Source of the DNA: Alphaproteobacteria bacterium
GTDB lineage: Bacteria; Pseudomonadota; Alphaproteobacteria; GCA-2731375
DNA length: 64,000 nucleotides
NCBI GenBank assembly: GCA_965232515.1
Contig: CBDDPY010000002.1
Coordinates: 4,704,001-4,768,000 of the forward strand
Reading direction: 5' to 3'
Below, in pieces: positions 1-64,000 of this stretch. The notes under the pieces were generated by a model. The model was not told the DNA's origin and made no database searches. It saw only the letters and a program-made list of their open reading frames with translations. The first letter of the stretch is position 1; every line of letters starts with the position of its first letter. A program made the translations under genes and the position numbers.

Positions 1-188
1 GGCTAAGTGCAAGACATACAACAAAATTGTCGGTCTGAGGTGTTGTCGCGAACCGCCTTGTTGAAATGCCGCGCTGTGGTCCTATATTTGAACGATGTTC
101 ATTTAAGCATTTGGGCCGACGCGGCCGGCCCTCGCGATAGATCGCAAGGAAACGGTTCGTTAATTACGATTGACGTTGGATGGGGACC

Positions 189-2066
189 ATGCGCGAGCAC
201 AGTCAATTCACCCTCTTGGCGACCCGGCGGTTCCTGCCGATTTTCCTGACACAGTTTCTGGGCGCCTTTAACGACAACCTGTTCAAGAACGCCCTGCTGA
301 TCCTGGTGGTGTTCTCGGCCTCGGCCGAAACCGGCAATTTCCTCGTCAATCTCTGTGCCGGCCTGTTTATCCTGCCATTCTTCCTGTTGTCCGCGCTGGC
401 CGGTCAGGTCGCCGAGAAATTCGAAAAAGCGAAGCTGATCCAGCTTATCAAGCTGGGCGAAATCGGGATCATGGTGTTGGGCGCCATCGCGTTGATGACC
501 GACAACCTGCCGATGCTGATTGCCCTGCTGTTTTTGATGGGCGCGCAGTCGACGTTCTTCGGGCCCGTGAAATACAGCATTCTGCCGCAGCAGTTGCGCG
601 ATCACGAACTGGTCGGTGGCAACGGTCTGGTCGAGATGGGCACGTTTCTGGCGATCCTGTTCGGCACCATTGCCGGCGGCGTCCTGATCGCTCAGGACGA
701 CGGCCGCACGATCGTTGCGGCAGGCGTGGTCGTCTGCGCCATTGCCGGCTGGCTGACCAGCCGGCCGATCCCGAAGGCGGCGGCCGCGGCGCCTGATCTG
801 AAGATCGGTTGGAATCCGGTGACGGAGACGATGAACATCATCAGGATCGCCGGCCGGCGGGCCGCGGTGTTCAAGTCGATCCTGGGCATCTCGTGGTTCT
901 GGATGCTGGGCGCCGCCTATCTGACGCAGCTGCCGAACTTCACCCGGCTGACGCTGGGCGGCGACGCCGAGGTCGTGACGCTGCTGCTGGCCGTGTTCTC
1001 GGTGGGTATCGGCGTCGGATCGCTACTGTGCGAACGGTTGTCCGGGCACAAGGTCGAACTCGGTCTGGTACCGTTCGGGTCGATCGGTTTGAGCCTCTTC
1101 GGCTTCGACCTCTACGTTGCCGCCAATACGCCCTGGCCGGACGAGACGCTGCGCGGCCTGCTGCCGTTCGTTCAGGACCCCGGCAACTGGCGGGTGCTGT
1201 TCGACCTGGCGATGATCGGCGTGTTCGGCGGTTTCTATATCGTGCCGCTCTACGCCATCATTCAGAACCGGACCGAGCCGGAGTTCCGCGGCCGCGTGAT
1301 CGCCGCCAACAACATCATGAACGCGCTGTTCATGGTCGCCGCGGCGCTGCTCGCCATTCTTCTGCTGAATGTGGCGGGCCTGTCTATTCCCGTGTTCTTC
1401 CTGGTTATGGCGATCATAAATGTCGGTGTCGCCATCTACATCTACAGCCTGGTGCCGGAATTCTTCATGCGCTTCCTGGTCTGGCTGCTGACCAGCACGC
1501 TGTACCGGATCCGGCGCAGCGACCTCGACAAGATCCCCGAAGAGGGCGCGGCGCTACTGGTGTGCAACCATGTGAGCTACGTCGACGCGCTGATCATTGC
1601 CGGCTCGTGCCGTCGCCCGGTGCGGTTTGTGATGGACGCACGGATCTATAGCCTGCCGGTGCTGCGCTTTATCTGCCGGACGGCCGGCGCCATCCCGATC
1701 CTGTCCCAGCGGAAGGATCCGGAAACCTACGAGCGGGCCTTTCAAAAGATCGACGATTACCTCAAGGCTGGCGAGGTGGTGTGCATCTTTCCGGAAGGCA
1801 TGCTGACGCTAGATGGTGATATCAACGAATTTCGGCCGGGCGTGATGCGCATCCTCAAGGAGAACCCCGTGCCGGTCGTACCGTTGGCACTGCGCGGCCT
1901 TTGGGGCAGCTTCTTCAGTCGGGCCGATCTGCGCCGCAAATTCCGCTGGTTGCGGGAGTTCAAGCTGCGTATCGAACTGGTCGCCGGGGACATGATCGCG
2001 CCCGAGCAGGTCGCGCCCGACGTTCTGCAGACCAAAGTCTCGGCCTTGCGGGGCAACTGGGCCTGA
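189..2066 (+). CDS. MFS transporter fused to a C-terminal acyltransferase (LplT/Aas-like lysophospholipid transporter-acyltransferase)
   Basis: N-terminal TQFLGAFNDNLFKNAL and multiple TM helices; C-terminal NHVSYVD (HxxxxD) and FPEG acyltransferase motifs; no AMP-binding domain. Confidence 0.9.
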   Translation: MREHSQFTLLATRRFLPIFLTQFLGAFNDNLFKNALLILVVFSASAETGNFLVNLCAGLFILPFFLLSALAGQVAEKFEKAKLIQLIKLGEIGIMVLGAIALMTDNLPMLIALLFLMGAQSTFFGPVKYSILPQQLRDHELVGGNGLVEMGTFLAILFGTIAGGVLIAQDDGRTIVAAGVVVCAIAGWLTSRPIPKAAAAAPDLKIGWNPVTETMNIIRIAGRRAAVFKSILGISWFWMLGAAYLTQLPNFTRLTLGGDAEVVTLLLAVFSVGIGVGSLLCERLSGHKVELGLVPFGSIGLSLFGFDLYVAANTPWPDETLRGLLPFVQDPGNWRVLFDLAMIGVFGGFYIVPLYAIIQNRTEPEFRGRVIAANNIMNALFMVAAALLAILLLNVAGLSIPVFFLVMAIINVGVAIYIYSLVPEFFMRFLVWLLTSTLYRIRRSDLDKIPEEGAALLVCNHVSYVDALIIAGSCRRPVRFVMDARIYSLPVLRFICRTAGAIPILSQRKDPETYERAFQKIDDYLKAGEVVCIFPEGMLTLDGDINEFRPGVMRILKENPVPVVPLALRGLWGSFFSRADLRRKFRWLREFKLRIELVAGDMIAPEQVAPDVLQTKVSALRGNWA

Positions 2067-2146
2067 GTCGCTTTGTCCAAACGCGCGTGCAATCGCGATG
2101 CCGACACGATCAGGACGTCGCAAGGGATCTGGTGTAGCATCAAGAG

Positions 2147-2467
2147 ATGAAGAAGGAGGCCGAGACGGCGCTGCTGGGCACGAACCCGCGGCGATTTCGA
2201 ACGATCGCGCTGCTGGTGTCGGCGGCACTGCTGGTCCTGTTTGCGATCGTCTGGCTGAACCGGTTCGGCTACGAACAAATCACGACGCCCTACGGCGATG
2301 AGATCGCGGTCCGGGTCGACAAGCTGACGGGCAAGGCCTGCGTTATGTCGGCGCCGGAAAACCTGACCTCGGAGCAGCTGATCCGGGATGTGGGATACGG
2401 TCGCTGCGTCGGTCGGCGGATCGCGACAGCGCCGGCAGATGACGCCGCGCGTCAATCGCCGGATTGA
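2147..2467 (+). CDS. small single-pass membrane hypothetical protein
   Basis: 106-aa ORF with one hydrophobic helix and GC-typical codon use. Confidence 0.6.
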   Translation: MKKEAETALLGTNPRRFRTIALLVSAALLVLFAIVWLNRFGYEQITTPYGDEIAVRVDKLTGKACVMSAPENLTSEQLIRDVGYGRCVGRRIATAPADDAARQSPD

Positions 2468-2542
2468 CAATGGCCATCGATCACCCCCCTTCATATCTTC
2501 TTTGGCGACATTTTTCAGGCCTCTGGTTTCACGGTCTCGGGC

Positions 2543-5110
2543 GTGAACAACGATACTGGCGGTACGGTGACATTCGACACGGCGCCGGCATCGGGCGTCA
2601 TCGTCACGCTGCGCCAGGAGGTGCCGCTCGACCAGCCGTCAGCGCTGCCGAACCAGGGGCCGTTCCCCTCGCAGACGGTCGAGACGCAGATCGCCGACCG
2701 CATCGTCATGCAGAACAAGCAGCAGCAGGAGGAGCTTGATCGCTCGGTGAAGGTGGCGGTGTCGTCGACCTTGACGGAACTGGACCTGACGCCGGCGCCG
2801 GGGCAGTTCGTGGCCTGGAACCAGGCTGGCGATGCGCTGATCGGGACGGATGCGACGCCGAACACGGTGCCGGTCTCGACCTTCGGCGCCACGCTGGTCG
2901 ACGACCCGGACGCCTCGGCCGCCCTGACGACGCTCGGGTATTCCGACTACGTCAAGAACAATCTGATCGCCTCGTCCTCGGCCGATGCGCACCTAACCAC
3001 GCTGTTGCCGGCGATCGACACGGTGCTGGAGACCACCACCGGCCTGGTCGACGTCGGCGTGTTCCATCCGGCGATTGACGAGCATCCCGAGTGGTACGAC
3101 GGCGTCACTGGCGCGCGCAGCCGCTTCATGATGGTCACGGCCCAGACCGCCGGCGGCAACTCGACGGTGAAGATCTGGGATCTGACCGTCGCGACGCCGG
3201 TCGTCCTGCAGAGCGAAACGCTCAACAACTCCGTCGTCTCGGCGATCTCGGACATAAAGGGCGGCGTGATCGCCATCGCGACCGAAGACGGCCTGTTCCG
3301 CCGTGGCTGGACGAGGACCGGGTTCGGTACACTGCGGGACGGCCTGCCGGACCCGATCACCAGCAGCACGGTCCCGGCGCTGACGAACAACGATCTCGAC
3401 GACGTGTGCATCGGCTACAGCGACCGGCCGGCCGCCAACCCGGCGACGAGCGGCAAGAAGCCGACGATCGGCGGCATCTATGGCACGGGCGCCGACGCAG
3501 CTTTCATCCTGAAAGACGACGGTCAATCGTTTGATCAAGCCGGTACCGTCGGCGATGTCGGCTGTGGGATCTCGGTGGGATGGTTCTATTATTCGGAGGC
3601 GCCAGCGTCTCACCGAATGATAACCACGCGGATCTCGGAAATCACCGGTGATGACTGGGCGCAGTTTATCTTCCTGGAAAACGACCAAGACCCCTACGGC
3701 TTTGGCGCCGACAACGGGTTCGACATCACACCGGCGCAGGACTTTGCCGGCGCGTCCGTAGATGGCCTGACCATCGGCAAAGTCCTAGGCGACAATCGAG
3801 AGGTCGACGAACGGTTCACGGCGCTGGTCAATCGGACGTATACCACTGGCTGGCTCGTCGGCGACATCCGCGGTGCATGGCTGGCAAACAGCAAGACGCT
3901 GGATCGCTCGTATCTTGGCAACGCGCTGACTGAGAACGGCACGATAGTCGAGGCCGATGCCGCAACCGACGCGGAACTGAAGGTCTACAGCGGCTTTAGC
4001 GACGCCAACTATTTGAGCCGGGCATACGATGCCGATCTCGATCTCGGAACGGGCGATTACTATGTCGTCCTATGGATCAAGGCGACGACGCCCACCGGCA
4101 CCGACACGGTCATTCACCGCGACGACGCCAGTGGCAACAATCCGAACTACCGCCTCGAAATCAATTCGAGCGGTCATCTAATTTGGAACTGGGGCGTGAG
4201 GAACGGCACGGCTCATGCTCTGTCGACGGCTTCTGTTGGCATTAACTTCGCTGACGACCAGCCGCATCTTGTGCTGGCGACCAGGCGCGGCGATACGACC
4301 TACCTGTTCGTTGATGGCAGAGAGATTGTAAACACCGGCGCTGGCGGCGCGCAGACCCTTACGAGCGGCACGGCGCTGCTCTATATCGGGCGGCATCTCA
4401 GCATCACGCCTAGCGGAGCCGACACGACAGCCACGGCCCTCCTGCGAATCGGGCTCGGTACGGTCAGCGATGCGCAATTTCGGCACATGTACGAGACCGA
4501 GCGGCGGTTGTTCGAGGTCAACGCCAAGTGTCTGCTGCAGAGCAGCACGTCTGACGCGGTGCAAAGCGTAGCCATTGATCCGGTGACATCAGACCTGTTC
4601 GTCGGCCAGGCGGACAGCCTGCAGCGTTTTCAGGGCCTGTCGGTGGCGGCGGTACGCTTGGCGGCAAGCGAGACCTGGACGAGCGACGACCACAAGGGCA
4701 TCCGGGCGGCGGGCGGTGCGTTGCTGCTGGCGAACGCGGCCGAGAGCTATGCGTCGGCGCCGGCCATCGATCTGCGCGACGAGCTGGCCGCGGAAGACTT
4801 GGGAGCCCGCCCAGATCCATCCAAAGCTGGCGCATGGGTCGAATTCTCGGGCAGCGCCAGCGCGACGATACGGAACGCGTTCAACATTAGATCCGTGACG
4901 CGCACCGATACCGGCGACTACACGATCGTCTTTGCCACGCCTTTCAAGGTCGGGCCGGCCGTCAGCATCGCGTCGGGCCAGCCAAACAACATCCTGGCGT
5001 CAAATCCCGGTCGCGACCAGATCAGCGTCACGCTCACTGACGCCGCCAACACGCCGGCCGACAGTTCGTCGGTCAATGTCATCTGTTTCGGCGAGCTGGA
5101 GGACGGTTGA
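2543..5110 (+). CDS. phage tail-fibre-like protein with LamG/concanavalin-like domain, probably 5'-truncated
   Basis: GGTVTFDTAPASGVIVTLRQEVPLDQ...FPSQTVE...DR resembles a podovirus tail-fibre attachment domain; central LamG-like segment (WIK...HLVLATRRGDTTYLFVDG); C-terminal AWVEFSG...FNIRSVTRTDTGDYTIVF tail-fibre motif. Confidence 0.75.
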   Translation: MNNDTGGTVTFDTAPASGVIVTLRQEVPLDQPSALPNQGPFPSQTVETQIADRIVMQNKQQQEELDRSVKVAVSSTLTELDLTPAPGQFVAWNQAGDALIGTDATPNTVPVSTFGATLVDDPDASAALTTLGYSDYVKNNLIASSSADAHLTTLLPAIDTVLETTTGLVDVGVFHPAIDEHPEWYDGVTGARSRFMMVTAQTAGGNSTVKIWDLTVATPVVLQSETLNNSVVSAISDIKGGVIAIATEDGLFRRGWTRTGFGTLRDGLPDPITSSTVPALTNNDLDDVCIGYSDRPAANPATSGKKPTIGGIYGTGADAAFILKDDGQSFDQAGTVGDVGCGISVGWFYYSEAPASHRMITTRISEITGDDWAQFIFLENDQDPYGFGADNGFDITPAQDFAGASVDGLTIGKVLGDNREVDERFTALVNRTYTTGWLVGDIRGAWLANSKTLDRSYLGNALTENGTIVEADAATDAELKVYSGFSDANYLSRAYDADLDLGTGDYYVVLWIKATTPTGTDTVIHRDDASGNNPNYRLEINSSGHLIWNWGVRNGTAHALSTASVGINFADDQPHLVLATRRGDTTYLFVDGREIVNTGAGGAQTLTSGTALLYIGRHLSITPSGADTTATALLRIGLGTVSDAQFRHMYETERRLFEVNAKCLLQSSTSDAVQSVAIDPVTSDLFVGQADSLQRFQGLSVAAVRLAASETWTSDDHKGIRAAGGALLLANAAESYASAPAIDLRDELAAEDLGARPDPSKAGAWVEFSGSASATIRNAFNIRSVTRTDTGDYTIVFATPFKVGPAVSIASGQPNNILASNPGRDQISVTLTDAANTPADSSSVNVICFGELEDG

Positions 5111-5413
5111 TTGAGACTGTTCCTTGCCCTGCTGCTGACCGCCGGCCTTGTGGCCGGCTTTTTCGTGCCCGCCGCCGCGCAGCCGATCTGCGGGCCGCGT
5201 GACGTGATCCTGGACGGCCTGCGCGAGCGCCATGGCGAGGTGGTGATCTGGGCCGGCGAGGCGATGGGCGGCGGCTATGTCGAGCTCTACCAGAGCCAGA
5301 AGCGGACATGGAGCCTGCTGGTGACCACCGGCAAAAACACCTGCCTGTTCTCCGCTGGCGAGGACGGGCAGCAATTCCTGATGCGGTTCGGCAAATCCGG
5401 GGAGTTCCTATGA
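5111..5413 (+). CDS. small secreted hypothetical protein
   Basis: Signal peptide followed by CGPRD...TWSLLVT...TCL two-Cys pattern; TTG start abuts the upstream stop. Confidence 0.65.
   Translation: MRLFLALLLTAGLVAGFFVPAAAQPICGPRDVILDGLRERHGEVVIWAGEAMGGGYVELYQSQKRTWSLLVTTGKNTCLFSAGEDGQQFLMRFGKSGEFL
5141..5163 (+). terminator. intrinsic terminator-like hairpin just after the tail-fibre gene
   Basis: GCCGGCC-ttgt-GGCCGGC-TTTTT. Confidence 0.45.
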
Positions 5414-5664
5414 GTGATCACGGTTGGCATCTGAAGAAAGAGGTTTCGGTCGGCCACATCATCACCACCGCGACGATCTTCATGTCGGCGGTCGCCTATG
5501 TGATCTCGGTCGAGACCCGGTTCAAAGAGGCCGAGATGCGCGACTTGCAGATTGTCGCGCGCATGGACCGGGCGGACGCCTGGCAGCAGGAGGAGTTCGC
5601 CGAGGTCAAAACGTACCTCCGTCGGATCGAGGACAAACTGGACCGAAAGGCCGACAAGCCATGA
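5410..5664 (+). CDS. putative phage holin-like membrane protein
   Basis: 84 aa: WHLKKEV, one TM helix, then a charged coiled coil ending RIEDKLDRK; ATGA overlaps at both ends. Confidence 0.55.
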   Translation: MSDHGWHLKKEVSVGHIITTATIFMSAVAYVISVETRFKEAEMRDLQIVARMDRADAWQQEEFAEVKTYLRRIEDKLDRKADKP

Positions 5665-7139
5665 AACACCTTCTCGCGCTGGCGCTCGCCGCGCTGGTGA
5701 TCCTGCCGCCTGCCATGGCGCCGGCGGAACCGATCCCGCTGACCATCGACGCGGCGACGCCTGAACAGGTCGACGCGCTCGACGAACGGTTGCGGGCGCT
5801 ATCGGCCACCGTCGAAGCCATGGGCGATGTCCGGGGCGATATGGCGGCCGTCAGGGCCGATCTGGCGACGCTGGCGGCCGACGTGGCCGCGCTCAGGAAC
5901 GACGTCACGGCGCTGATCGAGACCGTCGGCCAGCATACGGGCACGCTCGCGGACAATGCCGCTGATGTCGCCGATATCGAGGCCAAGCTTGCGGACATCG
6001 AAGGGCGCGTCACGGATCTGGAAGCCCGGTTGAAGCCCGACCCCGTTGTCATCGCGCGGACGGAAACCGAATTGCGCGTGCTGGCGGCCGCGGCGCCGAT
6101 CCTTGCGTACAACAGGCCGGGGCCGGATCGGGTGGCGTGCAGCCGGGATTGGCCCTGTATCGCGGACTTGAACGCAAATCCGCAGTATCAGGGCCGGCCG
6201 TTCGTCTATGGCTCGATCCTTCAGGCCGATCGCGCCTGGCGGGATTGGCGGGCGAAGGGCATTGCCATCGTGCCGGGGCTGCACAACATGCGGCGGATCG
6301 GCACCTATACGGACAGCCGGCCGAAGACATCGAACGAGAACTTCGCCCGGCATGCCACGCTGATCCGGGCGCAGGACAAGACCGCCTTTACCGAGATCGA
6401 TTGCCGCGATGGCTGGCCGCGCGGCGGGGACTTCTGCTGGCAGCACGTCGGCGACTTCGTGCAGACGTTCGAGGGCTTCCGCATCTGCGGCGCGCTGGCG
6501 AAGAACCGCCGGGCTAACCTCGGGGCGCCGAGCGGCAAGGACTCGCGCATCGTCACCATCGGCATGACGCTGTGCGAGGGCGACAACGGCATCCGCACCA
6601 CGGGCCGGTGGGTGGCGATGTTCGATACCCGCATGTTCGACAATGCCAACAGCGGCCAGGCGCACGGGGCCTACATCTCGAACGACAACAAGCGCGGCGT
6701 GACCTGCCCCATCGTCGTGGCCGTCAACGTGGTCTCGACCGGCAATCGGCTGGCGCACGGTCTGAAATGGCGCTGCGCCAAGGCCTATGTCAAAGGCGGT
6801 GTCTACGAGAGCGCCAACGGCTTCTGCATCGACAATGCCGAGGGCGGCGACGCGCTGATCGAGGGCATCACCTGCCTGAAGCCGCCCGGCAGCCAGTGGG
6901 TGGCGATCGCGCACGGCCGCGACAAGGCGAACCACGACGGCACGCCGGCGAAGGACTACACGCGAACGCATCTCTGCCGGCACAAGGGCCGAATGGTCCT
7001 GCGCCACGTCAAGGTCAAGGTCACGCGGCAGACCGGCGCTGAGATCTGGCTGCACCCGTTCGCATGTAACGGCGGCGATATCATTAGTCTGACAAAGGAA
7101 GGCGCGGCCGGCACAAGCGGACCGTGGCGGGTGCTCTAA
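5661..7139 (+). CDS. secreted coiled-coil plus putative right-handed beta-helix (pectin-lyase-like) protein
   Basis: Signal peptide MKHLLALALAALVILPPAMA; heptad repeats; C-terminal GDNGI...AHGAYIS...AHGLKWR beta-helix-like repeats. Confidence 0.6.
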   Translation: MKHLLALALAALVILPPAMAPAEPIPLTIDAATPEQVDALDERLRALSATVEAMGDVRGDMAAVRADLATLAADVAALRNDVTALIETVGQHTGTLADNAADVADIEAKLADIEGRVTDLEARLKPDPVVIARTETELRVLAAAAPILAYNRPGPDRVACSRDWPCIADLNANPQYQGRPFVYGSILQADRAWRDWRAKGIAIVPGLHNMRRIGTYTDSRPKTSNENFARHATLIRAQDKTAFTEIDCRDGWPRGGDFCWQHVGDFVQTFEGFRICGALAKNRRANLGAPSGKDSRIVTIGMTLCEGDNGIRTTGRWVAMFDTRMFDNANSGQAHGAYISNDNKRGVTCPIVVAVNVVSTGNRLAHGLKWRCAKAYVKGGVYESANGFCIDNAEGGDALIEGITCLKPPGSQWVAIAHGRDKANHDGTPAKDYTRTHLCRHKGRMVLRHVKVKVTRQTGAEIWLHPFACNGGDIISLTKEGAAGTSGPWRVL

Positions 7140-7273
7140 TGAATGGAAATCAACTCTCTCTGATCGTCGCCGGCGCGGTGGTTTGTGCGCTGGCCGTGGC
7201 CGCATCGCTGCTCGGCATCGATCTCGAGACACTGATGGGCGCGCTCGAGACCACACAGGAGCTATCGGAATGA
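7139..7273 (+). CDS. 44-aa single-TM small protein (absent from the ORF track)
   Basis: MNGNQLSLIVAGAVVCALAVAASLLGIDLETLMGALETTQELSE; TAATG overlap upstream and ATGA overlap downstream suggest translational coupling. Confidence 0.55.
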   Translation: MNGNQLSLIVAGAVVCALAVAASLLGIDLETLMGALETTQELSE

Positions 7274-7524
7274 GGCGCCGTTCTCTGACCCTCACCGCGG
7301 CGGCTACGGCCGCCGTTTTGATGTCGGGCTGTGTCTCAACCGTCATGCCCGAGGTGGGTTCCATCGACGACCTGATCATCGGCCGCATCCAAGGCGCGGT
7401 GAATGAGTACTGCCGAAAGCCGGAACCACTGCGGTTCGCCTATCGCGCCATTGCTGCGGATGCAACTTATCCACATGCGATCAGGATAGAGTGCGCCGAG
7501 GCATCGATCACCGATCCGACTTAA
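7270..7524 (+). CDS. small lipoprotein (spanin-like position)
   Basis: MRRRSLTLTAAATAAVLMSG-C lipobox; ATGA overlap with the preceding ORF. Confidence 0.6.
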   Translation: MRRRSLTLTAAATAAVLMSGCVSTVMPEVGSIDDLIIGRIQGAVNEYCRKPEPLRFAYRAIAADATYPHAIRIECAEASITDPT

Positions 7525-7642
7525 TTGGCGCCGATGCATCGGGGTGGAGCCTTGCAATGTTCTGCCGAGGTAGGCTAACCGACGTCCGCTCGCCACGTTC
7601 GGTCGCAAGCTCCAAATTTGATTCTCTGTCGCGCGACGCTAG

Positions 7643-7876
7643 CTAGTGTACGGAGCCGACCGGAATGTCGTTCTGGAATTCTTCGACAGCCGACATGACT
7701 TGCAGCCAAAGGTGCCATGATTCCAGATCTCCGGCATTGAAAGACTCGTCGGATAACTCGGCTGCCCGAATTGCAGCGTCGTCTCCATGGGCGTCAATCA
7801 GCGGAATGGCCAATCGCCAAATCTCGGCGTAGCTTACCGGACTGTTGGCGAGCGGTTCTGTGCTCCGACCGCGCAT
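7643..7876 (-). CDS. small hypothetical protein
   Basis: IWRLA..LIDAHGDDAAIRAAE...GDLESWHLW pattern recalled from small alphaproteobacterial hypothetical proteins; start uncertain (could be 7960). Confidence 0.6.
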   Translation of the reverse strand: MRGRSTEPLANSPVSYAEIWRLAIPLIDAHGDDAAIRAAELSDESFNAGDLESWHLWLQVMSAVEEFQNDIPVGSVH

Positions 7877-8394
7877 GTTATCAGCGCCTTTCGCATTGTC
7901 GGCACACGGACTGGTAATACTTGAAACAGCCGTGATGCTGAGAACGAACAGAGATTTCACGCATCTCTGGAAGCAGATGCAGTCGCCAAGTACCTGACGA
8001 CAGATATGCTCTATTGCGCCACGAGTTTGTTAATGAAGAGTAAAAGAAGCAATTTGTTGAGCCCTCGTTATGAACAGGTTGCGAGATTCTGTCCTTAATG
8101 AAATTTCGGTTGTATTGTTCGACCAGACATATTCGTCGATAAATTGTTAAATCGGATTGGGGAGGTTTGCAATAGAAATCACGGCTGAATCTCTACTAGA
8201 TCCATTGGCGCCTTTCTGTACTGCCGAAAAATTCAGGCTCAAATAGTATTCCTGTCTCCAAAGCAAACAGAAAAATACTAATGATCTCTCAATTATCGAA
8301 AATTCTCTTGCCCACAATTTGTCAAAAGGGTGTAAAACTTATCATAATTATATTTTATATTGAGGTGATGCGTTCTAATTTTCAACTTCGATTC

Positions 8395-8408
8395 TTGATC
8401 TAGATCAC
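8395..8408. promoter_or_regulatory. FNR/FixK-like box
   Basis: TTGAT-CTAG-ATCAC versus consensus TTGAT-N4-ATCAA; a second copy TTGAT-CTAG-ATTAT lies at 8527-8540. Confidence 0.45.
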
Positions 8409-8531
8409 CGTTTCAATTTTGCGACTGGATTGTATTCAAAACTTAGTCGCGCACCGCACGACAGACCATGCGGTCACTAAATACCGGTTGGCGAAAGTAT
8501 TGGTATATTGATTATTTTGGAGGCTTTTGAT

Positions 8532-9035
8532 CTAGATTATTTCAAGTGAATCCGCCATAGGCCCTTTATGGCCCATTCGTACCGACAAACGCACACGCTG
8601 GTCGGGGGCGAGTGTCACCAACCCAGCACGTTCCAAAGTGCGACCCGAGACGAATATATCCTTACTGCCGTCATCCGGTGTGACAAATCCAAATCCTCTT
8701 TCGGAACTGAAGAATTTGACTTTGCCTTCAACCGTTTGATTGCCGTGATCCGATCCCATTGATTGAACCGGCGTTTCCGGCATGGAGGTAATGCTGTGAA
8801 TAGCTGCGACCTGAGGCCCGCGGCGCCCTTCCGACAAGTCACAGACAATCGATGCTCCTGGGGGAAGGGTGGCGTGTCCTGAACGCTCGACGACCGAAAT
8901 ATGGAGGAACGCATCGGGCGATCCATCTTCCGGTTGAACAAATCCAAATCCCTTTGTTGGATTGAACCACTTAACAACTGCACTAATGTTGTGCTGTGTG
9001 ATTTCAGGTTCGCTGAAATTGCGCCCGTCGGTCAT
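8532..9035 (-). CDS. cold-shock protein with two CSD domains
   Basis: Two RNP1/RNP2 sets: VKWFNPTKGFGFV...DAFLH and VKFFSSERGFGFV...DIFVS. Confidence 0.92.
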   Translation of the reverse strand: MTDGRNFSEPEITQHNISAVVKWFNPTKGFGFVQPEDGSPDAFLHISVVERSGHATLPPGASIVCDLSEGRRGPQVAAIHSITSMPETPVQSMGSDHGNQTVEGKVKFFSSERGFGFVTPDDGSKDIFVSGRTLERAGLVTLAPDQRVRLSVRMGHKGPMADSLEII

Positions 9036-9689
9036 TTTTCGTGAGGCTCCGGAACAAAGTGATCGTAAACCGTTCCTAACTTAGCACTTGCACCTATGCT
9101 GTAAGGGCAATGCCTATCCTATTGGTGACCCATTCATTGGGTCGAATGAGCAGATCGGACATCTCGATCCGCACTGTCGCTCCTGTTCTTCGGGGAGAGG
9201 CCGCCGATGAAAAAGTCGCGGAAGCAGAGCTTAGCATAGCTTTTCTCGGAGATTATAGAATTGTTTCGCCGGTACTAGGAACCTTGAGCTGGTATGCCGG
9301 CATAGCAGAAGCGTAGAGCGGCGGCGAACGATCTGACTGGATGCACGGTGGTTGGCAGCTTTATTGGTTCAGTCTGCAATCCAGATGTGTGCTGACTGTG
9401 CTTGTTGTCCTGGTTGACCGAGCGTTTGCCGCTTACCGAGAACAATCCGCGTGCTACTGTTGTCTGTCAAACGTTTGGCTGGCACACCATCGTTCCGTCG
9501 ACGAGCGCCGCTCGAAGATGGTCGACGCGGCGGCGCGCCGAAGTTGTTAGAAAATCTCTACCGATGCTATGTTGCGCACCCGCTGGCAGACATCATATTA
9601 AGTCGCATATCTGCCTTAGTCTGGCGGGGTATGTTCAGACCCGATAGATATTGTGTTGGAAAACGATTGGCTTGAATAAGGCGGGGTCG

Positions 9690-10556
9690 ATGACGATCAA
9701 AAGCGTTCTCGCTCTTGTCGATGATGACATACCTGATGTTCAGCGAACTCTGGGGATCGGGTTCGAACTGGCCCACCGATTTTCTGCCCAACTGACATGC
9801 TTGCACGTCAAGAGTAATCCCCTGACGAGCTTGCCTTACATTACAGAGGGTATGTCGCCCATGGCTGTCGAGGGGCTGGTCGATTCGCTGCGCCATCGGG
9901 ATGATGAGCGGGCATTACGCGCCCGCGAAGTTTTCAATAGCGTTGCAGACCGGTTTGGCCTTCCATCGGATTCGAAATCAACTGACGACGCTGCCGGGGC
10001 CCTTTGGGTCGAGGAGGTTGGCCCTGAGGGCGCCGTCGTCAGCGAACGTGCGCGCGTAAGCGATTTGGTTGTGCTGAGCCATGCGATCGAGAACCAGTCT
10101 GATAGCGCGCGCGAGATCTTAGATTCGACCCTGTTCGACTCGGGGGCCCCAGTGCTCCTTATCCCGACCGGTGAGCATGAGACACCCGGTCGTCGGATCG
10201 GCATCGGATGGAACAAGGGAACGCTGGCTTCACGTGCTGTACGAAATGCCATGCCATTCCTTGAGCAAGCCGACGAGGTCGTGATCTTTCAAGTCGAAAC
10301 CGGCGCTAAGAGCGGTCCGTCGGCAGAAGATCTGGCCGCGTTCCTTGCTCTTCATAACGTCGTCGCTAGTGTCCGCCGCTTGATCCCCGATCGCCTGAGC
10401 GTTGCCGAGCGGCTACTGACTGAGGCGGTGAAGTCGGGCCTCGACATGCTGGTCATGGGCGCCTATTCGCACAGCAGGCTTGCGCAGATGGTGCTTGGTG
10501 GCGTGACTCACAACATTTTGAGCCGTACCGAACTGCCTATTCTGATGTCGCACTGA
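9690..10556 (+). CDS. universal stress protein (tandem USP domains)
   Basis: N-terminal TIKSVL; DLVVL; C-terminal DMLVMGAYSHSRLAQMVLGGVT...PILMSH. Confidence 0.92.
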   Translation: MTIKSVLALVDDDIPDVQRTLGIGFELAHRFSAQLTCLHVKSNPLTSLPYITEGMSPMAVEGLVDSLRHRDDERALRAREVFNSVADRFGLPSDSKSTDDAAGALWVEEVGPEGAVVSERARVSDLVVLSHAIENQSDSAREILDSTLFDSGAPVLLIPTGEHETPGRRIGIGWNKGTLASRAVRNAMPFLEQADEVVIFQVETGAKSGPSAEDLAAFLALHNVVASVRRLIPDRLSVAERLLTEAVKSGLDMLVMGAYSHSRLAQMVLGGVTHNILSRTELPILMSH

Positions 10557-10725
10557 ATAACTGGGGATCGGGGCGCGGGCGTAGTTTTGATGCCTGTAAT
10601 GAGTCAGCCCCTATTTTCCATCGATTCCGATCGTTGGTTCTGACACTCCAGATGTCACGCGTTCGCGGCTTCACCACCATCTGATAGCCGACCCGAATAA
10701 AATCGCTTGCACTCCCGAGATCTGA

Positions 10726-10758
10726 ATTTCATCGTACTGTCATTAAAACTTCACAGAA
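10726..10758 (+). promoter_or_regulatory. Pho box (three 11-bp-spaced repeats)
   Basis: TTTCAT (10727), TGTCAT (10738) and CTTCAC (10749) at exact 11-bp spacing upstream of ugpB, a known PhoB-regulon gene. Confidence 0.75.
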
Positions 10759-10833
10759 CCCAATGACAAATTGGGTCAAGGCCTCGATCGCTATCCGGGG
10801 TCGACGTGCATTCAGTCAGGGAGGCTAGTCCTA

Positions 10834-12153
10834 ATGAAACGCATACGAATTGGTTTTGGTGCGGCTATTGCGTTGATCGGCCTCGGAGCGGCGCACGCGC
10901 ATGCCGCTGTCGAGGTGCAATGGTGGCACGCTATGGGCGGGCGCTTGGGCGAAAAGGTCAACGCGATTGCGGAGGGCTTTAACGCGTCCCAGCCCGATTA
11001 CAAAGTCGTGCCGGTCTACAAAGGCAACTATACGGAGACGATGACCGGCGCGATTGCGGCCTTTCGCGCAAAGCAGCACCCCCACATTGTCCAGGTGTTC
11101 GAAGTCGGCACCGCGACGATGATGGCTGCCAAAGGCGCAATCTACCCCGTTTACAAGCTGATGGCCGACGCCGGCGAGTCATTCGATCCGGAGGCCTATC
11201 TGCCTTCGGTGACGGGGTACTACACCGATACCGACGGCAACATGCTGTCGATGCCATTCAACAGCTCGACGCCGGTGCTGTACTACAACAAAGACGCGTT
11301 CAAGAAGGCGGGACTGGATCCGAATACGCCGCCGGCGACTTGGCCGGCATTGGGAGAGGCCGCAAAGAAGCTGCAGGCCGCCGGCTATGCTTGCGGGTTC
11401 ACCACGGGATGGCAATCGTGGGTGCAACTCGAGAATTTCAGCGCGTGGCACAACGTGGCGTTTGCATCCGAGTCGAATGGCTTCGCCGGATTGAACACTG
11501 AGCTGAAGTTCAACAGCCCCTTGCATGTGACCCATATCGGCCAGCTCGCCGAATGGCAGAAGTCGAAAATCTTCGACTATGGCGGCCGCCGATCAGACAG
11601 CGCGCCAAAGTTCTATAACCAGGAATGCACGATGTATATGAACTCGTCGGCCGCCTATGCCGGCGTGAGTTCCAACACCAAAGACTTTGAGTTCGGTGTC
11701 GGCAAGCTGCCCTACTGGCCAAGTGCCGACGGCGCGCCGCAGAATTCGATAATCGGCGGCGCCACGTTGTGGGTGCTTGCCGGTCATGATTCGGCTGAAT
11801 ACAAAGGAGTTGCGAAGTTCTTCAGCTACCTTTCTTCGGCCGCAGTGCAGGCCGATTGGCATCAGTTCACCGGCTATCTGCCGATCACTACGGCAGCTGC
11901 CGACCTGACCCGCGAGCAGGGATTCTACGACCAGAAGCCCGGCACCGACACGGCCATTAAACAGATGACGAACAAGGTGCCGACGGCCAACTCAAAAGGG
12001 CTGCGGCTCGGAAACTTCGTTCAGATTCGGGATGTCATCAACGAGGAACTCGAGGCGATCTGGTCGGGTCAGAAGACGGCCCAGGAAGGACTTGATGACG
12101 CGGTCGCCCGTGGCAACAAGCTTCTGCGATCGTTCGAGAAGGCCAATATGTAA
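10834..12153 (+). CDS. ugpB: sn-glycerol-3-phosphate ABC transporter substrate-binding protein
   Basis: WWHAMGG, VFEVGTATMM, PFNSSTP and PQNSIIGGATLW motifs; GGGAGG RBS. Confidence 0.95.
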   Translation: MKRIRIGFGAAIALIGLGAAHAHAAVEVQWWHAMGGRLGEKVNAIAEGFNASQPDYKVVPVYKGNYTETMTGAIAAFRAKQHPHIVQVFEVGTATMMAAKGAIYPVYKLMADAGESFDPEAYLPSVTGYYTDTDGNMLSMPFNSSTPVLYYNKDAFKKAGLDPNTPPATWPALGEAAKKLQAAGYACGFTTGWQSWVQLENFSAWHNVAFASESNGFAGLNTELKFNSPLHVTHIGQLAEWQKSKIFDYGGRRSDSAPKFYNQECTMYMNSSAAYAGVSSNTKDFEFGVGKLPYWPSADGAPQNSIIGGATLWVLAGHDSAEYKGVAKFFSYLSSAAVQADWHQFTGYLPITTAAADLTREQGFYDQKPGTDTAIKQMTNKVPTANSKGLRLGNFVQIRDVINEELEAIWSGQKTAQEGLDDAVARGNKLLRSFEKANM

Positions 12154-12243
12154 CTGAACAAGATGCGGTAGTCCGCATTTGCTTCGGACGGGGCCGTCGA
12201 TGTGCTCGGCGGTCCCGGTTCCGGAGCAGATCGGCAAGCCGAC

Positions 12244-13125
12244 ATGAAAAAGCGCATCGTCTTCAATCATCGGGTTCTGCCCTACCTGCTGCTTGCGCCG
12301 CAGATTCTGATCACCCTCGTGTTCTTTATCTGGCCGGCATCGCAGGCCCTCTATCAGTCACTGCTGATCGAGGATGCGTTCGGGCTGTCGACCCAGTTTG
12401 TTTGGTTTGAAAATTTCTCTGAACTCGTTGGTGACGAGTTCTATCTCAATTCGTTCAATGTGACGGTCATCTTCTCGGCCGCGACGGCATTTCTGGCGAT
12501 GTCGACATCGCTGTTGCTGGCGGTCATGGCCGACCGGATTATTAAGGGGGCAACGGGTTACAAGACGCTGCTAATCTGGCCGTACGCTGTTGCGCCGGCT
12601 GTCGCCGGCGTCTTGTGGTGGTTCATGTTCAACCCCTCGATCGGTGTCGCCGCCTACATCCTGCGGGTGTTCGGGTACGATTGGAACCACACGCTCGACG
12701 GCGGAGATGCGATGATCCTCATCATCATCGCCGCGGCGTGGAAGCAGATCAGTTACAATTTCCTGTTCTTCCTCGCCGGCCTGCAGGCAATACCCAAATC
12801 CCTGATCGAAGCGGCCGCCATCGATGGCGCATCGCCGCTCAAACGTTTCTGGACCATCGTTTTCCCACTGCTCTCGCCGACCACGTTCTTCCTGCTCGTG
12901 GTCAACGTCGTATACGCATTCTTCGACACGTTCGGTATCGTGCATGCCACCACCAGCGGCGGCCCGGCTAAGGCGACGGAGATCATGGTCTATAAGGTAT
13001 TCAACGACGGCTTCGTCGCATTGGATCTCGGTGGTTCGGCAGCGCAATCCGTTGTGCTGATGCTGATCGTCATCACCCTGACCGTGGTGCAGTTCCGCTA
13101 CATCGAACGACGGGTTGAATACTGA
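12244..13125 (+). CDS. ugpA: G3P ABC transporter permease
   Basis: [19 protein letters not shown] and [11 protein letters not shown] motif. Confidence 0.95.
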
Positions 13126-13973
13126 TGGTCGAGAACCGGCGATATCTCACCTACGTGGCGCACGTGACGTTGATCCTGGGCATTTTGATCGTTGCCTTTC
13201 CGATTTGGGTCACCTTCGTCGCCTCGACCCACGAGCCTCAGGACCTGCTGACATCGCCCGTGCCGATATGGCCGGGCGGGGCATTTCTGGACAATTATCG
13301 GAAGGTACTGGGCGTTGGACTGGAAGCCGCCGGCGGTGTGCCGGTCGGCACAATGATGTTCAATAGTCTGATCATGGCGTTGGCAATTACCATCGGCAAA
13401 ATCGCGATTTCCATCATCGCCGCCTACGCCATTGTTTATTTCGATTTCCCATTCCGCATGACGGCGTTCTGGTTGATCTTCGTAACGCTGATGTTGCCGG
13501 TCGAGGTGCGCATCCTGCCGACCTTCAAGGTCGTCGCCGATCTCGGCATGCTCAACAGCTACGCTGGATTGTCCGTGCCGCTAATCGCAAGCGCCACGGC
13601 GACCTTCCTGTTCCGACAGTTCTTCCTGACGGTTCCCGAAGAGTTGATGGAAGCGGCGCGCATCGACGGGGCCGGGCCAATCAAGTTTTTCCGTGATGTC
13701 CTGCTGCCGCTATCGCGCACCAACATCGCGGCGCTTTTCGTGATCCTGTTTATCTTCGGCTGGAACCAGTACCTCTGGCCTTTGCTGATCACAACTGACG
13801 AATCGTTCTACACGATCGTCATGGGCATTCAGCGCATGGTGACGGTCGCCGACGCCGAACCGCAGTGGCATCTGGTGATGGCGACAACCATGCTGGCGAT
13901 GCTGCCGCCCGTGGTCGTCGTAATCTTCATGCAGCAGCTGTTTGTCAAAGGTCTGGTCGAAGTCGAGAAATGA
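13125..13973 (+). CDS. ugpE: G3P ABC transporter permease
   Basis: TLMLPVEVRI, PLIASATATFLFRQFF, EAARIDGAGP. Confidence 0.95.
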   Translation: MVENRRYLTYVAHVTLILGILIVAFPIWVTFVASTHEPQDLLTSPVPIWPGGAFLDNYRKVLGVGLEAAGGVPVGTMMFNSLIMALAITIGKIAISIIAAYAIVYFDFPFRMTAFWLIFVTLMLPVEVRILPTFKVVADLGMLNSYAGLSVPLIASATATFLFRQFFLTVPEELMEAARIDGAGPIKFFRDVLLPLSRTNIAALFVILFIFGWNQYLWPLLITTDESFYTIVMGIQRMVTVADAEPQWHLVMATTMLAMLPPVVVVIFMQQLFVKGLVEVEK

Positions 13974-13997
13974 CGAACCGGGAGGCATGGGGGGCTC

Positions 13998-15086
13998 ATG
14001 GCTGACGTCCAATTGCGGGGGGTAAAGAAGGACTATCCAGGCGGCTTTCGCGCCATTCATGGCATTGACATGCACATCGCCGACGGCGAGTTCATCGTCA
14101 TCGTGGGGCCGTCGGGGTGTGGAAAGTCAACCCTCATGCGCATGGTGGCGGGGCTTGAGCGCGTCACGGAAGGCGACATCCTGATCGGTGAGCGCGTTGT
14201 GAACGAGGTCGAGCCGGCAGACCGCAACATCGCCATGGTGTTTCAAAACTACGCGCTCTATCCGCACATGACGGTATTCGACAACATGGCCTACGGGTTG
14301 CGGAATCGTCGGACGCCGAAACCCGAAATTGAAAAGCGCGTCGCGGCGGCGGCGGAGATACTCGAACTTCAGGGGTTGTTGGACCGTCGGCCGCGCCAGC
14401 TATCGGGCGGTCAGCGACAGCGCGTCGCGATGGGTCGGGCGATCGTCCGCGAGCCCTCGGTTTTCCTGTTTGATGAACCGCTGTCGAACCTGGATGCCAA
14501 GCTGCGGGTGCAGATGCGGCTGGAGATTAGGAAGCTGCATCAAACGCTCGGCGTGACCAGCATCTACGTGACGCATGATCAGGTCGAAGCCATGACATTG
14601 GCCGATCGTCTGGTAGTGATGAATGCGGGCATTGCTGAGCAGATCGGCACGCCGATGCAGGTCTACCGCCTGCCGGCCACAACGTATGTGGCTGGTTTCA
14701 TCGGCTCACCGGCGATGAATTTCATCTCCGCGCGCCTCGGCCCCGACGGGACCGATGTGGAGTTGCCGGCCGGCGGGCGGCTGCCGCTCTCGAACGGCGC
14801 GCTCGCTTCCCAGGCCGGTCGTGAGGTGACGTTGGGCATCCGTCCTGAGCATCTTACCGTCGCAGGTTCTAGCGAAGGCGTGGTCCAGCTCAATGTCGAG
14901 GTGATCGAGCAGCTTGGCGCCGATCTCCTGGTACACGGTCATTTCGGCAGCGACCGAACGGACGTCACCCTGCGCTTGGCCGGTTCGACACCTGTGAACG
15001 CTGGCGATGTCCTGCCCCTTGTCGCGGCGCCGGAGAGCCTTCATCTGTTCGACCGCGAAAACGGAAATCGATTACAGACGACCTGA
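13998..15086 (+). CDS. ugpC: G3P ABC transporter ATP-binding protein
   Basis: [17 protein letters not shown] and [12 protein letters not shown] motifs; position in the ugp operon. Confidence 0.93.
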
Positions 15087-15171
15087 CCCGCCAGTCGTTT
15101 CGACATGAGATGCGGCATCGCGATGTGTTGATCGCATAGCCGGTTCAACACCTGCTGTCCGGTGTATCCGT

Positions 15172-15200
15172 GGGCCCCGCTTCGGCGGGGCCCTTTTTTT
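15172..15200 (+). terminator. Rho-independent terminator
   Basis: GGGCCCCGC-ttcg-GCGGGGCCC followed by a T-run. Confidence 0.9.
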
Positions 15201-15273
15201 GTGCTTTCAGGGCTATCTTGACAAACCGGGCCGACAGCCGCCCGACATTTGGCCGCGTGGCGGTCCATTGCGA

Positions 15274-15302
15274 TTGACAGGCGACGGCGCAAAACATATG
15301 TG
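15274..15302 (+). promoter_or_regulatory. sigma70-like promoter for nhaA
   Basis: TTGACA-N17-TATGTG. Confidence 0.5.
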
Positions 15303-15387
15303 AGACGGAGAGGACGCCTGTTTCACGCCCACGCGTTGGACGGACAGGCGTTTTCGTTGTTTGCCGGTTGAAGGGGAGGTCAATCGA

Positions 15388-16611
15388 ATGCCGCTGACCG
15401 CGATTCGTGAGTTTCTTCGGCACGAGTCGGCCAGCGGACTAATTCTCCTCGCGGCCGCTGTGCTCGCGCTCATTCTCGATAACACCCCGCTGGCTTGGCT
15501 TTACGACAGCCTGCTGGCAACGCCGATGGCCGTGCAGGTCGGCCAGCTTGAAATCCACAAACCGCTGCTGCTGTGGATCAACGACGGCCTGATGGCCGTG
15601 TTTTTCTTCCTCGTCGGCCTTGAGATTAAGCGCGAGGTTCTCGAAGGCGAGTTGTCGTCCCGCGCCCAGATCGCCCTGCCCGGCATGGCGGCCATCGGTG
15701 GCATGGCGGTCCCGGCCGTCATCTACGCGGCGATCAATTGGGGTGACGACGTCGCGCTGCGCGGCTGGGCGATCCCGGCGGCGACGGATATCGCGTTTGC
15801 GCTCGGCATTCTATCGCTTGTCGGCGCGCGCGTGCCCATCGCATTGAAGATCTTTCTCTTGGCGCTGGCGATCCTGGATGACCTCGGCGCCATCGTTATT
15901 ATCGCGTTGTTCTATACGGCCGACCTGTCGACCGAGGCGTTGGCCCTGAGCGGTATCTGCCTTGTGGCGCTCGTCGTCATCAACCGCCTGGGGGTGATGC
16001 GTGTTGCGCCATATATTCTGATCGGCGCCGTCATGTGGGTATGCGTGCTGAAGTCAGGCGTGCATGCGACGCTCGCGGGCGTGGCCCTGGCGATGGCGAT
16101 CCCTCTGCGCACCAGGGGCCAGGCCAGCGTCGCGCCGTTGCGCGGGCTCGAACATATGTTGCATCCCTGGGTCGCCTATCTGGTGTTGCCCGCATTCGCG
16201 TTCGCGAACGCCGGCGTCTCGTTGTCGGGATTGTCGTTTGCCAGCTTGCTCGCGCCGGTACCATTAGGTATCGCGGCCGGTCTGTTCTTTGGCAAACAGC
16301 TCGGTATCCTGGGGTTCGTCCGGGCTGCGGTTTGGCTTGGCTTATGCCGCCTGCCGACCGGAGTCACCTGGCTGCAGCTTTATGGCGTCTCGTTGCTCGC
16401 GGGCATTGGCTTCACCATGAGCCTGTTCATCGGCACGCTCGCATTCGAGGATCCTTCCTTCGCGACCGACGTCCGGCTTGGCGTGCTCGGCGGTTCGACC
16501 CTCGCCGGCGTGCTCGGTTACATCGTGCTGCGTTTCGCCACCCGCCCCAGCCTGGCCGCCGGGCCCGCCGAAGCCAAGAAAATGCGGGAAGCCGGCGCCA
16601 ACCCCCATTGA
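15388..16611 (+). CDS. nhaA: Na+/H+ antiporter NhaA
   Basis: [62 protein letters not shown]. Confidence 0.96.
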
Positions 16612-16673
16612 CGCCAATGATTGTCCGCGTCTGTTGCCGCAGCGGCTAATCCATCTTGAAGCAAACGATACCG

Positions 16674-16832
16674 TCAGAGAATCCGCAGATGCTCGACAGC
16701 GTGCCTGATGGCATCGTCGCACCGCTGTCGGTCTGACACAGCATCGTCGCTCGGCGTTGCTCGTCCGGTGCCGATTTCATTTTCCAGGATGTCGCGCAGA
16801 TCCTGGAGTGCGTCGAGTGCGGCTTGAAGCAT
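16674..16832 (-). CDS. possible 52-aa helical small protein
   Basis: MLQAALDALQDLRDILENEIG...HAVEHLRIL; starts 15 bp after the stop of the co-oriented 16848 ORF and fills the gap. Confidence 0.35.
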   Translation of the reverse strand: MLQAALDALQDLRDILENEIGTGRATPSDDAVSDRQRCDDAIRHAVEHLRIL

Positions 16833-16847
16833 GATCGCTGTCCGATG

Positions 16848-17297
16848 TTACCGGGCTGGAGCGGACTGGCGGGTCAGATACGGCAAGCTGAGCCCGCCGG
16901 CCGACATTGCCTCGGCAATGGTCTGAACAAGCGCCCGCGACAGCGCTTGCGATGAGCGGGGCAGCAACCAGGCGAGGTGAAGAGAGGTCCGCCCCGGCAT
17001 TGCCGATTGCGCCGCCGCAATCGCCTGAAGAATCTGCCGCTCATCGGCCGTCGCCTGGGATTGGCATGGCGGACCCAGGCTGAGCTGCCGGCGGCCGTGC
17101 CGAGCCAGTTGATGCAACAATCTTCGCAGGGCGATGTGGGTCCGCGTGCCGCCGGTCTCGCCGACGACATCCCGCAGGGTATGCACGACGACCCGCGTGT
17201 CGCCGCAGGCGAACGCGCATCTGCGTAAGGACCATAGGAGAAGCCGCTCACCGTTGTCGAAAGCGAACGGTATCGGCTCAGGCTGGATCTGCGGCAT
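16848..17297 (-). CDS. hypothetical protein, paralogue of 17433-17933
   Basis: ERLLLWSLR...PCQSQATADERQIL...LAWLLP pattern. Confidence 0.7.
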   Translation of the reverse strand: MPQIQPEPIPFAFDNGERLLLWSLRRCAFACGDTRVVVHTLRDVVGETGGTRTHIALRRLLHQLARHGRRQLSLGPPCQSQATADERQILQAIAAAQSAMPGRTSLHLAWLLPRSSQALSRALVQTIAEAMSAGGLSLPYLTRQSAPAR

Positions 17298-17337
17298 CAA
17301 TTCGACTTCCGTCGGTCTTGGTCGGTAACAACATATT

Positions 17338-17356
17338 AATGCGAATGATTTGCAAT
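17338..17356. promoter_or_regulatory. Fur-like box
   Basis: AATGCGAATGATTTGCAAT, a 7-1-7 inverted repeat in an AT-rich divergent intergenic region. Confidence 0.65.
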
Positions 17357-17432
17357 CTCAAATCAGAAATGACATTCTCCCGATGCCGGTGTCCAACTCA
17401 CACTGGCGGGGCTCGTCAACGAAAGGTGCGAG

Positions 17433-17933
17433 ATGATGTCGCCAGGCTACGCGACGCTTGCGGTTCCGGAACTCGAGACCGCCGAGCAATTTACCCTTTG
17501 GGCGATTCGCTCATGGGTCGAAGCCCACAAAGCGTCGACAACGATATTCGACCGGCTGGCAAAGGGGTTCGATCTGGCGGGCGTGCCGGACGGGCTGTTC
17601 GCGCTGGACGAAATGCTATCGGTTATTGCCGCGTCGTCCTGTGTGCAGATCGATGTACGTTGCGTGCGTTGCCAGTCCATCGGCGATGGCGAAAGCGCGA
17701 TGCTGAAGATCCTCATCGCCGCTCAGGCTGGTCGCCTGACATCCGTACGCGATGGCTTCGCAAACTGGCTGCCGCCCGCGGCCGTTCGGCTGGCCGCCGA
17801 TGCCGCGCGCAGATTTGCCGCTTCGCTCTGGTCCGCGGGTATGGTTTTGCCCTCGCGCCAGCAGTTGCCCGTCGCCCTGCCACGGACATCGATCAGCCAT
17901 TGTCCTGATCCCGGCATCCGACTGCGCCAATAA
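17433..17933 (+). CDS. hypothetical protein, paralogue of 16848-17297
   Basis: EQFTLWAIR...RCVRCQSIGDGESAML...ANWLPP pattern. Confidence 0.75.
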   Translation: MMSPGYATLAVPELETAEQFTLWAIRSWVEAHKASTTIFDRLAKGFDLAGVPDGLFALDEMLSVIAASSCVQIDVRCVRCQSIGDGESAMLKILIAAQAGRLTSVRDGFANWLPPAAVRLAADAARRFAASLWSAGMVLPSRQQLPVALPRTSISHCPDPGIRLRQ

Positions 17934-17942
17934 CGGCGCCGA

Positions 17943-18251
17943 TCAGTCGTAGCCGAACAGCCAGCGCGTCGTGCCGGGGTGCGCGTTACGCACCGAGTGG
18001 TTGGCGCCGCGGGGAATGAACACCTCGTCTCCCGGCTCTGCCCGCACGGTCTCGCCGGCGACTTCTAGTTCCAAGGCGCCTTCGAGCACGGTCACCAACT
18101 CGTTGGTGGCGTGCACGAAGTCGTTCCATGCCTGGCCCGGCGGATCGACGAACTCGTGGCAGGAATAGCCGCGTGCCGCCCAGTCCCGTGCGACGGCATC
18201 GCGGTTCAGTGGCGTCGCGAACTTCGTCGCCGTGATCAGGTTTGTCATCAC
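17943..18251 (-). CDS. cupin domain protein
   Basis: FVHATNELVTVLEG...PGDEVFIPRGANHSV. Confidence 0.88.
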   Translation of the reverse strand: MMTNLITATKFATPLNRDAVARDWAARGYSCHEFVDPPGQAWNDFVHATNELVTVLEGALELEVAGETVRAEPGDEVFIPRGANHSVRNAHPGTTRWLFGYD

Positions 18252-18631
18252 GCCTCCAATCGTTCGACCCGCACCGCCGCGCCGGCCCGCACGTCGGCGA
18301 GCTTCCTTACGTCGTCCAGCGCGCGGCCCCAGATGTTGGTCGGCGCGGCCAGACGGATCTCATCGCCCTGGCTGATCGGCGTCGGTCCGAAGCCGATCGC
18401 GATGCTGTCGCCTTCCACCCAGAAGGCGAGCTCGCCAGCGTCGACGATGGCCCGGGCGTCGGCTTCCCGGTCCAGGCTCAGCGGCGTCGAGAAGTAGACC
18501 TCCTCGCCCCAGATCTGCGCCGAGGAGTCGAACGGTGATCCCTCGTAGATGGCGTCGGCCGTCGGTGTGTCGAACAACTCGGCCCGGATCTCGATGCCGC
18601 CAATGGTCATTTTCACGCGTCGCATGGTCAT
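18248..18631 (-). CDS. cyclophilin-like fold protein (DUF369/TM1367-like)
   Basis: TPTADAI...WGEEVYFSTP...GELAFW...IGFGPTP. Confidence 0.85.
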   Translation of the reverse strand: MTMRRVKMTIGGIEIRAELFDTPTADAIYEGSPFDSSAQIWGEEVYFSTPLSLDREADARAIVDAGELAFWVEGDSIAIGFGPTPISQGDEIRLAAPTNIWGRALDDVRKLADVRAGAAVRVERLEA

Positions 18632-19473
18632 CTCGCTTCCGCGCTCGCCGACTGAATATGCACGTCGCGTTGCGGAAATGGAATGCTGATGCCGGCCGCG
18701 TCCAGCCGCTCCTTCGACGCCCGCCGCAAGTCGAACAGCAGGTCCCAGTAATTGTCCCGATGGGTCCAGCAGCGCATGTTCACGTTGACCGAACTGTCGG
18801 CCAGCGCCATCACCATGACCTGCGGCGGCGGCTCCGCCAGGACCCGCTCGTCCTGCGTCAACACGTCCTTCAGCACCGAGAAGGCCGTTTCGATGTCGTC
18901 GCCATAGCTGATGCCGACCTCGTGGTCGATGCGCCGCGTCGGCAGCCGTGAATAGTTCAGGATCTGCCGGCTCCAGAGCTGCGAGTTCGGCACCGATCGA
19001 TAGACGCCATCGAAGGTCTGCATCTCGGTCAGGAACAGACCGATCTCCGTGACCGTGCCGGCGATGCCCTCGGCGTCGACATAGTCGCCGACCCGGAACG
19101 GCCGCAGGAACAGCAGCATGATGCCGGCGGCGATGTTCTGCAGCGTGCCCTGCAGCGCCAGGCCGATGGCGATGCCGGCCGCGCCCAGCATGGCGATAAT
19201 GCTGGCCGTCTGCACGCCGAACTGCGCCAGGACAGCGATGATCGTCAGCACCAGGACGACATAGCGGACGATGCTGCCCAGCAGCGGCTTGAGCGTCGCG
19301 TCGACCTGCGGCACCCGGTCCAGCCCCCGCCGCACCGCCCGCTGTGCCCAGCCGGCCACGATCCAGCCGACAATCAGGATGGCGAAGGCGCCCAGCACCT
19401 CCAGGCCATAGGTCACGGCCAGGTCGGTAATCCGGGCAACGGCCTGTTCGAGCTGCTTTTCCATTTCAGGCAT
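18628..19473 (-). CDS. mscS: small-conductance mechanosensitive channel
   Basis: LGAAGIAIGLALQGTLQNIAAG, RPFRVGDYV, ISIPFPQRDVH. Confidence 0.92.
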   Translation of the reverse strand: MPEMEKQLEQAVARITDLAVTYGLEVLGAFAILIVGWIVAGWAQRAVRRGLDRVPQVDATLKPLLGSIVRYVVLVLTIIAVLAQFGVQTASIIAMLGAAGIAIGLALQGTLQNIAAGIMLLFLRPFRVGDYVDAEGIAGTVTEIGLFLTEMQTFDGVYRSVPNSQLWSRQILNYSRLPTRRIDHEVGISYGDDIETAFSVLKDVLTQDERVLAEPPPQVMVMALADSSVNVNMRCWTHRDNYWDLLFDLRRASKERLDAAGISIPFPQRDVHIQSASAEAR

Positions 19474-19634
19474 GATCACGCACCCCCGTGACTGCTCGCG
19501 ATTGGTCGTCTCCGCTCGATAATTAGCAGCTATCGCCGTGGTCGTGCGCGGGAATAGGCCGACTCGCATGGACTCCGGTCGGGCGCTGCGGCATCATCAG
19601 CGCGCGTTAATATAGGGGTCCGGGGGCGCTGCGT

Positions 19635-20780
19635 TTGAACGCGTTCGATTTCATTGTCATCGGCGGCGGCATGGCCGGCGCCTCGGCCGCCTACGAGCTG
19701 TCGGTCCGAAGCCGGGTCGTGCTGTTGGAGCGCGAGAGCCAGCCGGGTTATCACTCGACCGGGCGTTCGGCGGCGCTCTTCTCCGAGGCCTATGGGCCGG
19801 CGCAGGTCCGGGCGCTTTCGACCGGCGGCAAGCCGTTCTTTCTCTCGCCGCCGGACGGTTTTACCGAGCACGATATCCTGACGCCGCGCGGCGCCATGTT
19901 CCTCGGCCGGCCCGACCAGGAACCGCAATTGCAGACCGTTTTCGAGGAGTCCCGTCGCCTTGTCGATACGATCCGGCGGATCGATGCGGCCGAAGCCGTG
20001 GCGCGCGTGCCGGTGCTGCGCACCGACTATGTCGGCGGCGGCGTGCTGGAACCGGACGCCATGGACATCGACGTGCATGCGCTGCACCAGGGCTATCTGA
20101 GGGGGCTGCGCGCCCGTGGCGGTACGGTCGTCACGGATGCCGAGGTTACGGAGTTGATGAAGCCCGCCGCCGACTGGCGCGTTGGCACGCGGGCGGGCGA
20201 GTTCTCGGCCCCGGTCGTGATCAACGCCGCCGGCGCCTGGGCCGATGCGGTTGGGAAACTGGCCGGCGCCGACGCCATCGGTTTGGTGCCGAAGCGGCGC
20301 ACGGCGATTTTGTTCGATCCGCCCGACGGCGTCGACAGCGATTCCTGGCCGCTGGTGGTCGACGTCGATGAAAACTTTTACTTCAAGCCGGACGCCGGCA
20401 AGTTGCTGGGCTCGCCCGCCGACGAGACGCCGGTGCCGCCATGCGACGTGCAGCCCGAGGACCTCGACGTGGCGGTCGCCGTCGATCGCATTCAGGCCGC
20501 GGCCGACCTGCCGGTAAAGCGGATCGACCATCGCTGGGCCGGGCTGCGTTCGTTCGTGCCCGACAAGACGCCGGTGGTCGGCTACGATACCAAGGTGGCC
20601 GGCTTCTTCTGGCTTGCCGGCCAGGGGGGCTACGGCATTCAGACCGCGCCCGGTCTTGGTCGGCTCGCCGCCGCGCTTGCCGCCGGCATGGTCGTACCGG
20701 CCGACCTTGCCGATCTCGGCGTCTCTGCCATTGCGCTGTCACCGGCGCGCTTGTCCTCAGGTCAGAATCGGAAGGAGTAG
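19635..20780 (+). CDS. FAD-dependent D-amino acid oxidoreductase (DAO family, DauA-like)
   Basis: GGGMAG Rossmann motif, HSTGRSAA, WAGLRSF, GQGGYGIQTAP. Confidence 0.9.
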   Translation: MNAFDFIVIGGGMAGASAAYELSVRSRVVLLERESQPGYHSTGRSAALFSEAYGPAQVRALSTGGKPFFLSPPDGFTEHDILTPRGAMFLGRPDQEPQLQTVFEESRRLVDTIRRIDAAEAVARVPVLRTDYVGGGVLEPDAMDIDVHALHQGYLRGLRARGGTVVTDAEVTELMKPAADWRVGTRAGEFSAPVVINAAGAWADAVGKLAGADAIGLVPKRRTAILFDPPDGVDSDSWPLVVDVDENFYFKPDAGKLLGSPADETPVPPCDVQPEDLDVAVAVDRIQAAADLPVKRIDHRWAGLRSFVPDKTPVVGYDTKVAGFFWLAGQGGYGIQTAPGLGRLAAALAAGMVVPADLADLGVSAIALSPARLSSGQNRKE

Positions 20781-20784
20781 GTAG

Positions 20785-22245
20785 TTGAAAGTCTTCATCG
20801 CGACATTGGGCACGGAAACCAATACCTTCTCGCCGATTCCGACAGGCGAGCAGACCTTCGCGGAAACCATGCTGTATCGTGGCGATGCCACGCAGCACGA
20901 CGCGACGCTGTTTTCCGAGCCGCTGCATGTCTGGCGACGCATGACCGAGGAGCGCCAGGGTCAGGTGTCGGAGAGCGTTGCCGCCTTCGCGCAACCGGCC
21001 GGCAAGACCATCCAGAAGGTCTACGAGGGCTTCCGCGACGAGATCTACGACGATCTGCGCCGGGCGATGCCGGTCGACGTCGTGCTGCTGAATATGCACG
21101 GCGCCATGGTGTCGGAGGCATGCGATGACTGCGAGGGCGACCTGCTGGCGGGCGTGCGCGCCATCGTCGGTCCCGACGCGATTATCGGCGGCGAGCTCGA
21201 TCTGCATTGCCATATCACACAGCAGATGACGGAAGCCGCCGACGTCCTGATCACCTTCAAGGAATATCCGCACGTCGATGCGCCGCAGCGCGCGGCCGAG
21301 CTGTTCGAAATCTGCGCCGAGGCCGCGGCCGGCCGGGTCAAACCCGTCATTTCGGTTCACGATTGCCGCATGACGTCGATGTGGCGCACGCCGATCGAGC
21401 CCATGGCCTCGTTCGTTGCCCATATGCAGTCGCTCGAAGGCCAGGACGGCGTGCTCTCGGTGTCGTTTGGCCACGGCTTCCCGTGGGGGGACGTCGAGGA
21501 TGTGGGCGCCAAGATGGTTGTCGTGACCGACGGCGATCCGGAAAAGGGCCAGGCGCTGGCCGCCGAACTGGGCCAGAAGATCTGGGACATGCGCCTCGAG
21601 ACCGAGGGCGAGACGTTCGGCATCGACGCCGCCCTCGACCGGGGGCTCGCGGTATCCGGCGGTCCGGTGGTGATGGCCGACATTGCCGACAATGCCGGCG
21701 GCGGCGCGCCCAGCGACTCGACCTTCATCCTGAACCGCGCGCTCGAGCGCGGCATCGGCAATCTGGTCTCCGGTCTCTATTGGGATCCGGTCGCCGTGCG
21801 CTTCTGCCAGGAGGCCGGCGAAGGCGCGACCTTCGATTTGCGCATCGGCGGCAAGGTTGGGGTCGCCTCCGGCGATCCGCTCGACCTGCGGGTGACGGTG
21901 ATGAAAGCCATGCCGAAGCTGATGCAAACCTTCGGCAGCTCGACGAACCGGATCGGCGACGCCGTCTGGGTGCGGGCCGACAACGATGTCGATATCGTGC
22001 TGAACAGCGTCCGCACACAGGTCCTGCATCCCGACGCGTTCACCCAGCTCGGCATCGATCTCGCGGCGAAGAAGCTGGTGATCGTGAAATCGACCCAGCA
22101 CTTCTATGCCGGCTTCGCGCCGATCGCTGCCGAGGTCCTCTACGTCAATGCCGACGGCGCAATTCCAAAGAACTTCGCGGACATCCCGTACACCAAGCGC
22201 AAGACGGCCTATTGGCCCAAGGTCGCCGATCCCTGGACGGCCTGA
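20785..22245 (+). CDS. M81 family metallopeptidase (MlrC-like)
   Basis: ETNTFSP, HGAM, DLHCH, EYPHVD, DNAGGGA, VKSTQHF. Confidence 0.92.
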   Translation: MKVFIATLGTETNTFSPIPTGEQTFAETMLYRGDATQHDATLFSEPLHVWRRMTEERQGQVSESVAAFAQPAGKTIQKVYEGFRDEIYDDLRRAMPVDVVLLNMHGAMVSEACDDCEGDLLAGVRAIVGPDAIIGGELDLHCHITQQMTEAADVLITFKEYPHVDAPQRAAELFEICAEAAAGRVKPVISVHDCRMTSMWRTPIEPMASFVAHMQSLEGQDGVLSVSFGHGFPWGDVEDVGAKMVVVTDGDPEKGQALAAELGQKIWDMRLETEGETFGIDAALDRGLAVSGGPVVMADIADNAGGGAPSDSTFILNRALERGIGNLVSGLYWDPVAVRFCQEAGEGATFDLRIGGKVGVASGDPLDLRVTVMKAMPKLMQTFGSSTNRIGDAVWVRADNDVDIVLNSVRTQVLHPDAFTQLGIDLAAKKLVIVKSTQHFYAGFAPIAAEVLYVNADGAIPKNFADIPYTKRKTAYWPKVADPWTA

Positions 22246-22262
22246 GCCGGACGCCGACACCG

Positions 22263-23321
22263 ATGCAGCCGCACCCGTCCATGCCGCCGCCGGAGGTTGG
22301 CGGGCGCGTGCCGAACTTCACGCTGCCGCACGTCGATGGCAGCAACGCCATGTTCTACGATCGTGTGACTGGCGGTCCGGTGGTGATGCTGGTCTGCGCG
22401 TCGGCCGGCTTGCCGCCCGCGCGCGCCGTGGTCGAGGGCCTGTCAGAACGGCGTGACGCGTTCGGGCGCCACGGCACGGAGATATTCGTCGTCAGTGGCG
22501 ACGACGTCGAGGCGCACCGGCAACTGGCGGCCGTGCTCGGCCTCGAGGCGCATTTCCTCTCAGATCCGAAGAACGAAGTCCGCGTCGGTCTGCTGGCCGG
22601 GGCCGGTGATCATGGCCTCCGCACCTATGTACTGGACCCGAACCAGCGCATCCTCGCGTTGATCGACAATGGCGATCCGGCGCATCACGCCGATGGCGCG
22701 CTGGCGGCGCTTGACGCCCGGCCGGCCGTTCCAGCGCCATTGCACCTGACGACGGCGGCGCCGGTGCTGCTGTTGCAGAACGTGCTCTCGCCGGAACTCT
22801 GCGACGAATTGGTCGCGCGCTGGCAACGGGATCATGCCGAGGGCGTCGTCGGCGTGATCGTCGACGGGCGAACCGTGGACCAGCAGGTCTCGACCAAGAA
22901 GCAGAGCCTCGATCACGGCGTGACAGATCCGGCCATGGTGAAGCTGTTGTCGAGCCGGCTGGTCGCCATACTGCCGGTCGAGATGAACAAGGCGTTCTAT
23001 TTCGACGTGCCGTTCTACTTCGACACGCTGATCGTCATCGGCTACGAGGCCGGACGCGGCGACTACTTCCGCACCCACCGGGATAATTTGACGCCGCGGT
23101 CGGCGAACCGCCGCTACGCCATGTCGTTGAACCTGAACGACGACTATGACGGCGGCGAGCTGCGCTTTCCCGAATACGGTCCGCATCTCTACCGGCCAGA
23201 CAAGGGCGCCGCGGCAATTTTCTCCTGCTCGCTGTTGCACGAGGCGCTGCCCGTGACCCGGGGGCGGCGCCTGGTGCTGACGACCTTTTTCTGCGATTCC
23301 CGGCAGCGACCGCGCCAGTAG
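22263..23321 (+). CDS. AhpC/TSA-like redoxin domain fused to a 2OG-Fe(II) oxygenase
   Basis: VGGRVPNFTLP...VVSGD...FLSDP...TYVLDPN redoxin fold; HRD...H...R 2OG motifs and YDGGELRFPEY. Confidence 0.85.
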   Translation: MQPHPSMPPPEVGGRVPNFTLPHVDGSNAMFYDRVTGGPVVMLVCASAGLPPARAVVEGLSERRDAFGRHGTEIFVVSGDDVEAHRQLAAVLGLEAHFLSDPKNEVRVGLLAGAGDHGLRTYVLDPNQRILALIDNGDPAHHADGALAALDARPAVPAPLHLTTAAPVLLLQNVLSPELCDELVARWQRDHAEGVVGVIVDGRTVDQQVSTKKQSLDHGVTDPAMVKLLSSRLVAILPVEMNKAFYFDVPFYFDTLIVIGYEAGRGDYFRTHRDNLTPRSANRRYAMSLNLNDDYDGGELRFPEYGPHLYRPDKGAAAIFSCSLLHEALPVTRGRRLVLTTFFCDSRQRPRQ

Positions 23322-23342
23322 GCGCGACGCCGACGTCTGCGT

Positions 23343-24608
23343 TCAGGCCCGGGCGAGCCGAACGCTGCGTTCGTCGATTGGCCAGTGCAGCAGGGCGGAA
23401 ATCACTCCCAGCGCGACGCCGAGCCACCAGACCACGTCGTACGAGCCGGTGGCGTCGAACAGCCGGCCGCCCAGCCAGACGCCAAGGAAGCTGCCGACCT
23501 GGTGGCTGAAGAAGACGATTCCGAACAGCGTCGCCATATAGCGCGGGCCGAAGATCTGCGCCACCAGACCGCTGGTCAGCGGCACCGTCGACAGCCACAG
23601 CAGGCCCATGGCGGCAGCGAAGATCAGCACGCTGGTCTGCGTCATTGGCACCGAGATGAAGACCAGGATCACGACGGACCGTGCCGTGTAGAGGAAGCTC
23701 AGGCAGTACTTCTTGCTGAGCTTGCCGCCCAGCACGCCGGCCGTATAGGAGCCGACGATATTGAACAGGCCGACCAGCGCCAGCGCCGTTGCCGCCAGTC
23801 CCGGCAGCAGCCCGCGGTCGACGATGTAGGCCGGCATGTGCGCGGCGATGAAGGCGACGTGAAAGCCGCAGACGAAGAAACCGGCGATCAGCAGCCAGTA
23901 CCCCCGGTGCCGGCCGGCCTCCGCCAGCGCCAGCTTCAACGACTGTTCCGGCATCCCCGCCGCCGATTGCGGCCGCCCGGTCAGCGCCGCGGCCAAGGGC
24001 GCGACGGCCAGCGTCATCAGGCCGAGCAGCAACAGCGCCGTCGACCAGCCGTAGGCATCGAGAAAGGCCTGGCCCAGCGGCACCATCAGGAACTGACCCA
24101 TGCTCGCGGCGGCGGTGCCGATGCCGAACACCATCGACCGCTTTTCCTCCGGCACCGTTCGGGTCATGGCCGACAGCACGACGGCGATGCCCGATCCGGA
24201 GAGACCCAGGCCGACCAGAAGGCCGGCGGAGACGTGGAACTCGAGCGGCGCCGAGGTCTGCGACATCAGGATCGTGCCGATCGCGCACAGCAGCACGCCG
24301 CCGGCAATCGTGCGGCCCGTGCCGAACTTGTCGGCGATGGCCCCGGCGAACGGTTGCGCCGCGCCCCAGATCAGGTTCTGCAACGCGATGCCCAGCGCGA
24401 AGATCTCGCGCCCCCAGCCGAGGTCGGTCGATACCGGCTGCAGAAACAGACCGAAGGATGTCCGGGTGCCCATGCTGACAATCAGCACCAGACAGCCGGC
24501 GCCAATGACGATGAGGGGCAGGCGTGAAGGGGATCGCGCGGTGTCCGTCACCGTAGTTGACCTCGGGCGCGTTGGGGGAAAGCGAGATGTGAGTCCAGCA
24601 GACGTCAT
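23343..24608 (-). CDS. MFS transporter
   Basis: Multiple TM helices; GAIADKFG motif A; GFFVCGFH; start uncertain. Confidence 0.9.
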   Translation of the reverse strand: MTSAGLTSRFPPTRPRSTTVTDTARSPSRLPLIVIGAGCLVLIVSMGTRTSFGLFLQPVSTDLGWGREIFALGIALQNLIWGAAQPFAGAIADKFGTGRTIAGGVLLCAIGTILMSQTSAPLEFHVSAGLLVGLGLSGSGIAVVLSAMTRTVPEEKRSMVFGIGTAAASMGQFLMVPLGQAFLDAYGWSTALLLLGLMTLAVAPLAAALTGRPQSAAGMPEQSLKLALAEAGRHRGYWLLIAGFFVCGFHVAFIAAHMPAYIVDRGLLPGLAATALALVGLFNIVGSYTAGVLGGKLSKKYCLSFLYTARSVVILVFISVPMTQTSVLIFAAAMGLLWLSTVPLTSGLVAQIFGPRYMATLFGIVFFSHQVGSFLGVWLGGRLFDATGSYDVVWWLGVALGVISALLHWPIDERSVRLARA

Positions 24609-24713
24609 TGCATAGTCTGCGACAAACGACTTTTTCTAAACCCCGTTGTGAGAAAAACTTATCTGACGTTTGTCGGCGCGGGAACGCCGGCGGGTGGTAT
24701 CCGTGCGACAGAT

Positions 24714-24751
24714 ATTCATGCCTTGACATGCATGTTTAAGCATTTTATAAC
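24714..24751 (+). promoter_or_regulatory. sigma70 promoter overlapped by a palindromic operator (MarR autoregulation)
   Basis: TTGACA(24723)-N17-TATAAC(24746); inverted repeat ATTCATG-N6-CATGCAT at 24714-24733. Confidence 0.65.
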
Positions 24752-24757
24752 GATGAC

Positions 24758-25234
24758 ATGTCGCTTGTCGAGAATGTCAGCCAGCTCTCGGACAATCTGG
24801 GCTACTGGCATAACCGATTGAATCGCTTGGTCGAAACCGGCTTCGAGCGCCGATTGACGGCGTTCGGGCTGACGGTATCGCAGTGGTCCGTGATGGCCCT
24901 GCTCTTTCACGGCGAGGCGCGGACCATCGGCGAATTGGCGGACGCCTTTCCGCTCGATCAGGGCGCCGTTTCACGCCTGGTCGACAGGTTGCGAGAGAAA
25001 TCGTTGGTCGTCCGACGCCGGCATGAGACCGACCGTCGGCTGTCGATTGTCGAACTGACGGAAAAGGGCCGGGCCCTGATGCCGGACCTTGCCGCCGCCG
25101 CCGACAACAACGACGCCTCGTTCTTCGGCGTCCTCGACGACGAAGAAATTGCCGAGTACCGGCAGCTGCTCGCCAAGCTCCTGATGCATGCCGCCAGGGA
25201 GGTTACCGACCAGCCGGACCGCGACGGCCACTGA
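24758..25234 (+). CDS. MarR family transcriptional regulator
   Basis: GLTVSQW...SRLVDRL...DRR...LTEKG winged helix. Confidence 0.92.
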   Translation: MSLVENVSQLSDNLGYWHNRLNRLVETGFERRLTAFGLTVSQWSVMALLFHGEARTIGELADAFPLDQGAVSRLVDRLREKSLVVRRRHETDRRLSIVELTEKGRALMPDLAAAADNNDASFFGVLDDEEIAEYRQLLAKLLMHAAREVTDQPDRDGH

Positions 25235-25240
25235 CGGGAT

Positions 25241-25705
25241 TCAGGCCAACGCGTCGACGTAGCGTTGCAGAACGAATGGCCAGCCGTAGGGTGAGGCCAT
25301 GTTCGCGAGATAGGCCTGCCAGCCCTCGCCATGGCGGTCGAAATCGCGATGTTCCAGCTCGATCCGCGTGTGGCTGGCGTCGACCGGCACGAACCGCACC
25401 GCGACGGTGCTGGCCTTGGCCAGGTCCGGCTCCGGCTGCGAATCCGGCGTAATCTGCCAATGCAGGATCAAGTGATGCGGCGGATCGAAGGCTTGCACAT
25501 GCCCCCAGACCCGTTCGATCCCGTCCTCCCGCCGCTCGATACAGCGGCCACCCGTTTTGGGTTCGATTTCAATGACGCCCAGCCGTTCCCGCGACCAGGT
25601 GTATTCCTGCGGCCACCAGGCCTGAAACGACTCGACGAAAAACTGAAAGGCTTTGTCCTGCGGCAGGGCGACCGCCACCTGATGTAGAACGCTGTCACTT
25701 GGCAT
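25241..25705 (-). CDS. SRPBCC/AHSA1-like protein
   Basis: WWPQEY...WGHV..FDPP...W...TRIELEHRDF. Confidence 0.85.
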   Translation of the reverse strand: MPSDSVLHQVAVALPQDKAFQFFVESFQAWWPQEYTWSRERLGVIEIEPKTGGRCIERREDGIERVWGHVQAFDPPHHLILHWQITPDSQPEPDLAKASTVAVRFVPVDASHTRIELEHRDFDRHGEGWQAYLANMASPYGWPFVLQRYVDALA

Positions 25706-25882
25706 TGCTGGGACCTCGGAAGAACGCTTACAGTCGAAGAAAATTAGGCGGTTCCGGGCATTTTCAATGCCCTGCTGCGGTCGCCGCCTCGATTCATTCG
25801 GTGGCATTGTTGGTGTAGGTTGCGCCCGACGGGCCGTTTGAAGAGGCGGGTTTTGCCCGCTTGCGATCGGGGGAGGTCTACC

Positions 25883-26377
25883 GTGCGCGCCTATTTCGTC
25901 AAGCTTGCGAATTACAACCGTTGGGCCAACGAGCAGATCTACGACGCCGCCGCGTCCCTGCCGGCGGACGCCTATTTCCAGGATCGCGCCGCCTTTTTCA
26001 CCTCGATCCACGGCACGCTGAACCATATTCTCGTCGGCGACCGCGTCTGGCTGAATCGCCTGACCGGTGGCCAGGGCCCAAGACCGCAACGCCTGGATGA
26101 AATCCTTTACGACAATCTCGATGACCTGCACGTGGCGCGGCAGGCCGAAGACGGCAGGATCGTCGACGTCATGTCGGGCTTCAGCGACGCGGAATTGCCG
26201 GCGCCGTTCAGCTACAAGAACATGGCCGGTACGCCGCAGGAGAAGCCGCTGATGGTCGTGCTGGGCCATTTCTTCAATCATCAGACCCATCATCGCGGCC
26301 AAGTGCACGACATGCTCAGCCAGGCCGGCATCGAACCGCCGCCCCTCGACCTGATCTACTTTCCCGGCCTCGATTAG
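25883..26377 (+). CDS. DinB family protein
   Basis: YNRWAN, SIHGTLNH, HFFNHQTHHRGQ; GGGAGG RBS before GTG. Confidence 0.92.
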   Translation: MRAYFVKLANYNRWANEQIYDAAASLPADAYFQDRAAFFTSIHGTLNHILVGDRVWLNRLTGGQGPRPQRLDEILYDNLDDLHVARQAEDGRIVDVMSGFSDAELPAPFSYKNMAGTPQEKPLMVVLGHFFNHQTHHRGQVHDMLSQAGIEPPPLDLIYFPGLD

Positions 26378-26388
26378 CCCGTTCCGAT

Positions 26389-27597
26389 CTATTCGTGACG
26401 CAGCGCCGCGATGGGATCCAGGTTCGCGGCGCGGCGCGCCGGCAGATAGCCGAAGGCCACGCCCACCGCGGCCGAGAACAGGAAGGCGGCCACGACGACC
26501 CAGAAATCCAGCACGAACGGCAGATCGAAGGCATTGGTCATGATCAGAGAGGCGACGATCGCCAGCGCGATGCCGAGCACGCCGCCGAGCGACGACATCA
26601 CCACCGCCTCTATCAGGAACTGCATCAGGACTTCCCGCTGCAGGGCGCCGATGGCCAGGCGAATCCCGATCTCGCGGGTCCGCTCGGTGACGGACACCAG
26701 CATGATGTTCATGATGCCGACGCCACCCACCACCAGGCTGACGGCGGCGACGGCGCCCAGCAGGGCGGTCAGCACATTCGCGGCGCCGGCGACGGTATTG
26801 GCGATCTCCTTCATATCCAGGACGAAGAAGTCGTCATCCTCAAGGGCGGTGATATGGCGGCGTTCCCGCAAAAGATGCTCGATCTCCCGGCGCGCCGCCT
26901 CGGTCGATGCGCCCTCCCGGATCGCAATACGGATCGAGCTAATGTCCAGGTTGCCGGCGATACGGCGCTGGAACATGCGCAGCGGCACCAGGATCAGATC
27001 GTCCTGATCGGCGCCCATCGTTGACTGGCCCTTCGCCGTCAGCACCCCGATCACCTGGCACGACAGCCGTTGCAGCCGGATCCGAGCGCTCACCGGGTCC
27101 TGCGCACCGAACAGCTCGTTCCTCACCGTCGCGCCGATAATGCATGCGGCCTTGCCGGATCGCAGCTCGCCGATATGGAACGCCCGGCCGCTTTCAAGCC
27201 GCCAGTTCTGCGCCTGCAGATAGGCGTTGGTGGTCCCGGTGACGGATGTGCCCCAGTTCTCGGTGCCGTAGATGGCGACCGTGGCGCGCGAGGCCGAAGG
27301 CGCGACGGCATTAGCGGACGTGATTTGCTGCGCGATCGCCTCGACATCGGCCAGGTCGAAGGCATCGGCACCGAAAGAGGACCGGCCAGGCCCCCGTCGC
27401 TGACCCGGCACGGCGATCAGGAGGTTGCTGCCCAGCTTCTCGATATCGGACGTGACCTTGACCGTCGCCCCGCTGCCGACCGTGACCATGACGATGACCG
27501 CGGCGACACCGATGACGATCCCCAGCATGGTCAGGAACGATCGCACGGCATTGCGGCGGATTTCCCGCAGCGCGATCAGCAGGGCGTTTCCCAGCAT
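26389..27597 (-). CDS. MacB/FtsX-type ABC transporter permease
   Basis: RSFLTMLGIVIGV, GGVGIMNIMLVSVTERTREIGIR, PARRAANLDPIAALRHE. Confidence 0.93.
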   Translation of the reverse strand: MLGNALLIALREIRRNAVRSFLTMLGIVIGVAAVIVMVTVGSGATVKVTSDIEKLGSNLLIAVPGQRRGPGRSSFGADAFDLADVEAIAQQITSANAVAPSASRATVAIYGTENWGTSVTGTTNAYLQAQNWRLESGRAFHIGELRSGKAACIIGATVRNELFGAQDPVSARIRLQRLSCQVIGVLTAKGQSTMGADQDDLILVPLRMFQRRIAGNLDISSIRIAIREGASTEAARREIEHLLRERRHITALEDDDFFVLDMKEIANTVAGAANVLTALLGAVAAVSLVVGGVGIMNIMLVSVTERTREIGIRLAIGALQREVLMQFLIEAVVMSSLGGVLGIALAIVASLIMTNAFDLPFVLDFWVVVAAFLFSAAVGVAFGYLPARRAANLDPIAALRHE

Positions 27598-28334
27598 CAG
27601 GCGGCCGCCGTGCGCCGCTCGTCGGCCTGAACCTGACCGTCGAGGAAACGCACGATGCGTTTCGCATAGGCGGCCATGTCTTCCTCGTGCGTGACCATGA
27701 CCACCGTGACGCCCTGCGTGCGATTGATGTCGACCAGCAACTGCAGAATTTCGTGGCTGCGCGCGGTGTCGAGATTGCCGGTCGGCTCGTCGGCGAACAG
27801 CACGCTGGGCCGGGTAACGATCGCCCGGGCGATCGCCACCCGTTGCTGCTGGCCGCCCGACAGCTCGGCCGGCGAATGGCCGTGCCGGTCCTTCAATCCG
27901 ACGGCCTCGAGCGCCGCCAGCGCGGCCGCGCGCCGGGCGCGCGCCCGCAGCCCGCGATAAAGCATTGGCAGCTCGACGTTTTCGACCGCCGATGCGCGGT
28001 TCAGCAGATGGTAGCCCTGGAACACGAAACCGAAATAGTACCGGCGCAACAGCGCCCGCTGGCGCTGCGACAGCCGGCAGACATCGACGCCCTTGAATTC
28101 GTAAATGCCCGTTGTCGCCGTATCGAGGCAGCCCAAGATGTTCATGCTGGTGGATTTGCCCGATCCGCTCGGCCCCATGACGGCGACGAACTCGCCATCG
28201 TCGATCCGCAGATCGACACCGGCCAGCGCCCGCACGGCGGCATCGTTGGCGCCATACACGCGGGTGACCCGCTCGAGCCGTATCAGCGGTTGCGCCGGCC
28301 GGACGCGCAGGCCGGTCGGCTCGATGCGCTTCAC
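27597..28334 (-). CDS. ABC transporter ATP-binding protein (MacB/LolD-type)
   Basis: [31 protein letters not shown]. Confidence 0.95.
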
Positions 28335-29650
28335 GGCGCGGTCCGGCCGGCGTCAATGATCAGTTGATCGCCGTCCTGCAGTTCGCCGGCGACGACCGCG
28401 GTCAGGCGGCCATCGCTGGCCCCGGTCCTGACCGATACGGGGACCGCCCGGTCAGCCCGCAGCACCCAGACCGTTTTCCAGCCGTCGGCCGCCGGTCTGG
28501 CAGCTTGGTCCTGGCTCGACGGCCGCGCCGCGTCCGCGCGTGGCCGCATCATTGCGAAAAGGCCGTTGCTTTCCGGCCTCGTCATCGACTCATCGGGTGT
28601 GAAGCGAAGCGCGGCGTTGGGCGCCAGCAGCGCGTCCTCGACCTTGCTTACCGTGATTTCCGCCGTCGCCGTCATGCCGGGCCGCAACGACAGCGCGGCA
28701 TTGTCGACGGCAAGCACCGCTTCGTAGCTCACGACGCCATCGACGGTCTGCGGCGCGAAGCGCATCTCGGTGATCGCCGCCGCGAAAGTCCGTGCCGGAT
28801 AGGCATCGACCGTGAAAAGCGCGCGCTGACCGACCGCGACCTCGCCGACATCGGCTTCATCGACGTCGACATGCAGCTGCATGCGTGTCAGGTCCTCGGC
28901 GATGGTGAACAGGTGCGGCGTCTGGTAGGTCGCGGCCACGGTCTGTCCCGGCTCGATCCGGCGGTCGAGGACGACGCCGTCGATCGGCGATCGGATCGTC
29001 GCCTTGGCCAGGTTGGTCTCGTCGCTCTGCAGTTGGGCCTGCGCCTCGCTGACTTCGGCGCGCGCCAGCGCCAACGTCGCCGTCGCCCGGTCGAAGGCGG
29101 CCTTGTCGATGTCCAGTTCGGTCTCGGATTTCCAGTTCTGGCTGACCAGTTGCGCCGTGCGCGCGTAGGCGCGTTCGGTCTCGGTGACGGTCGCCCGGGC
29201 CTGCAGCACCCTTGCCTCGGCCGCCGCCAGCAGCGCGCGCGACCGTTGAACCTGGGCCGTCAGCCGATCGCTGTCCAGTGTGGCGATGACTTGGCCGCTG
29301 GCGACCCGGTCGTTGTAGTCCGCGTTCACCGTCGCGATGATGCCCGACAGCTCGCTGCCGACCTCGACCTGATTGACCGCCTCCAGGTTGCCGGTCGCCG
29401 TCACGGTAACCGTCAGGTTGCCGCGCACGGCCGGCTGGGTCAGATAACCGGGATCGTCGCCGTCGGAGAAATGGCGCCATCCCGCAAGCGCGCCCAAAAT
29501 GGCGACGATCAGCGCCGCTGCGATCAGGAAGCGTCGACCAGGGCTCGCCCTGCCGCCGGCCGACTCCAGTTCCAGCCTGCGCGCGATCTCGGCATCGTCG
29601 GCCGCCCTGTCGCCGGAGTCGCCGACGCGCTGTCTCGCCTCGACATTCAT
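28331..29650 (-). CDS. periplasmic adaptor (MacA-like membrane fusion protein)
   Basis: VEVGSELSG, IRSPIDGVV, VDEADVG, LRPGMTA. Confidence 0.92.
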   Translation of the reverse strand: MNVEARQRVGDSGDRAADDAEIARRLELESAGGRASPGRRFLIAAALIVAILGALAGWRHFSDGDDPGYLTQPAVRGNLTVTVTATGNLEAVNQVEVGSELSGIIATVNADYNDRVASGQVIATLDSDRLTAQVQRSRALLAAAEARVLQARATVTETERAYARTAQLVSQNWKSETELDIDKAAFDRATATLALARAEVSEAQAQLQSDETNLAKATIRSPIDGVVLDRRIEPGQTVAATYQTPHLFTIAEDLTRMQLHVDVDEADVGEVAVGQRALFTVDAYPARTFAAAITEMRFAPQTVDGVVSYEAVLAVDNAALSLRPGMTATAEITVSKVEDALLAPNAALRFTPDESMTRPESNGLFAMMRPRADAARPSSQDQAARPAADGWKTVWVLRADRAVPVSVRTGASDGRLTAVVAGELQDGDQLIIDAGRTAP

Positions 29651-29706
29651 GCCCAATCCTCCATGCGGCGCCCAACATCTCCGGCCGCATACCCCATCAA
29701 TGCAGT

Positions 29707-29733
29707 TTGAACGTCGAAGCGTCCGTATTCCGG
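29707..29733 (-). promoter_or_regulatory. ECF-type promoter (CGGA-N15-CGTT) for the macA-like operon
   Basis: Minus strand CCGGAATACGGACGCTTCGACGTTCAA; same motif at three other sites in the locus. Confidence 0.55.
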
Positions 29734-29818
29734 TGCTGGGATAGGCGGCCCCGGCCCGGGAAATCCGCCACTCCGCGTCGCAAATTCCTGATCATCGAAA
29801 AAACTTCCCGCTGGACGC

Positions 29819-29846
29819 CGGAAAGAGGGCTCGCGTGCCGTTTCAA
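29819..29846 (+). promoter_or_regulatory. ECF-type promoter (CGGA-N16-CGTT) for the EF-hand/sigma operon
   Basis: CGGAAAGAGGGCTCGCGTGCCGTTTCAA. Confidence 0.5.
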
Positions 29847-29887
29847 GATCGGTCGATGGCGTGACGGCGCCGCAAAGGAGAACGCAA

Positions 29888-30322
29888 TTGAACCTGCCAA
29901 AGCTCGTGCTTGCCGCGATTGCCGCCTGCGCCATTCCGGGCGTCGCGGCTGCCGGCGATCTCGTCGGGTCCCGCGGATATGCGATGAATGACCTGTTTGT
30001 CGATCTCGACACGAACCAGAACGGCAAGGTCACGCGGGACGAGCTGTTGCAGCACAGCGCGCTGCGATTCCAGGAGACGGATATCAACGACGATGGCGCG
30101 CTGGATCCGGAGGAATTCATCGCCGCCATGCTGCGGCCGTATCGGGATCAGATCCGGCGCCGGTTCATGTTGTTCGATACTGATGGCAACGGCGTGATCT
30201 CCGAGGCCGAGCTCGCCCAGGTCATTGTCCGGCAGTATTCCCGCCTCGATGGCGATTGGGACGGCGGCATCACGCTGAACGAGCTACGGGCGGCGGCGCG
30301 ACCGCCCGGGCCCGGCAATTAG
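29888..30322 (+). CDS. secreted EF-hand protein
   Basis: Four loops: DTNQNGKVTRDE, DINDDGALDPEE, DTDGNGVISEAE, DGDWDGGITLNE; signal peptide; AAGGAG RBS before TTG. Confidence 0.88.
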   Translation: MNLPKLVLAAIAACAIPGVAAAGDLVGSRGYAMNDLFVDLDTNQNGKVTRDELLQHSALRFQETDINDDGALDPEEFIAAMLRPYRDQIRRRFMLFDTDGNGVISEAELAQVIVRQYSRLDGDWDGGITLNELRAAARPPGPGN

Positions 30323-30396
30323 CCGCGCCGGCGCGTGACGGAAATCGCGGCCGCGATGGGGGTTCTTGCCGGCCGGATCCCCTAACATCGGCGGCG

Positions 30397-30960
30397 ATGG
30401 TGAGCGACAGGCAGGCAGATGCCGAGTTGATGCGCCGCGTCGCGGGCGGTGACGATGCCGCCTGCCGCCAATTGGTGGTCCAGCACGCGTCGCAGATGCT
30501 GGGGCTCGCCCATCGCATGCTCGGAGATCAGGCGTTCAGCGAAGACGTCGTCCAGGAGGCTTTTCTCCGGCTTTGGCGCCAGGCACGACGCTGGCGGCCG
30601 GATGCGCGGGTCGCGACCTGGCTCTATCGGGTGGTGCACAATCTGTGCATCGACGAGTTGCGGACGCGCCGGAAACTGTCGGACGAGGAGCCGCCGGACC
30701 GGGCCGATACGGCGGATGGACCGATGATGATCGAGCATCGCGGCCAGGTCGCGAGACAGGTCAACGCTGCCATCGCCGACCTGCCGCCGCGGCAGCGGGC
30801 GGCGATCACCCTGGTGTATCACCAGGAAATGAGCAACATCGAGGCGGCGGCGGTCATGGACGTAACGGTCGAAGCGCTGGAATCGCTTCTGGTGCGCGCG
30901 CGGCGAAAGTTGCGGCAACAGCTTATGGTCAAGAAGGAAGATCTGGTCGGGGAACCATAA
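30397..30960 (+). CDS. ECF sigma factor
   Basis: EDVVQEAFLRLW, TWLYRVVHNLCID, LPPRQRAAI, ESLLVRARRKL. Confidence 0.93.
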   Translation: MVSDRQADAELMRRVAGGDDAACRQLVVQHASQMLGLAHRMLGDQAFSEDVVQEAFLRLWRQARRWRPDARVATWLYRVVHNLCIDELRTRRKLSDEEPPDRADTADGPMMIEHRGQVARQVNAAIADLPPRQRAAITLVYHQEMSNIEAAAVMDVTVEALESLLVRARRKLRQQLMVKKEDLVGEP

Positions 30961-31370
30961 TGTCAGAGCGAAACGACATCACACCTGAACGTCTTCGCCA
31001 TCTTCTGGACGCCTATGGCGCCAATCCGTCGCGTTGGCCGCCGGGCGAGCGCGATGCCATGCGGACGTTGCTCGAGCGCTCGCCCGAACTGGTGTCGTGG
31101 CAACACCGGGCGGCGGAACTGGACGGGCTGTTGGACCAGGCCACCCTGCCGGCGGCCGATCGCGCATTTATAGACGGCTTGGCCGACGCCGCGGGCACGC
31201 CGGTCTGGCGGCAATGGACGGTGCTGATCTGGCCGTTCGGACCGATCTGGAAACCGGCGCTGGGTCTGACGATGGCGGCGCTGCTTGGCGCCGTGCTGGG
31301 TTACGTCACCACGTCGCCGACCGAGCTCGCGCAGATCTCCTTCGAGATCGAAAGCCTGATCCTGGGATGA
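30960..31370 (+). CDS. putative membrane-anchored anti-sigma factor
   Basis: LLDAYGANPSRWP N-terminal domain plus a TM helix; TAATG-coupled to the sigma gene. Confidence 0.7.
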   Translation: MSERNDITPERLRHLLDAYGANPSRWPPGERDAMRTLLERSPELVSWQHRAAELDGLLDQATLPAADRAFIDGLADAAGTPVWRQWTVLIWPFGPIWKPALGLTMAALLGAVLGYVTTSPTELAQISFEIESLILG

Positions 31371-31374
31371 TGCC

Positions 31375-31869
31375 ATGCGATTGACGCGCCGACTTTCGGT
31401 TCTCCTGATGATCTCCGTGGGGATCAACCTGTTTCTCGCCGGCATGCTGGTGACGCAGTGGCTGACCGCCGCGCCCATGGACATGGCCGGTCCGTTCAAC
31501 CGGCACGCCGCCGAAGCCGCGCTCTCGGACGAGCACCGCGAGGTCGTGCAACACATCTGGGCCGAGAACCACGCGGCCATGTTGGACCATCTGCGCAAGG
31601 CCCGTCGGGTGCGGCAGGACATCAAACGACAGCTCGACACCGAGACCTTCGACAAGGCGAAGCTGGAGCGGTCTTTTGCGACCCTGCGGGACATTATGGT
31701 GCCGGTCGGCACCGACATCTTCGCCACCGTTGTCGAGATCGCCGAGGCGCTGCCCGTCGAGGAGCGTCGGCGTTACTTCGCGACCGGGTTCGCGGGCGGG
31801 CGGCCCTTCTCGCCCGATCCACTTGACCGCGTCCAACCGCCGGCCGAATCCGGTCCGGTGCAGAACTAA
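31375..31869 (+). CDS. periplasmic heavy-metal sensor (CpxP/ZraP-like)
   Basis: ISVGINLFLAG anchor followed by a helical domain ending LPVEERRR. Confidence 0.75.
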   Translation: MRLTRRLSVLLMISVGINLFLAGMLVTQWLTAAPMDMAGPFNRHAAEAALSDEHREVVQHIWAENHAAMLDHLRKARRVRQDIKRQLDTETFDKAKLERSFATLRDIMVPVGTDIFATVVEIAEALPVEERRRYFATGFAGGRPFSPDPLDRVQPPAESGPVQN

Positions 31870-31883
31870 TCGGCAGAGTCGAC

Positions 31884-31911
31884 GACGGAATTTGCACGGT
31901 GTGACGTTCAA
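31884..31911 (+). promoter_or_regulatory. ECF-type promoter (CGGA-N15-CGTT)
   Basis: GACGGAATTTGCACGGTGTGACGTTCAA. Confidence 0.55.
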
Positions 31912-31955
31912 GCACCGGCGCCGCGACAGGGCGCCGTCTTGATACGGAGCCAGCC

Positions 31956-32318
31956 ATGCCGGCACTCGACAGACGTCGCCTCGCCTGCGCGATCGCCATC
32001 GCCATTGCCTGCCCACCCGCCGTCGCCCATGCCGCGACGCTCGACGACGAAGGCCTGCGTCAGCAGATCATCGGCCGCACGCTGAAGGCCTCGATGGGAC
32101 CGGTGACCATGCGCGTGCAGCACAAGCCGGATGGCAGCTCGACCTTGCGGAGTTCACGGCGCAACGATGATGGCAGCTGGCAGATCCGCGAAGGTCAACT
32201 CTGCGTCCGCTGGCAGAACGTGAACGGCGGAGAGGAATCCTGCTCGACCCTGACCCCGCTCGGCGATGGCCGCTACCGGTCGTCGCGGCGCGGCATTGTG
32301 CTCGAAGTCGAGAACTGA
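31956..32318 (+). CDS. small secreted beta-rich hypothetical protein
   Basis: Signal peptide; DDGSWQIREGQLCVRW...C pattern. Confidence 0.7.
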   Translation: MPALDRRRLACAIAIAIACPPAVAHAATLDDEGLRQQIIGRTLKASMGPVTMRVQHKPDGSSTLRSSRRNDDGSWQIREGQLCVRWQNVNGGEESCSTLTPLGDGRYRSSRRGIVLEVEN

Positions 32319-32325
32319 CGGCGCC

Positions 32326-33138
32326 TCAGAACGTAAACCTGTAGCTGATGCCAATCAGGGCGGTGACCTGGTTCTCGGACCCGCCCGGTCCCTCGACGAT
32401 CGGGCTGTCCGCCGCGTCGCCGACAAGGCGCGTGTAGGCGATCCGCGCGGTCGCCGACCAGTTGCCGGCGATGGCGTAGCTGACATTCAGGTTCACGCCG
32501 ACGTCCTTGAACCCGGCCTCGGGCGAAAACGGCGCATAGATGCTGTTGGCCGCCTGTACGCCGGTGATGCCGAAATAGCTCTGCATGTAGTCCTCGCTCG
32601 CCCAGGTGGCGGACATGCCGGGCGTCAGGCGCAGCCGCTGGCCCAACGGCACCATCACGCTCAGCCGCAGGCCGATTAGCGTGCCGTCATGGCCGTCAGC
32701 GACGTCCTGGCCGCCAGTGACGTTCAATATCACGGGGCCATAGCGCGCCCGCAGGAAGCCGCCGGCGCGCAGGCTGGTGTCGACGTCGCCCAGTCCGTTG
32801 AGAAACGGGCTGTCGTCCTCCTCCCGACCTAGGTCGAGCGAGAGCGACGGACCGACGGTGATCTCCCAGCGCCGATCGGCGCTCCGCTTGCGCAACAGAT
32901 CGTAGGTCAGGCCCGTGCCGGCGAGGTTGAAGCCGAACAGGTTCCGGACGCTGATCAGCGGAAACGGGACGGTTTCGTTTTCGTCGGCGCCCTGGAACTC
33001 CGGCCTGTAGACGGCCGCGCCGCCAAGTGAAATTGTCGTCGCGTCGGGGTCCGGCGATATCGGCTCGGCATCGGCCGGTACCGAACCACCGGCAACGGCG
33101 ATACCGATGGCGGCGGCCATTTTCGTTCTGGATGGCAT
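32326..33138 (-). CDS. MipA/OmpV family outer-membrane protein
   Basis: PEFQGAD...LNGLGDVD...YMQSYFGI...DAADSPIV...C-terminal SYRFTF. Confidence 0.88.
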   Translation of the reverse strand: MPSRTKMAAAIGIAVAGGSVPADAEPISPDPDATTISLGGAAVYRPEFQGADENETVPFPLISVRNLFGFNLAGTGLTYDLLRKRSADRRWEITVGPSLSLDLGREEDDSPFLNGLGDVDTSLRAGGFLRARYGPVILNVTGGQDVADGHDGTLIGLRLSVMVPLGQRLRLTPGMSATWASEDYMQSYFGITGVQAANSIYAPFSPEAGFKDVGVNLNVSYAIAGNWSATARIAYTRLVGDAADSPIVEGPGGSENQVTALIGISYRFTF

Positions 33139-33179
33139 GGCGGGACAACTCGCTCGACGGATCGACGGGGAATCCGGCC

Positions 33180-33208
33180 TTAAACGCGCCGGACGACGAA
33201 TATCCGTC
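33180..33208 (-). promoter_or_regulatory. ECF-type promoter (CGGA-N16-CGTT) for MipA
   Basis: Minus strand GACGGATATTCGTCGTCCGGCGCGTTTAA. Confidence 0.55.
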
Positions 33209-33243
33209 GCCGCGATCGTTACGCCGCCTGTTCGCGGCGCGGG

Positions 33244-34383
33244 TCAGTCGTTCAGTGCTTCGCCGAGCGCCGTCAGTGCCGCGTCGGTGTCTTCCGGCAA
33301 TCCCACCGTGATGCGGATGTGGTTCTCGAAGCCCGGCGTCGGCGTGCGAATGCCGCCGATCATCAGGCCGCGGTCGGCCAGCGCCTTGATCACCGGCGGC
33401 GCCGGCCGGTCGAGCTTGGCGATCACGAAGTTGCCGACGCTCGGCATGATCTCCAGACCCAGCTCGCTCAAGCCGCCGGCCAGGCGGTCGCGCTCGGCTG
33501 AGAGCGTCTCGACCAGCCAGTCGCCGTAGGCCTGATCGTCCAGCGCCGCCGCGGCCGCCGCCTGCGCCATGGCGTTCACGTGAAAGGTCTGGCGGATCTT
33601 GTTCAGACTGTCGGCGATCTCGGCCGAGCCGCAGAGCGCGTAACCGACCCTGAGCCCCGCCATGCCATAGGACTTCGAGAAGGTCCGCAGCACCACCCAC
33701 GGCCCGGTGCGGTGCTTGATCGTCGCCAGCCCGTCGGGGCCGCCGGCATGGCGCGCGAACTCGAAATAGGCTTCGTCCAAGGCCAGCAGGCAGTGGTCCG
33801 GCGTCTCGTCGGCCAGCCGCCGGACCTCGGCTTCGGTCAGCATGGCGCCGGTCGGGTTGTTCGGCGTGCAGGCATACATCAGCCGGGTGTCGGGCCGCAC
33901 GGCCGCCAGCATGGCCTCGACGTCGTTGCCGCCGTCGGCCTTGGTCGGCACCGGAATGACTTGCGCGCCGTGAATGCGGGCGGCCAGCGTGTAACGGCCG
34001 AACGACGGGTCCGGCACGATCGCCGACCGGCTCTCGTCCAGCGTGATCTCGGCCAGCGCCTGCAGGATCTGGTCGCTGCCGTTGCCCATGATGATCAGGT
34101 CTTGGGGATGGCCGGTGCGCGCCGCCAGCCGCCTGGTCACCTCCCGCCATTGCGAATCCGGATAGCGGTTGACGCCGGCCGCGGCCTCTTGGATCGCCTC
34201 GACCACCTTGGGCGACGGCGGATAGGGGCATTCGTTCAGGTGCATGCGCCGGACATGCCCCTCGAAGCCTGCGGCCCGCAGGTCCTGCTCGACCGGCGGG
34301 CCCTGGAACGGCGGCAGGTTGCGGACATGCGGCCGGATCGGACTATTCTCGGCCGCGGCGATGTCTTTGCGCGTGTCGTTCAT
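33244..34383 (-). CDS. histidinol-phosphate aminotransferase-like PLP enzyme
   Basis: NECPYPPSP, PNNPTG, DEAYFEF, RTFSKSYGMAGLRVGY; may be a hisC paralogue. Confidence 0.85.
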   Translation of the reverse strand: MNDTRKDIAAAENSPIRPHVRNLPPFQGPPVEQDLRAAGFEGHVRRMHLNECPYPPSPKVVEAIQEAAAGVNRYPDSQWREVTRRLAARTGHPQDLIIMGNGSDQILQALAEITLDESRSAIVPDPSFGRYTLAARIHGAQVIPVPTKADGGNDVEAMLAAVRPDTRLMYACTPNNPTGAMLTEAEVRRLADETPDHCLLALDEAYFEFARHAGGPDGLATIKHRTGPWVVLRTFSKSYGMAGLRVGYALCGSAEIADSLNKIRQTFHVNAMAQAAAAAALDDQAYGDWLVETLSAERDRLAGGLSELGLEIMPSVGNFVIAKLDRPAPPVIKALADRGLMIGGIRTPTPGFENHIRITVGLPEDTDAALTALGEALND

Positions 34384-34457
34384 CGGTCTGACGCTCTACT
34401 GTTTTGTCCGTTGTCGCGGATCGTACCGGCGTGGGTCAACCGGAATCCGAAGCGGCT

Positions 34458-35702
34458 TCAGGCGTGGGCCACCACAATTCTGGGGTCCTCATCGCGGTGT
34501 CGCCAGACCAGGGTGCCGATCAGGACCAGGTTCAGCAGGTTGAAGGCGACGCCGGTCAGGAACGCCCGCTCGTAGCTGCCGGTCAGGTCGAAGATCAGGC
34601 CGCCGACATAGCCGCCAAGGCCCATGCCAATGGTGCCGAAGAAATAGACCACGCCGATGCGCCAGCCGGCCTGGCTGACATGGAACAATTCCCGCACGGC
34701 CAGCGCGTAGGACGGCACGATGCCGCCGAAGGCGAGGCCGAACAGGGCCGAGACCACGTAGAGGCTGGCCAGGCTGTCGACCCAGGCGAAGGCCGACAGG
34801 AACACCGCCTGCAGGCTGGCGCCGATCAGGATCGTGCGCAGGCCGCCGATACGGTCGGCGACCCAGCCGAAGGCCAGCCGGCTCATGAAGGCGCAGCCCA
34901 GCAGCAGCGACAGCATCTCGGCGCCGCGCGCCGTGGCGAAGCCCAGGTCGCTGCAATAGGCGACGACATGCACCATGGGCATGGCCATGGCGATGCAGCA
35001 GCCGACGATCGCCACGCCCAGCATTGCCAGCACCACATTCGGCCGTAGGCCCAGGACCTTCTCGTCGTCGTCGGCCACCAGGCCGGCCGCGCCCGGGCGC
35101 GGCCCGCTTTCCGGCGCCGGCCGCCGCAGACACAGGCTCAGCGGCACCATGATGCAGATCGCGGTAATGCCGAAGCCGATCATCGTCGCGCGCCAGCCCC
35201 ATTCGTCCATGGTGTAGCGGAAGATCGGCGGCCAGATCGCGCCGGCCAGGCTCTGGCCGCCGGCAACAATGGCGACGGCGATGCCGCGCCGGCGGTCGAA
35301 CCACTTCGTCGCGTTGGTCATCAGCGGCGAGAACATGGTGCCGTTGCCGAGTATGCCCAACAGCAGGAAATGCGGCAGGAACAGCGACCAGATGCCGGTG
35401 GCATAGCCCGACAGGATGGCGCCGGTACCGACCATGACGGCGCCGATTAGCGCCGGCCCGCCCATACCGCGCCGGTCCGCCCACAATCCCATCAGGATGC
35501 CGCCGATGCCCGCGCCCACCATGACCAGCGAATAGGCCAGCGACGGGATCTGCCGCGGCCAGTCGAACTCGGCCGCGATCGGCTTCAGGCCGACCACGAC
35601 CAGGTACGAGCCGCCGAACCCCGTCGCCATCAGCAACAGCGAGGCGACGACGACGACCCAGCCATAGGGCGTCTCGACACTGCGAACGGAAGGGGCGTGC
35701 AT
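34458..35702 (-). CDS. MFS transporter
   Basis: Multiple TM helices; GLWADRRG, WFDRRRG, GWVADRIG. Confidence 0.9.
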   Translation of the reverse strand: MHAPSVRSVETPYGWVVVVASLLLMATGFGGSYLVVVGLKPIAAEFDWPRQIPSLAYSLVMVGAGIGGILMGLWADRRGMGGPALIGAVMVGTGAILSGYATGIWSLFLPHFLLLGILGNGTMFSPLMTNATKWFDRRRGIAVAIVAGGQSLAGAIWPPIFRYTMDEWGWRATMIGFGITAICIMVPLSLCLRRPAPESGPRPGAAGLVADDDEKVLGLRPNVVLAMLGVAIVGCCIAMAMPMVHVVAYCSDLGFATARGAEMLSLLLGCAFMSRLAFGWVADRIGGLRTILIGASLQAVFLSAFAWVDSLASLYVVSALFGLAFGGIVPSYALAVRELFHVSQAGWRIGVVYFFGTIGMGLGGYVGGLIFDLTGSYERAFLTGVAFNLLNLVLIGTLVWRHRDEDPRIVVAHA

Positions 35703-35846
35703 GCGCGGGTGGTTCGGTTGATGGCGTTGTATTTATGAACGGTTGTGGCAGCCTAGCGAACGGCCTTGTCGTGCGCCACCCGCGCGCGGCGCATGGCAGG
35801 TTTGCGCGCCGGCGGCGACCAACCGCCGATCAGGGGAGAAACGACC

Positions 35847-36743
35847 ATGACCGAAGCCAAACCGTTCAGCGGCATCTATCCCATGCTCTACGCCTTCTTC
35901 GGCGCCGACGGGCGGCTCGACCGGCAGGCGATGTTGCGCCAGGTCGACGCTTGCGTCGGGGCCGGCGTGCATGGATTGGCGGTGGGCGGCCTTGCCAGCG
36001 AGTGCAACAAGCTGTCGACATCGGAGCGGCGGACAATGCTGGATTGGGTCGCGAACGACCTTGCCGGCCGCGTCCCGCTCAGTGTCACCATTGCCGAGAA
36101 CACCATCGCGGGCCAGATCGACATGGCCCATGCCGCGGCGGCGGCGGGCGCGCAATGGCTGGTGCTGCAGCCGCCGCCGGTGAAGTCGGCCTCGGAGGAG
36201 GAATTGATCCGGTTCTTCGGCGCCGTGGCCGATGCCGCGGAGGTGCCGGTCGGAATCCAGAACGCGCCGGAATATATCGGCATTGGTCTCACGAATGCCG
36301 GCCTGATCGAACTCAACCGCCGGCATCCCAACGTTTCGATCCTGAAGGCCGAGGGCTCGGCCGTCTACATCGCGCGGCTGGCCCAGCAGTCGGGCGGCGT
36401 CTTCACGTTGTTCAATGGCCGCAACGGCATCGAGCTCGTCGACAGCCTGCGCGCCGGCTGCAGCGGTTTGATTCCGGGTGTCGAGACCTGCGATGTGCAG
36501 TCGCGCATTTTCGAGCTCTACCGCAACGGCGACGAGGCCGAGGCCGATCGGTTGTTCGCCGGCCTGCTGCCGCTCTTGATGTTCATGATGGAATCCATCG
36601 ACCACCTGCTCTGCTACGGCAAGCGCCTGGCCGCGCGCCGCCTCGACCTCGGCGAGGTGCATGACCGCACGCCGGCCCAGGCGCCGATCCCCTTCGGTCT
36701 CGAGGTCATGGACCGCTGGTCCCGCGACCTGGTGCCCCTTTAG
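35847..36743 (+). CDS. dihydrodipicolinate synthase family (DapA-like) aldolase
   Basis: GLASECNKLS, IQNAP, Schiff-base LKAE. Confidence 0.88.
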   Translation: MTEAKPFSGIYPMLYAFFGADGRLDRQAMLRQVDACVGAGVHGLAVGGLASECNKLSTSERRTMLDWVANDLAGRVPLSVTIAENTIAGQIDMAHAAAAAGAQWLVLQPPPVKSASEEELIRFFGAVADAAEVPVGIQNAPEYIGIGLTNAGLIELNRRHPNVSILKAEGSAVYIARLAQQSGGVFTLFNGRNGIELVDSLRAGCSGLIPGVETCDVQSRIFELYRNGDEAEADRLFAGLLPLLMFMMESIDHLLCYGKRLAARRLDLGEVHDRTPAQAPIPFGLEVMDRWSRDLVPL

Positions 36744-36895
36744 CTCGGATTTCTCAAACGCTGCAGTGTCCGCGCCGCGCGCGGGTCTCGGGCCCGAGCG
36801 GTCGCCTGAACTGTTAAAATTCGTTAATCCTGGGACGTTATGATCGCCGCTTGCGGATTTGTCATCGCTGCGGCTAGGGACTATCTTCTACCCCA

Positions 36896-37639
36896 ATGAC
36901 CGGCAAAGTTCTGATCATCGTTCATCAGGAGCATTCGACGCCCGGCCGCATCGGCCAGGCGCTGGAAGCGCGCGGTTGCGAGCTGGATATCCGCCGCACC
37001 TGTATGGGCCACGAACTGCCCGAGACGCTGGACGGCCATGTCGGCGCCATCGTCTTCGGCGGCCCGATGAGCGCCAATGACGACGTCACCCTGCCGTTTA
37101 TCCGCCAGGAACTGGAATGGCTGCAGGTGCCGCTGCGCGAGAACAGGCCGTTCCTCGGCGTTTGCCTCGGCGGCCAGATGCTGGCCCGCGTGCTCGGCGC
37201 GCCGGTTTGTTGCAGTGAAAATGGCTGGCACGAGATCGGCTACTACCCCATCCGCGCCACGGCGGCAGGTCGGAAGCTGTTCGAGGCCGAGCAGTACTTC
37301 TATCAGTGGCACGGCGAGGGCTTCGGGCTGGCCGATACGGCCGAGCTTCTGGCCGAAGGGGACTATTTTCCCAATCAGGCCTTTCGCTACGGCCGCGCCT
37401 ACGGCATCCAGTTCCATCCCGAGGTGACGCGCGAGATGATGCTGCGCTGGTCATCCAAGGCCGCGCACCGCATGGTTATGCCCGGCGCCCAGTCGCGCGA
37501 CATGCATATTGCCGGCAACGATCGGCACGATGCCGATATCGCCGCCTGGCTCGACCGGTTCCTCGATCACTGGCTCGATGCGGCGCGGCCGGCAGGCGCC
37601 GAACGTGTCGTCGCTGCCGCCGCCGCCGCAAAACCCTAG
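36896..37639 (+). CDS. type 1 glutamine amidotransferase
   Basis: GGPMS, GVCLGGQ (catalytic Cys), QFHPE. Confidence 0.92.
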   Translation: MTGKVLIIVHQEHSTPGRIGQALEARGCELDIRRTCMGHELPETLDGHVGAIVFGGPMSANDDVTLPFIRQELEWLQVPLRENRPFLGVCLGGQMLARVLGAPVCCSENGWHEIGYYPIRATAAGRKLFEAEQYFYQWHGEGFGLADTAELLAEGDYFPNQAFRYGRAYGIQFHPEVTREMMLRWSSKAAHRMVMPGAQSRDMHIAGNDRHDADIAAWLDRFLDHWLDAARPAGAERVVAAAAAAKP

Positions 37640-38050
37640 CTCTTCCGACGTTTCGACGATTCGGGGCGGTCGCGCCGCGATCACGCGGTGTTTATCGTCC
37701 GCGACTGGATGCCCACTTCCCGGCGGTCCCGGCCGTACAAATATCTTTACAGATGCGATGGCCGGGCGGTTCGCGATATGCCACCGGCCCCGCGCAACGG
37801 GCGCCGCGTCGCGTAGTGCGGCGACCCGGGATCCGCCGCCGCGGTTGCCAATGCCCCCTCTCCTCGCGTCGCGGCGGCGGATCCCAGCGCCCGAGCAATA
37901 TCCCGATCTCTATCCGATCATCTGGTGTTGTCGGATTGATGCGCTTGAATGCCGAGTTACGGTATGATGGCGATCGAGGGGAATCGCCTTTGTTGGGGAA
38001 ATGGGGTTGAAGCCGGAGTCCGCGCCGTGAGAGATGAGCGACTAGCCGCC

Positions 38051-38779
38051 ATGTGCGGCGCCGCCGTACCCTGCGCGGCCATGCGTCGCGATACGGGCAG
38101 CGTCTGCGAAAGCTGCGATATTCGGCATCTGTCGTTCTGCGCCGGTTTGGATGACGCGCACACCGACGGGCTGGAGCGAATTCGGGCCACGGTCTCGCTG
38201 TCGGCCGGCGACGGCTTGTTCATGGAGGGCGATGCGGCGACCACGGTCTACAACCTGACCGAGGGCGCTCTGCGGGTCTACAAGCTGCTGCCCGACGGTC
38301 GCCGACAGATCACCGGTTTCGCCTTACCGGGCGATTTCGTCGGCCTCAGCGCCGACGGTGCCTACGCGTACGGCGCCGAGGCGATTGCCGAAGCAAAGCT
38401 TTGCCGGTTTGCCCGGCCGCAGCTCGAGACCCTGTTTCGCAATCATCCCGAGGTCGAACGCCGCCTGCTGGCGATCACCGGCGATGCCCTGGTCGCGGCG
38501 CAGGACCACATGCTGCTGCTCGGCCGTATGACGCCGGTCGAGAAGGTGGCCGCATTTCTGTTGCGGCTGGCCGAGCGCGCCGGCCGGCTCGGCCGCGCCG
38601 AGGATCCGTTGATCCTGCCGATGAGTCGCGGCGATATCGCCGACTTCCTCGGTCTGACGGTCGAGACCGTCAGCCGCACCTTCACCCGTCTGCGGACCGA
38701 CGGCGTGATCGCCCTGCCGCAACCCGACGAGGTGCATATCGGCGATCTCGACAGCCTGCGCGATCTGCTGCCGAGCTAA
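38051..38779 (+). CDS. Crp/Fnr family regulator, FnrN/FnrL-type with an Fe-S cysteine motif
   Basis: CESCDIRHLSFC (Cx2Cx7C) plus an internal C; MSRGDIADFLGLTVETVSR HTH. Confidence 0.9.
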   Translation: MCGAAVPCAAMRRDTGSVCESCDIRHLSFCAGLDDAHTDGLERIRATVSLSAGDGLFMEGDAATTVYNLTEGALRVYKLLPDGRRQITGFALPGDFVGLSADGAYAYGAEAIAEAKLCRFARPQLETLFRNHPEVERRLLAITGDALVAAQDHMLLLGRMTPVEKVAAFLLRLAERAGRLGRAEDPLILPMSRGDIADFLGLTVETVSRTFTRLRTDGVIALPQPDEVHIGDLDSLRDLLPS

Positions 38780-41463
38780 TCGCCGGCTGCGGCGTTCAGC
38801 GGCCGCCGTACCTCGACGACATCGTCCATGGCGACACCGTCGGCCTTGAAGCCGAGCGCTTTGGCCAAGGCGCGCATGCCGGCGTTCTCGCGTTTGATCT
38901 GGCCGACCATCTCGGTGGTGCCGCGGTCCCGGCAATAGTCGATCATCTTGGTCAGCAGCTTGCGGCCCAGGCCCTGGCGCTTCTGATCCGACCGGACGAC
39001 GATGGCGAACTCGGTCTGCCGGTTGTCCGGGTCGGTCACGCTGCGCACCACGCCCAGCGTCTCGGCGCTGCCGTCCGCCGTCGGCGCGGTTGCGATGAAC
39101 GCCATCTCGCGGTCGTAGTCGATCTGTGTCAGGCGGGCGATCTGGCTGTGCTCGAAGCTGCGGATCAGGCCGAAGAAACGCATGCGGACGTCCTGCTCGT
39201 CGAGCCGATTGAGAAACGCCGCGTGCGCCGGCTCGTCCTCCGGCCGGATCGGCCGCAGCAGGACCTCGCCGCCGTCGCTCAGCTTGAACGGTTCTTCCAG
39301 CTCCTTGGGATAGGGTTTGATCGCCAGCCTGTCGCCGCCGTCGGCCGCGGCGATGCCGATCCGCGCGTCCAGCGCCAGCACGCCGTCGGCGTCGGCGAAC
39401 AGCGGGTTGATGTCCAGCTCGACGATCTCCGGAATGTCGCAGATCAATTGCGCGATCTGCACCAGGGTCAATTGCAGGGCGGGCATGTCGATGGCCGGCT
39501 CGTCGCGATAGCCCGACAGCAGGCGGGAAATCCGGGTCTGGTCGATCAGGTCGGCCGCCAGCGCCATGTTCAGCGGCGGCAACGCCAGCGCCCGGTCGCC
39601 GATCACCTCGACCGCCTTGCCGCCCTCGCCGAACAGCACCACCGGCCCGAAGATCGGATCGGTCGCGCCGCCGACGATCAGCTCGTGCGCGCCCGGCCGG
39701 CGGGCCATCGTCTGCACCGTGAAGCCGTCGATCCGTGCGCCGGGTTGCAGCGCGTCGACCCGGGCCAGCATACCGTCGGCCGCCGTCCGCAGCGCCGCGG
39801 CGTCGCCAAGGTCGAGCGCCACGCCGCCGACATCCGACTTGTGGCTGATATCGGGCGACAGGATCTTCAGGGCGACCGGATAGCCCAGCCCGTCGGCGCG
39901 CGAGACGGCCTCGTCGGCGTTCTGCGCAACGGCCGTCGCCACCACGGGCACGCCGTAGGCGGCCAGCACCTGCTTGGCGTCGGGTTCCGTCAGCATGCGC
40001 TCGCCACGCTCCAGCGCCGCGGCGATCACCGCGCGGGCCTCGTCCGTCGCCGGCCTGAACCTTGTCGGCAGCGATGCTGGCGTCTGCATCAGGGCGTCCT
40101 GACGATGCCGGTAGGCCGTCATATGCAGGAAGGCCCGCACCGCGGCGCGCGGCGTGTCGTAGGTCGGCATGCCGGCCTCCGCGAACCGCTGTCGGGCCGT
40201 GGCGACGCCGTCGCGGCCGAGCCAGCAGGTCAGCACGTTCTTTCGCGTGTCCGCCGCCGCCTCGATCGTCGCTGCCGCGGCCGCTTCGGCCGAGGCGATG
40301 GCGGTCGGCGCATGCATGACCAGCAGGGCGTCGTTCTGCTTGTCGGCGAGCAGCGCGTCGACGGCCGCCGCGTAGCGTTCGCCGGGCGCGTCGCCGATGA
40401 TGTCGATGGGGTTTGCGCGCGACCAGTTGGCGGGCAGCGCCGCGTCGAGCGTGGCCAGCGTGTCCGGCGAGATATCGGCAAGCTTGCCGCCACCCTCGAT
40501 CAGCGCATCCGTCGCCAGGACGCCCGGACCGCCGCCATTGGTGGCGATGGCCAGTCGCTCGCCCCGCAATGGGCGCATCTTGGCCAGCGTCTCGGCCGCG
40601 TCGAACAACTCGTCGGTGCTGTAGACCCGAACGATGCCCGCCCGACGGAAAGCCGCGTCGTAGGCGGCATCGTTGCCGGCAAGCGCGCCGGTATGCGAGG
40701 CCGCGGCCGAGGCGCCTTCCTTCACGCGGCCGGCGCGGATCGCCAGGATCGGCTTGTTGCGGGCGGCCGCGCGCGCGGCCGACAGGAATTTCCGCGCGTG
40801 CTTCACCGACTCGATGTAGAGCAGGATCGCCCGCGTGGCGCCGTCGGCGCCGAGATAGTCGATGATGTCGCCGAAATCCACATCGGCGCTGTCGCCGAGC
40901 GAGATGAAATGCGAGAAGCCGACGCTTTGAGAGCGGGCCCAGTCCAGCACCGCCGTGCACAGCGCGCCCGACTGCGAGACGAAGGCGATCGGTCCCGGCG
41001 TCGCGGCGGCGTGGCTGAAGCTGGCGTTGAGGCCAATGCCGGGGCTCAGCAGACCGACGCAGTTCGGGCCGAGGATCCGGAACGTATATGGCCGGGCGGC
41101 GTCCAGCATCGCCTGTTGCAGCGTGCGGCCGTCCTCGGCCGTGAGGCGCGACAGGCCGGCCGTCAGCACGACGGCGGCGCGGCCACCGCGCGCGCCCAGG
41201 TCGGCGATCAGGCCCGGGACCGTTGCCGGCGGCGTGCAGATCACGCCCAGATCGGGCGCGTCCGGCAGGCTGGCGACGTCACGATGGGCCTTGACCCCGG
41301 CAACCTCGCGATGCTTCGGATTGACCGGCCAGACCGGGCCTGCGAATCCGCCCGACAGCAGGTTGCGCATAACGACCGCGCCGACGCTTTGCGGCCGGTC
41401 CGACGCGCCGATCACGGCGACCGAGGACGGCCGGAGCAGTTTGTCGAGGTGGCGGACGGTCAT
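38776..41463 (-). CDS. acetate-CoA ligase/GNAT fusion (Pat/Pka-type protein lysine acetyltransferase)
   Basis: SVAVIGAS, LGPNCVG, SHTGALAG, SHKSDVGGV, C-terminal GNAT domain IDYDREMAFIA. Confidence 0.92.
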   Translation of the reverse strand: MTVRHLDKLLRPSSVAVIGASDRPQSVGAVVMRNLLSGGFAGPVWPVNPKHREVAGVKAHRDVASLPDAPDLGVICTPPATVPGLIADLGARGGRAAVVLTAGLSRLTAEDGRTLQQAMLDAARPYTFRILGPNCVGLLSPGIGLNASFSHAAATPGPIAFVSQSGALCTAVLDWARSQSVGFSHFISLGDSADVDFGDIIDYLGADGATRAILLYIESVKHARKFLSAARAAARNKPILAIRAGRVKEGASAAASHTGALAGNDAAYDAAFRRAGIVRVYSTDELFDAAETLAKMRPLRGERLAIATNGGGPGVLATDALIEGGGKLADISPDTLATLDAALPANWSRANPIDIIGDAPGERYAAAVDALLADKQNDALLVMHAPTAIASAEAAAAATIEAAADTRKNVLTCWLGRDGVATARQRFAEAGMPTYDTPRAAVRAFLHMTAYRHRQDALMQTPASLPTRFRPATDEARAVIAAALERGERMLTEPDAKQVLAAYGVPVVATAVAQNADEAVSRADGLGYPVALKILSPDISHKSDVGGVALDLGDAAALRTAADGMLARVDALQPGARIDGFTVQTMARRPGAHELIVGGATDPIFGPVVLFGEGGKAVEVIGDRALALPPLNMALAADLIDQTRISRLLSGYRDEPAIDMPALQLTLVQIAQLICDIPEIVELDINPLFADADGVLALDARIGIAAADGGDRLAIKPYPKELEEPFKLSDGGEVLLRPIRPEDEPAHAAFLNRLDEQDVRMRFFGLIRSFEHSQIARLTQIDYDREMAFIATAPTADGSAETLGVVRSVTDPDNRQTEFAIVVRSDQKRQGLGRKLLTKMIDYCRDRGTTEMVGQIKRENAGMRALAKALGFKADGVAMDDVVEVRRPLNAAAGD

Positions 41464-41594
41464 CGGGCAGGCTCCGGCGGATCAGCGGCGGGATAGCGAT
41501 CTTCTGCATTTTGTGCGTTGCAGCATGATGTCAATGATCCCAATCCGTCGGGACCTGCCCATTGCGCCAGGCCATCGCCGCTCCTAGATTGCTG

Positions 41595-42338
41595 ATGGAG
41601 GGATCGGAGCATCTGCACGATATGTCGTTGACATCCGTACGGCCGGTAGACCTGCCGGTCTGGGCGTGGCTGTGGTTTCCGCCGGTCATGCTGCTGGCGG
41701 AACTGGGCACGCGTCTCTACGACGAGCCGCTCTACCGCCAGGTCTGGGACAGCGAACTGGGTCCGCTCGAGAACGGCACCGTTATCATCCTGCTGCCGGG
41801 CATCGTCGCCGGTCTGCTGGCGTTGCGCTACCGGTCGCTGCTGCCGATGCCGTGGCTGTCGGGGTGGATCCTGCTATTCGTGCTGGGATCGATCTATCTC
41901 GGCGGCGAGGAGGCGAGCTGGGGCCAGCATTGGTTCGGCTGGCAGACGCCCGAGGGCGTGCAGGCGCTGAACGATCAGCAGGAAACCAACCTGCACAACA
42001 TGTCCAGCTGGCTCGATCAGAAACCGCGCTTTCTGCTCGAGATGTGGGTGCTGTTTGCTGGGATCGTCTATCCGCTGTGGCGGGGTCGTGTCGGTGGCTG
42101 GCCAACGCCGGATCGCTGGAGCTACTGGATCTTGCCATCTCCCATCGTCCTGCCCACGGCCTTGCTGGCGATCCTCATCAAGCTGCCGGAACGTTTCAAA
42201 GACTGGTTCGGCTTCGAGCCGCCGCCGCCGCTGGACATCCGCCTCAGCGAGACCCAGGAATACTACTTCGCCCTGTTCCTCTGTCTTTATCTCTGCTCGA
42301 TCTTTGTTCGCCTCCGCCAGCTTGCCCGCGCTGGCTGA
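41595..42338 (+). CDS. integral membrane hypothetical protein
   Basis: Multiple TM helices; GEEASWGQ...NDQQETNLHN conserved motif. Confidence 0.8.
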   Translation: MEGSEHLHDMSLTSVRPVDLPVWAWLWFPPVMLLAELGTRLYDEPLYRQVWDSELGPLENGTVIILLPGIVAGLLALRYRSLLPMPWLSGWILLFVLGSIYLGGEEASWGQHWFGWQTPEGVQALNDQQETNLHNMSSWLDQKPRFLLEMWVLFAGIVYPLWRGRVGGWPTPDRWSYWILPSPIVLPTALLAILIKLPERFKDWFGFEPPPPLDIRLSETQEYYFALFLCLYLCSIFVRLRQLARAG

Positions 42339-42422
42339 TTGCAATTTGCAAATCCCATGCATGTCGGTCATTCATTTTCAATACGCGTCGCATTTTGCAA
42401 CGAAATAGCTCGAAAAAGAAGA

Positions 42423-42437
42423 TTAATAGATAATTAA
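42423..42437. promoter_or_regulatory. CtrA-type box
   Basis: Exact TTAA-N7-TTAA (TTAATAGATAATTAA). Confidence 0.55.
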
Positions 42438-42483
42438 TACATACCTCGGTTGCAAAACCGGCCCTGATTTGGGTTTTTGCTGT

Positions 42484-42499
42484 TGGCCCGCCTTTTGCT
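42484..42499 (+). promoter_or_regulatory. sigma54 (-24/-12) promoter
   Basis: TGGCCCG-cctt-TTGCT with canonical GG/GC spacing. Confidence 0.6.
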
Positions 42500-42509
42500 C
42501 TTTACCAAG

Positions 42510-42593
42510 ACAGTCCCCTTGGGGACACAGTGCGGGATCGTCGCTGGATTAAGCGACCCCCTATGAAGGTGGCGATCCCGCTCTTTTCTTTTT
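42510..42593 (+). ncRNA. candidate small RNA
   Basis: Downstream of the sigma54 motif; hairpin GTCCCC-tt-GGGGAC, long stem 42532-42581 and T-rich tail; located between convergent genes. Confidence 0.45.
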
Positions 42594-42639
42594 CCGACAA
42601 TCAGATGCTTGGCCGGTCTTGACCGGCCCGTCGTGGATG

Positions 42640-43386
42640 TCAATTCGGCCCTGGCGCGGCCCCGAACATCAGCTCGATGATTGACGCCCGGCTCTGGCCG
42701 CCGGTGTCATCGCTGTCAGCCGAGATCGCCAGCTGTCGGATCGGTGGCGGCGGACCCCCGAAGATGCGCTCATAGTCGGCCGCAACGTCGACGTTTTCGC
42801 TGATCCATTCGCCGGTCGGCGCGCTGCCGTTGCGCAGGATCACCTGCATGCCCGCGCCGCCGAAATAGGCGCTTTTGATCAGGCTGCCGGTCGGATGGTC
42901 GCCGCCCCAGGTGTAGCTCAACAGCCGGCCCGGCGCGTCCCGTCCTTTCCAGGCCTCGACCAGCGGCCGCATCATCCGCTCTTTCAGGCTGGCGGTGTCC
43001 GGATCCCACTCGAAGAACACGAAGATCGCCGCCGGCCGGTCATCGCCACCGCGCCGGGACAGATCGGTCGCTGGCAGGTTTTCGTCGACCCGCCAGCGCC
43101 AGGACAGGCGGGGCGTATCGGCCGGATCGACGTCGATCGGCAGATAGATCAGCGACGCGCTCCCGTCGGTGTTGATCTCGATGCTGCCGTCGGCGCCGCC
43201 GACGAAATTGTTGCGGCGCTTGCCGTCGAACTCGAACTCCTGCCAGCCGGCCATGGCCAGATCGGACTTGACCGGCAGCCGGAAGCCGTCCGCCAGGACT
43301 GGCGTGGCGCCCAAGCCGATGGCGAGTGCAATCGCCGTACACCGCGATGTTCGCTTCGACGTACTATACCGACTGACTAAACGCAT
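42640..43386 (-). CDS. DUF3047 family secreted protein
   Basis: LSWRWRVD...GGDDRPAAI...ADY...FG...ISADSDDTG. Confidence 0.8.
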   Translation of the reverse strand: MRLVSRYSTSKRTSRCTAIALAIGLGATPVLADGFRLPVKSDLAMAGWQEFEFDGKRRNNFVGGADGSIEINTDGSASLIYLPIDVDPADTPRLSWRWRVDENLPATDLSRRGGDDRPAAIFVFFEWDPDTASLKERMMRPLVEAWKGRDAPGRLLSYTWGGDHPTGSLIKSAYFGGAGMQVILRNGSAPTGEWISENVDVAADYERIFGGPPPPIRQLAISADSDDTGGQSRASIIELMFGAAPGPN

Positions 43387-43396
43387 ACCCTCTAAT

Positions 43397-44671
43397 ATGG
43401 ATGGATACCGGTTGAGGTCACGTTACTCAGCAAAATTTGTATTCGGCGCTCATTTCGTGATGGTGGGCCTGCTTTGCCTATGGTCGGCGATCAGTGCTGC
43501 CGAGCCGAATGAGCCGGTTGGGCGCGATTTCCATCTGACGCCCGATGACCTGCCGCCGCCATTCGCGACGCCGAGCGTCGGCAACGGCTCGCAATATATC
43601 GGCCGGCCGGCTGATGCGACGCTGCAGGTGCCGACCGGTTTCCGGGCCGATCTGTTTCGCGCCGGTCTACGCGGGCCGCGCTGGATGGCCGTCGCCGCGA
43701 ACGGCGACGTGGTGCTGGCTGAGACCTTTCAAGGCCGGATCAGCGTTCTGCGCGACGCCGATGGCGACGGCGCGGCCGAACTGATGGAAACCTTCAGCGA
43801 CGAAATCGAAGGCCCGCACGGCCTGGCGATCCACGATGGCCACCTCTACGTCAGCGATCCGACTACCGTCTGGCGCTACGCCTACGAACCCGGCCAGCTG
43901 CGGCGGCGCGGCCGGGCCGAGCGCGTGACGCCAACCGGCGGTCTCGGCGACGGCGGCGGCCACTGGACCCGCAACCTCGCCGTCTCCCCCGACGGCCGGC
44001 GGCTGTTCGTCGCCATCGGCAGCCGCGGCAACATCGCCGAGGAACCGCCGCCGCGCGCCACGGTCAAAGGCTATGATCTGGACGGCGGCAACGGCCGAAT
44101 CCTCGCCTATGGTCTGCGCAATCCGGTCGGCATCGCTTTCCACCCCACGACGGCCGACCTCTATGTCGTGGTCAACGAGCGCGACGGCCTGGGCGACGGG
44201 CTGGTGCCGGATTATCTGACCCGCATCACCGAGGGCGATTTTTTCGGCTGGCCCTATGCCTATATCGGCGCCAACCCCGACCCCACCATGAACGGCCGGC
44301 GGTCCGATCTCGTTGCGGCGACCAAGGTGCCGGACGTCCTGTTCCAGTCGCATTCGGCGCCGATCGGCCTGGTGTTCTACGACGGCCCCCAGTTTCCGGC
44401 TGACTACCGGGGCGATGCCTTCGTCGCCCTGCGCGGGTCCTGGAACGCGGCCCAGCCGACCGGCTACAAAGTCGTGCATGTGCCGTTCGCGGACGGCCGT
44501 CCGGTTGGCAGCTACCGCAACTTCGTCACCGGGTTCTGGACCGCCGGCGCCAACACGGCCCAGGTCATCGGCCGTCCTGCCGGGCTCGCGGTGGCGCGCG
44601 ACGGCAGCTTGCTGATTGCCGACGACACGGGCGGCGCCATCTGGCGCGTCAGTTATGTCGGCTCGAATTAG
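43397..44671 (+). CDS. PQQ-dependent sugar/sorbosone dehydrogenase family protein
   Basis: HWTR, GLRNPVG, NERDGLGD, HSAPIG, GSWN, GRPAG; start uncertain. Confidence 0.9.
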   Translation: MDGYRLRSRYSAKFVFGAHFVMVGLLCLWSAISAAEPNEPVGRDFHLTPDDLPPPFATPSVGNGSQYIGRPADATLQVPTGFRADLFRAGLRGPRWMAVAANGDVVLAETFQGRISVLRDADGDGAAELMETFSDEIEGPHGLAIHDGHLYVSDPTTVWRYAYEPGQLRRRGRAERVTPTGGLGDGGGHWTRNLAVSPDGRRLFVAIGSRGNIAEEPPPRATVKGYDLDGGNGRILAYGLRNPVGIAFHPTTADLYVVVNERDGLGDGLVPDYLTRITEGDFFGWPYAYIGANPDPTMNGRRSDLVAATKVPDVLFQSHSAPIGLVFYDGPQFPADYRGDAFVALRGSWNAAQPTGYKVVHVPFADGRPVGSYRNFVTGFWTAGANTAQVIGRPAGLAVARDGSLLIADDTGGAIWRVSYVGSN

Positions 44672-44674
44672 GGA

Positions 44675-45271
44675 ATGACAGTGGCGACCGAGTTCAGCTT
44701 GCCGGCCAACGCGGCCCTGCTGATCGTCGACGTGCAACGGGCCATCGACGACCCCAGCTGGGGCGTCCGCAACAACCCGGAAGCCGAGGCGAACATCGCG
44801 CCATTGCTGGCGGCCTGGCGCGCCGCCGGCCGGCCGGTCTTTCACGTCAAGCACAACTCCACCGAGCCGCAATCGACCTACCGTCCGGGCCAGCCGGGCA
44901 ACGATTTCAAGCCCGAGGTCGCGCCGCTGCCGGGCGAGGTCGTGATCGAAAAGCAGACGAACGCGGCCTTCATCGGCACGGACCTCGAGTCCCGGCTGCG
45001 TCGCGCCGGCATCTCGACGCTCGTCGTCACCGGCGTCATCACCAACAATTCCGTCGAGGCCACGGTGCGCATGGCCGGCAACCTGGGCTTCGATACCGTC
45101 GTGGTCTCGGACGCCACCGCCACGTTCGGCAGGACCGACCTGCGCGGCAAGAACTGGTCGGCCGACGATGTGCATTGGCTGGCGCTGTCGAACATGGACG
45201 GCGAATACGCCCGAGTGGTCTCGACGCCCCAGCTTCTCGCCCTTGTTGACCCGCCGGGCGGAACTGGCTAG
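44675..45271 (+). CDS. isochorismatase-like cysteine hydrolase family protein
   Basis: ALLIVDVQ, K..NAAFIGTDL, TNNSVEATVR. Confidence 0.9.
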   Translation: MTVATEFSLPANAALLIVDVQRAIDDPSWGVRNNPEAEANIAPLLAAWRAAGRPVFHVKHNSTEPQSTYRPGQPGNDFKPEVAPLPGEVVIEKQTNAAFIGTDLESRLRRAGISTLVVTGVITNNSVEATVRMAGNLGFDTVVVSDATATFGRTDLRGKNWSADDVHWLALSNMDGEYARVVSTPQLLALVDPPGGTG

Positions 45272-45367
45272 GGTCCCGGCCATGCAGACGCGGTTTCACA
45301 CGCTGTCGCTCCGTCGACTTATCTGCCCGGCTCTCCCTTGGGGCCGGGACGTCGACGTTTGTTTTGA

Positions 45368-47194
<1,827 letters not shown>

Positions 47195-47214
47195 CCGAAG
47201 CCGGTTACAATAGC

Positions 47215-47250
47215 CGGGCGGGTTCGCGCCTTCGCGACCCGCCCGTTTTT
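47215..47250 (+). terminator. Rho-independent terminator after leuA
   Basis: CGGGCGGGT...ACCCGCCCG-TTTTT. Confidence 0.8.
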
Positions 47251-47281
47251 CATGTCCAACCGAGCCAGAGGGAGGGGTCGC

Positions 47282-47833
47282 ATGACCCGCGTTCGCCAGC
47301 TTTCCCCCGACGAGATGACGCCGGCCCAGCGCGCGGTCTACGACGCGATCCTCGCCGGACCGCGCGCCGCCATCGGCGGCCCGTTCATGCCCTGGCTGCA
47401 AAGTCCGGAGCTGGCCGACCGGGCCCAGAACCTCGGCGCTTTCGTCCGCTTCGAGACCTCGTTGCCGCCGCGCCTGTCCGAGCTAGCGATCCTGGTCACG
47501 GCCCGGCACTGGACGGCGCAATACGAATGGTGGGCGCACGAGCCAATCGCCCTCAAGGCCGGCCTGAACGCCGGCATCGTCGCCGCCATCAAGTCGTGCC
47601 AGCGGCCGCGCTTCACGGCCGAGGACGAGGAACTGGTCTACGACTTCGCCAGCACGCTGCATGCCGAACACAGGATCGATGACGAACTCCATGCGCGGGC
47701 GCAAACGCTTCTCGGCGAGCCGGCCGTCGTCGAGCTGGTCGGCATCCTCGGCTACTACACGCTCGTCGCCATGACCCTCAATGTCTATGAGATGCCGTTG
47801 CCGGAAGGCGAGTCGCCGCCGCTGCCCGACTGA
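47282..47833 (+). CDS. carboxymuconolactone decarboxylase (AhpD-like) family protein
   Basis: GPF..WL.SPEL, ELAILVTAR.W...YEWWAH. Confidence 0.88.
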   Translation: MTRVRQLSPDEMTPAQRAVYDAILAGPRAAIGGPFMPWLQSPELADRAQNLGAFVRFETSLPPRLSELAILVTARHWTAQYEWWAHEPIALKAGLNAGIVAAIKSCQRPRFTAEDEELVYDFASTLHAEHRIDDELHARAQTLLGEPAVVELVGILGYYTLVAMTLNVYEMPLPEGESPPLPD

Positions 47834-47844
47834 CGCGAAGCAGG

Positions 47845-50076
47845 TTAGCGCCCGGCCGCCATCGCCGCCGGCCGCCGGCTGCCGCGCGTCGCCGGGAAAC
47901 GGGCGGTGACCGTCGTGCCCTCTCCCACGGCGCTGTCGATGATCAGTTCGCCGCCATGCAGCTCGGTAAAGGCCTTGGCCAGCGTCAGGCCCAGGCCCGC
48001 GCCCTCGAACTTCCGCGTCAGCCGGCTGTCCACCTGACCGAATACCGACATCGCCTTCGGCATGTCCTGTTCGGCCATGCCGATGCCGGTATCCCAGACA
48101 ACCAGATCCACGCGTCCGTCGATGCGCCGGCGGGCGCGGATCCCGATACGCCCCTCGGCGGGCGTGAATTTCATCGCATTGGCCGCCAGCTTCAGCAGGA
48201 TCTGCTGCAGCAACCTGGGATCGGCCCAAAGACAGCCGATCTCGGGATCAATGGTCAGATCGAACGTGAGCGCTTCGGCGGCCGGGTCCCGCCTGATGGT
48301 CTCGCAAACCTCGCCGATCGCCGCTTCGAGATCGCATTCTGCCTCTTCCAAGACCAGACGACCGGCCTCGATATTGGTGATGTCGAGGATGTCGTTGATG
48401 GTCGCCAGCAGCGCACGACCGCGCGTGCCGATGTCGCCGATGGCTTCCCGCTGCTTGGCGCGCAGGTCGCCGTAGATGCCCAGCTCCAGCATCTCCGAGA
48501 AGCCGATCACGGCGTTCAGCGGGGTGCGCAGCTCGTGGCTCATGTTGGCGAAGAATTCCGACTTCATCCTGTCGGCCTGCTCCGCCGCTTCCTTTGCCTG
48601 CGTCAGCTCCCTCTGGACCTGCTTTTGCTCGGTGATGTCATGCACGAGCTTAAAGCAGCCGCGCACCATGCCGTTACCATCGACATGGGGAATGTAGGTT
48701 CCGGCGACGTCGCGGATGCGACCGTCGGGATAGACGATCTGATCCTCGTAGACGACGGGCTTGCCGGAAAGGGCCTTGTCCAGCCGTCGGGCAATGCGTT
48801 CGCCGCCGGGGCCGGCAACCACCTCGGTGACATGCCGGCCCAGGACCCTCGCGCGTGTCGTCGCATTCCACTCGACGCAGGTTTTGTTGGCGAAGACGAA
48901 CCGCTTGCCCCGATCGAGATAGGCGATCGTCGCCGGCACGGAATCGGTGATCAATCGAAGCTGGTCATGGCTCTCCTGCAGCGCCCGTGTCCGATCCTCG
49001 ACCCGTCGTTCCAGCTCGTCGCGCGCGCGGCGCAGTTCTTTCTCGATGGCCTTCTTTTCCGTGATGTCGGTCCGGATGCCGACATAGTCGCCGCGCGCCG
49101 TACGCCGATCGCTGGCCAGAAGCCAACGGCCGTCGCCCAGCTGGAATTCGACGTTGCTGTCGCCAGCCTTGTGGTGGGCCACACGCTGAGAGACCCAGTC
49201 TTCCACGGCGTCCGACGGAATGTTGACGGCCTTTCGCTCGGCGACGGCGCGTACGAGATCCTCGAAGCGGGCGCCCGGCACGAACAGATCCGCCGTGTCG
49301 GGATTGGTGTCTTTGAATTTTTTGTTGCAGAACACCAGACGGTCGTCGGCATCGAACCAGACAAAGCCGTCCGAAATGTTCTCCAGCACCTCGTTGAGCA
49401 CGTCGGCCGACTTGGCCAGCTTGTCGTTCAGCTCACTGATCTCACGCTCTGCCTTAACGCGTTCGACAAAGGACCGATAGTTGCTGCGGACGATGAAGGT
49501 CAGAAAGGCCATGTACAGCGCCAACAGCGCGATAAAGGCGTACTGATCCGGCCCGCCCGCGACCGCCATGCGCAGCGCCAGCGGTGCCAGATGCGCGGCC
49601 GAAAATCCCAATGCCGCGGCCGGGATGATCGACATGGCGCCGACCGCGGCGGCCGGATTGCCGCCGGCCACGCCGATCAGCACCAGCTGATGCGCGCTGA
49701 GTTCGGGGCTGTAGAACAGAAATCCGGACAGGCCCCAGATAAGCCCGCCGATCATGCTGGTCACGACCAGTTTTCGGATCTGCGTCGGGCGGACGGCGGC
49801 CGCCGGCGGACGATGGCGGTTTCGCAGCCAGCGCCGCAGGCTGACGATCGGCAGCAACCAGGTCAGCATCAGCCAGGGCAGCACGACCCAGGCCGGTGCG
49901 GTGTGAAGGCAGGTCGCCGCGACCAGCGCTGACGCCGCCATCTGCGCCAGGCAAAGACTGGGCAGCATGCGGCGATAGTGCCGCATCTGCTCGACGCGGA
50001 TTTCCGCCTGAAGCGTCGGTTCCGCCGATGCCGTGGACTCACCGTTGTGACGACGGGAGGTGCGACCTTGCCTCAT
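47845..50076 (-). CDS. membrane-bound PAS sensor histidine kinase (PleC/DivJ-like H-box)
   Basis: N-terminal TM bundle, two PAS domains, ANMSHELRTPLNAVIGFSE, DTGIG, GAGLGL. Confidence 0.92.
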   Translation of the reverse strand: MRQGRTSRRHNGESTASAEPTLQAEIRVEQMRHYRRMLPSLCLAQMAASALVAATCLHTAPAWVVLPWLMLTWLLPIVSLRRWLRNRHRPPAAAVRPTQIRKLVVTSMIGGLIWGLSGFLFYSPELSAHQLVLIGVAGGNPAAAVGAMSIIPAAALGFSAAHLAPLALRMAVAGGPDQYAFIALLALYMAFLTFIVRSNYRSFVERVKAEREISELNDKLAKSADVLNEVLENISDGFVWFDADDRLVFCNKKFKDTNPDTADLFVPGARFEDLVRAVAERKAVNIPSDAVEDWVSQRVAHHKAGDSNVEFQLGDGRWLLASDRRTARGDYVGIRTDITEKKAIEKELRRARDELERRVEDRTRALQESHDQLRLITDSVPATIAYLDRGKRFVFANKTCVEWNATTRARVLGRHVTEVVAGPGGERIARRLDKALSGKPVVYEDQIVYPDGRIRDVAGTYIPHVDGNGMVRGCFKLVHDITEQKQVQRELTQAKEAAEQADRMKSEFFANMSHELRTPLNAVIGFSEMLELGIYGDLRAKQREAIGDIGTRGRALLATINDILDITNIEAGRLVLEEAECDLEAAIGEVCETIRRDPAAEALTFDLTIDPEIGCLWADPRLLQQILLKLAANAMKFTPAEGRIGIRARRRIDGRVDLVVWDTGIGMAEQDMPKAMSVFGQVDSRLTRKFEGAGLGLTLAKAFTELHGGELIIDSAVGEGTTVTARFPATRGSRRPAAMAAGR

Positions 50077-50324
50077 GCCAATCTAGACCGTGGACTGGCC
50101 GATCGACGACCCCAGCCCGGCGGCGCGGCGGAAACGTCGCGCGCGGGCTCGAACGACTTGCTGTTGGGCGCCGATCTTGCCCACGGCGGCTTAAAAAGCG
50201 CCTAATCGGAGGTTGCTGATCTGGTAATTTTTTCCTAGATGCCGACGCGGCCGCCAAGCATGGATTAACCGGTCGTCAATGAATTTCCGCCACCCTGCAG
50301 GCCGGTTATGGACCCACTGGGAGT

Positions 50325-50413
50325 CCTCGAAACGGCAAACCGTCGGCAACGGCGGGACGCAAAACCTCCGGTCCGCGCGGGTTTCCGGCGTGGATAGCGG
50401 GGCTGTCGAAAGG
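50325..50413 (+). ncRNA. c-di-GMP-I (GEMM) riboswitch aptamer
   Basis: GGCAAACC-GTCG-GCAA-CGGC-GGGACGCAAA-ACCTCCGG...GATAGCGGGGCTGTCGAAA follows the GEMM-I layout (GNRA tetraloop, receptor, pseudoknot-free two-stem core) in the flagellin 5' leader. Confidence 0.88.
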
Positions 50414-50420
50414 CGTACGC

Positions 50421-51233
50421 ATGGTCAATTCCATCAATACCAACCCCGGCAGCAATATCGGGCTGCAATCTCTCAACAAGACGAATAACGGCCTCGACGC
50501 TCTGCGCGAGCGGCTGGCCACGGGCAAGAAAATCAACGGGCCGACGCCCGATCCCTCGACCTTCGCCATCGCCCAGAAGCTGCTTGGCGAAATCGGCGGC
50601 ACCGTGGCCGTGAAAGAGGGCCTGAACGCGGCCGAAGCCACCACCGGCGTCGCCATCTCCGCCGGCCAGGCCGTCTCCGACCTGCTCGTCGACCTCAAGG
50701 GCATCGCCATCAAGGCCAGTCAGGACGGCCTCGACGACACCTCGCGCCAGGCGCTGGAGACCGAGTTCAACGCGCTGCGCGATCAGATCGGCACGGTCGT
50801 CGACTCGGCGAATTTCAATGGCACCAATCTGATCGAAGCCGGCGGCGCCGGCCTTGACGTGCTGGCGTCCGAGAAAGGCGAGCGCTTCAACGTCGCCGCC
50901 CAGGACCTCAGTGCCGGCGGCCTCGGCATTGCCGGCCTGACGCTTGGCACGGCCGCCGACGCCGCCAACGCGGTCAATGCGCTCGACGCTGCGGTTTCTG
51001 ACGCCTCGGCGAAGCTCGCCGATCTCGGCTCGTCGGCCAAGCGCATCGAGACCCAGTCCGAAGCGACGACAAAGCTCGCCGACAGTCTGCGCCAGGGCGT
51101 CGGCAACCTGGTCGACGCCGATCTCGGCGCCGATGCCGCGGCGCTCGCCGCCGGTCAGGTCAAGCAGTCGCTGGGCATCCAGGCGCTCAACATCGCAAAC
51201 TCCGCGCCGCGCTACCTGACCGAGCTGTTCTAG
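50421..51233 (+). CDS. flagellin (short, 270 aa)
   Basis: SINTN...RLATGKKIN N-terminal domain; NLVDADL...QVKQSLGIQALNIAN C-terminal domain. Confidence 0.92.
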   Translation: MVNSINTNPGSNIGLQSLNKTNNGLDALRERLATGKKINGPTPDPSTFAIAQKLLGEIGGTVAVKEGLNAAEATTGVAISAGQAVSDLLVDLKGIAIKASQDGLDDTSRQALETEFNALRDQIGTVVDSANFNGTNLIEAGGAGLDVLASEKGERFNVAAQDLSAGGLGIAGLTLGTAADAANAVNALDAAVSDASAKLADLGSSAKRIETQSEATTKLADSLRQGVGNLVDADLGADAAALAAGQVKQSLGIQALNIANSAPRYLTELF

Positions 51234-51322
51234 GAGAGACATGCGCGGTGCGGTCGACCGACGTCGCCGCGCCGCAAATGGCCACATGACATCGGCCGGG
51301 CGGACGGGTATGCCTGCGCGCC

Positions 51323-52312
51323 ATGCGCGCGTTCGTCCGAGTTCTTCATCTGTCGCTATGCCTCGCCGTGCTGCCCACGGCGGCGTGGCCGCAGACCGAC
51401 CACGGCACCTTCAGCCTGCAGATCGAAAACGACCGGGTTGCCGCCACCGACCGGCACTATACGCATGGCACGCGGCTCGGCTGGGTCTCGCCCCGCGGCC
51501 AGCCGCCGGCCTGGTCGCAAACGCTGTTCGACGAGATCTTCGTTGATGTTAAGGGCGAACGGCGGCTGGGCTTCAGCCTGGGCCAGAGCATCTTCACGCC
51601 CGACGACACCGAATCCATCGCCGTGGTGGACGACGACCGGCCCTATGCCGGCTGGCTCTACGGCGGCATGGAGCTGATTGTCGAGGACGCCGACGATTTC
51701 CGCCGCGTCGCGCTGGACCTCGGCATCGTCGGCCCTTCCGCCAAGGCCGAGCAGACGCAGAACGAATTCCACGAGCTGATCGGCGTCAGCCGCTCGAACG
51801 GCTGGGACAACCAGCTCAATGACGAGCTCGGTTTCGCGCTCTTCGCCGAGCGCAAGTGGCGCGACGCCTCGCGCTTCCCCTTCGCCGGCGTCAACGGCGA
51901 CGTGACCTGGAACCTCGGCGGCAGCCTGGGCAACGTGCTGACCTACGCGGCCGCCGGCGTCGCCCTGCGTGTCGGCAACCAGCTCGACAGCGACTTCGGC
52001 CCGCCGCGCATCCGGCCCAGCCTGTCCGGCTCGGCCTTCTTCGACCCCGTGCCGTTCCGCAAATTCGGCTGGTACCTGTTCGCCGGCGTTGAGCTGCGCG
52101 CCGTCGGCCGCAACATTTTCCTCGACGGCAACACCATTTCCGACAGCCACGACGTTTCGAAAAAGCCCGTTGTCGGCGACTTCCAGGCCGGCCTGGCGTT
52201 GTTCTACGGCCGCGCCCGCCTCACCTATACCGGCGTCTTCCGCACCAAGGAGTTCGACGGCCAGCCCGAGGCCGACCGTTTCGGCGCCATCAGCCTGTCC
52301 TTCACGTTCTAG
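51323..52312 (+). CDS. lipid A deacylase LpxR-like / DUF2219 outer-membrane protein
   Basis: ENDR...DRHYTHG, GQSIFTP, DRPYAGWLY, NIFLDGN, C-terminal F. Confidence 0.88.
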   Translation: MRAFVRVLHLSLCLAVLPTAAWPQTDHGTFSLQIENDRVAATDRHYTHGTRLGWVSPRGQPPAWSQTLFDEIFVDVKGERRLGFSLGQSIFTPDDTESIAVVDDDRPYAGWLYGGMELIVEDADDFRRVALDLGIVGPSAKAEQTQNEFHELIGVSRSNGWDNQLNDELGFALFAERKWRDASRFPFAGVNGDVTWNLGGSLGNVLTYAAAGVALRVGNQLDSDFGPPRIRPSLSGSAFFDPVPFRKFGWYLFAGVELRAVGRNIFLDGNTISDSHDVSKKPVVGDFQAGLALFYGRARLTYTGVFRTKEFDGQPEADRFGAISLSFTF

Positions 52313-52465
52313 TGACCGCGCCGCCGATCCGTTAAGCACGAAATTCCGCCATTTCGACACGGAACCGGTCTAATATCGTTGCCAATTCGTTAACGGTTGG
52401 GGTTCGGGCGTTGCGAATGTGGCGCTTGCCTCGACCTTGGCGGGAAAAACAGGGGCGGCGCGGCC

Positions 52466-55144
52466 ATGCGGACCAATCGGCAATCGCGAATTCCATCCGG
52501 CCTTTCCGGGCTGGCAATCCTGACGGCCCTGGCGCTGACGGCGTCGGCGGCATCGGCCGAGACCATCGGCATCACGTCTGCGGTGAACCTGAACGCGGTC
52601 GGCACGCCGCCGCAGCAGGACACCCGCGTGCTGCAGGTCGGCCTCGATGTCTTTGCCGCGGAAAAGGTCGATACCGGCAAGGTCGGCCAGACGCATCTGA
52701 TCTTCGACGACGGCTCGGCGCTGACCATCGGTCCGTCGTCGACCGTGGTGCTGGACGAGTTCGTCTACGATCCCGACGCCCAGGCCGGCAAGATCGCGGC
52801 CTCGGTCGGCAAGGGTCTGATGCGCTTCGTCGGCGGCAAGATCAGCAAGAAGACCCCGGTGTTGTTCAAGACCCCGAACTCGCTGATCGGCATTCGCGGC
52901 GGCATCGCGCTCGTCGAATCCAACACGCCGGCCGAGGTCCAGGCGGCGCAGGCCGCCGGCCGCGACCTGCCGCTGTCGGCGGTGACGCTGATCTTCGGCA
53001 TCGAGGCCTTCATGCAGGTCGGCGACCGCACCGAGACCATGACCCGGCCTGGCTCGCGCATTGTCCAGCGGGCCGACGGCACCGTGCTGCCGGCCGCCCC
53101 GGTCTCGCAAGACACGCTCGACAGCGCGCTGACGCTGCTCGAGGACCGCGGACAGGCCGACGTCGCCGAGTTGGTGGACACGCTCGGCGCCGGGCCGCAG
53201 GCCGTGGCCCAGATCGCGCCAGCGGCCGGCGGCGCCTTCGGCGTCGGCGACGACGACGTCGCCGCCACCCAGCTCGCCGACCTCAGCTCAGGCAACAACC
53301 CCGACGCGCTCGTCCCGCCGGGACCGCCGGGCATCGATCCCGTCGATTTCGAGGATCCCACCGAGATCCGCATCCCCGACCAGGCCGGCTCCGGCAGCAG
53401 CATCATCGACAGCACCAGCAGCGGCATATCGATCGCCGGGCTTTTCTCCGGCCGGGTCAAGCACGCCTTCGACCCGGAACTGGGCACCGACGACCTCGAT
53501 CCGGACTTCAATCTCGCCTTCGCCAACGCCGTGGTGGAGAGCGGCATTTTCGACGCGCCGACGTCGCCATCGCTGACCCTGAACATTGCCCCGGGCGACT
53601 TCTCCGCGACCTCGACGTCACAACCCTTCGTCAACGACACGCTGATCGGCACCGGCGTGCTGAACGACGCCCAGGACTTCGTCTTCTACGAGCTCGATGA
53701 AACGAGCTTCGATCACAAGGTGCTGGCCTGGGCCGGTTTGCCGACACCCCTCAGCGAGTTTCCGACATCGGGCACTACGTCCTATGCCTTGCGGGACGAT
53801 TTCGTGCTCGGCGGCGTGCAGATCCCGTTCGTGGTCTCGGACACCGGCGGCTTGATCGATGCCGGCCAAACGCCAACGGCCTTCATCACCTGGGACGATC
53901 AGGGTGTCACCAACCCGTCCTTCTATGGATCGACGATCGTGATCTCGGGGCTTGGCCCCCTCGCAGGCCAGGGTCAGATTTCGGTCGCCAGCGTGTTTGC
54001 CGGCAGCGTTTTCGACGTTACGTCGACCCCGAGGATCTTTGCTGATTTCCGTGGCAGCGCCAGCGACACGTTTGAAAACGCCGCATTGGTCGGCACGGCA
54101 AGTTCGTCGACCGACGACCTCCTCAACAGCTTCTACGGCAATTCGGGGCCGAACAACTTCGTGCTCGAAGCGCTGCCGGGCACACAAATCCAGGCATTCA
54201 GCGATTCGCTTGGATCGATCCTCTACAACCCCAATGCCATCGCCACCAACACCGATGTGCCTGACGCCGGTGTGCAACAGTCGGGCGACCCCTTGACCGG
54301 CTTCTACAGCGGCTTCACCAAGGAGTTCGACGCCGGTGGTGTTTTCGATGCGCATCTGGCCGTCTCGGGCGGCATCACCATCAACAAGGACACGACGGCG
54401 AACCAGGTGGACGTCGCGATCGGCGTGGACAACCTGGCGGGCGGCGGCAGCTTCACCCTGAACTTCGGCGGCGCCAGCCGCAGCGCCTATATCGACGATG
54501 ATCGCTTCGCCGCCATCGAGCCGTTCACGCCGAACACCTATGGCAGCAGCGGACAGCCGGTCACCGAACTGGCCTACATCGTTACCGGCGACCAGGTCAG
54601 CTTCGACGGCGCCCTGCCGGCCGGCGTAACGATCTGCGACTGTGAATTCACCACCTGGGGATTCGCGGGCCTTTTGGCCGAGTTCAACGACGGCTCAAGC
54701 TCGGAAACGCACTTGTTGCCATGGGTCGCGGGCGAGATCCCGGATGCCGCGCAATTCGCCACGACAGCGACGGGCGTGCTCTACGAAGGCACCGTCGTCG
54801 GCACGACCGTGATCGGCGGCACCGGGAACGTGGGCGCCTCGGTGCACAAGGCCTTCGGCAGCATATCCATTGAGTTCGACTTCACGCCGGGTTTCGTCAG
54901 CGTCAATGGCGGCAGCATCACGAATTACGATGGCGGCACTTTTGCGATCTCGGCCGCCGGCTCACCGATCGGGACCACGTATATCTTCGATGTAACCGGC
55001 AACATCCCGGGTATCGGAAACGTGGACGGCAACGGCAATGGCGGTTTCGTCGGCACCGGCACGCCGCCGCAGAACACCATCGGACAGGGCGGGCTGACCG
55101 GGTCGAGCTACGATTCGCAGTTTGTCTTCTTCGCCGAGAACTGA
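52466..55144 (+). CDS. large secreted FecR-domain protein (paralogue 1)
   Basis: Signal peptide; FecR-like GQTHLIFDDGSALTIGPSS..VLDEFVYDP...IGIRG; acidic, Gly/Thr-rich C-terminal part. Confidence 0.85.
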   Translation: MRTNRQSRIPSGLSGLAILTALALTASAASAETIGITSAVNLNAVGTPPQQDTRVLQVGLDVFAAEKVDTGKVGQTHLIFDDGSALTIGPSSTVVLDEFVYDPDAQAGKIAASVGKGLMRFVGGKISKKTPVLFKTPNSLIGIRGGIALVESNTPAEVQAAQAAGRDLPLSAVTLIFGIEAFMQVGDRTETMTRPGSRIVQRADGTVLPAAPVSQDTLDSALTLLEDRGQADVAELVDTLGAGPQAVAQIAPAAGGAFGVGDDDVAATQLADLSSGNNPDALVPPGPPGIDPVDFEDPTEIRIPDQAGSGSSIIDSTSSGISIAGLFSGRVKHAFDPELGTDDLDPDFNLAFANAVVESGIFDAPTSPSLTLNIAPGDFSATSTSQPFVNDTLIGTGVLNDAQDFVFYELDETSFDHKVLAWAGLPTPLSEFPTSGTTSYALRDDFVLGGVQIPFVVSDTGGLIDAGQTPTAFITWDDQGVTNPSFYGSTIVISGLGPLAGQGQISVASVFAGSVFDVTSTPRIFADFRGSASDTFENAALVGTASSSTDDLLNSFYGNSGPNNFVLEALPGTQIQAFSDSLGSILYNPNAIATNTDVPDAGVQQSGDPLTGFYSGFTKEFDAGGVFDAHLAVSGGITINKDTTANQVDVAIGVDNLAGGGSFTLNFGGASRSAYIDDDRFAAIEPFTPNTYGSSGQPVTELAYIVTGDQVSFDGALPAGVTICDCEFTTWGFAGLLAEFNDGSSSETHLLPWVAGEIPDAAQFATTATGVLYEGTVVGTTVIGGTGNVGASVHKAFGSISIEFDFTPGFVSVNGGSITNYDGGTFAISAAGSPIGTTYIFDVTGNIPGIGNVDGNGNGGFVGTGTPPQNTIGQGGLTGSSYDSQFVFFAEN

Positions 55145-55761
55145 TGCGGCCTGATTTCTGTCGGTAACCCTTTAAGGGGAGCCATTAACGACGAATGTAT
55201 GCCGCCTTTCGGTGCGAAAGGCATTATTATGGTTTGAGATTCGTTAACGGGCGGATTCGGTAGATTTCCCCACCACAATTTGGCGTAAACGTAAGTCAGG
55301 GGCGCGTTAGTCATGTCGACGTTTCGGGCACGTCGCGGTTTCTGCGGCATCCTCACCTTAACCATCCTCGCGGCCACCACGGCGTTGACGGCTGTGCCGG
55401 CGGCGGCCGAGACCATCGGCATCACCTCGGCGGTGAACCTGAACGCCGTCGGCACGCCGCCGGCCCAGGACACCCGCGTGCTGCAGGTCGGCCTCGACAT
55501 GTTCGCGAACGAGAAGGTGGATACCGGCCAGGTCGGCCAGACCCACCTGATCTTCGAGGACGGCTCGGCGCTGACCATCGGTCCGAACTCGTCGGTCGTG
55601 CTGGACGAGTTCGTCTACGACCCCGAGGCCCAGTCCGGCAAGCTCGTGGTCTCGGTCGGCAAGGGCCTGATGCGCTATGTCGGCGGCAAGATCAGCAAGA
55701 AGACGCCCGTCCTGTTCAAGACGCCGAGCTCGGTCATTGGCATCCGCGGCGGCATCGCGCT
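52554..55761 (+). repeat. direct repeat of about 358 bp (52554-52911 and 55404-55761) encoding the FecR domains
   Basis: Long near-identical stretches at a constant 2850-bp offset. Confidence 0.85.
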
Positions 55762-58141
55762 GATCGAGGCGAACGCGCCCGCCCAAGCAGGCGCTGCCCA
55801 GGGCCAGGGCGGCGACGCCCCGCTGTCGTCGGTGACCCTGATTTACGGCAAGGACGCCTTCCTGCAGTCCGGCGACCGCGTCGAACGCATGACGCGTCCC
55901 GGCTCGCAGATCGTCCAGCAGCTCGACCGCACGGTGATGCCGCCGGTCGTCGTGCCGCCGAGCGTACTGCAGGGCGCGTTGGGCCGGCTGGAGGAGACCG
56001 GCAATGCCGACGCCGGCGAACTGGTCAATGCGCTGGGCGCCTCGCCGCAGGCGCTCGCCGAACTGGCGCCGGCCGCCGGCCCCGATGTCGGCGACGAAGA
56101 CATCGCCGACTCGCAGCTCGCCGCCCTCAGCTCGAACAACGATCCGAATATCCTGATCCCCATTGCGCCCAATCTCAGCCCGGTCGCCTTCGAAGACCCG
56201 CAAGAAGTACTGGTCCCCGATCAGGCCGGCTCGGGCAGCAACATCATTCCGTCGACGGCAAGCTCCACGACCAGCATATCCCTTGAGACGACTGGCGCCA
56301 TCAAGCGGGCCGTCAACCCGGAGTTCGGCGCCAGCTTCGCCGACCCCAATAGTTTCTTTCCATTTATCAGTGTCTCCGCGCTCGACGGCGGCACGTTCAG
56401 CGCGACGTCGATTAACGGCGGCGATCTGGTGCTGCCGATCGGTACCGGCACGTTTCCGGCGACGTCGACAGCACAACCGTTCGGCGCGACGCCACTGGAC
56501 GGCATCGGCGTCCTGTCCGACACAGGCGATTTCCTGTTCTACGAGCTCGAGGACCCGAGCGACGGTAGCCGCGTCCTCGCTTATGCCGGCAACCCGACGC
56601 CGCTCGACGCCTTCCCAACGTCGGGCGTGACCGCTTATGAATTGCGCGACGATTTCGCCCTCGGCGGCGTGCAGATCCCCTTCGTCAGCCCGTTTCAGGA
56701 GTTCGGCCTGATCGACGCCGGCCAGACGCCGGTGGCCTACATCAATTGGAACGGTGACGTCAGCTCGACGTCCGATCCGGTCCTCCCGGCATTCTATTCG
56801 TCGACCATCGTCATCTCCGGCTCAGGACAGGGACAGAATTCGGTGGCCAGTGTGATTGTCGGCAACCTGCTCAACGACGGACTGAGCGAGACACAGCCGT
56901 TCCTGATCGGCAACTTTCGCGGCAGCGCCAGCGACACGGTCGAGACCACGGGCTATACCGGCTTCGCGATTGCCGGCCTGGAGGAAGTTAGCAGTTCTTT
57001 CTACGGCCAGACTGGCGCGCCCGGTATCGACGATACCGGTCCGGAAAACTTCGTACTGCAGTCGGTTGCCAACGTCGTGTTGCCGCCGGATGGCGACGAC
57101 ATCCCGTATGGCGCCAACGCGGTCGCCACGGCGATCGATCCCGGCGATGCCGGCGCCCAGAATGAAATGCGGGTGATGAACGGCTTCTTCAACGGTTTCA
57201 GCACCGAGTTCGATGAAAACGGGAACTTTGTCGAGATATTCGCCCAGTCCAATGTCGAGGACGACGAGGGGGGGCTTTTGATCACGACAATGCCCGAGAC
57301 AAACCAGGTCTCGGTGCAGGTGGAGACCGGACGCATCGGTCCCAACCCAGGTCTGACGACGCTGTTGTTCGGCGACTCGTCGACCGGCAGCATCAACCGC
57401 AGCGCCTTCATCGACAACAGGCGTTTCGCCGCGATCGAGCCGATCGTCAACAACACCTACAACACGCCGCTCGATACGTCTGAGGAAAATCCGGAGATCG
57501 CTTACTTCGTGACGGGCGATCAGGTCAGCTTCGCCAACGGCGCCGCCGACGGCGTGACGATCTGCGAGTGCGAGTTCACGACCTGGGGCTTCATGGCCCT
57601 CGGCGTGGACTTCGCGAGCGGCGAAAGCAGCGAAATTCACCTGATGCCCTGGGTCGCGGGCGAGATCGCCGAGGCGAGTCGGTTCGCCAACCTGTCCGGA
57701 CAGGCGACCTACCAGGGCACCGTCGTCGGCACGGTCTTGCGGGGGCTGCCGACGGATCCGAGTGCGACGCTGCACAAGACCTTCGGCAACATCGATCTGC
57801 AGTTTACCTTCGCGCCAAATACCGTGGTGGTGAACGGCGGCACCATCACCAATTTCGACAATGGCGGCACGATTAATCTGGTGACCGGCGGCACCTCCAG
57901 CGCACCGTTCTTCAGTTTCGGTGTCGATACGGGCAGCAGCACGATCCCCAACGTTTTCGCGCTCACCGACGGACGCGGGGTCGGCTATCTGACAGGGCCG
58001 GGCGAGGTGCCGGCAAACGCCATCGGCAACGGGAGCGTTGTCGGCAGCCTTACCGACAACTTGAGCAATCAGGACTACCAGGCGAATTTTGTGATCTTTG
58101 CCGAAACGGACGGGTTGGAACCGCCGCTGCTGCTTCCCTGA
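55313..58141 (+). CDS. large secreted FecR-domain protein (paralogue 2)
   Basis: Same architecture; shares LRDDF.LGGVQIPFV, FRGSASDT and IC.CEFTTWGF with paralogue 1. Confidence 0.85.
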   Translation: MSTFRARRGFCGILTLTILAATTALTAVPAAAETIGITSAVNLNAVGTPPAQDTRVLQVGLDMFANEKVDTGQVGQTHLIFEDGSALTIGPNSSVVLDEFVYDPEAQSGKLVVSVGKGLMRYVGGKISKKTPVLFKTPSSVIGIRGGIALIEANAPAQAGAAQGQGGDAPLSSVTLIYGKDAFLQSGDRVERMTRPGSQIVQQLDRTVMPPVVVPPSVLQGALGRLEETGNADAGELVNALGASPQALAELAPAAGPDVGDEDIADSQLAALSSNNDPNILIPIAPNLSPVAFEDPQEVLVPDQAGSGSNIIPSTASSTTSISLETTGAIKRAVNPEFGASFADPNSFFPFISVSALDGGTFSATSINGGDLVLPIGTGTFPATSTAQPFGATPLDGIGVLSDTGDFLFYELEDPSDGSRVLAYAGNPTPLDAFPTSGVTAYELRDDFALGGVQIPFVSPFQEFGLIDAGQTPVAYINWNGDVSSTSDPVLPAFYSSTIVISGSGQGQNSVASVIVGNLLNDGLSETQPFLIGNFRGSASDTVETTGYTGFAIAGLEEVSSSFYGQTGAPGIDDTGPENFVLQSVANVVLPPDGDDIPYGANAVATAIDPGDAGAQNEMRVMNGFFNGFSTEFDENGNFVEIFAQSNVEDDEGGLLITTMPETNQVSVQVETGRIGPNPGLTTLLFGDSSTGSINRSAFIDNRRFAAIEPIVNNTYNTPLDTSEENPEIAYFVTGDQVSFANGAADGVTICECEFTTWGFMALGVDFASGESSEIHLMPWVAGEIAEASRFANLSGQATYQGTVVGTVLRGLPTDPSATLHKTFGNIDLQFTFAPNTVVVNGGTITNFDNGGTINLVTGGTSSAPFFSFGVDTGSSTIPNVFALTDGRGVGYLTGPGEVPANAIGNGSVVGSLTDNLSNQDYQANFVIFAETDGLEPPLLLP

Positions 58142-58247
58142 ACGATCCGCCGGTCGCGGAACCCGGCATCCCGTTCATCGACGGCGCCTCCGACATCTGA
58201 CGGCGGCACGGCCCCGCGCGGACCACGGGCGGGGCGAGAAAGGCGGA

Positions 58248-59003
58248 TCAAGCGCGTCGTTCGCGCCGGCCCGCTTTCGCCCTGTGCGGGAAGCGGCTGA
58301 AGAAGCCCAGCCCGGCCAGGCCGGCGAGGAAGACGCCGAGGCTCGCGGGCTCGGGGACGGCGATCGAGACCTGGGAAAATCGCTGGTCGAACTGCGTGAG
58401 GCGGCCGAAGTCCTCCGCGCCTTCCACCACGCCGAACAGGATCGTCGAGACGCCGATGCTCTGCTGCGGCGCGAAGGTTGCCTCGGCCAGTGGGTCGTCG
58501 ATGACCGGCTCGCCCTGCGAGGTCACGATCTTCGTCGCCAGGATCGTGTCCTCCGTCCCGTCATCGACGCCCTCGAGGATTTGCACCAGCGCAAAGCCCT
58601 CGGTAGCGGCATCCACGAGCTCGAGAGTGTTGCCGCTGATCCGCTGCGTCGGATCGAGCACCGTGACGGTGAACCTGAAGCTGATCTGGAACTCCTCGCC
58701 GAGGGTGTCCAGCGTCAGGGCGCCGCCCGTGTCCGTGTAGCGCAGGCCCGGGTTGCTGGCAGGATCGTCGAGCGGCGTGACGTCGATCTGGGACAGATCG
58801 GTCCCCGCGGCGTTGGTGACCAGTTGCCAGTTGGAGAACAGCTTGTCGCCGGCGACGATGGTCTCCGGCGTTTCGCCGCCGAACAGGTCGGCGAGCGGGA
58901 TCGCATGGGCGCTGTTCGCCGCGGGCCCGAAAAAGCCGGCGACGAGCGCGCAACGCGCGAACATGCCCAGGTATCGCCGAAGCACTCCACTGGATCGGAT
59001 CAT
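58248..59003 (-). CDS. PEP-CTERM sorting-domain protein
   Basis: Signal peptide ending AHA; C-terminal VPEPASLGVFLAGLAGLGFF followed by an Arg-rich tail; GAGGAG RBS. Confidence 0.88.
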   Translation of the reverse strand: MIRSSGVLRRYLGMFARCALVAGFFGPAANSAHAIPLADLFGGETPETIVAGDKLFSNWQLVTNAAGTDLSQIDVTPLDDPASNPGLRYTDTGGALTLDTLGEEFQISFRFTVTVLDPTQRISGNTLELVDAATEGFALVQILEGVDDGTEDTILATKIVTSQGEPVIDDPLAEATFAPQQSIGVSTILFGVVEGAEDFGRLTQFDQRFSQVSIAVPEPASLGVFLAGLAGLGFFSRFPHRAKAGRRERRA

Positions 59004-59126
59004 GACGTTATCGCTCCTCAAGACGGCGTCGAAGTTCGGTCAATGATCCGGGCGGCCCGCGCCGCTGTCGATGAAAGCCTCTGAATAGGGGTATGCGAAT
59101 TCTTTGCCGCGCCGCGCGATACCTTT

Positions 59127-60020
59127 CTAGCGTCCCATGAAAAGCCGTTGGTCGCGGCGCGCCGACGCGCAGAGGTGTTCGATCACGGCGCGCACGCGCG
59201 CCGTCGCCTTGTGGTCGCGGTGGGTGAGCAGCCAGAGATCGACCTCGACGTCGAAACTGTCCGCCAGCACGCGCCTGATTCCCGGCGCCGCCGCGGCCAT
59301 GTAGAGGGGCAGGGCGAGAAGCCCGCAGCCGGCGATCATGGCCGCGAACTGAGTCAGCAGGTTGTCGCAGGCGAGGCGGACGGTCCGGCCGCCGGCCGCG
59401 TGGTCGCGCAGGAGCCTGACCTGGGGCAGGTTCGCGATCTCGCCGGTGGATTCGATGATGTCATGGCCGGCCAGATCCTCGAGGCCGTGCGGCGCGCCAT
59501 GCCGCTCGATGTAGCTGGCGGCCGCGAACAGGCCGAAGCAGGCCTTGGCCACGCGGTGGCCGATCAGGTTGTCGTCGCCGGGGTCGCCCAGGCGGATGGC
59601 GATATCGGCCCGATGGCGGGCGAGGTCGAGAGCCGGGACGCAGACGGAGAGCTCGATCTCGATGTCCGGATAGCGCGCCGCCAGATGGTGGATCTGATCC
59701 GGCAGCCAGTAGGTGCCGATGCCCTGCGCGGCGGTGATGCGGACCATGCCGGCGAGCCGGCTGTTCTCGCCGCCGACCTGCCGCTCGATGACCGTCATGG
59801 TGCCGTCGATGTCCCGCACCAGATCGAGGATTCTCAGGCCCGCGTCGGTCACGGTGTAGCCGTCCGGCCGGCGGTCGAACAGCCGCGCGTTGAGCGCCTG
59901 CTCCAGCATCTGGATCTGGCGGCCCACGGTCGGCTGGCTGACCGCCATGGCGCGGGCGGCCGCCGAGAGGCTGCCCGTGTCGGCCACCGCCAGGAAGTAT
60001 CGATAGGCGTCCCAGTCCAC
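59127..60020 (-). CDS. LysR family regulator
   Basis: DWDAYRYFLAVADTGSLSAAAR...SQPTVGRQI HTH. Confidence 0.93.
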   Translation of the reverse strand: MDWDAYRYFLAVADTGSLSAAARAMAVSQPTVGRQIQMLEQALNARLFDRRPDGYTVTDAGLRILDLVRDIDGTMTVIERQVGGENSRLAGMVRITAAQGIGTYWLPDQIHHLAARYPDIEIELSVCVPALDLARHRADIAIRLGDPGDDNLIGHRVAKACFGLFAAASYIERHGAPHGLEDLAGHDIIESTGEIANLPQVRLLRDHAAGGRTVRLACDNLLTQFAAMIAGCGLLALPLYMAAAAPGIRRVLADSFDVEVDLWLLTHRDHKATARVRAVIEHLCASARRDQRLFMGR

Positions 60021-60357
60021 GATGCGGCTCTTAGGTTAGAATTGTTCAAATTTAGGGTATGTCACGCCAAGGTCCATGGCGCCAGATGTGACAATCGTCA
60101 CACTTTTCCCGCCCGTCCGGTAAAACCACCGTGAGGCGAGCGTCTGCGCGCGAACATCCCCCCTCTGGTCGACGGCCGCACTCAAGAGAATTTTAGGATC
60201 TCTAAACAAAATCATTTAGTTGTTTCGGGATAGAGACGTATACACTTTATTGGAATCGTTATAAAAATTCGGCGCGCTTGCCGAAGCACGGCCGTCGGCC
60301 GGGCCATGGGCGAGCGCCGTTCGAAGGATGCCACGGAGATTGGTCTGGGAGGCTCGG

Positions 60358-60951
60358 ATGGGCGAGATGACCTCGGGCGCCAGCGGCAAGGGATGGCATG
60401 CCGCCGGCAACTATCCGCCGTCATCGGCGGTCATTCATCGATCGAGCTGGTTCTCGCTCAAGGTCAATGGTCCGGGCTTCCACCTGATTCCCTGCTCGGC
60501 CGATCTGCGCATGCTGCTCTCCCGTTGGGAAGAGCGGCGCGGCGACCGGCTGATACCGTCGCTGGACAGTATGGATCCGGACGCCGCCGGCGCGCTCCGA
60601 CCGTTCGTCTATCTGGTCGACGTGAGCCTCGAGCCCTTCGACCTCGCCTATCGCTTCCTCGGCGCGGACATCGTCAGCCGCAGCCGAGGCGACTATACCG
60701 GTCAGCGCCTGCGCGACCTGCCGAGCCAGGCGCCGCCAAGCCAGATCTGGCGCCTTTACGAATCGGCGGTGGTTCACCAGAGCCCCCATGCGCTCTTCGT
60801 GCCCCTGATCGACCATCCGGCCTTGCACGTCGAAGTGCTGGCGATGCCGCTCTCCGGCAAGGATCACCGTGTCGGCAGGCTGATCGGCGCAATCTCCTTC
60901 GATCTGGTCCATCGGCCCTATGTTCAGGATCGCGCCACCGCCGCGCACTGA
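60358..60951 (+). CDS. stand-alone PAS-like protein (PAS_5/DUF1457-type)
   Basis: W...RG.RLIPS...MDP...LVDV...YRFLG...DYTG pattern; GGGAGG RBS. Confidence 0.7.
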   Translation: MGEMTSGASGKGWHAAGNYPPSSAVIHRSSWFSLKVNGPGFHLIPCSADLRMLLSRWEERRGDRLIPSLDSMDPDAAGALRPFVYLVDVSLEPFDLAYRFLGADIVSRSRGDYTGQRLRDLPSQAPPSQIWRLYESAVVHQSPHALFVPLIDHPALHVEVLAMPLSGKDHRVGRLIGAISFDLVHRPYVQDRATAAH

Positions 60952-61019
60952 TGCCAATGGTCGGGGGCCGGACGGCAAAGCCGCGAACGCGGGTCGGCAG
61001 GCCCATTGTCGAACGGTCG

Positions 61020-61955
61020 CTAACGCGCTTGCGCGAGCGGGGCCGGGGCCGAAGCCGACGTTTCGGCGCTGAGCAGGCTGCCCGTTTCGCGCCTGACCAG
61101 CTCGCCGAGATGGGACATGACGGCGCGGACCTTTGCCGTCTTGGTCAGGTCCTTGTGGGTCAGAAGCCAGAGATCCTCGGCATGGCTGACGACGTCGGGC
61201 AGGATATGTTCGAGGTCGCTCTGCGTCCTGGCCACGTAAGCGGGCAGGACGACCAGACCCAGTCCGCTCCGCCCCGCGGCCAGCAGCGCGGTCATGCTGT
61301 TGCAGAGCATGTTGATGTGCGCGACGCTGGCCAGTGGCTTGATGAGCTGACCGATACAGACGTCCTGGTCGGCGCCGGCCCAGGCGATGACCGAGTGGTC
61401 CTTCAGATCCGCGAGCCGTCCGGGCGTGCCGTTGGCGGCAAGGTAGGCGCTGCTGGCGAAGAGGCCGAAGTGAACCTTGCCGAAGCACTGGCCGATGGCG
61501 TCCTCCGACTCCGGATCCCCCACGTGCAGCGCGATGTCGCAATGCCCGCTCATGACGTCGAGCGCGTTGTTGCTCAGGATGATCTCGAGCTCGATGCGAG
61601 GGAACTCGCGCTTGAAGCCATTCAGACGCGGCACCAGCCAGTAGGTGCCCAGGCACTCGGCGGTCGAGAGCCGGACGCGCCCGCAGCGGCGCCCGTCGTG
61701 ACCGTTGACGCGGCGGACGATGTCGCCGACCGTCTTGTCCAGACCATGCGCCAGCTCGACGATGGTCTCCCCGGCGGGGGTCAGGCTGTAGCCCGCGTTC
61801 TCACGGTCGAACAGTCGGGCGTCCAGCCAGGTCTCGAGATCGCGGATGCGCCGTCCCACGGTCGGTTGCGTCACGCCAAGCTCCCGCGCGGCCGCGGAGA
61901 GTGATTTGCGTTCGACGACCGCCAGGAAATAACGGAAGCAGTCCCAATCCATCAT
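61020..61955 (-). CDS. LysR family regulator
   Basis: MDWDCFRYFLAVVERKSLSAAARELGVTQPTVGRRI. Confidence 0.93.
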   Translation of the reverse strand: MMDWDCFRYFLAVVERKSLSAAARELGVTQPTVGRRIRDLETWLDARLFDRENAGYSLTPAGETIVELAHGLDKTVGDIVRRVNGHDGRRCGRVRLSTAECLGTYWLVPRLNGFKREFPRIELEIILSNNALDVMSGHCDIALHVGDPESEDAIGQCFGKVHFGLFASSAYLAANGTPGRLADLKDHSVIAWAGADQDVCIGQLIKPLASVAHINMLCNSMTALLAAGRSGLGLVVLPAYVARTQSDLEHILPDVVSHAEDLWLLTHKDLTKTAKVRAVMSHLGELVRRETGSLLSAETSASAPAPLAQAR

Positions 61956-62204
61956 CCTCGAAATCTTCGATGTACTCGCCCTCGAATTGAACAGCAAAGA
62001 GTGTACGGGCTTGCTCCGCGTCCCGCCCTGAAAACTATTGAATAACGACCCTTCAGATTATTGGAGGAAACAGGCATGGCGCCACGATCTTTCCTTATCC
62101 GTTTTCTGTTGAGGCCTAACAGGAAATAGAGAATTCACGCGGTTTCTTGCCGGCCGTAGTCTTCCGGGCGATGGCTCCGATCGGAGTTCGGTCAGGGGGA
62201 TGCG

Positions 62205-62753
62205 ATGACCCGGAACGGATCAAAGGCGCTGCGCTGCGCCGCCGGCGGCATGGCGGTGGGATCGGCGGCGATGACGCCCGCCCAGATCGGCCTTGTCCAG
62301 GACAGCTTCGCCAGGCTCCGGCCCATTCAGGAGGCCACGGCGCAGCTCTTCTACCTGCGTCTGCTCGAGTGCGATCCGGGCCTGCAGAACCTCTTCCCCC
62401 GCGATCTCGAAACGCCGCACGGCGCCTTCATGGCGGCGCTCAGCGCCGCGGTCGACGGCTTGAACGACCTGGATTCGCTGCGTCCCGCGCTCCGCGACCT
62501 GGCGCTGCGCCACGTTCGTTATGGCGTCAGGCATGCGCACTACGCGAGCTTCGGCGAAGCAATGCTATGGACCCTCGAGATCGCCCTCGGCGACGGTTTC
62601 AACGCCCCGCTCAAGCAGGCCTGGACGGCGTTCCACCGGCTCTTGTTCTCCACCATGGTGGATGCCGCCGTCCGACATCAGGCCCGGACGCGGTCGCGGC
62701 CGTCTGGCCCGGTCCGCATCGTGTCCCGTGATGTGGCGAAAGAGCCTGTTTGA
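62205..62753 (+). CDS. single-domain globin (flavohaemoglobin/Vgb-like globin domain)
   Basis: MTPAQIGLVQDSF...FY..L...P....LF...LALRHVRYGV...HY..GEAMLWTL...AW; the globin domain begins at 62271. Confidence 0.88.
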   Translation: MTRNGSKALRCAAGGMAVGSAAMTPAQIGLVQDSFARLRPIQEATAQLFYLRLLECDPGLQNLFPRDLETPHGAFMAALSAAVDGLNDLDSLRPALRDLALRHVRYGVRHAHYASFGEAMLWTLEIALGDGFNAPLKQAWTAFHRLLFSTMVDAAVRHQARTRSRPSGPVRIVSRDVAKEPV

Positions 62754-63043
62754 GGACACCGTCGCCGTTCCGCTCCCTTGCCCGGCCACCCGATAAATGT
62801 ACCTCCCAGTGGCTGGCCGGGTGGGGGAGCGGGCTCTATGCCGCTCTGGTCGTGGCGCCCGACCCCGACCGGAAACGTCTCGTCAAGGCTGGGCTGCTTG
62901 CGGTGACGGGTGGAAAAGGCGGCCGTGCCAAGATCCATGCGGCCAACGAGTATCGGCGGCGCGTCCGATCATGCCACCGGACGGCCCGCCTTCGTCCAAC
63001 GATCTCTGGGTGGCCCGCCGCCCGAAGCCCGCGGGGCGAAGGG

Positions 63044-63119
63044 TGGTGGAGCCGAGGGGAATCGAACCCCTGACCTCGACATTGCGAACGTCGCGCTCTC
63101 CCAACTGAGCTACGGCCCC
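63044..63119 (-). tRNA. tRNA-Ala(CGC)
   Basis: 76 nt GGGGCCGTAGCTCAGTTGGGAGAGCG...TTCGCAA anticodon loop...GGTTCGATTCC...CCA. Confidence 0.97.
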
Positions 63120-63286
63120 ATACCGGGAAGTGCCGCGCCGGCGGCCTCGGCCGGCGCTGACCGGCAGCATGTACGGACTGCCGCGACGGCTGTCAAGCCC
63201 GGCCTCGCGGGCGCCGGGGTCGGTGCTTGCCATGCGCCGGCTTGGGCATTACATCTGAGCCCGCGCCGATTCTCGAAAGGGCCGCA

Positions 63287-63580
63287 ATGATCGCGTTGCT
63301 TGAACTGGTTGCCACCGTCATCCAACTCTATATGTGGCTGATCATCATCCAGGTGATCCTCAGCTGGTTGGTCGCCTTCAACGTGGTCAACACCTCGAAC
63401 CGCTTCATCTATCTGGTCGGCGATTTCCTCTATCGCGTGACCGAGCCGGCGCTGGGGCCGATCCGCCGCTTCCTGCCCAATCTCGGCGGCATCGACCTGT
63501 CGCCGCTGGTGCTGATCCTGCTGCTTGCGTTCGTCCAGAACCTGCTGCGCTACGATATTGGGCCGGCCCTTCTCAACTGA
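63287..63580 (+). CDS. yggT: YggT family membrane protein
   Basis: ILSWL..FNVVN...TEP.L.PIRR.LP.LGGIDLSP. Confidence 0.93.
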   Translation: MIALLELVATVIQLYMWLIIIQVILSWLVAFNVVNTSNRFIYLVGDFLYRVTEPALGPIRRFLPNLGGIDLSPLVLILLLAFVQNLLRYDIGPALLN

Positions 63581-63893
63581 CCTGACACCATTCCGGGCCG
63601 TCGCCGACGGCCTCGAGGTCGCCATCCGGCTGCAGCCGAAGGCGTCGGCGAACCGCATCGACGGTCTCGACGCAGGGCGCGGCCGCCTGCGCGTACGCGT
63701 CACCGCGGCGCCGGAGAAGGGCAAGGCCAACGCCGCGCTGGTCCGGCTGCTGGCGAAACGGCTCGGCCTGCCGCGAACCGGCCTGGAACTGGTCGCCGGC
63801 GGCAAAGACCGGGACAAGACCGTGCTGATACGACACGACGATCCCGCCGACCTTGCCCTGCGGCTGCGGGCGGCGCTCGGCAATATGGCATGA
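63558..63893 (+). CDS. DUF167 (YggU) family protein
   Basis: RLQPKAS...RVTAAPEKGKANAAL...G.KDRDK; start uncertain. Confidence 0.88.
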   Translation: MGRPFSTDLTPFRAVADGLEVAIRLQPKASANRIDGLDAGRGRLRVRVTAAPEKGKANAALVRLLAKRLGLPRTGLELVAGGKDRDKTVLIRHDDPADLALRLRAALGNMA

Positions 63894-63905
63894 AGGGAGG
63901 ATGCG

Positions 63906-64000
63906 ATGACGGCTGACATTATCGACGGCAAGGCGTTTGCTGCCGGCCTGCGGGCCCGGGTCGCGGTCCAGGTTGGCGACTGCCAAGCCCGGCATGGCCT
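63906..64000 (+). CDS. folD: methylenetetrahydrofolate dehydrogenase/cyclohydrolase (5' part, cut by the window end)
   Basis: MTADIIDGKAFAAGLRARVA N-terminus; yggT-yggU-folD synteny; GGGAGG RBS. Confidence 0.85.
   Translation, partial: MTADIIDGKAFAAGLRARVAVQVGDCQARHG

Follow-up and report, generated by a model that had tools for sequence, protein, structure and literature searches.

The leader of a flagellin gene in the window analysed here (the whole stretch of alphaproteobacterial DNA, 64,000 nucleotides long) carries, as judged from its sequence, a c-di-GMP-I (GEMM-I) riboswitch that is a pocket variant within the fold of its family. The variant base is a U at position 92 (numbering of the Vc2 riboswitch), normally a C in a Watson-Crick pair with G-beta of the ligand. 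The element probably acts as a c-di-GMP OFF switch on an orphan flagellin, with a weakened, faster-releasing G-beta contact and with c-di-GMP still its physiological ligand; the U92 change most likely tunes sensitivity without creating a new ligand. It is filed as a pocket variant inside the RF01051 fold because position 92 is a ligand contact and not a determinant of the fold. How a single nucleotide sets second-messenger specificity is shown in textbook fashion by the GEMM-I pocket, with its two base-specific contacts. Through a variant at one of these, position 20, cGAMP signalling in Geobacter came to be discovered; here the other, position 92, is naturally altered.

In a covariance-model search (cmscan), the whole window has one riboswitch match, on the + strand at 50324-50410, to the model RF01051 (c-di-GMP-I), and a search of the whole genome returned the same match. 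With 60.6 bits (E 2.2e-9) it clears the gathering score of 35; it extends over the full model (positions 1-87 of 87), carries the posterior symbol '*' across both junction regions and was the best match within clan CL00126 under clan competition. A sequence-only reading of this DNA had recognized c-di-GMP-I landmarks in the flagellin leader and proposed a covariance-model check; the significant full-length match bears that recognition out, and all of the landmarks are present in the window at the coordinates below.

50263-50322, + strand: conserved block 5' of the aptamer, possibly a promoter or the 5' end of the leader (ortholog alignment)
50323-50329, + strand: 5' strand of P1 (model R1 structure and pair counts)
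50334, + strand: G at Vc2 position 20 (model position 11), shared by 106 of the 108 family rows
50334-50341, + strand: aptamer landmark GGCAAACC
50340-50355, + strand: aptamer landmark, the GCAA-capped stem; P1b hairpin, a 6-bp stem with the GNRA loop GCAA (50346-50349)
50354-50363, + strand: aptamer landmark GGGACGCAAA
50358-50361, + strand: C44, G45, C46 and A47, with no other base at any of the four in 108 rows
50363-50404, + strand: P2/P3 helix with an AG bulge (its G, 50397, taken to be Vc2 G83)
50365-50371, + strand: aptamer landmark CCUCCGG
50395-50402, + strand: aptamer landmark UAGCGGGG
50406, + strand: U at Vc2 position 92, normally C paired with G-beta
50407-50410, + strand: aptamer landmark CGAA
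50407-50414, + strand: 3' strand of P1, CGAAAGGC, containing the Shine-Dalgarno (SD) sequence AAGG (50410-50413)
50421-51233, + strand: flagellin gene, 270 aa (Pfam Flagellin_N 2.3e-21, Flagellin_C 5.2e-8)

The covariance-model alignment agrees with the earlier manual placement of a G at position 20 and a U at position 92. U50406 falls, with posterior '*', on model position 83, where the consensus is an upper-case C, and the C expected of c-di-GMP-I at position 92 is thus a U in the window. A register with C50407 at position 92 was also considered; the alignment puts C50407 at model position 84, which is Vc2 position 93. Three observations lead to equating model position 83 with Vc2 C92. Counted from the G of the AG bulge, which we take to be Vc2 G83 and to pair with C44, it is 9 nt further 3' with no indels between. 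The RF03167 consensus leaves unpaired the C that precedes the P1 pair 'cg'. In addition, the ligand contacts of the Geobacter riboswitch Gs1761 (G74, C75 and C76, with C75 pairing G-beta; PMC5888326) fit the consensus g-C-C with the first C pairing. G50334 falls on model position 11, the unpaired G just 5' of the G21-C46 pair, and corresponds to Vc2 G20, the base that reads G-alpha via its Hoogsteen face (PMC6140456, PMC5888326).

The two-hairpin architecture is well supported by covariation among 104 distinct family copies, with pairing in 90.7% of cells and changes on both sides of 15 pairs; none of 500 shuffles was as good, and slid controls were 26-54% paired. The P1b helix is 98.1% paired in the family copies, with double changes at four of its six pairs. 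In model R1, C50325 and C50326 form the anti-SD, pairing with G50413 and G50412, and the inner P1 pairs join U50327, C50328 and G50329 with A50409, G50408 and C50407; over the 104 distinct copies the SD pairs are C-G in 80 and 70, and the inner pairs are C-G in 85 and G-C in 94. A50330 could pair with U50406, which would extend P1 and perhaps alter the switch. At the junction, G45 and C46 pair with C22 and G21 (50336-50335), and the two pocket bases expected of the class besides C92 are present, namely G20 and the intercalating adenine A47 (50361). The bases C44 (C50358) and G83 (G50397) are also in place (C44 in all 108 rows, G83 in 107) and presumably form the inter-helix C44-G83 pair. A preprint reports that G83U disrupts the tertiary structure of Vc2 (bioRxiv 10.1101/617340). 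A50364 stands opposite C50403 (positions 50/89) as a non-canonical pair, flagged 'v' by cmscan; across the family these positions are GC in 70 copies, GU in 23, AU in 10 and another combination in one, which is the copy in the window, and the ortholog from the same genus has A-U. Folded as a single sequence, 50316-50440 has a z-score of -0.01 and a minimum-energy structure that differs from the aptamer fold, a result that says little about a fold which is ligand-dependent and tertiary.

The flagellin gene begins 10 nt past the end of the RF01051 match, and AAGG at 50410-50413, inside the 3' strand of P1, lies 7 nt 5' of the ATG at 50421. No terminator-like site was found on the + strand in 50080-51400, including between the aptamer and the ATG. 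The overlap of P1 with the ribosome-binding site noted earlier is therefore retained together with the OFF logic that it predicts: because the P1 3' strand contains the SD and no intrinsic terminator follows, a translational OFF switch, with the SD inside a ligand-stabilized helix, is the likely design. In the family, the chosen open reading frame starts 0-13 nt past the model end in 90 of 108 rows (most commonly 7-8 nt), and the start codon lies 6-10 nt past it in 76 of 108. Upstream, identity with the same-genus ortholog (G001) begins abruptly near 50263 and continues into the aptamer. No sigma-70-like promoter was found in 50080-51400; GCCGGTTA at 50301-50308 is loosely like a sigma-28 -10 element, which is only a guess. 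RNA-library contigs from two sets cover parts of the stretch at ~3-8x and the leader at ~4x, coverage to which DNA carry-over may have contributed, and a 655-nt RNA-library contig from a near-identical strain spans 50150-50541 with no difference between 50308 and 50541. Two poly-A RNA runs gave 0 reads, which is no evidence on transcription either way.

The genome has five flagellins, and the one behind the riboswitch is a divergent, orphan paralog with 49-51% identity (blastp) to the other four. The genome census shows that FlbT and FlaF are both encoded, and that the four other flagellins lie at or are related to the FlbT/FlaF cluster. The sequence-only reading had contrasted the riboswitch with FlbT/FlaF as the usual control of flagellin in this class; a riboswitch on a flagellin is indeed found, but FlbT/FlaF is not displaced and coexists beside the four other flagellins. 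The riboswitch would govern only the fifth, orphan flagellin, which lies elsewhere on the chromosome than the main flagellin genes. The FlbT/FlaF system resembles the predicted switch in acting post-transcriptionally on flagellin mRNA leaders, and differs in consisting of proteins, not an RNA switch, and in being linked to the four main flagellin genes.

The distribution of the riboswitch is markedly uneven. Of 32 further genomes from the window's family, 28 have an RF01051 match, against 1 of 28 sampled genomes from other families of the same class, which accords with the earlier remark that GEMM-I is uncommon in Alphaproteobacteria; in a phylum-wide sample, all 9 other genomes with a match belong to the same phylum and another class. 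Kordiimonas-type and other flagellin loci from outside the family (L107, L110-L146) gave no match to the aptamer model and contribute no row to the position-92 count. Within the family, there are 2-6 GEMM-I switches per genome, and the aptamers other than those on flagellins precede genes for a PilZ protein, a CheY-like receiver, a ParA/MipZ-like ATPase, Sel1-repeat proteins and MlaC.

Position 92 is C in 94 of 108 family rows and U in 14, and A at position 20 occurs in 1 of 108 (L077). After removal of two duplicate rows (L071 overlaps L030), the 106 unique aptamers from 29 family genomes show U92 in 11 of 17 flagellin leaders (including L095, the open reading frame of which was read from a GTG start) versus 3 of 89 other leaders, counts that are inflated by relatedness, since kin are not independent. 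All 15 matches from the 9 other Pseudomonadota genomes have C at this position, including L155, which scores below the Rfam cut-off, and L152, in which a gap was read by eye. U92 is shared by the same-genus ortholog, and U92 flagellin leaders span four genus-level groups. On the flagellin tree (n=17), U92 is present in both deep branches, between which the flagellins are ~53% identical, and the 11 U and 6 C leaders require at least three C/U changes. Searches of a limited full-text library turned up neither a natural U92 aptamer nor binding or reporter data for one, and nothing relevant to a c-di-GMP riboswitch on an alphaproteobacterial flagellin.

These observations suggest a mechanism in which ligand at the three-helix junction would stabilize P1, the 3' strand of which (50407-50414) would then hold the SD AAGG and block ribosome loading, so that a rise in c-di-GMP would shut off translation of the orphan flagellin. 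The pocket appears canonical (G20, A47 and C44-G83) except for U50406 at the base that pairs with G-beta. G-beta would be read via a G-U wobble, which is expected to lower affinity and speed ligand release while c-di-GMP is kept as the ligand, and the effect would be a higher or more reversible threshold for a very abundant flagellin mRNA. It may also just be that the flagellin leader is under weaker selection to bind with picomolar affinity. Support comes from Vc2: chromosomal C92U lowered the c-di-GMP-dependent read-out 30-fold, a loss partly restored by overexpression of a diguanylate cyclase, and mutations at G20 and C92 chiefly raised the off-rate (bioRxiv 10.1101/617340). The Kd is 0.011 nM for wild-type Vc2 and 4900 nM for the G20A/C92U double mutant (PMC9049102), values which imply that much affinity can be given up before physiological c-di-GMP levels matter. 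Further, the gene contexts of the family aptamers fit c-di-GMP, U92 and C92 alternate among orthologous flagellin leaders with both states working, and c-di-GMP synthesis alone is detectable in the genome.

The last point follows a search for other cyclic-dinucleotide synthases. The genome, which is 96% complete, has 0 matches to the SMODS CD-NTase and 0 to DAC; a search for DncV-like NTases also gave 0 matches, with a control that was likewise silent. Its 13 GGDEF domains have Asp at the position of GacA Ser348 in 12 cases and His in one degenerate domain, and none has the Hypr-type Ser or Thr there, GacA Ser348 being the Hypr GGDEF signature (PMC6456294). The check for Hypr-type GGDEF domains or CD-NTases proposed with the earlier suggestion of altered specificity thus came back empty. 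SMODS was detected in 3 of 33 family genomes and in 1 (G004) of the 12 that have a U92 copy. Likewise, the element does not qualify as a c-AMP-GMP (GEMM-Ib) riboswitch, which would have A20 where it has G50334 and would be accompanied by a cGAMP synthase, for which SMODS (0) and Hypr GGDEF (0/13) were searched in the genome. Unknown or promiscuous cyclases may be present in the genome.

The altered or relaxed dinucleotide specificity proposed in the sequence-only reading accordingly finds no backing in the genome, which shows no SMODS, DAC or Hypr GGDEF, nor in the orthologs, where U92 and C92 alternate. Spelled out, it would mean that a G20/A47/U92 pocket binds a mixed dinucleotide, G20 contacting G-alpha and U92 pairing with the adenine in Watson-Crick fashion. 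We consider it quite unlikely. Its consequence would be that flagellin leaders answer 3'3'-cGAMP or another adenine-containing signal while the other aptamers answer c-di-GMP, and the skew of U92 to flagellin leaders over four genus-level groups, with C in every aptamer sampled elsewhere in the phylum, does resemble a separate regulatory input and would also fit a distinct signal. A U would also form a Watson-Crick pair with an adenine, position-20 variants change the ligand in Geobacter (PMC6140456), and the Vc2 G20A/C92U double mutant binds c-di-AMP (PMC9049102). However, SMODS is absent from 11 of the 12 U92 genomes, close orthologs of the leader carry C92, with three or more switches at each of which the signal would have to change, and Vc2 C92U is still c-di-GMP-responsive in vivo (bioRxiv 10.1101/617340). 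There is accordingly only a slim chance that the G20/A47/U92 flagellin leaders form a natural GEMM-I specificity class, recognizing an adenine-containing dinucleotide via a U92-A pair or both cGAMP and c-di-GMP; such a class would mirror the A20 class of Geobacter and would imply a cyclase beyond current models.

It is unlikely, if somewhat less so, that C and U are simply equivalent at position 92, with affinity to spare and U kept by phylogenetic inertia without any tuning. The 11 U and 6 C orthologs with their repeated changes are as expected of a free pyrimidine site over ~53% identity, and the wild-type Vc2 Kd (PMC9049102) is far under usual cellular levels, yet the rarity of U in non-flagellin leaders of the same genomes (3/89) implies that U is selected against there and that another regime, whether relaxed or directional, applies to the flagellin leader. 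This neutral account overlaps with the tuned c-di-GMP switch, sharing its ligand and mechanism and differing in adaptiveness alone. Least probable, and very much so, is that U50406-A50330 adds a fourth inner P1 pair (UCGA/UCGA), which would make SD sequestration partly ligand-independent and the element mainly a constitutive damper. An A stands directly 3' of the inner P1 5' strand in 20 of 20 leaders, whether U92 or C92 (the strand being CG in 16 and AG in 4), and a Watson-Crick pair with it requires U at position 92; but the presence of the same A in C92 copies means that the pair shows no covariation, the invariance of G20, A47, C44 and G83 argues for kept ligand binding, and the unconstrained fold is not unusually stable.

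If the ligand of the preferred c-di-GMP switch is still c-di-GMP, as expected, the finding is useful yet incremental. From its sequence context, the U92 element represents natural variation in the pocket of a known riboswitch class, and the 11 U92 and 6 C92 orthologous leaders, together with ~86 C92 paralogs, provide a natural series for gene-by-gene tuning of affinity and off-rate. The family itself is an uncultured alphaproteobacterial group rich in GEMM-I, with the SD directly in P1, in a class otherwise poor in this riboswitch, and an orphan flagellin under predicted riboswitch control coexists with FlbT/FlaF-linked flagellins in one genome.

Compared with Vc2 (Vibrio cholerae tfoY leader, RF01051), the window has the same G20, G21-C46, C22-G45, GNRA hairpin, C44/G83, A47 and AG bulge. 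Vc2 is an OFF switch on c-di-GMP that is reported to exert control via RNA stability (bioRxiv 10.1101/617340); the element in the window would share the OFF direction, whereas its P1 holds the SD 7 nt from the start codon. It further differs in having U92 instead of C and A opposite C at positions 50/89, and in its uncultured-type alphaproteobacterial host. The pocket G20, A47 and U92 also occurs in engineered Vc2 C92U (Smith et al. 2010, as described in papers citing it); in the window, by contrast, the U is natural, is inherited over four genus-level groups and goes with a single gene family. The c-AMP-GMP riboswitches of Geobacter (GEMM-Ib, Gs1761) show on a shared scaffold that a single pocket substitution changes specificity (PMC5888326, PMC6140456). 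Their change is G20A with the G-beta-pairing C (C75) kept, whereas in the window G20 stays and the G-beta contact is the altered one; and Geobacter has the Hypr GGDEF GacA (PMC6456294), whereas the window's genome shows none.

Similarly, c-di-GMP-I-GGC (RF03167) and c-di-GMP-I-UAU (RF03168) belong to clan CL00126 and have non-canonical letters at the ligand contacts, G replacing A47 in the RF03167 consensus. These variant families reportedly stem from Weinberg et al. in 2017, and their names presumably give the letters at positions 20/47/92, an equation that the RF03167 consensus supports for position 47 only. The element in the window reads G/A/U, neither GGC nor UAU, and belongs to neither family; two other copies in the genome (L001 and L003) score 62.1 and 61.6 with RF03167 against a cut-off of 59, yet carry A47. 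The Cd1 c-di-GMP-I riboswitch of Clostridioides difficile lies 5' of the flgB flagellar operon and is an OFF switch working by transcription termination. Like the predicted switch in the window, it is a GEMM-I OFF switch that ties high c-di-GMP to lower flagellar gene expression; it differs in controlling an early flagellar operon in a Firmicute, whereas the window's switch is predicted to be translational and to act, with U92, on a single flagellin in an alphaproteobacterium.

In the window, a scan against all Rfam families (cmscan) returned a single riboswitch match, to the c-di-GMP-I family (GEMM-I, RF01051), directly ahead of a flagellin gene. The match is full-length, reaches 60.6 bits where the gathering score is 35 (E 2.2e-9) and has high posterior values at both junctions; with every landmark named in a sequence-only reading also found, the earlier GEMM-I call is confirmed. 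The element and its neighbours are as follows.

50324-50410 (+): c-di-GMP-I (RF01051) aptamer
50421-51233: flagellin ORF with Flagellin_N and Flagellin_C domains, starting 10 nt past the aptamer match
Upstream of the flagellin gene, divergent: PAS-PAS histidine kinase
Downstream of the flagellin gene: LpxR homologue
63047-63119 (-): tRNA gene, 66 bits

In the cmscan alignment, G50334 occupies model position 11, an unpaired G just 5' of the invariant G-C/C-G pairs that equals G20 of the Vibrio cholerae Vc2 aptamer, and U50406 occupies model position 83, where the consensus is an upper-case C, followed by C50407 at position 84. Model position 83 lies 9 nt, without an indel, past the G of the AG bulge, which we take to be G83, the partner of C44. 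A preprint reports that Vc2 G83U breaks the tertiary structure (bioRxiv 10.1101/617340). The Geobacter Gs1761 structure has contacts at G74, C75 and C76, with C75 pairing with G-beta of the ligand, and this order fits the consensus g-C-C with the first C pairing; further, the RF03167 consensus keeps that C unpaired and begins P1 with the next two bases. Bulge spacing, contact order and consensus make it well supported that model position 83 is Vc2 C92 and that U50406 stands at position 92. The earlier G20/U92 assignment was thus upheld, and C50407, which the same reading had considered as a possible position 92, is placed one past it. The U is real: it is shared by the same-genus ortholog, and the aptamer is free of differences in a contig of a near-identical strain from an unrelated RNA library, so it is not a local error. 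Within the P2 helix, positions 50/89 hold A50364 opposite C50403, the sole non-standard combination among 104 distinct copies and one that could form an A+-C wobble; the same-genus ortholog has A-U.

Window positions 50150-51300 were also found in sequencing runs X1-X5 and X19-X24, and RNA libraries labelled with a second organism contain the near-identical strain. The names on these runs belong to organisms with poly-A selected RNA libraries, which suggests a bacterium that accompanies a eukaryotic host or culture.

Six RF01051 matches lie in the window's own genome of 7.39 Mb, which is in 4 contigs and 96% complete (loci L001-L006; contig 2 at 1923480, 2470431, 3987744, 4754324, 5417810 and 5562544). 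Of 32 other genomes in the same uncultured alphaproteobacterial family, 28 have RF01051, with 2-6 matches each, and of 28 genomes sampled from different families of Alphaproteobacteria just one does. This agrees with the earlier remark that the riboswitch class is uncommon there; GEMM-I is a family-specific expansion within this class of bacteria, with the SD (Shine-Dalgarno) built into P1. A covariance model was built from the six own copies, with P1 and the Shine-Dalgarno (SD) sequence included, and every family match was fetched, giving 108 matches, or 106 unique copies once two duplicate rows were removed. Over 104 distinct copies, 90.7% of cells are in pairs and changes on both sides occur at 15 pairs, against 0 of 500 shuffles as good and 26-54% pairing in slid controls.

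Bases at selected aptamer positions in the family alignment (Vc2 numbering, 108 rows)
Position 20: G in 106
Position 44: C in 108
Position 47: A in 108
Position 83: G in 107
Position 92: C in 94, U in 14

When unique copies were sorted by downstream gene (blastp against the window's flagellin, with one ORF re-read from a GTG start), U92 was present in 11 and C92 in 6 of the 17 flagellin leaders, and in 3 and 86, respectively, of the 89 other leaders. The U92 flagellin leaders are spread over four genus-level groups (g1, g2, g4 and g6). On a flagellin protein tree rooted on Kordiimonas-type flagellins, which have no riboswitch, U92 occurs in both deep branches with a minimum of 3 C/U changes, on a quick tree with several weakly supported forks. 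Across the phylum, 150 other genomes were sampled; matches occur in 9 of them, and 15/15 of these aptamers carry C at position 92, one of them below the cut-off and one row read by eye through an alignment gap. Leader counts, genus spread, tree and phylum sample together indicate that U92 has long persisted as a gene-specific state in the flagellin leader; it is not noise, and it can also revert.

Several copies elsewhere are unusual in pocket, arrangement or downstream gene.

L002:1497-1599 (-), own genome: non-flagellin U92 aptamer followed by a 34-aa ORF; its ortholog, L049 in the same-genus genome G001, also has U92
L038, genome G010: the third non-flagellin U92 aptamer, followed by a 9-aa ORF (MTLRLTSPT)
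L077:1498-1595 (+), genome G024: A at position 20 (AAUAGCAAAC) with C92, the only such copy in 108 rows
L001 (contig 2, 5562544-5562626) and L003 (3987744-3987834), own genome: assigned by clan competition to c-di-GMP-I-GGC, whose cut-off is 59, with 62.1 and 61.6 bits
L003:1160-1489 (-): 110-aa PilZ-domain protein (Pfam 6.7e-6), a c-di-GMP receptor behind an own-genome aptamer
L037, L042, L061 and L030/L071: tandem aptamers ~1.03-1.05 kb apart
L051 and L072: tandem aptamers ~2.5-2.7 kb apart
L153 (G095, contig 36, 975-1057 and 1197-1279, -): two GEMM-I ~220 nt apart in a small 1.5 Mb genome of the phylum sample, both apparently with A in place of G at position 20, ahead of the GC pair, as read by eye from the alignment

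All three U92 aptamers outside the flagellin leaders stand ahead of very short ORFs. Many other family aptamers precede 9-76-aa ORFs without a Pfam match, such as the MELNLSPS 76-aa group, and these short products may be leader peptides or small proteins. In several g6 genomes, flagellin and the next gene (Sel1-repeat, ~240 aa) each have their own GEMM-I, ~1 kb apart. The L077 pocket is the Geobacter-type cGAMP signature; the ORF behind this aptamer, 242 aa long, is similar in its leader and N-terminus to the 238-245-aa Sel1-repeat genes, and G024 gave no SMODS (CD-NTase) match. L001 and L003 carry A, not G, at position 47 despite the GGC assignment, which likely stems from the variant model including P1 and is possibly a mis-assignment.

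Each of the six own copies, like most of those in the family, ends in CGAAnGG(A), and in 76 of 108 rows the start codon lies 6-10 nt past the model end. A conserved CC at the 5' end of the element pairs with the two guanines of the SD, as C-G in 80 and 70 of the 104 distinct copies; in the window these are the outer P1 pairs C50325-G50413 and C50326-G50412, enclosing U50327-A50409, C50328-G50408 and G50329-C50407, and the ATG lies 7 nt after G50413. No terminator-like site was found between aptamer and start codon. This anatomy, with the SD in P1 and no terminator, supports the translational OFF design proposed in the sequence-only reading; the direction of regulation is what we infer from it, in that the ligand would stabilise P1, hide the SD and turn flagellin translation off.

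A new or relaxed ligand specificity, as had been suggested for this pocket, leads one to expect a source of an adenine-containing dinucleotide, and none was seen. SMODS and diadenylate cyclase (DAC) domains each gave 0 matches in the own genome with working controls; a search for DncV-like NTases gave 0 matches, its control likewise silent. The 13 GGDEF domains of this genome were aligned and read at Ser348 of GacA, which, according to PMC6456294, separates Hypr (cGAMP-making) enzymes and lies between the sugar-face Asn, 9 residues earlier, and the GGDEF glycine, 24 residues later: the residue is Asp in 12 and His in one degenerate domain, with Ser or Thr in 0/13. Of 33 family genomes, 3 have SMODS; G004 is the only one of these among the 12 with a U92 copy. 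A ligand other than c-di-GMP finds no support in this genomic context and is held to be unlikely.

c-di-GMP is favoured because orthologous leaders alternate between U and C at position 92 and because the other aptamers of the family stand before genes typical of a c-di-GMP regulon, which encode a PilZ protein, a CheY-like receiver, a ParA/MipZ-like ATPase and Sel1-repeat proteins. It is also favoured by Vc2 itself: chromosomal C92U weakens but keeps the c-di-GMP response, which an extra cyclase partly restores, pocket mutations affect mainly the off-rate (bioRxiv 10.1101/617340), and the affinity margin is very large, at 0.011 nM for wild type vs 4900 nM for a double mutant (PMC9049102). The most economical reading, which we hold to be probable with its mechanism included, is that of a c-di-GMP switch in which G-beta and U form a wobble pair. 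G-beta would be read by U92 with looser binding and faster release, and the weakened contact would be either tuned for a highly expressed, reversible target or a reflection of relaxed affinity demand. A purely neutral version of the position-92 change seems unlikely, and an effect through P1 extension, with A50330 pairing with U50406, is scarcely to be expected.

The own genome encodes FlbT, two FlaF genes and four flagellins 75-100% identical to one another, three of them with FlbT/FlaF at 1.889-1.894 Mb of contig 2 and the fourth, an identical copy, at 1.183 Mb. The flagellin under riboswitch control is an orphan, a fifth paralog that shares only 49-51% identity with the other four; closest to it are riboswitch-linked flagellins from the same family, followed by Kordiimonas-type ones. 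This corrects an implication of the sequence-only reading, since FlbT and FlaF are not replaced in this genome.

By fold and score the window element belongs to GEMM-I, missing one classical pocket feature, C92. The cGAMP class is defined by A20 and a cGAMP synthase, and neither is seen here. The pocket reads G/A/U, matching neither of the Rfam variant families GGC and UAU, and is the one engineered in the Vc2 C92U mutant. In Clostridioides difficile, too, flagellar genes are known to carry a GEMM-I switch. New here are the alphaproteobacterial host family, the placement of the SD directly in P1 on a flagellin gene and the inherited U92. No description of natural U92 aptamers was found in the literature searched; the main variant surveys lie outside it and an earlier mention is possible. 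The window element belongs to a known riboswitch class, of which it is a naturally occurring pocket variant.
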